Virus record (IMG/VR): IMGVR_UViG_2698536449_000007
Origin: a virus
Taxonomy: Duplodnaviria; Heunggongvirae; Uroviricota; Caudoviricetes
DNA length: 4,116 bases
Strand: one strand, 5' to 3'
Part shown: positions 1 to 4,116 of the stretch, piece after piece
Position numbering within the stretch: the first letter of the stretch is position 1
Layout of the letters: each line of letters begins with the position of its first letter
The notes under the pieces: generated by a model
What the model was told of the DNA's origin: nothing
Database searches by the model: none
What the model saw: the letters and a program-made list of their open reading frames with translations, nothing else
Made by a program: the position numbers and the translations under genes

Positions 1-339
1 ATGGTAGTGTCCGCTATTGCCAGTACACCTCAATTGCTCTGCGGCTTCGCTCAGAGCTGGCGTATGTTCCCGGCCTACTGATTCACACAGGTAATCAACG
101 AAACCGGACACCAGTTTTCGTTCGCGAGGCGTGATCGCCCCACCGACCGGAGTCCAGTAATCGAATCCCAGTTGCAGGAGTTTGAAAAAACGCTTGTGGA
201 ATGCGTAGTTACACACACGCTTAAAGTCTGCGTGTATCCACTCACCTATTTTGATTTGATGCAGAAAATCGCAACTCTCCGGCGTCGCCGGGAGAAGTAA
301 TCCGGAAGAGGTTTGTTTGACCAGTTGTATATGTGCCAT
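1..339 (-). CDS. Partial CDS (N-terminal 113 codons; 3' end runs off the window start); hypothetical prophage protein
   Basis: Minus-strand ATG at 339-337 preceded by GGAGAAAG at 7-nt spacing. The frame stays open for 113 codons to the window edge (MAHIQLVKQTSSGLLLPATPESCDF...). Absent from the supplied ORF track because no stop lies inside the window. No family recognised by eye. Confidence 0.5.
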   Translation of the reverse strand, partial: MAHIQLVKQTSSGLLLPATPESCDFLHQIKIGEWIHADFKRVCNYAFHKRFFKLLQLGFDYWTPVGGAITPRERKLVSGFVDYLCESVGREHTPALSEAAEQLRCTGNSGHYH

Positions 340-377
340 CGGCTTTCTCCGGTGGCACGGTGTTACACAGCAGGAGT

Positions 378-665
378 TCAATCCTGCTCAAGATTGTAGA
401 TGAGTTTATTCTTCAGCAAAAGCAGAAAACCAGCCTTAAAACCAATCTCTTTCAAAACCCGTAATGATGTGACAAATTCGTCCTCACGCAAAATAAAACC
501 GTCCGTCAGAAGTCCATTACAAAAATAAAATAACACAGCACCGCTCTTCCTTTGTTGAGATTGCAAACATCTAATGCGGCAATGGCTGACAATCGCTCCA
601 TTCTCAACGCGCACAGCATAGAGGCCATTTTCACTAAAAATTTCACGCAATTCTTCGATTTTCAT
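378..665 (-). CDS. Hypothetical small protein (95 aa), function unknown
   Basis: ATG at 665-663 with AGGA about 8 nt upstream; 95 codons to TGA at 380-378. No recognisable catalytic or structural motif. A promoter-like element lies about 75 nt upstream. Confidence 0.45.
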   Translation of the reverse strand: MKIEELREIFSENGLYAVRVENGAIVSHCRIRCLQSQQRKSGAVLFYFCNGLLTDGFILREDEFVTSLRVLKEIGFKAGFLLLLKNKLIYNLEQD

Positions 666-746
666 CTTCAGAATCCTTCCAGATAAATAGCTCTCCCCTG
701 TTCGGGGTCCATCCCTCTTCTCCCTGCGCGCTACTTAAGTGAGTCG

Positions 747-774
747 ATTCTATCTGCGAAGGTGCGCGAATCAA
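747..774 (-). promoter_or_regulatory. Candidate sigma70-type promoter for the 95-aa ORF
   Basis: On the minus strand: TTGATT (774-769), 16-nt spacer, TAGAAT (752-747). Predicted start near 740. Hexamer match only, no experimental support. Confidence 0.3.
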
Positions 775-786
775 ATTCACCGGAAA

Positions 787-839
787 TAAACAACAAAAAA
801 CCCGCCGAAACGCTGAGAGATCACAGCGATGGGCGGGTT
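787..839 (-). terminator. Rho-independent terminator at the 3' end of the hok transcript
   Basis: In minus-strand RNA the stem CCCGCC (837-832) pairs with GGCGGG (806-801), with additional inner CGCTG/CAGCG pairing (811-815 with 824-828), followed immediately by UUUUUUGUUGUUU (800-787). Lies about 80-130 nt downstream of the hok stop. Confidence 0.55.
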
Positions 840-841
840 AA

Positions 842-858
842 GTGCGGGTGCGTTGAGG
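842..858 (-). promoter_or_regulatory. fbi-like 3' element of hok mRNA (complementary to the 5' tac-like segment at 1229-1244)
   Basis: Plus 842-858 (GTGCGGGTGCGTTGAGG) matches the reverse complement of plus 1229-1244 over 15 positions with one bulged base. In a single minus-strand transcript these two segments can pair, bringing the 3' end onto the predicted 5' end. Confidence 0.4.
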
Positions 859-878
859 ATGCCTGACACATCAGAGGT

Positions 879-906
879 GGGCGGGGATGGGATCAGCTCC
901 CCGCCC
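879..906 (-). other. Stable GC hairpin in hok 3' UTR
   Basis: GGGCGGGG (879-886) and CCCCGCCC (899-906) form a perfect 8-bp GC stem with a 12-nt loop, beginning 9 nt downstream of the hok stop codon. Confidence 0.4.
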
Positions 907-914
907 GGTCACTC

Positions 915-1070
915 TTACTTCCTGGATTCGTAGTCTACGAAGACAGCGACCTCCGTCTGGCCGGTTCGGATTCGTACCTCACAGAGGTCTTTCCTCGTTA
1001 CCAGTGCCGTCACTATGACGGTTAAACAGATGACGATCAGGGCGATTAACATCGCCTTTTGCTGCTTCAT
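915..1070 (-). CDS. hok: Hok/Gef-family type I toxin (51 aa, membrane-depolarising peptide)
   Basis: ORF MKQQKAMLIALIVICLTVIVTALVTRKDLCEVRIRTGQTEVAVFVDYESRK. Basic N-terminus, single hydrophobic helix (LIALIVICLTVIVTALV), then the TRKDLCEVR and EVAVF...YES-type C-terminal signature of Hok/Gef peptides. AGGAG lies 9 nt upstream of the ATG (1070-1068); stop TAA at 917-915. Confidence 0.85.
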   Translation of the reverse strand: MKQQKAMLIALIVICLTVIVTALVTRKDLCEVRIRTGQTEVAVFVDYESRK

Positions 1071-1127
1071 AGCCTGCTTCTCCTTGCCTTTCGGCATGTA
1101 AGAGGCTAACCTACATGTGCAAAGCAT
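915..1127 (-). CDS. mok: mok-like leader reading frame (in-frame N-terminal extension covering hok)
   Basis: ATG at 1127-1125 with GAGG about 8 nt upstream; encodes MLCTCRLASYMPKGKEKQA followed by the Hok sequence in the same frame. Matches the organisation of chromosomal mok/hok pairs, where mok translation is needed for hok translation. Confidence 0.5.
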   Translation of the reverse strand: MLCTCRLASYMPKGKEKQAMKQQKAMLIALIVICLTVIVTALVTRKDLCEVRIRTGQTEVAVFVDYESRK

Positions 1128-1178
1128 GAAATTGGCCTCAGATTAATGTTAAGCGTCTTGCCGGACGCGTAATGTTAA
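1112..1178 (+). ncRNA. sok: Candidate sok-type antisense RNA (boundaries approximate)
   Basis: Positional inference only. A plus-strand antisense transcript is expected to cover the mok SD and start (1125-1140). Possible -35 TTGCCT (1084-1089) and -10 TAACCT (1106-1111); a 5-bp hairpin at 1153-1168 (GCGTC/GACGC) is followed by a weakly U-rich tract. Both signals are weak. Confidence 0.22.
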
Positions 1179-1246
1179 CTGGGGCTTTTCTCTATCTGCC
1201 TTTTGGTGTTCATGCCTGAAGCAGATAGCCTCAAGCACCCGCAGTC

Positions 1247-1276
1247 ATTCTACTTACCTCGCCAATATGAAATCAA
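1247..1276 (-). promoter_or_regulatory. Candidate promoter of the hok/mok transcript
   Basis: Minus strand TTGATT (1276-1271), 18-nt spacer, TAGAAT (1252-1247). Predicted start near 1240, coinciding with the tac-like segment 1229-1244 that is complementary to 842-858. Implies an mRNA of about 450 nt ending at the 787-839 terminator. Confidence 0.4.
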
Positions 1277-1297
1277 TCAGAAAGGTGCCCCATAAAA

Positions 1298-1984
1298 TCA
1301 CTCCTTCTCTTCTTTACCGTAGTGGAGTTGACCAATTTTGATAAGAGGGCGTCCCTGAGATTTGCGGTGTAGATTGGTATCGCGCAGAGAATACACACAG
1401 CCACAATATTCCTGCTGATAGAATTTTTCGCGCTTGCTGATTTCAATCATACGGGACGAGCCGCCCTGCTTGCGCCAGTTATAATCCCAGTACACCATGC
1501 CCGGATAATGCGCGACGGCTCGCCGCCCACAGTCGTTAACCTGCTGCATATTTTTCCAGCGTGAAATGCCCAGTGAACTGCTGATCACACTGAAACCATT
1601 TTCAGCGGCGTACAGCGCTGTCCGCTCAAAACGCATGTCAAAACACATGGTGCAACGGATCCCTCGTTCGGGCTCCCATTCCATTCCTTTGGCTCGTTCA
1701 AACCAGTTGTCTGTGTCGTAATCAGCATCAATAAACGGCACGCCGTGTTGTTCAGCAAAGCGAATATTCTCATCCTTACGAATTAAATACTCTTTCTGAG
1801 GATGAATGTTCGGGTTGTAGAAAAAGATGGTGTAGTCGATTCCCGAGGCCTGAAGCGCCTCCATCACCTCACCGGAACATGGAGCACAGCAAGAGTGCAG
1901 TAGTAGTTTGTTTGCCCCGTTTGGGAGCTCCAATTTGGGCCGTTTGAAATCAGCAACTGTCATAAATATGTTTATTGGGGTCAT
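1298..1984 (-). CDS. queH: Epoxyqueuosine reductase QueH (DUF208 family; final step of queuosine tRNA modification)
   Basis: Hallmark QueH motifs read directly from the translation: [11 protein letters not shown] near the N-terminus, [18 protein letters not shown], and YCGCVYS near the C-terminus; 228 codons is a typical length. Start is ambiguous (ATG 1984 or in-frame ATG 1963); neither has a strong SD. Confidence 0.85.
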
Positions 1985-2045
1985 AAAAATATCAAAGAGT
2001 GTAGCATTAGAACGGGGCTATCGGAAACAGATGTGTGACTGCTCC

Positions 2046-2089
2046 CCGCCCTTTCGGGTGGTCTCCTGATGATTTGAGGGTGCAGAAAT
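2046..2089. repeat. 44-bp direct repeat, copy A (43/44 identical to 3807-3850)
   Basis: CCGCCCTTTCGGGTGGTCTCCTGATGATTTGAGGGTGCAGAAAT. Contains a 6-bp stem with a TTTC/GAAA tetraloop. Lies about 60 nt 5' of queH on the coding strand. Flanking sequence is unrelated to copy B apart from a CCGG a few nt downstream. Confidence 0.9.
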
Positions 2090-2093
2090 ATCC

Positions 2094-2115
2094 GGGGTTT
2101 TTGTTTGTTAACCCC
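2094..2115 (-). other. Hairpin between the DUF551 gene and repeat A (possible weak terminator or processing site)
   Basis: GGGGTT (2094-2099) pairs with AACCCC (2110-2115) around a 10-nt loop. On the minus strand it is followed by GGAUAUUUCU, only weakly U-rich. Confidence 0.2.
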
Positions 2116-2187
2116 AACGGCAAATCGAATACACCACCAGCGCCACCGCCATCGCAATTCCTACCGTGGTGAATGCCTCAGGCCAGG

Positions 2188-2553
2188 TCATTGATTCACC
2201 TCCTGCGGTGGTTCCGGTAGCGGCATCCAGTGAGTTGAGCTCTCTACTTCAACGCCGTCTTTGTCCACAAAAGCCATCTTATTCCCGCCACGAGTGGGGC
2301 AAAAAACCTTATCCCAGGAACCGGGGAATACATTCCCGAGATCATCGAGAAGAATCACATCGCAATATTCAGCAGGAACTGCATCACTACAGCTTATCCA
2401 GCCAGCCGGAGCTACCGGAGAGTTGCCAGCCTTACGCATGGCCATTTCCACGATTTCAACCATATCTCCTGGTGGAATTTTACAAAGTTGCCCAATACAT
2501 TTCTGCTGCCTGGCATATTCGAGAATGTGCTCCAGTTTGGTTCGATTAATCAT
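2188..2553 (-). CDS. DUF551-like phage protein (121 aa)
   Basis: C-terminal region carries the W-I-S...VP...VILL and THWMPLPEPP pattern that I recognise as typical of DUF551 prophage proteins. Start ATG (2553-2551) overlaps the stop of the upstream gene (TAATG); GGGAG lies 7 nt upstream. Confidence 0.6.
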   Translation of the reverse strand: MINRTKLEHILEYARQQKCIGQLCKIPPGDMVEIVEMAMRKAGNSPVAPAGWISCSDAVPAEYCDVILLDDLGNVFPGSWDKVFCPTRGGNKMAFVDKDGVEVESSTHWMPLPEPPQEVNQ

Positions 2554-3218
2554 TATTTATCTCCCTTAAGCATGGCAGCGCGGCAGGCGTTCCAGCCATC
2601 AACATAATCAAACGTATTACTATCGTTTGGCCCGATTTCATCCGGCACTATCGGCTCTGGTTGGATAGTGACGTTGGCAAAGGCAGCACGCAAACCGGTT
2701 TTAATTTCTTCGATTTCATCAGAGCCAAGCGATGAATCTGACAGTGCGTGATGGAATGCGTAAGCCATGTCGTCGTTTACTGCAACCGGCACTGCCGGCG
2801 CTGCGTAAAGCGGTGTTATATCTGCCCGAAAATCACATGCTTTATGCAGTCGTACCCAACACTCAACTTCCGCTTTGTCAAAATATATAGCAGTGAACGT
2901 ATTAGATTCCTGGTCAACTTGAGTAAACGTCACCTTCCACGCTACAGCTACGGCTTTCCATCCATCAGGTTGTCGCATTCGCGGGGCAGCATAAAGCTCA
3001 TGCATTCCATCAGGCAGCGAGTGACCCACATACTCACCGAACCCGTCAATACACATGCCCCCATCTTCAACAATGCATTCCGCTACAGGCTCTGCTTCCA
3101 GTGATGCCAGAGCGATAAGCGCCAGTTCACGAATTTCACCGCCGTCTATATCGTCAATATCATCGCGGCCAGAAATGTTAGCCAGCCATTGCAGTCGCTC
3201 TTTGGTAATAGTGGTCAT
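2553..3218 (-). CDS. Hypothetical acidic protein (221 aa) with internal duplicated LYAAP motif
   Basis: Start ATG (3218-3216) overlaps the HNH stop as ATGA. About 39 D/E versus about 17 K/R residues (counted by hand; net charge around -20). Two copies of an (E/P)LYAAP segment about 60 residues apart. No catalytic motif recognised. Confidence 0.55.
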   Translation of the reverse strand: MTTITKERLQWLANISGRDDIDDIDGGEIRELALIALASLEAEPVAECIVEDGGMCIDGFGEYVGHSLPDGMHELYAAPRMRQPDGWKAVAVAWKVTFTQVDQESNTFTAIYFDKAEVECWVRLHKACDFRADITPLYAAPAVPVAVNDDMAYAFHHALSDSSLGSDEIEEIKTGLRAAFANVTIQPEPIVPDEIGPNDSNTFDYVDGWNACRAAMLKGDK

Positions 3219-3580
3219 GCCGTAGCCCCTTCTTGATATTTTTCAAACCAGAACACAACCGGGTCAGATTTCATTTCAACCAATCCCATACGAACCAGCG
3301 CTTTGCCTTTCCCGGACGCAAGGAATTCACGACGACCATCACTGATAATTCGTCGATAATCTTCCAGGCTACTGCAATGCTTGTGCAGATTGCATGGGTG
3401 GCATGCTGGTACCATGTTGGATATATCGTCACGTTCCTGGTGAAGCATATTTCCATCAAAACGAATGACCGGTTTTACATGGTCTGCATGCCACTTTTCG
3501 CCAAGTTCGCAGCCGCAATAAGCGCAGCGACCACCGAACTTCATGCGCAGTTCTGCACGTTGTTTTTTCGTCAGTGCCAT
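3215..3580 (-). CDS. HNH endonuclease (about 121 aa)
   Basis: Canonical HNH core: CAYCG...HADHVKP...N...ACHPCNLHK (two CxxC pairs flanking the H-N-H catalytic residues). Start taken as ATG 3580-3578 (MALTKKQ...) with AGGAAAG 8 nt upstream. The ORF-track start at 3670 is a TTG in the same frame and would overlap the upstream small ORF. Confidence 0.8.
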   Translation of the reverse strand: MALTKKQRAELRMKFGGRCAYCGCELGEKWHADHVKPVIRFDGNMLHQERDDISNMVPACHPCNLHKHCSSLEDYRRIISDGRREFLASGKGKALVRMGLVEMKSDPVVFWFEKYQEGATA

Positions 3581-3581
3581 A

Positions 3582-3800
3582 TCAGCTTTCCTTATACGGA
3601 TTAATTTTATTGTGCAGTGTGTTGAATGACGCCCATACCACGTCGTTATACAATTCAATAACTGGCTCAATTATTTTTCCGATTATCCAGACAAAAATTA
3701 GCGGGGATATCGGTGTCATCAACACGATAAACAGAATGAGAAACAGGAATTCTGTTGTTCTACTCTTTCGCGGATATTTTTTTCTAAATAATGTAACCAT
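3582..3800 (-). CDS. Small putative membrane protein (72 aa)
   Basis: ATG 3800-3798; basic N-terminus (RKKYPRKSR) followed by a hydrophobic segment FLFLILFIVLMTPISPLIFVWIIGKII consistent with one TM helix. Stop TGA (3584-3582) is 1 nt from the HNH ATG, suggesting coupling. No family recognised; AT-rich, so a chance ORF cannot be excluded. Confidence 0.45.
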   Translation of the reverse strand: MVTLFRKKYPRKSRTTEFLFLILFIVLMTPISPLIFVWIIGKIIEPVIELYNDVVWASFNTLHNKINPYKES

Positions 3801-3806
3801 TCATTA

Positions 3807-3850
3807 CCGCCCTTTCGGGCGGTCTCCTGATGATTTGAGGGTGCAGAAAT
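3807..3850. repeat. 44-bp direct repeat, copy B (43/44 identical to 2046-2089)
   Basis: CCGCCCTTTCGGGCGGTCTCCTGATGATTTGAGGGTGCAGAAAT. Perfect 6-bp stem with tetraloop (CCGCCC-TTTC-GGGCGG) and a second stem GAGGG-N9-CCCTC completed by the following CCCTC. Ends 6 nt upstream of the small-ORF ATG on the coding strand. Confidence 0.9.
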
Positions 3851-3892
3851 CCCTCCGGTTAAGGATTAAATTTTTAACAGTGCTAAATTTAA

Positions 3893-4114
3893 TTATTCAG
3901 TTCTGGATTTTGTCGCCCTGCGTATCCGCGCTTTCGCGTTACGCTCAATCTGTATCAGCTTTTCTATATTTCTCCGCCTTTCCTGTTCCTCCTGGCGCAA
4001 TAGCCTTACATCATCTGCCAGTCTGGTTTCTCTTTTTGCCACAGAGAGCATCCAGTCAAACGGCTCCACAACCGCACCGCAGATTTTACAGCGGACCTGA
4101 CGCTCTTTTTCGTC
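3893..4114 (-). CDS. Partial CDS, C-terminal 73 codons of a hypothetical protein (5' end outside window)
   Basis: Open frame from the window edge to TAA at 3895-3893: ...DEKERQVRCKICGAVVEPFDWMLSVAKRETRLADDVRLLRQEEQERRRNIEKLIQIERNAKARIRRATKSRTE. Contains a CxxC pair and a charged, probably helical tail. It could instead be a short ORF starting at the internal ATG (4051-4049). Confidence 0.35.
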   Translation of the reverse strand, partial: DEKERQVRCKICGAVVEPFDWMLSVAKRETRLADDVRLLRQEEQERRRNIEKLIQIERNAKARIRRATKSRTE

Positions 4115-4116
4115 AA

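Follow-up and report, generated by a model that had tools for sequence, protein, structure and literature searches.

An intact hok/mok/sok type I toxin–antitoxin module related to hokW–sokW in a lambda-like prophage, as indicated by sequence comparison

The question raised by an earlier note on this DNA was whether a hok-like toxin frame and its flanking sequences, located at 1276–787 on the minus strand of the window (the whole 4116-nt stretch that was analyzed), form a complete and potentially functional hok/mok/sok locus. Read in the sense of this strand, a promoter is followed by a leader of 171 nt, mok and Hok in the same frame, a GC hairpin, fbi, and finally an intrinsic terminator (Table 1). 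The leader was recognized by RF01794, the Rfam model of the hok/sok leader, which was the sole Rfam match in the window at E ≤ 1. The match, at 1240–1065 (−), scored 117 bits (gathering score 59, E = 3.6e-27) and spanned the full model (1–157), the structure line of which includes the tac-stem. Because this match has the orientation of hok and its end falls within the hok Shine–Dalgarno sequence and AUG, with Sok encoded on the opposite strand, it describes the leader of the hok mRNA. The Hok peptide matched the Pfam family PF01848 (HOK_GEF) with 81.1 bits (cut-off 22, E = 4e-23), the NCBIfam Hok models matched it below their curated cut-offs (55 vs 73 bits), and an identical protein is named HokD in the NCBI pipeline (WP_014532198.1). 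Alignment to characterized hok/sok loci led to the same assignment. Between the −10 hexamer and a point shortly beyond fbi, the DNA shared 92% identity with hokW/mokW/sokW of phage 933W and Sakai prophage Sp5 (GenBank AF125520), the annotated hokW/mokW/sokW carried by VT2-Sakai is likewise 92% identical to the window, and the prototype hok/sok (parB) locus of plasmid R1 has the same order and spacing of elements. Together with the end pairing found in the computed fold and by RNAalifold, which is described below, these matches bear out the claim of a complete locus. On this comparative evidence, the region 1276–787 (−) is an intact hok/mok/sok type I toxin–antitoxin module in a lambda-like prophage.

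Table 1. Features of the hok/mok/sok region, in window coordinates
Feature	Position	Strand	Basis
hok promoter, −35-like hexamer TTGATT	1271..1276	−	promoter scan
hok promoter, −10 hexamer TAGAAT	1247..1252	−	promoter scan; kept in 933W and other loci
tac element, 5′-terminal 12 nt, GGGUGCUUGAGG	1229..1240	−	pairs with 846–858
Alternative tac partner AAGCCCC (tac-stem of the processed open form)	1181..1187	−	RF01794 structure line
mok ORF, 70 codons, in frame with hok, common stop	915..1127	−	ORF list; layout as in annotated mokW
hok toxin ORF, 51 aa plus stop	915..1070	−	HOK_GEF match; likeness to HokW
GC-rich hairpin after the stop codon	879..906	−	inverted-repeat search; conserved alifold helix 15
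fbi element, CCUCAACGCACCC, C852 bulged	846..858	−	complementary to tac; fold, RNAalifold, per-sequence counts
Intrinsic terminator, interrupted hairpin then U-run	787..839	−	direct folding
Sok promoter, TTGCCT (1084–1089), 17-nt spacer, TAACCT (1107–1112)	1084..1112	+	homology to 933W, published mutation
Sok antisense RNA (predicted), 71 nt	1119..1189	+	coordinates transferred from the sokW misc_RNA of phage 933W

Both the Hok frame and the in-frame mok leader frame claimed for this locus were found (Table 1). The mok frame is preceded by a Shine–Dalgarno sequence, GAGG, at 1139–1136, 8 nt 5′ of its AUG, and the hok frame by AAGGAG at 1085–1080. As in mokW, the two frames are in register and end at a common stop, which differs from R1, where mok and hok are read in different frames and the two starts (116–118 and 174–176) are 58 nt apart (PMC9841398); the corresponding distance in the window is 57 nt. 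By analogy, hok would be translated through the overlapping mok by translational coupling. The promoter-like element described at 1247–1276 was likewise present on the minus strand. Its two hexamers are separated by an 18-nt spacer and match 9 of 12 consensus positions, and it was one of two sites returned by the scan against 0.5 expected. The −35-like TTGATT is not kept in the relatives, in which the homology begins at about 1256. The hok mRNA probably starts at G1240, 6 nt downstream of TAGAAT, as suggested by the R1-type locus (L052), which has the same spacing between the −10 hexamer and the +1 G, and by the RF01794 model, which begins at 1240.

In the predicted Sok RNA, a single-stranded 5′ tail of 9 nt is followed by a long hairpin, and the 3′ terminus falls within a U-run (−30.2 kcal/mol, z = −5.0); the RNA covers the mok Shine–Dalgarno sequence and AUG. 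The consensus promoter scan did not pick up the Sok promoter, the TAACCT hexamer of which is a poor match to the −10 consensus. Its position was taken from the homology to 933W and from a published mutation. Both hexamers are identical to those of sokW, with one mismatch in the spacer, and the primers YO-421/YO-422 change the sequence homologous to the −10 hexamer at window positions 1107–1112, the resulting mutant losing antitoxin activity (PMC8621323). The position of the antisense promoter within the leader, like the overlap of mok with hok, is also a feature of R1.

The earlier note had further described a complementarity of 15 positions with one bulge between the two ends of the transcript. 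The segments 1244–1229 (CUGCGGGUGCUUGAGG) and 858–842 (CCUCAACGCACCCGCAC) indeed form 15 Watson–Crick pairs with C852 bulged, of which 12, between 1240–1229 and 846–858, make up the conserved core; the three outermost pairs, of 1241–1243 with 843–845, are missing in most relatives. These three probably lie upstream of the transcription start, because both the start of the RF01794 model at 1240 and the spacing in the R1-type locus place them there. The complementarity could be a chance match, with regulation exerted by Sok antisense pairing only. This reading could draw on the lack of conservation of 3 of the 15 pairs, and on the duplex energy of the 5′ 16-mer with the 3′ UTR, which was equaled in 145 of 5000 dinucleotide-shuffled 3′ UTRs (p ~0.03), so the complementarity alone is only modestly significant, as the note had anticipated. 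For this reason, covariation and position were relied on instead. With respect to position, when fbi was compared with the whole 4116-nt strand (~4100 positions), seven of its eight best partner sites, the top one included, were in the region 1240–1246 at the 5′ end, and the same arrangement of the ends occurs in the R1-type locus, for which there are experimental studies of it (PMC9841398).

For the analysis of covariation, 47 related loci from representative genomes were compared, of which 30 distinct ones (the window included), each with both ends, were kept. They are of the HokC/D/W type and represent five genera (Escherichia, Kluyvera, Photorhabdus, Pantoea, and Citrobacter); as a reference, an R1-type plasmid locus obtained by protein search was added. 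Two distant plasmid matches (H67 and H64), an IS26-truncated hok and a leader fragment, were left out. The data showed that all 12 core pairs can form in 28 of the 30 loci and 11 of the 12 in the other two. Position 4 of the helix is U-A in 17 loci and C-G in 11, with one U-G and one C·A; at position 11, G-C, G-U, and A-U were seen; and position 12 is G-C in 18 loci and A-U in 11, with G-U also occurring. Hence, compensatory changes uphold the pairing at 3 of the 12 positions across the five genera. The MAFFT alignment brings the outer half of the helix out of register between the lineages with and without the bulged base, so the column-based counts cover the inner six pairs only, and the full 12 were counted in each sequence with one bulge allowed. 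RNAalifold applied to the 30 loci found the end-closing helix on its own. In the whole consensus structure 98.4% of the cells were paired, against 37–48% with the partners slid, and double changes were seen at 16 pairs, against 1–5 with the partners slid, in a control to be read with the caveat that the consensus structure came from the same alignment. R1 likewise has a 5′ tac, GGCGCUUGAGG, compared with GGGUGCUUGAGG in the window. The window sequence is identical to the tac of 933W, as is its fbi to that of 933W, and the tac–fbi pairing is also preserved at hokC-type loci of other Escherichia species. The explanation by chance is thus already disfavored by the covariation, and we give it hardly any credence. 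The comparative evidence is decisive in indicating that the tac–fbi pairing is real and maintained across the relatives. The set illustrates how the end pairing of hok mRNAs is upheld by compensatory changes from Escherichia to Photorhabdus, which agrees with the published R1 model without extending it.

The folding of the predicted full-length transcript (447 nt, 1240–794) gave a minimum free energy (MFE) of −189.6 kcal/mol (z = −8.5). In this fold, nucleotides 1–12 pair with 846–858 at probabilities of 0.97–1.00 and close the molecule, with full pairing of the hok AUG and 92% pairing of the mok AUG. The sequence AAGCCCC (1187–1181), which would be the alternative partner of tac, is invariant in the 30 loci. 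When enforced in 3′-truncated RNAs, the tac-stem was 1.4–2.2 kcal/mol above the MFE, and it was not the MFE structure at any of three candidate 3′ ends beyond the GC hairpin; the MFE structures of these truncated RNAs used a local 5′ hairpin, which resembles the metastable hairpin of R1. The two folds for which the note had suggested checking the predicted 450-nt transcript therefore fared differently, as the closed full-length fold was obtained with high probability, and the active fold is not demonstrable by thermodynamics alone since the tac-stem is not the MFE in the truncated RNAs. The alternative partner for tac appears available, and the switch of partners itself may be proposed from the model.

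At the 3′ side, the hairpin that follows the stop codon is perfect and located where it had been described, with a stem of 9 bp (8 G-C and 1 A-U; 879–887 with 898–906) rather than the claimed 8, and a 10-nt loop. It is presumed to be the 3′-terminal protective stem–loop of the processed mRNA, by analogy to R1, in which mutations in the last stem–loop of the truncated mRNA destabilize that mRNA (PMC9841398). A consensus terminator scan of 650–1450 found none, because the loop exceeds the 8-nt limit of the scan. Direct folding of 787–839 showed the intrinsic terminator reported there, in which an 8-bp stem (832–839 with 799–806) encloses a second stem of 5 bp, and UUUUUUGUUGUUU comes next (−24.2 kcal/mol, z = −5.7). 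The R1-type reference locus has the same succession of stop codon, GC hairpin, fbi, and terminator as the window. In relatives, a compact AACCCGC-TTCG-GCGGGTTTTT hairpin occupies the terminator site, and the loop in the window has a 25-nt insertion. The window keeps a terminator after fbi, whereas the homology to 933W stops right after fbi, and no obvious hairpin with a U-run follows there.

The closest characterized relative is hokW–sokW. Previous studies showed that HokW arrests growth, and that sokW RNA made from its own promoter neutralizes it, with a contribution of RNase III and Hfq on which the antitoxin depends in part (Takada et al. 2021, PMC8621323). The mutation of the sokW promoter removes the protection, and after induction hokW–sokW speeds lysis and doubles phage release (PMC8621323). 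Window Hok and HokW are identical at 50 of 51 amino acids, residue 50 being R in the window and E in HokW. The sokW RNA is 71 nt long, as is the Sok RNA predicted for the window. The loci differ in the −35 region and in the neighboring genes, the window-type locus being flanked by queH and a hypothetical gene within the early-right (nin-like) region and co-directional with the phage genes, while that of 933W lies beyond the tail genes. They also differ at 7 of about 17 bases in a patch at 1133–1113, which takes in the start of mok, the 5′ tail of Sok and the target loop, so window Sok and SokW may not cross-react. With respect to its nearest relatives, the window allele is distinguished by the insertion in the terminator loop, a GC-hairpin loop longer than that of 933W, the E50R substitution and the divergent mok-start/Sok-tail patch. 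Among other known systems, hokD (relF, of the K-12 Qin prophage) and hokC (gef) encode Hok proteins of the same subgroup, window Hok being 90% identical to the HokD type and ~80% to the HokC type, with a C terminus of VDYESRK in the window versus TAYEPEE in the hokD/hokC comparison. The Hok of R1 is more distant, at ~44% identity to HokW by the count of the hokW authors (PMC8621323), and R1 hok/sok is plasmid-borne with a role in post-segregational killing, in contrast to the prophage-borne copy in the window.

All the ORFs of the window are on the minus strand, and they correspond to DUF4014, an HNH endonuclease, an unassigned 221-aa ORF, DUF551, QueH, hok, a 95-aa ORF, and DUF1367. The whole 4116-nt window was contiguous in no complete E. 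coli genome, the best coverage being 68% in several pieces, and by this comparison the region is a mosaic. A 44-nt repeat had no match in the phage collection. A 561-nt region of the locus was matched at 100% in two genomes labeled as E. coli, FDAARGOS_943 and FDAARGOS_944. In FDAARGOS_943, the one of the two whose flanks were inspected, the locus has the replication genes of a lambdoid prophage on one side and its Q/lysis genes on the other, and this prophage is heavily disrupted by IS600, IS1, and IS2 and contains pseudogenes.

Such surroundings raise the possibility that the window carries a decayed or silent chromosomal hok relic without toxin or antitoxin output, as reported for the hok loci of E. 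coli K-12. This would be consistent with the finding that chromosomal hok loci tested earlier mediated no post-segregational killing (bioRxiv 10.1101/2025.08.07.668861), and with two peculiarities of the window, which are the unusual 25-nt insertion in its terminator loop and one A·C mismatch, unique to the window, in a small hairpin at the UACG motif. A locus altered in this manner does exist in the comparison set, the K-12-like hokD locus L008, in which the 5′ regulatory region is replaced and the 5′ leader, tac, and Sok region are absent. The window has all three of these parts, and no other element is missing either, because the −10 hexamer, tac, its tac-stem partner, the Sok hexamers, both ORFs, the hairpin, fbi, and the terminator are all in register with the relatives. 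Its Hok is one residue away from a toxin shown to be active (HokW), and there is no IS within or adjoining the locus. Taken together, we regard decay of the module as improbable, and favor, with high confidence, its assignment as a prophage-borne member of the hok/mok/sok family, an allele or close paralogue of hokW–sokW, which is expected to work like R1 and hokW.

In the R1 model, the mRNA is closed by tac and fbi, and after slow 3′ trimming the tac-stem forms, the mok Shine–Dalgarno region opens, Sok binds and RNase III cleaves the duplex (PMC9841398). The authors of the hokW study left open whether the shorter RNAs seen there are R1-type processed forms (PMC8621323). Adopted for the window copy by homology, the model would apply as follows, with all steps after transcription drawn from this analogy. 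A weak constitutive promoter would give a stable mRNA of ~447 nt, from 1240 to about 794, in which tac–fbi pairing closes the molecule and the mok and hok start regions stay paired, as computed. The closed RNA would be neither translated nor bound by Sok. Slow exonucleolytic trimming from the 3′ end would strip the terminator and fbi and halt at the GC hairpin, upon which the released 5′ end could re-pair with AAGCCCC and expose the ribosome site of mok together with the target of Sok. The unstable 71-nt Sok, as in hokW and R1, would pair across the mok Shine–Dalgarno sequence and AUG and block mok, and therefore also the coupled translation of hok, while the duplex would be passed to RNase III. 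When the supply of Sok stops, Hok would be made and the inner membrane damaged. The expression, 3′ processing and toxicity of the window copy are thus predicted from homology. Its likely roles are retention of the prophage, or aid to lysis and phage release on induction as described for hokW, the latter being moot in FDAARGOS_943 because the host prophage is degraded by IS elements.

The orientation of the locus allows a further, speculative connection to induction. The hok gene is on the same strand as the genes of the early-right operon (nin-like region) of the prophage, and hence the Sok promoter would fire head-on into this operon. Antiterminated read-through upon induction could silence Sok by transcriptional interference, and it could in addition supply hok RNA in which tac lies inside the molecule rather than at a free 5′ end. 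If so, this would explain the RecA-dependent loss of SokW and the timed production of Hok that were described for hokW. As a separate idea, the hypervariable patch at 1133–1113, in the Sok 5′ tail and target loop, may make co-resident hok/sok copies orthogonal. We consider these ideas unlikely, if worth stating.

As a type of locus, the module is already known and has been characterized experimentally in the 92%-identical relative. It is real and at the same time ordinary, because it is a well-known module with such a close characterized counterpart as hokW–sokW. Its value is mainly in annotation, where it can be labeled as a complete hok/mok/sok (hokW/hokD-type) module, and it has little importance beyond that. 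In the genome records examined, the hok CDS is the sole feature annotated at the locus, and automatic annotation omits the Sok RNA, the mok frame, and tac/fbi. The suggestion that an intact-looking locus of this kind stands out among its decayed counterparts did not hold, as in 2130 of the 5426 complete E. coli genomes compared one copy spans 80% or more of the 561-nt region. Megablast matches to this region were present in 4713 of the 5426 genomes, at a median of two places per genome and a maximum of nine. The locus was also matched by 79 phage records, and a Shigella flexneri genome carries it at 99.6%.

The hok leader of the window locus is 90–100% conserved apart from one short patch at the start of mok, which is variable. 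Among eight loci of the HokD/W type the mean pairwise identity in this patch was 0.63–0.65, and in comparison with hokW/mokW/sokW of 933W, the closest relative of the window locus, it differs at 7 of about 17 bases. Since the patch maps to the 5′ tail of Sok, which is single-stranded, its variability may insulate co-resident hok/sok copies from one another's antitoxins.

Features of the window identified in the analysis, with their coordinates
Feature	Position	Strand	Basis or detail
Hypervariable patch at the start of mok, with the 5′ tail of Sok and the target loop	1113–1133		
UACG at Hok Tyr47	927–930	minus	inside a small hairpin, about 921–935
25-nt insertion in hok terminator loop	807–831	minus	comparison with relatives
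Second promoter-like site (TTGATT, 16 nt, TAGAAT)	747–774	minus	promoter scan, 9/12
QueH, epoxyqueuosine reductase, prophage-encoded	1298–1984	minus	Pfam, 220 bits
44-nt direct repeat, two copies	2046–2089 and 3807–3850		98% identical, CCGCCCTTTCGGG[T/C]GGTCTCCTGATGATTTGAGGGTGCAGAAAT

Members of the hok family differ in the frame that mok occupies with respect to hok. In the window the two genes are in frame, with the start codons (1127 and 1070, respectively) 57 nt apart, and mokW of 933W has the same frame and spacing. On the other hand, mok of the prototype plasmid R1 is out of frame with hok, the start codons being separated by 58 nt (PMC9841398), and an IncF Klebsiella plasmid also carries an out-of-frame mok, which is annotated as DUF5431. 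These differences fit the view that it is the translation of mok, and not its product, that matters.

Within the Hok coding sequence, the Tyr47 codon is part of a UACG motif located in a small conserved hairpin. The hairpin shows covariation in the RNAalifold alignment of 30 loci (columns 312–326; CG/UA 15:14 and GC/AU 20:7). An A·C mismatch in its stem is found only in the window. According to a recent preprint, the equivalent Tyr is recoded to Cys by TadA A-to-I editing of the hokC, hokD, and hokE mRNAs (bioRxiv 10.1101/2025.08.07.668861).

The hok terminator of relatives is compact (AACCCGC-TTCG-GCGGGTTTTT), while that of the window carries in its loop the 25-nt insertion, which folds into its own 5-bp stem and is present in the window and its 99.6–100% matches (three genomes). 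In 933W hokW an equivalent terminator after fbi, the 3′ segment that pairs with the 5′-terminal tac, is absent. Just downstream of the window terminator, and upstream of a 95-aa ORF (665–378), there is a second promoter-like site with both hexamers the same as in the hok promoter; it could be the promoter of this ORF or a chance match.

On its other side hok is directly preceded by queH, and the queH–hok pair was annotated in 20 of 20 E. coli genomes among the matches listed. Both copies of the 44-nt direct repeat, which contains a small GC hairpin, are intergenic, one upstream of queH and the other directly upstream of the DUF4014 ORF. The repeat, which had no match in Rfam, could be a lambdoid module-boundary sequence or an undescribed regulatory or sRNA element. 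Among 5426 complete E. coli genomes, 455 have matches, mostly without annotation, to the second copy with its flanks (3800–3860), at no more than three places per genome.

Follow-up and report, generated by a model that had tools for sequence, protein, structure and literature searches.

The window, a 4,116-nucleotide stretch of lambdoid prophage DNA, carries a genuine and intact member of the QueH family of epoxyqueuosine reductases, confirmed as such by profile match, invariant cysteines and predicted fold. The sequence-only reading had proposed that the gene is such a reductase, borne as prophage cargo next to a hok toxin gene, and this core claim is upheld by the profile, the cysteines, the fold and the recurrence of the same slot, next to hok/sok, in other lambdoid prophages. 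It is probable, in our judgement, that the gene is a functional captured queH, held in a fixed position of the prophage, provided with its own transcription and able to supply Q34 without dependence on cobalamin.

Every gene of the window lies on the minus strand. The ORF list of the window gives queH as an open frame at 1298..1984 (minus strand, 228 aa), and all four QueH motifs named in the sequence-only reading, including YCGCVYS, are found in its translation. The frame, 1298-1984, was therefore given exactly in that reading, but translation probably begins at the second ATG of the frame, at 1963, rather than at the ATG at 1984 up to which the frame stays open. This gives a likely coding sequence at 1298..1963 (minus strand) of 221 aa plus the stop, the start being Met8 of the 228-aa ORF. 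The later start is preferred because the aligned ATG opens the chromosomal homologs (for example, our loci L007 and L008) and because PGAP annotates the 221-aa start in identical copies of queH, whereas the ATG at 1984 is conserved among prophage copies only, the homologous codon of the chromosomal homologs not being ATG. Public databases contain both the 221-aa and the 228-aa form. No recognisable Shine-Dalgarno sequence precedes the ATG at 1984 or that at 1963.

Family membership was to be judged with the DUF208/QueH model, and the match is highly significant. The Pfam QueH profile (PF02677, COG1636) is matched at E=1.9e-65, with 220.6 bits against a cut-off of 23.5 bits, over profile positions 1-174 of 175, and the T. 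maritima QueH structure 7lc5 is matched at E=5e-22. The CCxPC, CxxC and CGC motifs are all found in the prophage protein. Cysteines C32, C33, C36, C111, C114, C194 and C196 (228-aa numbering) are all present, and the seven are invariant in an alignment of 18 sequences with identities down to 34%. An AlphaFold2 model of moderate confidence (pLDDT 78, pTM 0.78) has the PP-loop/AANH-like Rossmann core of the QueH fold class. In a Foldseek search of the PDB with this model, the top five matches are all T. maritima QueH entries (E=5e-9 to 3e-8, TM-score to target 0.69-0.72), and the ranks below are taken by the PP-loop sulfurtransferases TtuA and LarE. Among the PHROGs, phrog_3217 matches at E=1.7e-138, and this family is listed as being of 'unknown function'. 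No NCBIfam model matches the protein, and so the QueH name given by PGAP must have another basis.

QueH of T. maritima (PDB 7LC5, 7LC7 and 9DEU) has the Pfam family, the fold and the CC..., CxxC and CGC cysteine motifs in common with prophage QueH, but the identity is only ~28% and the T. maritima enzyme has Asp13 where prophage QueH has Cys36. The active site known from the structure thus differs from that of the prophage protein. Cysteine is the usual state at this position among the homologs aligned. A further difference from T. maritima QueH is a conserved basic C-terminal tail of ~25 residues, outside the Pfam domain, in the prophage protein. The PDB also holds T. maritima QueH mutants in the first motif, 9d86 (C9S) and 9dco (D13N), the existence of which suggests that the first cysteine motif is mechanistically important. 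The metal site of QueH was reportedly described by Li et al. in 2021 as a [4Fe-4S] cluster with an adjacent single iron, and Zallot et al. in 2017 are said to have demonstrated, at the level of the family, the conversion of oQ-tRNA to Q-tRNA. By family membership, we infer that prophage QueH would catalyse the same reaction, oQ34 to Q34, on the oQ34-tRNA that Tgt and QueA would supply in the host.

The gene content of the window is typical of the lambdoid early-right/nin region, with DUF4014, HNH, DUF551 and DUF1367 genes recognised by Pfam and PHROGs. The neighbouring hok toxin gene, which the sequence-only reading had also noticed, lies downstream of queH at 915..1070 (minus strand; PF01848, E=4e-23). 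Without a stop, its frame extends upstream as far as an ATG at 1127, giving a 70-aa ORF, and the NCBIfam Hok models match it below their curated cut-offs. The hok/sok regulatory RNA is found at 1065..1240 (minus strand), where Rfam RF01794 (sok) is matched over the full model, 1-157, with 117 bits against a gathering threshold of 59 bits (E=3.6e-27), and both the peptide gene and the regulatory RNA of a hok/sok locus are thus present. A promoter-like site on the hok side occupies 1276..1247 (minus strand), ~20 nt past the queH stop, and a terminator scan finds none between the queH stop (1298) and this site (1276-1247).

Upstream, one copy of a 44-nt direct repeat was correctly seen ahead of queH in the sequence-only reading. 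This first copy, at 2046..2089, is directly upstream of the queH cassette and marks a module junction; a second copy, at 3807..3850, lies upstream of the DUF4014 gene. The two are 98% identical, with a spacing of 1,761 bp. Shortly ahead of the DUF4014 ATG, the second copy carries AGGAGA and a CCGCCC-GAAA-GGGCGG hairpin, and the RNA fold of this region has an energy of -20 kcal/mol (z=-2.3). Between the two copies is a block of four genes (2188..3800, minus strand), comprised of the DUF4014 gene (3582-3800), an HNH endonuclease gene (3215-3580), a gene for a 221-aa hypothetical protein (2553-3218) and the DUF551 gene (2188-2553), all on the minus strand. This block is missing from the other queH prophages and lies outside the usual queH context, in which a 137-aa gene stands 324 bp upstream of queH and, in most queH prophages, is linked to it directly by a single copy of the 44-nt repeat. 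Of this 137-aa gene, the window has the C-terminal end, as a 58-aa ORF at 3893-4069. A second prophage of strain FDAARGOS_944 has the four-gene block, with DUF551 last, and then hok, without queH. As the block is placed between the repeats in the window, yet stands before hok without queH in FDAARGOS_944, the window looks like a recombinant across the 44-nt repeat. The whole arrangement of the window is found in none of the 5,426 complete E. coli genomes searched, and the 44-nt repeat itself occurs in only three of these.

The gene itself is far more common. DNA of queH is present in 995 of the 5,426 complete E. coli genomes (18%), at 1,014 chromosomal sites and three sites on plasmids, and all the E. 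coli matches listed are annotated as 'epoxyqueuosine reductase QueH'. The exact protein is encoded by Shigella sonnei Ss046 and S. boydii Sb227 and is a RefSeq 'MULTISPECIES ... [Enterobacteriaceae]' entry found on at least 1,000 contigs. The copies fetched for comparison number 86, made up of 80 IMG/VR contigs, five annotated or genome loci and the window. Their slot has a fixed order, in which a replication module is followed by queH, then by hok/sok or a restriction–modification (R–M) pair, and then by nin/RusA/Q. In annotated lambdoid prophages, queH is preceded by O/P-like, DnaC-like and DUF977 genes and followed by hok, DUF1367/YbcO/RusA/Q and lysis genes. At least five different replication modules precede queH among the 86 copies; hok follows it in 68 of them, at +914 to +928 nt from queH in most prophage loci, and a methyltransferase/endonuclease pair does so in about 11. 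A prophage of O157:H7, for example, has an NgoMIV-type R–M pair after queH in place of hok.

Prophages of E. coli, of Shigella and of E. albertii have queH in this slot, and so does an isolated Escherichia phage, HannyBb; the recurrence at one prophage position in other genomes, which the sequence-only reading had put forward for survey, is thus observed and extends to a phage. In the two Shigella genomes named above, the queH prophage is riddled with IS elements, but queH and hok are still intact. A tblastn search of a phage collection gave 25 records, among which HannyBb is the sole convincing phage. The 328-kb 'Acinetobacter phage MD-2021a' was rejected, as its queH has the bacterial chromosomal flanks soxR, cynX and tadA, and three 'Bacteriophage sp.'/Staphylococcus records that were inspected are unverified and unannotated and were likewise set aside.

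Relatives of the prophage protein with 77-92% aa identity are encoded in Enterobacter, Scandinavium, Kluyvera, Serratia, Erwinia, Pectobacterium, Rahnella, Proteus, Providencia and Pantoea, and reach even Pseudomonas and Lysobacter. These genes, surveyed in one genome per species, have housekeeping or metabolic flanks with a synteny conserved within the genus, and no hok or nin genes were found beside them. In much of the Enterobacterales, by this survey, queH is a regular part of the chromosome. The chromosomal QueH proteins of Enterobacter hormaechei, Scandinavium and Kluyvera ascorbata are 91-92% identical to the prophage protein over the full length and are like it in their start, in their seven cysteines and in a -10 element ~43 nt upstream. 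They differ from it in having metabolic or housekeeping flanks with no adjoining hok and in a nucleotide identity of only ~84%, and are thus not its direct donors.

At the nucleotide level, the window is homologous to the nearest chromosomal copies (L007 and L008) over 1291-2027 only, at 83.5-85% identity, and homology to the second prophage allele group stops at 2034. The captured cassette can thus be placed at 1291..2034 (minus strand), with the ORF, a leader of ~65 nt and ~7 nt of 3' flank. Because the chromosomal homology is so restricted, phage queH is, on these boundaries, a capture of a single gene in a cassette of ~740 bp, related to the chromosomal queH genes. Base composition gives no signal of a foreign origin for queH, its GC content of 0.47-0.50 being like that of the flanks.

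The leader carried in the cassette contains an extended -10-like element, TGCTACACT, at 1998..2006 (minus strand), 43 nt upstream of the ATG at 1963. It consists of TGn followed by TACACT, the hexamer lying at 2003..1998 (minus strand), and fits an extended -10. The element is found at an identical distance from the start in all 86 prophage copies. Equally far from the start, TGCTACACT, TGCTACAAT or an element like them is also seen in chromosomal queH leaders; TGnTAnnnT occurs 30-70 nt ahead of the gene in 21 of the 74 chromosomal copies, against a mean of 3.9 and a maximum of 10 after shuffling, and the Erwinia copies (for example, L020 and L022) have a canonical GTGACA-17-TACACT. The sequence around the -10 motif has diverged, and the element is therefore apparently conserved for function, as a putative native promoter carried along with queH. 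It would place the start of the queH transcript at ~1991. A possible -35 in the window is the weak hexamer TTCCGA at 2021..2026 (minus strand), with three of six matches, 17 nt upstream of the -10 hexamer. The -10 element was found by comparative alignment alone; a generic promoter consensus scan, which requires a better -35, gives nothing specific upstream of queH. Such an element would allow queH to be transcribed independently, perhaps in the lysogen, in addition to being carried on the early rightward transcript of the phage in lytic growth.

E. coli and Shigella are unable to make cobalamin de novo, and the reduction of oQ in E. coli and Salmonella was reportedly given as cobamide-dependent in the title of a paper by Frey et al. 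in 1988. E. coli has a complete queuosine pathway, the last step of which, the conversion of oQ34 to Q34 in tRNA-Asp, -Asn, -His and -Tyr, is the step on which QueH acts (PMC5372724). The E. coli enzyme QueG (yjeS, b4166) is like QueH in its reaction, from oQ34-tRNA to Q34-tRNA (PMC5372724), but is an unrelated protein that needs cobalamin and a [4Fe-4S] cluster (PMC5175355) and is encoded by a core gene, whereas queH is strain-variable. QueH is regarded as an alternative to the cobamide-dependent enzyme (PMC6461909) and is iron-dependent (PMC13443448).

All 5,426 complete E. coli genomes have queG, and in E. coli queH would therefore always be a second oQ reductase gene. This answers the question of the host queG raised by the sequence-only reading and agrees with its view of QueH as an activity added to a queG-bearing host, with queG in 5,426 genomes and queH in 995. 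Its wider statement, that enterobacterial hosts typically use QueG, is too broad, given the chromosomal QueH of many Enterobacterales. The selective value of the prophage gene would lie in a maturation of Q34 freed from cobalamin. Where B12 is scarce, lysogens or infected cells would complete Q instead of halting at oQ, because QueG requires cobalamin and neither E. coli nor Shigella can make it. We infer the timing of prophage QueH (lysogen or lytic cycle) and its benefit, and a physiological advantage of Q over oQ for the carriers is conjecture.

A different account of timing would have QueH serve the phage alone. It would be expressed from the delayed-early rightward operon in lytic growth, top up Q34 for the NAU and NAC codons of the late genes and be silent in the prophage. 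The position of queH is consistent with this, as it is co-directional in the early-right unit, with the replication genes on one side and the Q antiterminator on the other, and is separated from its neighbours by no terminator; so is its presence in HannyBb, an isolated lambdoid phage. We nevertheless consider this account unlikely. The -10 element is common to chromosomal queH genes and is retained in every prophage copy, and the intact queH of the defective, IS-ridden Shigella remnants, which are no longer capable of lytic growth, points to a benefit for the host. The turnover of tRNA is presumably slow compared with the lytic cycle. Furthermore, none of 33 queH prophage loci encodes a tRNA with a GUN anticodon, the substrates for Q; the tRNAs found in these loci are Met/Ile(CAU), Arg, Thr, Gly and Lys, with Glu/Ala/Ile in one locus. 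A role of QueH in support of phage-encoded tRNAs is thus unlikely in these loci.

Selection was examined in the prophage alleles. Among copies with at least 93% nucleotide identity, 84 of 85 are intact, and 20 distinct alleles (the window included) encode only seven proteins. Third codon positions account for 45 of the 55 segregating sites, and the median pairwise dN/dS of the prophage alleles is 0.025, with dS of up to 0.18. By these measures, prophage queH is under strong purifying selection. If the two allele groups go back to separate capture events, part of the low dN/dS may stem from divergence that preceded them. A pseudogene or decaying passenger is ruled out by the dN/dS and the number of intact copies.

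The same values make it highly improbable that queH is a neutral passenger without selected function, brought in by illegitimate recombination and persisting through its linkage to hok/sok and the recombination-prone nin region. Such a passenger might be expected of a gene that is redundant with the universal queG, tightly linked to hok in most loci and present in just 18% of E. coli genomes. However, the gene persists without hok in those prophages with an R–M pair in its place, and it is found on at least five replication-module backgrounds.

Phages do use FolE, QueD, QueE, QueC and DpdA to modify DNA (PMC6884629) and the slot adjoining queH often has defence or addiction genes, but a substrate other than tRNA oQ, whether in 7-deazaguanine DNA modification or in counter-defence, is barely credible, as identities of 77-92% to housekeeping QueH with every invariant residue kept leave little room for a new specificity, as PADLOC gives no match for the QueH protein and thus no link to a known defence system, and as Hutinet et al. 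(2019) found no homologs of QueA, QueG or QueH in the viruses they analysed (PMC6884629). The three PGAP-annotated queH prophage stretches viewed have no gene named as DpdA/TGT-like or as belonging to preQ0 synthesis, nor has the HannyBb stretch, in which most genes are annotated as 'hypothetical protein'. The suggestion that the gene might feed a 7-deazaguanine-related pathway was rejected because such partner genes are not named in the four stretches viewed. [quoted passage not shown]

The sequence-only reading had suggested that the gene is a moron, and the term fits in part. Like the lambdoid morons (Hendrix-type, lom/bor and nin cargo), queH is an extra gene at one junction, present in some prophages and absent from others, and may, in its conserved -10 element, have a promoter of its own; the neighbours between which it stands are differently filled, as DUF551-hok without queH or as 137-aa gene-queH-hok. 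It is unlike them in having neither a terminator of its own nor a composition different from that of its surroundings.

The QueH family, its reaction and this exact protein (as 'QueH' in RefSeq) are already annotated, and the advance is one of context and not of kind. In the literature searched on QueH together with prophages, phages or E. coli strains, a prophage-borne QueH is not reported, and this context seems to be undescribed there. The finding corrects a gap in phage resources, in which phrog_3217 has no function assigned and the 2019 survey is without a viral QueH.

More tentatively, and with rather more doubt than confidence, prophage QueH might be viewed as a lysogenic-conversion factor that acts on the host epitranscriptome and, from its own promoter, uncouples the completion of queuosine from the supply of cobalamin. 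If so, about one-fifth of E. coli strains and many Shigella would have Q34 where non-lysogens have oQ34 when B12 is unavailable; the contrast would arise in B12-poor niches or on loss of the B12 transporter BtuB, and the difference between Q34 and oQ34 would affect NAU/NAC decoding and fitness. QueH would then be the first enzyme carried by a phage to act at a step of the Q pathway that is specific to tRNA. If the enzyme is active, differences between strains of E. coli and Shigella in a universal wobble modification of tRNA, Q or its epoxy precursor, would depend on the prophages carried and on the availability of vitamin B12, and natural isogenic pairs could address both the function of oQ versus Q and the reason for B12-dependent and -independent isozymes.

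The co-existence of redundant oQ reductases that rely on different cofactors has a precedent in S. aureus, S. pyogenes and S. suis, which have both QueG and QueH, and the differential expression of the two has been ascribed to cofactor availability (PMC13443448, PMC12632869). Both genes are chromosomal in S. aureus and the streptococci, whereas the second enzyme described here is borne by temperate phages and varies from strain to strain.

The slot adjoining queH (1298–1963, minus strand) is a hot spot for addiction and defence genes. In this window, queH is followed by hok (915–1070, minus) and the hok/sok RNA region (1065–1240, minus), but in some of the other prophages a cytosine methyltransferase and a restriction enzyme of the NgoMIV family replace hok/sok directly after queH, and it is from this exchange that the hot spot is recognized. 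The pair lies at 11806–13816 of the locus fetched from E. coli O157:H7 (L169; Z1832), and the same substitution is found in the IMG/VR loci that carry gene clusters c37 and c34. Two Shigella strains, S. sonnei Ss046 and S. boydii Sb227, have a QueH protein identical to this one, so the DNA of the window may derive from Shigella or a near relative. Many IS elements disrupt the prophage around queH in both strains (loci L175 and L171, respectively); queH and hok remain intact in each.

The conservation of QueH across Gammaproteobacteria is unusually high. Within the set of homologues compared (P0001–P0120), the prophage protein is ~78–86% identical to proteins of Erwinia, Proteus, Pseudomonas, Salinicola and Lysobacter, and its basic C-terminal tail, which lies outside the Pfam domain, shares in this conservation.

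In PHROGs, the product of 1298–1963 belongs to phrog_3217, a family labelled ‘unknown function’. The profile of this family has 188 positions and begins at residue 34 of the 221-aa QueH, downstream of the CCAPC motif, which suggests that many phage records start queH at an internal methionine and so lose part of the active site. No model in NCBIfam release 20 matches the protein of the 1298–1984 open frame at E ≤ 0.01; despite this blank, PGAP names the same protein ‘epoxyqueuosine reductase QueH’. The matches in the phage collection include two records of ‘Acinetobacter phage MD-2021a’ (CAKLQH020000001.1 and CAKLQF020000001.1) of 328–379 kb. The one inspected, CAKLQH020000001.1, has soxR, cynX and tadA as flanking genes, and so appears to be a contig from a bacterial chromosome deposited under a phage name. 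OR844989.1, other unverified records and the ‘Bacteriophage sp.’ scaffolds are without annotation. Matches to unverified records, or to records like those of MD-2021a, should not be tallied as phage-encoded QueH.

Two copies of a 44-nt direct repeat (2046–2089 and 3807–3850) flank a 1,761-bp block with four genes on the minus strand (2188–3800), encoding a DUF4014 protein, an HNH protein, a 221-aa hypothetical protein and a DUF551 protein. This block is absent from the remaining queH prophages examined, and the repeat therefore looks like a module-junction sequence, the point of recombination between two types of nin region. The repeat is scarce: across the 5,426 complete genomes of E. coli it occurs in only 3, and the arrangement of the whole window was found at none of their loci at a coverage of at least 80%.

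The genes of the inserted block abut stop to start: 1 nt separates the DUF4014 stop from the HNH ATG, the HNH stop overlaps the ATG of the next gene by 4 nt (ATGA), and the junction after that has a 1-nt overlap. Such tight packing suggests that the four genes form a single, translationally coupled operon. The HNH protein shows weak similarity to PtuB of the Septu system and to retron HNH nucleases.

Ahead of DUF4014 (3800–3850, minus), the transcribed strand reads ...AGGAGA-CCGCCC-GAAA-GGGCGG-TAATGA-ATG(DUF4014), so that a stable hairpin with a GNRA loop stands between a Shine–Dalgarno-like AGGAGA and the start codon. The 61-nt stretch containing it folds at –20 kcal/mol (z = –2.3). The hairpin could draw the Shine–Dalgarno sequence near to the ATG, making this a candidate ‘split’ ribosome-binding site. 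In the other repeat copy, the one upstream of queH, the stem is weakened by a G-to-A change.

A 137-aa protein of cluster c21 enters the window only with its C-terminal part, the 58-aa ORF at 3893–4069 (minus); its start falls past the window end, and its conserved CxxC...CxxC segment sits in the portion outside the window.

Follow-up and report, generated by a model that had tools for sequence, protein, structure and literature searches.

A 44-nt direct repeat in a lambdoid prophage operon is part of an intergenic module-boundary element with a candidate split ribosome site

Results

Genes and repeats of the window

The window, by which we mean the whole 4,116-nt stretch of DNA analysed here, has all of its genes on the minus strand and lies in one rightward early operon that comprises cro, replication genes, the window region, and a Q-like gene. 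The features that we could place are collected in Table 1. A promoter scan returned no promoter-like site in or beside either copy of the 44-nt repeat, and the genes belong to a single early operon; the proposal in the first-pass annotation that the copies precede two separate transcription units is not supported.

The repeat search recovered the 44-nt direct repeat as a single pair, identical at 43 of 44 positions with 1,761 bp from start to start. With up to three mismatches allowed, the 44-mer occurs at these two window sites only, for a chance expectation of 0.00 in 200 shuffles, which bears out the near-identity that had first drawn attention to it. The end of copy B lies 6 nt from the ATG of the DUF4014 gene (position 3800), i.e., the first gene of the HNH block, while the end of copy A lies 61 nt from the first in-frame queH ATG (1984) and 82 nt from the start that RefSeq gives in a relative (1963); the distances originally read off the sequence, 6 nt and about 60 nt, were accurate. 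On the sense strand, both copies fold into a hairpin of the CCGCCC-GAAA-GGGCGG type, so the GC stem with a tetraloop described for each copy is confirmed, with a predicted energy of -12.4 kcal/mol in copy B and of -7.0 kcal/mol in copy A, where a G>A change gives an A.C mismatch. The second stem-loop described for copy B is also present, as the GAGGG/CCCUC hairpin. The description of the flanks as unrelated needs amending for copy B, whose likeness to other copies of the element introduced below extends about 45 nt upstream, as far as the stop codon at 3893-3895.

Table 1. Features of the window discussed in the text, in the direction of transcription.
Feature	Coordinates	Strand	Remarks
Gene X, 3' part	3893..4116	(-)	Weak match to a zinc ribbon; protein of 118 aa in relatives; lies directly before the element
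Hairpin 1, AU-rich	3878..3905	(-)	Spans the gene X stop (3893-3895); variable forms in other loci
Complete element (copy B in full)	3801..3892	(-)	From the gene X stop to the DUF4014 ATG
UCCUU tract	3861..3865	(-)	Resembles the 16S rRNA anti-Shine-Dalgarno; UCCU pairs with Shine-Dalgarno AGGA in RNAalifold
Hairpin 2, GAGGG-AUUUCUGCA-CCCUC	3837..3855	(-)	5' arm (3851-3855) outside the 44-mer; stem and loop nearly invariant
Copy B of the 44-nt repeat	3807..3850	(-)	3' part of the intergenic element
Shine-Dalgarno AGGAGA	3823..3828	(-)	AGGAGG in most copies; abuts the 5' side of hairpin 3; ATG 23 nt on
Hairpin 3, CCGCCC-GAAA-GGGCGG	3807..3822	(-)	GNRA tetraloop; -12.4 kcal/mol
DUF4014 gene, first of the cassette	3582..3800	(-)	Pfam PF13198, E 1.3e-25; begins 6 nt past hairpin 3
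HNH endonuclease gene	3215..3580	(-)	Pfam PF01844, phrog_2118
221-aa gene	2553..3218	(-)	No assigned function
DUF551 gene	2188..2553	(-)	Pfam PF04448
27-aa hydrophobic ORF, last of the cassette	2108..2191	(-)	Read from the sequence; conserved in 15 loci
Remnant of the cassette's intrinsic terminator	2090..2102	(-)	Left arm AAAAACCCCGGA plus U; right arm and U-tract gone
Copy A of the 44-nt repeat	2046..2089	(-)	5'-truncated element: CCCUC, AGGAGA, weakened hairpin CCACCC..GGGCGG; cassette junction 2089/2090
queH (epoxyqueuosine reductase QueH)	1298..1984	(-)	Pfam PF02677, E 1.8e-65; start annotated in relatives (RefSeq), 1963

A widespread intergenic element

The 44-mer is the 3' part of an intergenic element of about 95 nt found in lambdoid prophages of Escherichia and Shigella. 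The likeness of copy B to about 200 other loci covers all of 3801..3892 while the neighbouring genes change, and the edges of the element coincide with gene boundaries: it begins at the final codons and stop of the gene before it and extends to the start codon of the gene that follows. Read on the coding (minus) strand, the order of parts is the upstream stop, an AU-rich hairpin, GAGGG-loop-CCCUC, AGGAGG, and CCGCCC-GAAA-GGGCGG, with 6-9 A-rich nt between this last hairpin and the next AUG across the element family. Hairpin 3 is identical in 149 of 219 instances and has a median formation probability of 1.0 over 95 contexts; folded with an extra G.U pair it reaches -15.5 kcal/mol, and GGAG stays unpaired in the predicted fold.

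By BLAST, the element is present in 2,676 of 5,426 complete E. coli genomes, which together hold about 4,700 copies, nearly all of them single; outside enterobacteria, four exact matches to the hairpin were found in metagenome-assembled genomes. Two modules within a single operon, each immediately 5' of a start codon, are seen in nine of 206 loci, phage ArgO145 among them. The K-12 prophages Rac, Qin, and CPS-53 lack the element, which makes K-12 annotation and data of no use here. With the whole window as query at E<=1, Rfam gave sok at 1065-1240 as the sole match and none at either copy, and a full-text literature search with strings of the element's sequence retrieved only unrelated Leishmania primers. 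The known prophage sRNAs Pas, AgvB, AsxR, Esr41, and STnc100 were also considered; they are located elsewhere, near Q and the lysis genes.

The genes on either side of the element have been extensively reassorted. Sorting 207 instances by their flanks gave 14 upstream and 19 downstream classes in 46 combinations, always with the same orientation of the element relative to the genes, and in otherwise near-identical loci gene X and the element are followed by queH, the DUF4014 gene, the MRKFKIII gene, or ead-like genes. In the search with the 44-mer that the first-pass annotation had called for, the sequence recurs at gene boundaries before unrelated genes. The candidate role of module-boundary recombination sequence is well supported by these many upstream and downstream combinations and by an allele that lacks 2090-3806 and has one hybrid copy (see below). 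We conclude that the element is a module-boundary sequence, duplicated in the window by one illegitimate recombination. Some 95 nt common to many phages and lying between different genes supply homology for exchanging the modules on either side.

Origin of the second copy

The allele without 2090-3806 is one that had been predicted as an empty site. It holds exactly one copy, flanked upstream as copy B is and downstream as copy A is (locus L001), and is elsewhere 99.8-100% identical to the window. Together with the HNH endonuclease encoded within the missing segment, such an allele is what one would expect if the four genes were a mobile cassette and the 44-bp repeats were its target-site duplication or attachment sites. 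Wider comparison makes this explanation highly improbable. In 15 loci the cassette is followed by its intact terminator, AAAAACCCCGGA-UUGAUGG-UCCGGGGUUUUU, and then by hok, with no second copy, and an exact look-up of DUF551 led to 10 further places, all with the intact terminator and hok and without the second copy. The terminator scan calls this intact terminator in one relative (L002); it is truncated in the window only, and a four-way alignment places the start of copy A within its loop. The element also precedes many unrelated genes with no HNH gene nearby, the single-copy allele is a widespread parental form (the exact QueH protein occurs in 5,483 blocks of the collection), and no integrase or transposase gene lies inside the cassette. 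With the copies in E. coli nearly all single as well, the suggestion that the repeats are sites flanking a mobile cassette finds no support.

Both parental arrangements were found. The first, X-element-queH-hok, is represented by L231, L233, and L234, which are 99.95% identical to window positions 1-2089 and have a single full element; the second, X-element-cassette-terminator-hok, is represented by L237 and L243, which are 100% identical to positions 2090-4116. The variant base of copy A is also present in single full elements before queH, namely in L093, L101, and the three first-parent loci. The two copies in the window thus go back to an imprecise joining of two prophage variants and not to the mobility of a four-gene cassette. 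An X-element-cassette-terminator-hok prophage was broken in its terminator loop, and its cassette end was joined to an X-element-queH-hok prophage broken inside the element, leaving copy A. With the terminator lost, early transcription should read from the cassette into queH, and the remaining 44 bp of direct repeat would probably be homology enough to delete the cassette again.

Searches of the 5,426 E. coli genomes, IMG/VR, and JGI metagenome contigs did not recover junction A, and the ORFs that span it match no record. This absence, along with the match of both halves to common prophage remnants at 99.95-100%, could be read as the mark of a chimera made in assembly from two related prophage remnants of the same genome. 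We consider an artefact of this kind very unlikely, since assemblers join at shared sequence and the parents share gene X and the element but not the terminator loop; joining there would moreover give a parental order, not cassette-44mer-queH. The identity and origin of the 44-nt repeat as given here are, in our judgement, very probably correct.

A proposed split ribosome site

Copy B is the translation-initiation region, or ribosome site, of the DUF4014 gene. The start codon falls 2-11 nt past the hairpin in 117 of 125 instances, with at least five different gene families downstream, and within 12 nt of it in 98 of 105 unique contexts. Among those 98, TCAGGAGG is present in 76, and the spacer between hairpin and start lacks a Shine-Dalgarno-like 4-mer in 91, the other seven having one (their own GGAGA). 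In 16 loci, a minimal module, UGUC-AGGAGG-hairpin-UAAUGAA-AUG, lies immediately 3' of another gene's stop codon. Two unrelated contexts (queH; CTGTTCC...) have no start behind the hairpin. The shared leader role that had been put forward for the two copies suits copy B. It does not suit copy A, a truncated element that no start codon follows.

In copy B, AGGAG and ATG are 23 nt apart in linear sequence, an arrangement seen family-wide, and the predicted hairpin fold leaves a Shine-Dalgarno-AUG spacing of about 7 nt. Hairpin 3 may thus loop out and bring the Shine-Dalgarno to a working distance from the AUG. DUF4014 genes offer a comparison, with 52 of 80 loci reading Shine-Dalgarno-hairpin-UAAUGA/UAAGAA-AUG and the hairpin absent from 27 of the 80, where AUG or GUG is preceded by a conventional AAAGGAGAGUGAU or GGGAGUGAU. 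That the hairpin-less genes have an ordinary site, AGGAGA-GUGAU-AUG with N5 spacing, suggests that the others have a site split into Shine-Dalgarno, hairpin, and AUG. The MRKFKIII gene was taken as a second test family; the hairpin is present in all of its 80 closest loci, and hence there is no hairpin-less comparison. We give a split ribosome site of the kind known from T4 genes 25 and 38 roughly even odds as the function of the element, which would then supply a strong Shine-Dalgarno, a stable GNRA hairpin, and start-codon spacing to whichever gene comes next.

Folding of the full element raised a further possibility. In RNAalifold, UCCU and AGGA pair around hairpin 2, and the predicted ensembles give the Shine-Dalgarno as 44% unpaired and hairpin 2 as 42% formed, which suggests competing folds; the loop of hairpin 2, 9 nt long, hardly varies, and the GAAA hairpin resembles lambda boxB. 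The full element might accordingly be a regulatory RNA leader in which the anti-Shine-Dalgarno-like tracts UCCUU and CCCUC and a decoy GGAGGG gate the Shine-Dalgarno, or in which the GNRA hairpin is the target of a phage protein, serving as a translational operator or nut-like site. We find such a leader doubtful. The RNA folds of the element are without covariation support, with 97.1% of cells paired, equal to shuffles, a score not above that of shuffles, an RNAalifold covariation term of -0.08, and UCCU/AGGA pairs that are invariant. The minimal module in 16 loci also does without the upstream part. By eye, the only boxA-like sequence 5' of the hairpin is CACCCUCA, which agrees at 5 of 8 boxA positions and is missing from the minimal module, and the early promoters are far away. 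Besides the lack of an Rfam family, the hairpin 2 loop has no conserved partner nearby, a complement search of the same loci having given scattered matches only. At most tentatively, the element may be seen as a self-contained expression cassette, competent for recombination and equipped with a translational switch for any gene landing behind it, where the Shine-Dalgarno would sit between two anti-Shine-Dalgarno-like tracts and a decoy, with the GNRA hairpin separating it from the AUG.

Natural variation in the hairpin stem includes only one compensated pair. Single changes that give G.U pairs amount to 8 pair/type combinations on the sense strand versus 6 on the antisense, so evolution does not settle the strand of selection. 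Within one context class, the conservation of the element does not exceed that of the genes beside it (pi 0.03-0.08). The approximately 45 conserved nt 5' of the Shine-Dalgarno are left unexplained by the split-site idea.

The hairpin could instead act on the upstream mRNA as a terminator, an attenuator, or a barrier to 3'-5' exonucleases, comparable to intercistronic hairpins, REP, and the PeSL discussed below. It is a very stable GC hairpin located 10-90 nt past a stop codon, and the PeSL stem-loop cuts reporter expression about as a strong terminator does (PMC2839356). Such a role is nevertheless rather improbable, as neither strand has a U-tract, the terminator scan calls neither copy, and the fixed distance to the next start and the adjoining AGGAGG tie the hairpin to the downstream gene. 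A role in stabilising mRNA could coexist with a ribosome-site role.

Discussion

Taken as a whole, the explanation that we favour, at a probability of roughly 65%, combines a portable intergenic cassette, a split ribosome site, and an illegitimate join. Relative to the interpretation first offered for this repeat, the module boundary stands and the leader is retained for copy B but not for copy A; the mobile cassette and the separate transcription units find no support.

A close likeness in overall build is to the PeSL (promoter-early stem-loop) cassettes of the T4-type phages RB49 and phi1, which carry a strong sigma-70 early promoter and number about 50 copies per genome (Arbiol et al. 2010, PMC2839356). 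Both are intergenic cassettes of about 100 bp that run from an upstream stop through an AT-rich stretch, a stem-loop, and a Shine-Dalgarno to the next start, and both are set among small accessory genes. As in the window, two PeSL copies flank a set of genes for which a relative (here L001) has one chimeric copy instead. In contrast to PeSL, the element has neither a sigma-70 consensus promoter nor a U-tract terminator, places its stem-loop between Shine-Dalgarno and AUG, and occurs mostly once and rarely twice per prophage; the second copy in the window is also a truncated one, from an illegitimate join.

The element further resembles the sequences described as boundaries or linkers in lambdoid phages (Susskind and Botstein 1978; Clark et al. 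2001, both cited in PMC3029335), which, going by the account in PMC3029335, are likewise short, conserved, and situated at gene boundaries between reassorting modules. The element has differing flanks, sits at gene boundaries, and has natural variants that exchange at it.

For the ribosome site, the relevant precedents are T4 genes 25 and 38 (Nivinskas et al. 1999; Malys and Nivinskas 2009), where, as reviewed in PMC3014915, the Shine-Dalgarno is 22-27 nt from the AUG and a hairpin shortens the effective spacing to 5-11 nt. The corresponding values for the element are 23 nt, cut to about 7 by the predicted hairpin, and it too has a distant Shine-Dalgarno, a stable predicted hairpin, and, in most contexts, no other site at normal distance. 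It differs from the T4 sites in having an unrelated sequence, in serving many genes from a single cassette, and in that its function is a predicted one. With lambda nut, the element shares a GC stem, a GNRA-type loop, and a place in an early transcript; however, it lacks boxA, is promoter-distant, carries a tetraloop where nut has a pentaloop, and adjoins a start codon. It lies after the replication genes, unlike the nut site near the early promoter.

The element provides a sequence-defined case of how lambdoid phages shuffle accessory genes, in which a shared intergenic cassette brings both a ribosome site and homology. If the hairpin-split ribosome site is real, what has been a T4 curiosity would turn out to be shared by a very common prophage element of E. 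coli and Shigella, and start codons and ribosome sites could be better annotated for hundreds of small prophage genes. Should the translational switch prove true, it would set or regulate the output of accessory genes in prophages of roughly half the E. coli genomes. The repeat in the window itself marks a rare recombinant in which a terminator was lost and an HNH cassette is now linked to queH.

The repeat and its gene setting

The 44-nt direct repeat reported by the first-pass annotation is borne out: copy A (before queH) and copy B (before the DUF4014 gene) match at 43 of 44 positions, with 1,761 bp between their starts, and no such repeat is expected by chance (200 shuffles of the window). 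Every gene in the window is on the minus strand, the order in the direction of transcription being gene X (118 aa in relatives), copy B, DUF4014, HNH endonuclease, a 221-aa gene, DUF551, a 27-aa ORF, copy A, queH, hok/sok, a Rem-like gene and a DUF1367 gene interrupted by an insertion sequence. In annotated relatives, the counterpart stretch belongs to the rightward early operon of a Rac/Qin-type lambdoid prophage, with the replication genes on one side and a Q-like antiterminator on the other. The claim that the copies precede two separate transcription units is unsupported, since no promoter-like site adjoins either copy in a scan of the window.

Features of the window
Feature	Position	Strand	Remark
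IS3-family element, end	1-32		same spot in Shigella-like genomes L231, L233, L234
DUF1367 (NinB/Orf-like) gene	33-339	minus	broken after 113 codons
hok/sok locus	915-1240	minus	type I toxin-antitoxin, complete
Hok/Gef	915-1070	minus	PF01848
sok	1065-1240	minus	Rfam RF01794, 117 bits
QueH	1298-1984	minus	epoxyqueuosine reductase
Copy A	2046-2089		
Terminator remnant	2090-2102		distal half lost
27-codon hydrophobic ORF	2108-2191	minus	unannotated; overlaps DUF551 stop codon
Copy B	3807-3850		
CCCUC	3837-3841	minus	upstream of real Shine-Dalgarno (SD) sequence; resembles 16S rRNA 3' end
GAGGG	3851-3855	minus	hairpin 2 5' arm; in SD-like decoy GGAGGG
UCCUU	3861-3865	minus	upstream of real SD; resembles 16S rRNA 3' end

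The shared position of the IS3-family end suggests that the window derives from a decayed prophage of Shigella or E. coli. The 27-codon ORF (MTWPEAFTTVGIAMAVALVVYSICRWG) is kept in at least 15 loci. QueH is encoded among the accessory genes of a lambdoid prophage, and a public collection lists the exact protein in 5,483 blocks; a prophage-borne, widespread QueH is curious given that the E. coli chromosomal pathway uses QueG. Neither candidate queH start, 1984 or 1963, is preceded by a recognisable SD.

A widespread element at module boundaries

Pattern scans and BLAST searches identified a longer intergenic element, of which the 44-mer forms the 3' part. Queried with 95 nt of it (3801-3895), 5,426 complete E. 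coli genomes gave 4,693 matches, which are spread over 2,676 of them and reach seven in a single genome. The 44-mer alone matched 19 deposited phage genomes, Stx phages and ArgO145 included. By species, exact matches to the SD-hairpin string come from Escherichia, Shigella, Citrobacter braakii and four metagenome-assembled genomes; the element is missing from the K-12 prophages examined, and no Rfam family matches it.

When the flanks of 207 instances were clustered (300 nt upstream, 240 nt downstream), 14 upstream and 19 downstream classes appeared in 46 combinations. With such mixed flanks, the element fits the "boundary sequence" view of lambdoid mosaicism (PMC3029335), and the module-boundary role proposed at first pass was right. 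A further likeness is to the PeSL cassettes of T4-type phages, which cover stop codon, stem-loop, SD and start and mediate gene gain and loss (PMC2839356), although the element lacks their promoter and U-tract terminator. It is a common variant of known boundary cassettes and, as far as we found, an undescribed one.

On the mRNA strand, the consensus runs from the upstream gene's last codons and stop (CUGAAUAA), within an AU-rich hairpin, through AAUCCUUAACC, hairpin 2 (GGAGGG-AUUUCUGCA-CCCUC), AGAACAUC, AGGAGG and hairpin 3 (CCGCCC-GAAA-GGGCGG, predicted -12.4 kcal/mol) to a spacer, UAAUGAA or similar, and AUG. A start codon lies 2-11 nt 3' of hairpin 3 in 117/125 instances, the genes so preceded belonging to at least five families. 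Such a start is present in 98 of 105 unique contexts; only 7 of those 98 have an SD-like 4-mer in the spacer. At 16 loci a minimal form, UGUC-AGGAGG-hairpin-UAAUGAA-AUG, directly follows another gene's stop codon. Two SD-hairpin modules per operon, each directly before a start codon, occur in 9/206 loci. One is the Stx-family phage ArgO145 (NC_049918), where modules at 6031-6046 and 7103-7118, 1,072 bp apart in the leftward early operon, flank ead/Ea22-like and small genes; eight metagenomic viral contigs repeat this spacing.

A putative split ribosome site

The most informative test is the comparison within the DUF4014 family, in which 52 of 80 loci have the hairpin form and 27 lack the hairpin, their AUG or GUG being directly preceded by a normal site (AAAGGAGAGUGAU or GGGAGUGAU). 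The hairpin form resembles a canonical ribosome site into which 16 nt have been inserted, between SD and spacer. The layout corresponds to that of the split sites in T4 genes 25 and 38, in which an intervening hairpin, required for translation, cuts 22-27 nt to 5-11 nt (PMC3014915). By analogy, the element would use the same type of mechanism, a putative split site that is testable. This idea leaves unaccounted for the conserved upstream 45 nt, which contains two anti-SD-like tracts and one decoy.

A regulatory leader or protein-binding hairpin is a possible but less likely reading of the full element, and the hairpin might, also with low probability, be a stabiliser or attenuator. Besides hairpins 2 and 3, RNAalifold predicted an outer helix of UCCU with AGGA, the covariation term being close to zero; base-pair counts equalled those of shuffled controls, and stem substitutions are compatible with selection on either strand. 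Conservation of the element within a single context class does not exceed that of the neighbouring genes, and ensemble folding suggests competing pairings within it. The shared leader first proposed holds only by half, failing at copy A, which is truncated. There the hairpin 2 5' arm is lost, hairpin 3 is weakened (predicted -7.0 kcal/mol) and no start codon follows; copy A is most likely a relic.

Origin of the two copies

Two common arrangements bear on the duplication. X, the full element and queH follow one another in E. coli FDAARGOS_943 and in many Shigella-like genomes, with 99.7-99.95% identity to window 1-2089 and 99.7-100% to 3807-4116; lacking 2090-3806, these genomes hold a single copy, as had been predicted, and several have copy A's G>A variant. 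A second set of genomes has X, the element, the cassette (the genes between the copies) and hok, at 99.85-100% identity to window 2090-4116. There, an intact bidirectional intrinsic terminator comes after the 27-aa ORF: AAAAACCCCGGA-UUGAUGG-UCCGGGGUUUUU, perfectly symmetrical at 4363-4395 of comparison locus L002 (A5-CCCCGGA...TCCGGGG-T5, -20 kcal/mol). In the window the terminator is broken in its loop after GGAU and fused to AUUUCUGCACCC..., the final 44 nt of the element preceding queH.

One illegitimate exchange between the two arrangements accounts for everything. The junction of terminator and 44-mer is missing from the 5,426 E. coli genomes, IMG/VR and JGI metagenome contigs. Cassette loci with one copy only, and the breakpoint inside the terminator, contradict the alternative of a mobile cassette with flanking sites, and that proposal was wrong. 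The join does not lie at sequence common to both parents, which makes an assembly chimera unlikely. In three loci (L326), sequence on the upstream side of the MRKFKIII gene is replaced up to a point inside the hairpin 3 5' arm (...GGGGATCCCTCAGGCCCGAAAGGGCGG), which reads as a further breakpoint, within hairpin 3 itself.

The repeat itself is an ordinary product of prophage mosaicism, with two inferred consequences. With the terminator lost, early transcription should run from the cassette into queH, and the 44-bp repeat would offer enough homology for recombination to delete the cassette, restoring the parental single-copy form.

Follow-up and report, generated by a model that had tools for sequence, protein, structure and literature searches.

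Small genes that are packed on one strand and framed by direct repeats raise the question whether they represent a functional unit that is carried as a cassette or whether they were brought together as independent pieces of a mosaic prophage. This question is posed by a window of 4,116 nt, i.e., the whole stretch of DNA analyzed here, which belongs to the Caudoviricetes record IMGVR_UViG_2698536449_000007 of IMG/VR. In an initial annotation, made from the letters of the window, a block of four genes encoding a small membrane protein, an HNH nuclease, an acidic protein and a DUF551 protein was proposed to be a candidate accessory or defence/anti-defence cassette bracketed by 44-bp repeats.

Layout of the gene block

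The four tightly packed minus-strand ORFs, encoding in gene order the DUF4014 protein, the HNH nuclease, the acidic 221-aa protein and the DUF551 protein, were reproduced in their coordinates (Table 1) and in their junctions, i.e., TGA-t-ATG between the DUF4014 stop and the HNH start, an ATGA overlap between the HNH and the 221-aa gene and a TAATG overlap between the 221-aa and the DUF551 gene. Plausible Shine-Dalgarno sequences are present ahead of each start in the block (AAGGA, GAAGGGG, AGGGAG). The HNH start is the ATG at 3580; a TTG upstream of it is only the start given in the ORF list. Regarding the single operon that had been proposed, the common strand and the translational coupling at the junctions stand and support one transcription unit, and the block genes are probably co-transcribed within a long early transcript. 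A scan revealed neither a promoter-like site in the intergenic element (IG) upstream of DUF4014 nor a terminator-like site in the four-gene block. The translational coupling is probably present because phage operons pack their genes in this way, and not through the formation of a system. Next to the four genes there is a fifth coupled ORF of 27 aa, pep27, which had been overlooked.

Table 1. Features of the 4,116-nt window, with positions counted from its first letter.
Feature	Position	Strand	Basis or remark
QueH (epoxyqueuosine reductase family), allele A	1298..1984	-	PF02677, 220 bits
Repeat copy 2, distal 44 bp of the IG of the QueH allele	2046..2089		A-allele SNP (CCACCC)
Blunt non-homologous junction, allele B (2090-4116) / allele A (1-2089)	2089..2090		
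Remnant 5' arm of the allele B intrinsic terminator hairpin (CAAAAACCCCGGA+T)	2090..2107	-	loop, 3' arm and T-run missing
27-aa hydrophobic ORF, pep27 (MTWPEAFTTVGIAMAVALVVYSICRWG)	2108..2191	-	ATGA overlap with the DUF551 stop; not in the ORF list
DUF551 protein, 121 aa	2188..2553	-	PF04448, 69.9 bits; phrog_924
Acidic 221-aa protein	2553..3218	-	four-segment patchwork shared with Ead/Ea22-like and DUF551-domain proteins
Stand-alone HNH nuclease, 121 aa	3215..3580	-	PF01844; phrog_2118; zinc-ribbon HNH core and family-specific helical C-terminal half
DUF4014 small single-pass membrane protein, 72 aa	3582..3800	-	PF13198, 90 bits; phrog_1832; hydropathy
Conserved 92-bp intergenic element (IG)	3801..3892	-	hairpin, AGGAGA, GNRA hairpin, TAATGA
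Repeat copy 1, native part of the IG upstream of DUF4014	3807..3850		
3' part of a conserved hypothetical gene (phrog_1621 family; full length 118-137 aa), running past the window end	3893..4116	-	

Distribution of the genes and the genomic slot

A neighborhood analysis spoke against the four-gene cassette, as no co-occurrence of the four genes was found outside near-identical copies in E. coli and Shigella. All four genes are found together in none of the 23 viral contigs with an HNH protein below 70% identity, in none of the 22 with 70-97% identity and in 7 of 30 contigs even with an HNH protein of at least 98% identity, the latter residing beside DUF4014 proteins of 85-100% identity. HNH loci in other species lack the remaining three genes, except for one partial 221-aa and one weak DUF551 match, and clustering of the neighbors at 27 of such loci yielded no recurrent adjacent HNH partner family. 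Across 5,426 E. coli genomes DUF4014 occurs in 1,012 and HNH in 385, this 221-aa gene and this DUF551 allele occur in two each and the whole block in two, i.e., the frequencies of the block genes differ approximately 500-fold. DUF4014 and HNH stand side by side in 26 of 31 E. coli-type contigs and, in reversed order, in 2 of 25 distant contigs, and a functional link between them may exist. Judged from this distribution, each block gene would be a separate module.

The block is located in a variable slot. The left flank is formed by the phrog_1621 gene, which is conserved and common to the two alleles A and B described below, followed by the 92-bp IG; the usual right flank is the 27-aa ORF followed by hok/sok, in allele B with an intrinsic terminator in between. 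pep27 is the conserved right end of the slot: its start overlaps whatever gene stands before it, and its 3' end together with the adjoining terminator arm (2090-2150) is present in approximately 1,200 E. coli genomes. Between these flanks the gene sets vary by prophage, and alternative contents were seen in other genomes. The slot belongs to the rightward early operon and lies between DnaC-like/DUF977 genes and the hok/sok, rem, DUF1367, YbcO and Q-antiterminator genes. As an example, E. coli FDAARGOS_944 carries the block at 99.8% identity between DUF977/DnaC-like genes and hok, DUF1367, DUF1364, DUF1133 (Q-like), tRNAs and lysis genes, and the same flanks surround the Shigella and E. coli block copies. 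In the Stx phage ArgO145, the location is the PL exo-xis region, next to Ead/Ea22 near int. IS elements near some block copies are unrelated insertions.

The position in the early operon, co-oriented with the core modules, and the sharp identity breaks at gene boundaries between otherwise near-identical phages, as seen for alleles A and B, place the region in the lambdoid accessory mosaic, and the phage accessory gene content assumed initially is supported by this context in E. coli/Shigella prophages. Most probably, the region is nothing out of the ordinary: it comes from the hypervariable accessory slot of a Rac-like lambdoid prophage in E. coli/Shigella, with independently shuffled genes and with the repeat as the scar of a join.

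A hybrid of two alleles and the origin of the 44-bp repeat

The repeat itself is real. The direct repeats 2046-2089 and 3807-3850 are identical in 43 of 44 positions, and a chance match of such a length is impossible in 4 kb. They delimit no unit: in its natural form, allele B has the repeat only once and closes with an intrinsic terminator. Allele B, with the order IG-DUF4014-HNH-221-DUF551-pep27-hok, was found in 14 IMG/VR contigs, each with one repeat copy only, and allele A, with the order IG-QueH-hok-rem, in 18 IMG/VR contigs. Positions 2090-4116 of the window represent allele B (IG-DUF4014-HNH-221-DUF551-pep27-terminator-hok) without a mismatch in 2,027 nt to L006, L010, L016 and L028, and positions 1-2089 represent allele A (IG-QueH-hok-rem) at 99.95% identity, i.e., with one mismatch in 2,089 nt to L011 and L014; repeat copy 2 carries the SNP of the allele A contigs. 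The window is a hybrid: inside the terminator hairpin of allele B the sequence switches to allele A, which sets in with the last 44 bp of its own IG.

The edges of repeat copy 2 are a blunt break inside a hairpin on the left and the point of divergence of A and B on the right. Past CCCCGGAT, allele B continues with TGATGGTCCGGGGTTTTT forming a 13-bp hairpin, for which the scan reports a terminator-like site on the opposite strand and which on the gene strand has a GC-rich core directly followed by TTTTT. In the window, the IG sequence ATTTCTGCACCC replaces the remainder of this terminator past CCCCGGAT. QueH now lies downstream of the block without an intervening terminator, and the terminator loss would let transcription continue into QueH. 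The truncated hairpin abutting the second repeat copy had escaped the initial annotation. The direct repeat exists because both alleles carry the upstream IG; the join of two sequences sharing this upstream element occurred out of register and the 44-bp repeat is therefore its by-product. The repeats were also considered as att, attC or target-site-duplication ends, which was rejected due to the natural allele B with a single copy and the different origin of the two repeat edges. Pfam and PHROG profile searches of the window ORFs identified no integrase or transposase domain.

A different explanation for the two copies would be that the 44-bp segment functions as an RNA element, be it as a leader hairpin that includes a Shine-Dalgarno sequence, as a site of processing or as a signal for antitermination; two copies would then be kept for the control of DUF4014 and QueH. 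On the gene strand, the IG consists of a hairpin GAGGG-ATTTCTGCA-CCCTC, the sequence AGGAGA (plus-strand positions 3823-3828), a GNRA hairpin CCGCCC-GAAA-GGGCGG (plus-strand positions 3807-3822) and TAATGA, followed by the DUF4014 ATG. It is present in 1,965 of the 5,426 E. coli genomes, annotated in none of them, and is kept upstream of at least three unrelated genes. Phage ArgO145 keeps the GNRA hairpin by a C-to-T change resulting in a G-U pair, and with the hairpin formed AGGAG is placed approximately 7 nt from the DUF4014 start. However, copy 2 and L032 bear changes that break one stem pair, the hairpin is approximately 60 nt away from the start codon before QueH, and the element is absent from the DUF4014 genes of Salmonella phages. 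The fold z-score is merely -2.5, and Rfam yields no match in the IG or the repeat, its only match in the window being sok at 1065-1240. Moreover, each gene just retains its native leader so that two copies require no selection, making this explanation unlikely compared to the repeat as a by-product of the join.

The acidic, DUF551 and small membrane proteins

The 221-aa protein is strongly acidic (pI 4.34; 39 D/E versus 17 K/R residues) and its segments are 80-94% identical to DUF551-domain and Ead/Ea22-like proteins. A Pfam search gave no match for this protein and the DUF551 domain itself is absent from it; its AlphaFold2 model (pLDDT 52) is too poor for a structure search, and a PDB sequence search returned nothing for the 221-aa and the DUF551 proteins. 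A role of the 221-aa protein as a DNA mimic or in anti-restriction would be a candidate. The literature search on DUF551 led to papers on Ea22 and YfdS only. Ea22 genes were described as mosaic and DUF551 as a portable domain (PMC10834534). Both proteins probably belong to this Ea22/Ead/DUF551 mosaic family, the lambda member of which biases the lysis-lysogeny decision.

The DUF4014 protein has one hydrophobic segment (residues 19-37, Kyte-Doolittle mean 2.68), preceded by six K/R residues. Its homologues in Salmonella phages (51-53% identity) are named 'acetyltransferase inhibitor' solely by similarity to epsilon15; a literature search on the basis of the epsilon15 name gave nothing usable, and no literature on DUF4014 was found. 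The pep27 ORF has a strong Shine-Dalgarno sequence, AGGAGGTG, and differs from the diverged L071 copy in four synonymous and zero non-synonymous positions. The DUF4014 protein and pep27 are likely to be small membrane proteins.

The HNH nuclease and its possible role

The assignment as a compact HNH nuclease holds: the protein scores 28.2 bits against PF01844 (cut-off 21.4) and is a member of the superfamily, and the DUF551 assignment of the initial annotation is likewise confirmed by the HMM search (Table 1). The residues C19, C22, H31, D33, H34, N55, C60, C63, N64 and K67 are invariant across 48 homologues. Foldseek with the AlphaFold2 model (pLDDT 90) against the PDB returned generic HNH cores only, at E-values of 0.02 or worse, and a PDB sequence search 4h9d alone (E 0.058). 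The protein is probably an active DNA nuclease, non-specific or structure-selective, of a prophage-restricted family, and its likeliest roles would be selfish (homing-like) or in recombination/DNA processing. It was correctly noted before that no terminase is adjacent: none is found in the window, and Q-like, tRNA and lysis genes intervene in a near-identical chromosomal copy. As a terminase cofactor the HNH protein is ruled out by context, with Q-like, tRNA, holin, lysozyme and DUF4406 genes standing before the terminase genes in L001.

A homing-type role would offer another origin for the local mosaicism and perhaps for the junction. As a free-standing endonuclease, the HNH protein would cut HNH-less prophage alleles and spread by recombinational repair, dragging its flanks along, so that these would be its footprint. 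Copies of the gene that are 97-100% identical occur in several neighborhoods, i.e., after DUF4014 and after an unrelated 136-aa gene, and in PL exo-xis as well as in PR nin-like regions. At 100% protein identity it stands beside DUF4014 proteins of only 85-88%, a pattern that a mobile gene would leave if its co-conversion tracts are short; the 48-homologue alignment shows the catalytic residues to be intact, and both hybrid breakpoints are at the 5' stem/loop boundary of hairpins. However, ordinary lambdoid mosaicism predicts the same distribution, the HNH-less alleles seen carry other genes at this place instead of what would be a clean empty site, and profile and structure searches revealed no recognisable sequence-specific DNA-binding module in the HNH protein. 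Homing is therefore a doubtful explanation, on a par with the RNA element.

A possible chimeric assembly or a possible single defence system

The hybrid junction, represented by a 33-mer, is absent from IMG/VR and the JGI metagenomes, and no complete E. coli genome spans it; the event is therefore documented by this single sequence only. Among ten places listed for the exact DUF551 protein all are allele B, and among ten listed for the exact QueH protein none has an upstream DUF551. Both alleles are co-resident in at least four genomes (IMG 2713897141, 2537561618, 2874915312 and 2681813268), each of which yields a contig of A plus a contig or stretch of B. This absence, the presence of both parental alleles in the same genomes and the blunt join would fit an artificial chimera, made from two co-resident prophages during sequencing or assembly, as the source of repeat copy 2 and of the B/A junction. 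Such an artifact is nevertheless very improbable. No k-mer is common to the two sides of the junction, so that a graph assembler has no path unless reads contain the junction; a mis-join via the common 310-bp flank would swap alleles at the repeat and not duplicate 44 bp, and strand and gene order are the same on both sides.

In temperate phages, exclusion and anti-defence genes are known to reside in hypervariable regions of the early operon. The block lies in such a hypervariable prophage region, its genes are coupled and co-oriented, and the whole block is present at 98-100% identity in many Shigella and E. coli genomes. Moreover, the HNH core resembles those of PtuB, Cap5 and Cas9. The block could hence be read as one functional defence, anti-defence or superinfection-exclusion system, in which a membrane protein, a nuclease and acidic partners are carried as a cassette. 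PADLOC and NCBIfam, used to search for known defence systems, gave sub-threshold hits to the HNH core only, the best PADLOC match being PtuB with 31.6 bits and TIGR02646 reaching 21.8 versus 52 bits. For the defence/anti-defence cassette suggested at the outset, no signature beyond a generic HNH core without a partner gene was found: a PtuA-like partner is absent, and neither PADLOC nor NCBIfam matches any of the remaining three proteins. As the co-occurrence is restricted to near-identical copies it reflects recent common descent; the approximately 500-fold spread in the frequencies of the genes and the repeats not being cassette ends also speak against a system, which we consider very unlikely. 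Another very improbable idea is that hairpins in related prophage DNA are cut by the HNH protein, alone or with DUF4014, as an active nuclease of a selfish or exclusion type; it would drive cassette shuffling in lambdoid hypervariable slots and would have left the blunt junction as its direct footprint.

Significance of the hybrid

The window shows ordinary lambdoid mosaicism, and its importance is limited mostly to annotation. A false lead is removed because the repeats mark neither a mobile nor a functional cassette. Furthermore, the hybrid is a base-resolved example of how a lambdoid mosaic is formed, with both parental alleles in public data at approximately 100% identity: a blunt out-of-register join deletes a terminator and puts two accessory modules into a single transcription unit. 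The HNH family, DUF4014, the DUF551/Ea22-like patchwork proteins and the 27-aa ORF are very common in E. coli/Shigella prophages, so that an assay-based function of any of them would apply widely.

Comparison with known systems

In the predicted structure, the beta-beta-alpha-metal core of PtuB (Septu/retron), CBASS Cap5 and the Cas9/IscB HNH domains superposes on the block HNH with Foldseek probabilities of 0.9-0.97, TM scores of 0.37-0.47 and E-values of 0.02 or worse, and weak HMM matches to these proteins cover residues 6-80. However, the sensor or partner domain or gene is absent from the block, and all scores are far under the family cut-offs (for IscB 23.8 versus 175 bits).

The T4 Mob proteins and I-HmuI, free-standing HNH homing endonucleases of phages, share with the block HNH that they are small HNH ORFs whose place among the conserved genes varies from one related phage to the next, whereas no DNA-binding module was recognised in the block HNH and the HNH-less alleles seen carry other genes instead of what would be a clean empty site. 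With the terminase-associated HNH proteins of cos phages, of the HK97 gp74 type, it shares being a small stand-alone phage HNH protein but is not located beside terminase or portal genes.

Closer in location is lambda NinG/Rap (PF05766), an HNH-like branched-DNA endonuclease of the nin region, which has a zinc-ribbon HNH-type core and lies in the same operon region. The Pfam similarity is weak (E 0.0024), and some homologues of the block HNH have a precomputed PF05766 hit. With 18.2 bits against a threshold of 25.4 the block HNH itself falls outside PF05766; of its 121 aa a match is found only to profile positions 93-147 of 193, and its C-terminal half is family-specific.

Finally, the region as a whole resembles the lambdoid nin (PR) and exo-xis/'ea' (PL) regions: in Rac-like prophages it lies with the replication genes on one side and Q on the other, its small ORFs are packed with overlaps, and its proteins are mosaic segment by segment (PMC10834534). 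Lambdoid mosaics were proposed to arise both by illegitimate joining and by exchange that uses short conserved flanks, and the joints seen here fit both of these processes (PMC2327257). The window differs from these regions only by its gene combination and by the unique out-of-register join, by which 44 bp were duplicated and a terminator was removed.

Gene organization

All genes of the window are carried on the minus strand (see table). Four of them, encoding DUF4014, an HNH nuclease, a 221-aa protein and a DUF551 protein (the block), are coupled by TGAtATG, ATGA and TAATG junctions as described in the initial annotation, and a fourth junction, again ATGA, connects DUF551 to a 27-aa ORF absent from its list. 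A Shine-Dalgarno-like sequence is present at every start of the coupled genes. The further features it reported are also real: DUF4014 is a predicted small membrane protein with a basic N-terminus followed by one strongly hydrophobic segment, the 221-aa protein is acidic (pI 4.34) and a direct repeat is present (43/44 identical). Reading them as a cassette or system bracketed by repeats is, however, not supported.

Features of the window and their coordinates
Feature	Coordinates	Strand	Remarks
phrog_1621-family conserved hypothetical gene	4116-3893	minus	3' part
Intergenic element	3892-3801		92 bp
DUF4014	3800-3582	minus	72 aa
HNH nuclease	3580-3215	minus	121 aa from ATG at 3580
Acidic protein	3218-2553	minus	221 aa
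DUF551 protein	2553-2188	minus	121 aa
27-aa ORF	2191-2108	minus	
Intergenic element, second copy	2089-2046		44 bp of the element
QueH	1984-1298	minus	PF02677, 220 bits
mok/hok with sok	1127-915	minus	Rfam sok at 1065-1240
Rem-like gene	665-378	minus	
DUF1367 gene	downstream of Rem-like gene	minus	start only

Genomic setting

A stretch of E. coli FDAARGOS_944 inside a Rac-like prophage matches the block with 99.8% identity; there, a YdaT/YdaU, DnaC-like and DUF977 replication module lies upstream and hok, DUF1367, DUF1364, a Q-like DUF1133 gene, tRNAs and lysis genes lie downstream. The index places the exact DUF551 protein in thousands of assemblies; the matches listed share this context and are heavily interrupted by IS elements. 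A shorter DUF4014-HNH-115 aa version is located in the leftward operon of Stx phage ArgO145, adjoining Ead/Ea22-like genes near int. Because of these three contexts the region is assigned to the accessory portion of lambdoid early operons, of nin-like or exo-xis-like type. NCBI lists the block proteins under Shigella sonnei, S. flexneri and E. coli.

IS1 and IS3-family elements flank or cut many Shigella copies of the region. One IMG/VR stretch of the block type (L027, 2874915312_000003) has ~770 bp inserted after the first codons of DUF4014 (about 1470-2270), and the sequence past the insertion point begins GGTAATGACT, resembling the end of IS1. Enterobacterial prophage sequence of this region is also found in three records (L044, L047, L070) and in phage record PP818812.1, labeled Actinomadura, Lachnospiraceae MAG, Segatella copri MAG and 'Actinobacillus phage vB_Apl-pPE4', labels which probably reflect contamination or mis-assigned hosts.

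Distribution of the block genes

In megablast searches of 5,426 E. coli genomes (a gene was counted when at least 80% of it was present; any match for the intergenic element), the intergenic element was found in 1,965 genomes, the DUF4014 gene in 1,012 and the HNH gene in 385; the 221-aa gene of the window, its DUF551 allele and the whole block were each found in 2. In fragmentary form, the 221-aa gene is present in 246 genomes and the DUF551 allele in 765. In other genomes the slot contains DUF4014-DUF551; Ea22-like, hypothetical, 136 aa, HNH, 205 aa; DUF4014, 88 aa, DUF551 fragments; DUF4014, 88 aa, 56 aa, 115 aa; or DUF4014, HNH, 115 aa.

Co-occurrence was furthermore assessed around HNH in 80 viral contigs, binned by HNH identity to the window. 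At 98% identity or above, all four genes were present in 7 of 30 contigs and DUF4014 was nearby in 26 of 31, at 85-100% identity. The corresponding counts were 0/22 and 0/23 at 70-97%, and 0/23 and 2/25 below 70%, both of the latter DUF4014 genes lying downstream, i.e., in reversed order. Among 36 HNH loci of species-representative genomes the block was restricted to E. coli and Shigella representatives, and clustering the neighbors in 27 of these loci revealed no recurrent partner family beside HNH, the sole regularity being that HNH tends to sit downstream of phage replication genes. E. coli counts, viral contigs and representative loci alike speak against the proposal that the four genes form one cassette, their homologs being scattered outside this locus, which the initial annotation gave as its refuting outcome. 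Judged by these sequence comparisons, the block is not a unit beyond recent common descent.

Two alleles and a hybrid junction

Scanning IMG/VR with the repeat core resulted in 32 stretches of two architectures, alternative contents of one hypervariable slot in Rac-like E. coli/Shigella prophages, with the phrog_1621 gene and the intergenic element common to both. In allele A (18 stretches) the intergenic element leads directly to QueH, hok and rem. In allele B (14 stretches plus FDAARGOS_944) it is followed by DUF4014, HNH, 221 aa, DUF551, the 27-aa ORF and a hok allele different from that of allele A. Allele B has a single repeat copy and, past the 27-aa ORF, a 13-bp perfect hairpin, CAAAAACCCCGGA-TTGATGG-TCCGGGGTTTTTG, called terminator-like by the scan on the opposite strand and having TTTTT directly 3' of its GC-rich core on the gene strand.

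In nucleotide comparisons, window 2090-4116 corresponds to allele B (0 mismatches in 2,027 nt; stretches L006, L010, L016, L028) and window 1-2089 to allele A (1 mismatch in 2,089 nt; L011, L014). Read on the gene strand, the junction is ...AAAAACCCCGGAT/ATTTCTGCACCC..., without shared bases: the allele B side ends one base inside the terminator loop and the allele A side begins at the first loop base of GAGGG-ATTTCTGCA-CCCTC, the other hairpin of the intergenic element. Repeat copy 2 has the CCACCC variant, as in allele A contigs. The two edges of the 44-bp repeat are therefore unrelated, one being the illegitimate breakpoint and the other the A/B divergence after the common leader. The repeat is a scar, not a site.

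Junction-spanning sequence was absent from E. coli complete genomes, the junction 33-mer was not found in IMG/VR or JGI metagenomes, and the exact DUF551 and QueH proteins, among the matches listed, occur in plain B or A and in no hybrid. The join could be an assembly chimera, which is unlikely because no k-mer is common to its two sides. Four IMG genomes contributed both an A and a B stretch; therefore, the two parental alleles do meet in one cell. Since the join destroyed the allele B terminator, transcription of the block should now run on into QueH.

Both breakpoints (window 2089-2103 and 3842-3855) lie where the 5' stem of a hairpin meets its loop, in the allele B terminator hairpin and in the GAGGG/CCCTC hairpin, respectively, which is perhaps a sign of hairpin-stimulated breakage or template switching.

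The 27-aa ORF, the DUF4014 leader and QueH

The 27-aa hydrophobic ORF (MTWPEAFTTVGIAMAVALVVYSICRWG) has a strong Shine-Dalgarno sequence (AGGAGGTG) as well as its overlap with the preceding stop, shows synonymous changes only compared to a diverged copy and comes after whichever gene closes the variable slot. About 1,200 E. coli genomes contain its 3' end together with the terminator arm next to it. The ORF has the look of a genuine gene for a small membrane protein that annotations usually miss.

The DUF4014 leader (3801-3850, gene strand) consists of AGGAGA, a 16-nt GNRA hairpin CCGCCC-GAAA-GGGCGG, TAATGA and the DUF4014 ATG. Formation of the hairpin would bring the Shine-Dalgarno sequence within normal distance of the start codon, similar to the split ribosome-binding sites known from T4. 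The intergenic element is never annotated among the 1,965 E. coli genomes carrying it.

The prophage-borne QueH (epoxyqueuosine reductase family) is the content of the alternative allele; record accessions returned include CP000038.1 and CP000036.1, presumably Shigella sonnei and S. boydii genomes. As E. coli normally uses QueG, this phage-carried non-orthologous enzyme of tRNA queuosine maturation is an odd cargo. A literature search on QueH with prophage returned nothing relevant. Just downstream (915-1240, minus) the mok/hok toxin gene (PF01848) is complete and the sok antitoxin RNA is a full-length RF01794 match (117 bits).

Block proteins

The HNH protein is a member of a prophage family with ~700 proteins (115-140 aa), none of which bears a name more specific than 'HNH endonuclease'. 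As two CxxC pairs, H31, D33-H34, N55, N64 and K67 are invariant in 48 homologs, catalytic competence is probable. Structure prediction resulted in a confident AlphaFold2 model (pLDDT 90), which matches nothing but the generic HNH cores of Cas9, Cap5, Gme HNH, McrA and PtuB (E 0.02 or worse, TM 0.47 or lower), the helical C-terminal half being family-specific; the NinG model is matched below threshold. In PADLOC and NCBIfam the HNH core alone matched and no partner gene was found. A selfish or DNA-processing nuclease is tentatively favored over a defense effector.

In a Shigella sonnei protein of 194 aa (NCBI; P0002) DUF4014 and HNH are fused in frame, presumably after the TGAtATG junction acquired an indel. 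At its 3' end the HNH gene has 48-51 nt (window 3215-3265, minus), encoding ...VVFWFEKYQEGATA and the beginning of the following gene, that recur with 98-100% identity under different 'hypothetical' genes in other E. coli genomes; the same peptide also ends distant HNH subfamilies. This stretch looks like a conserved joint for module exchange.

DUF4014 homologs of Salmonella phages g341c and P6, located in P22-type ea regions, bear the name 'acetyltransferase inhibitor', which for g341c derives from similarity to an epsilon15 annotation; the g341c region also contains an HNH fusion gene. No literature on DUF4014 was found.

The 221-aa protein has no Pfam match, and its predicted structure (pLDDT 52) was too poor for a fold search. 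It consists of four segments (about 1-45, 46-80, 85-140 and 142-221), each recurring with 80-94% identity in different DUF551-domain, Ead/Ea22-like or hypothetical prophage proteins. The last segment ends with GWNACRAAML, which in longer relatives is followed by a linker and a DUF551 domain.

Probable module exchange and comparison with known systems

Everything in the window is of a known kind and already annotated in RefSeq. Most likely, the block genes are early-operon accessory modules that assort independently and are expressed together because a single long transcript carries them all. The left side with its conserved intergenic element and the right side with the 27-aa ORF and hok/sok (and, in allele B, a terminator) are short shared flanks of the kind that permits module exchange by homologous recombination. 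The 2089/2090 join exemplifies illegitimate recombination, the second route proposed; the two have been discussed together (PMC2327257). A mosaic behavior like that of the 221-aa protein is described for Ea22, which has acidic C-terminal domains and in lambda favors lysogeny, and DUF551 was termed a portable domain (PMC10834534).
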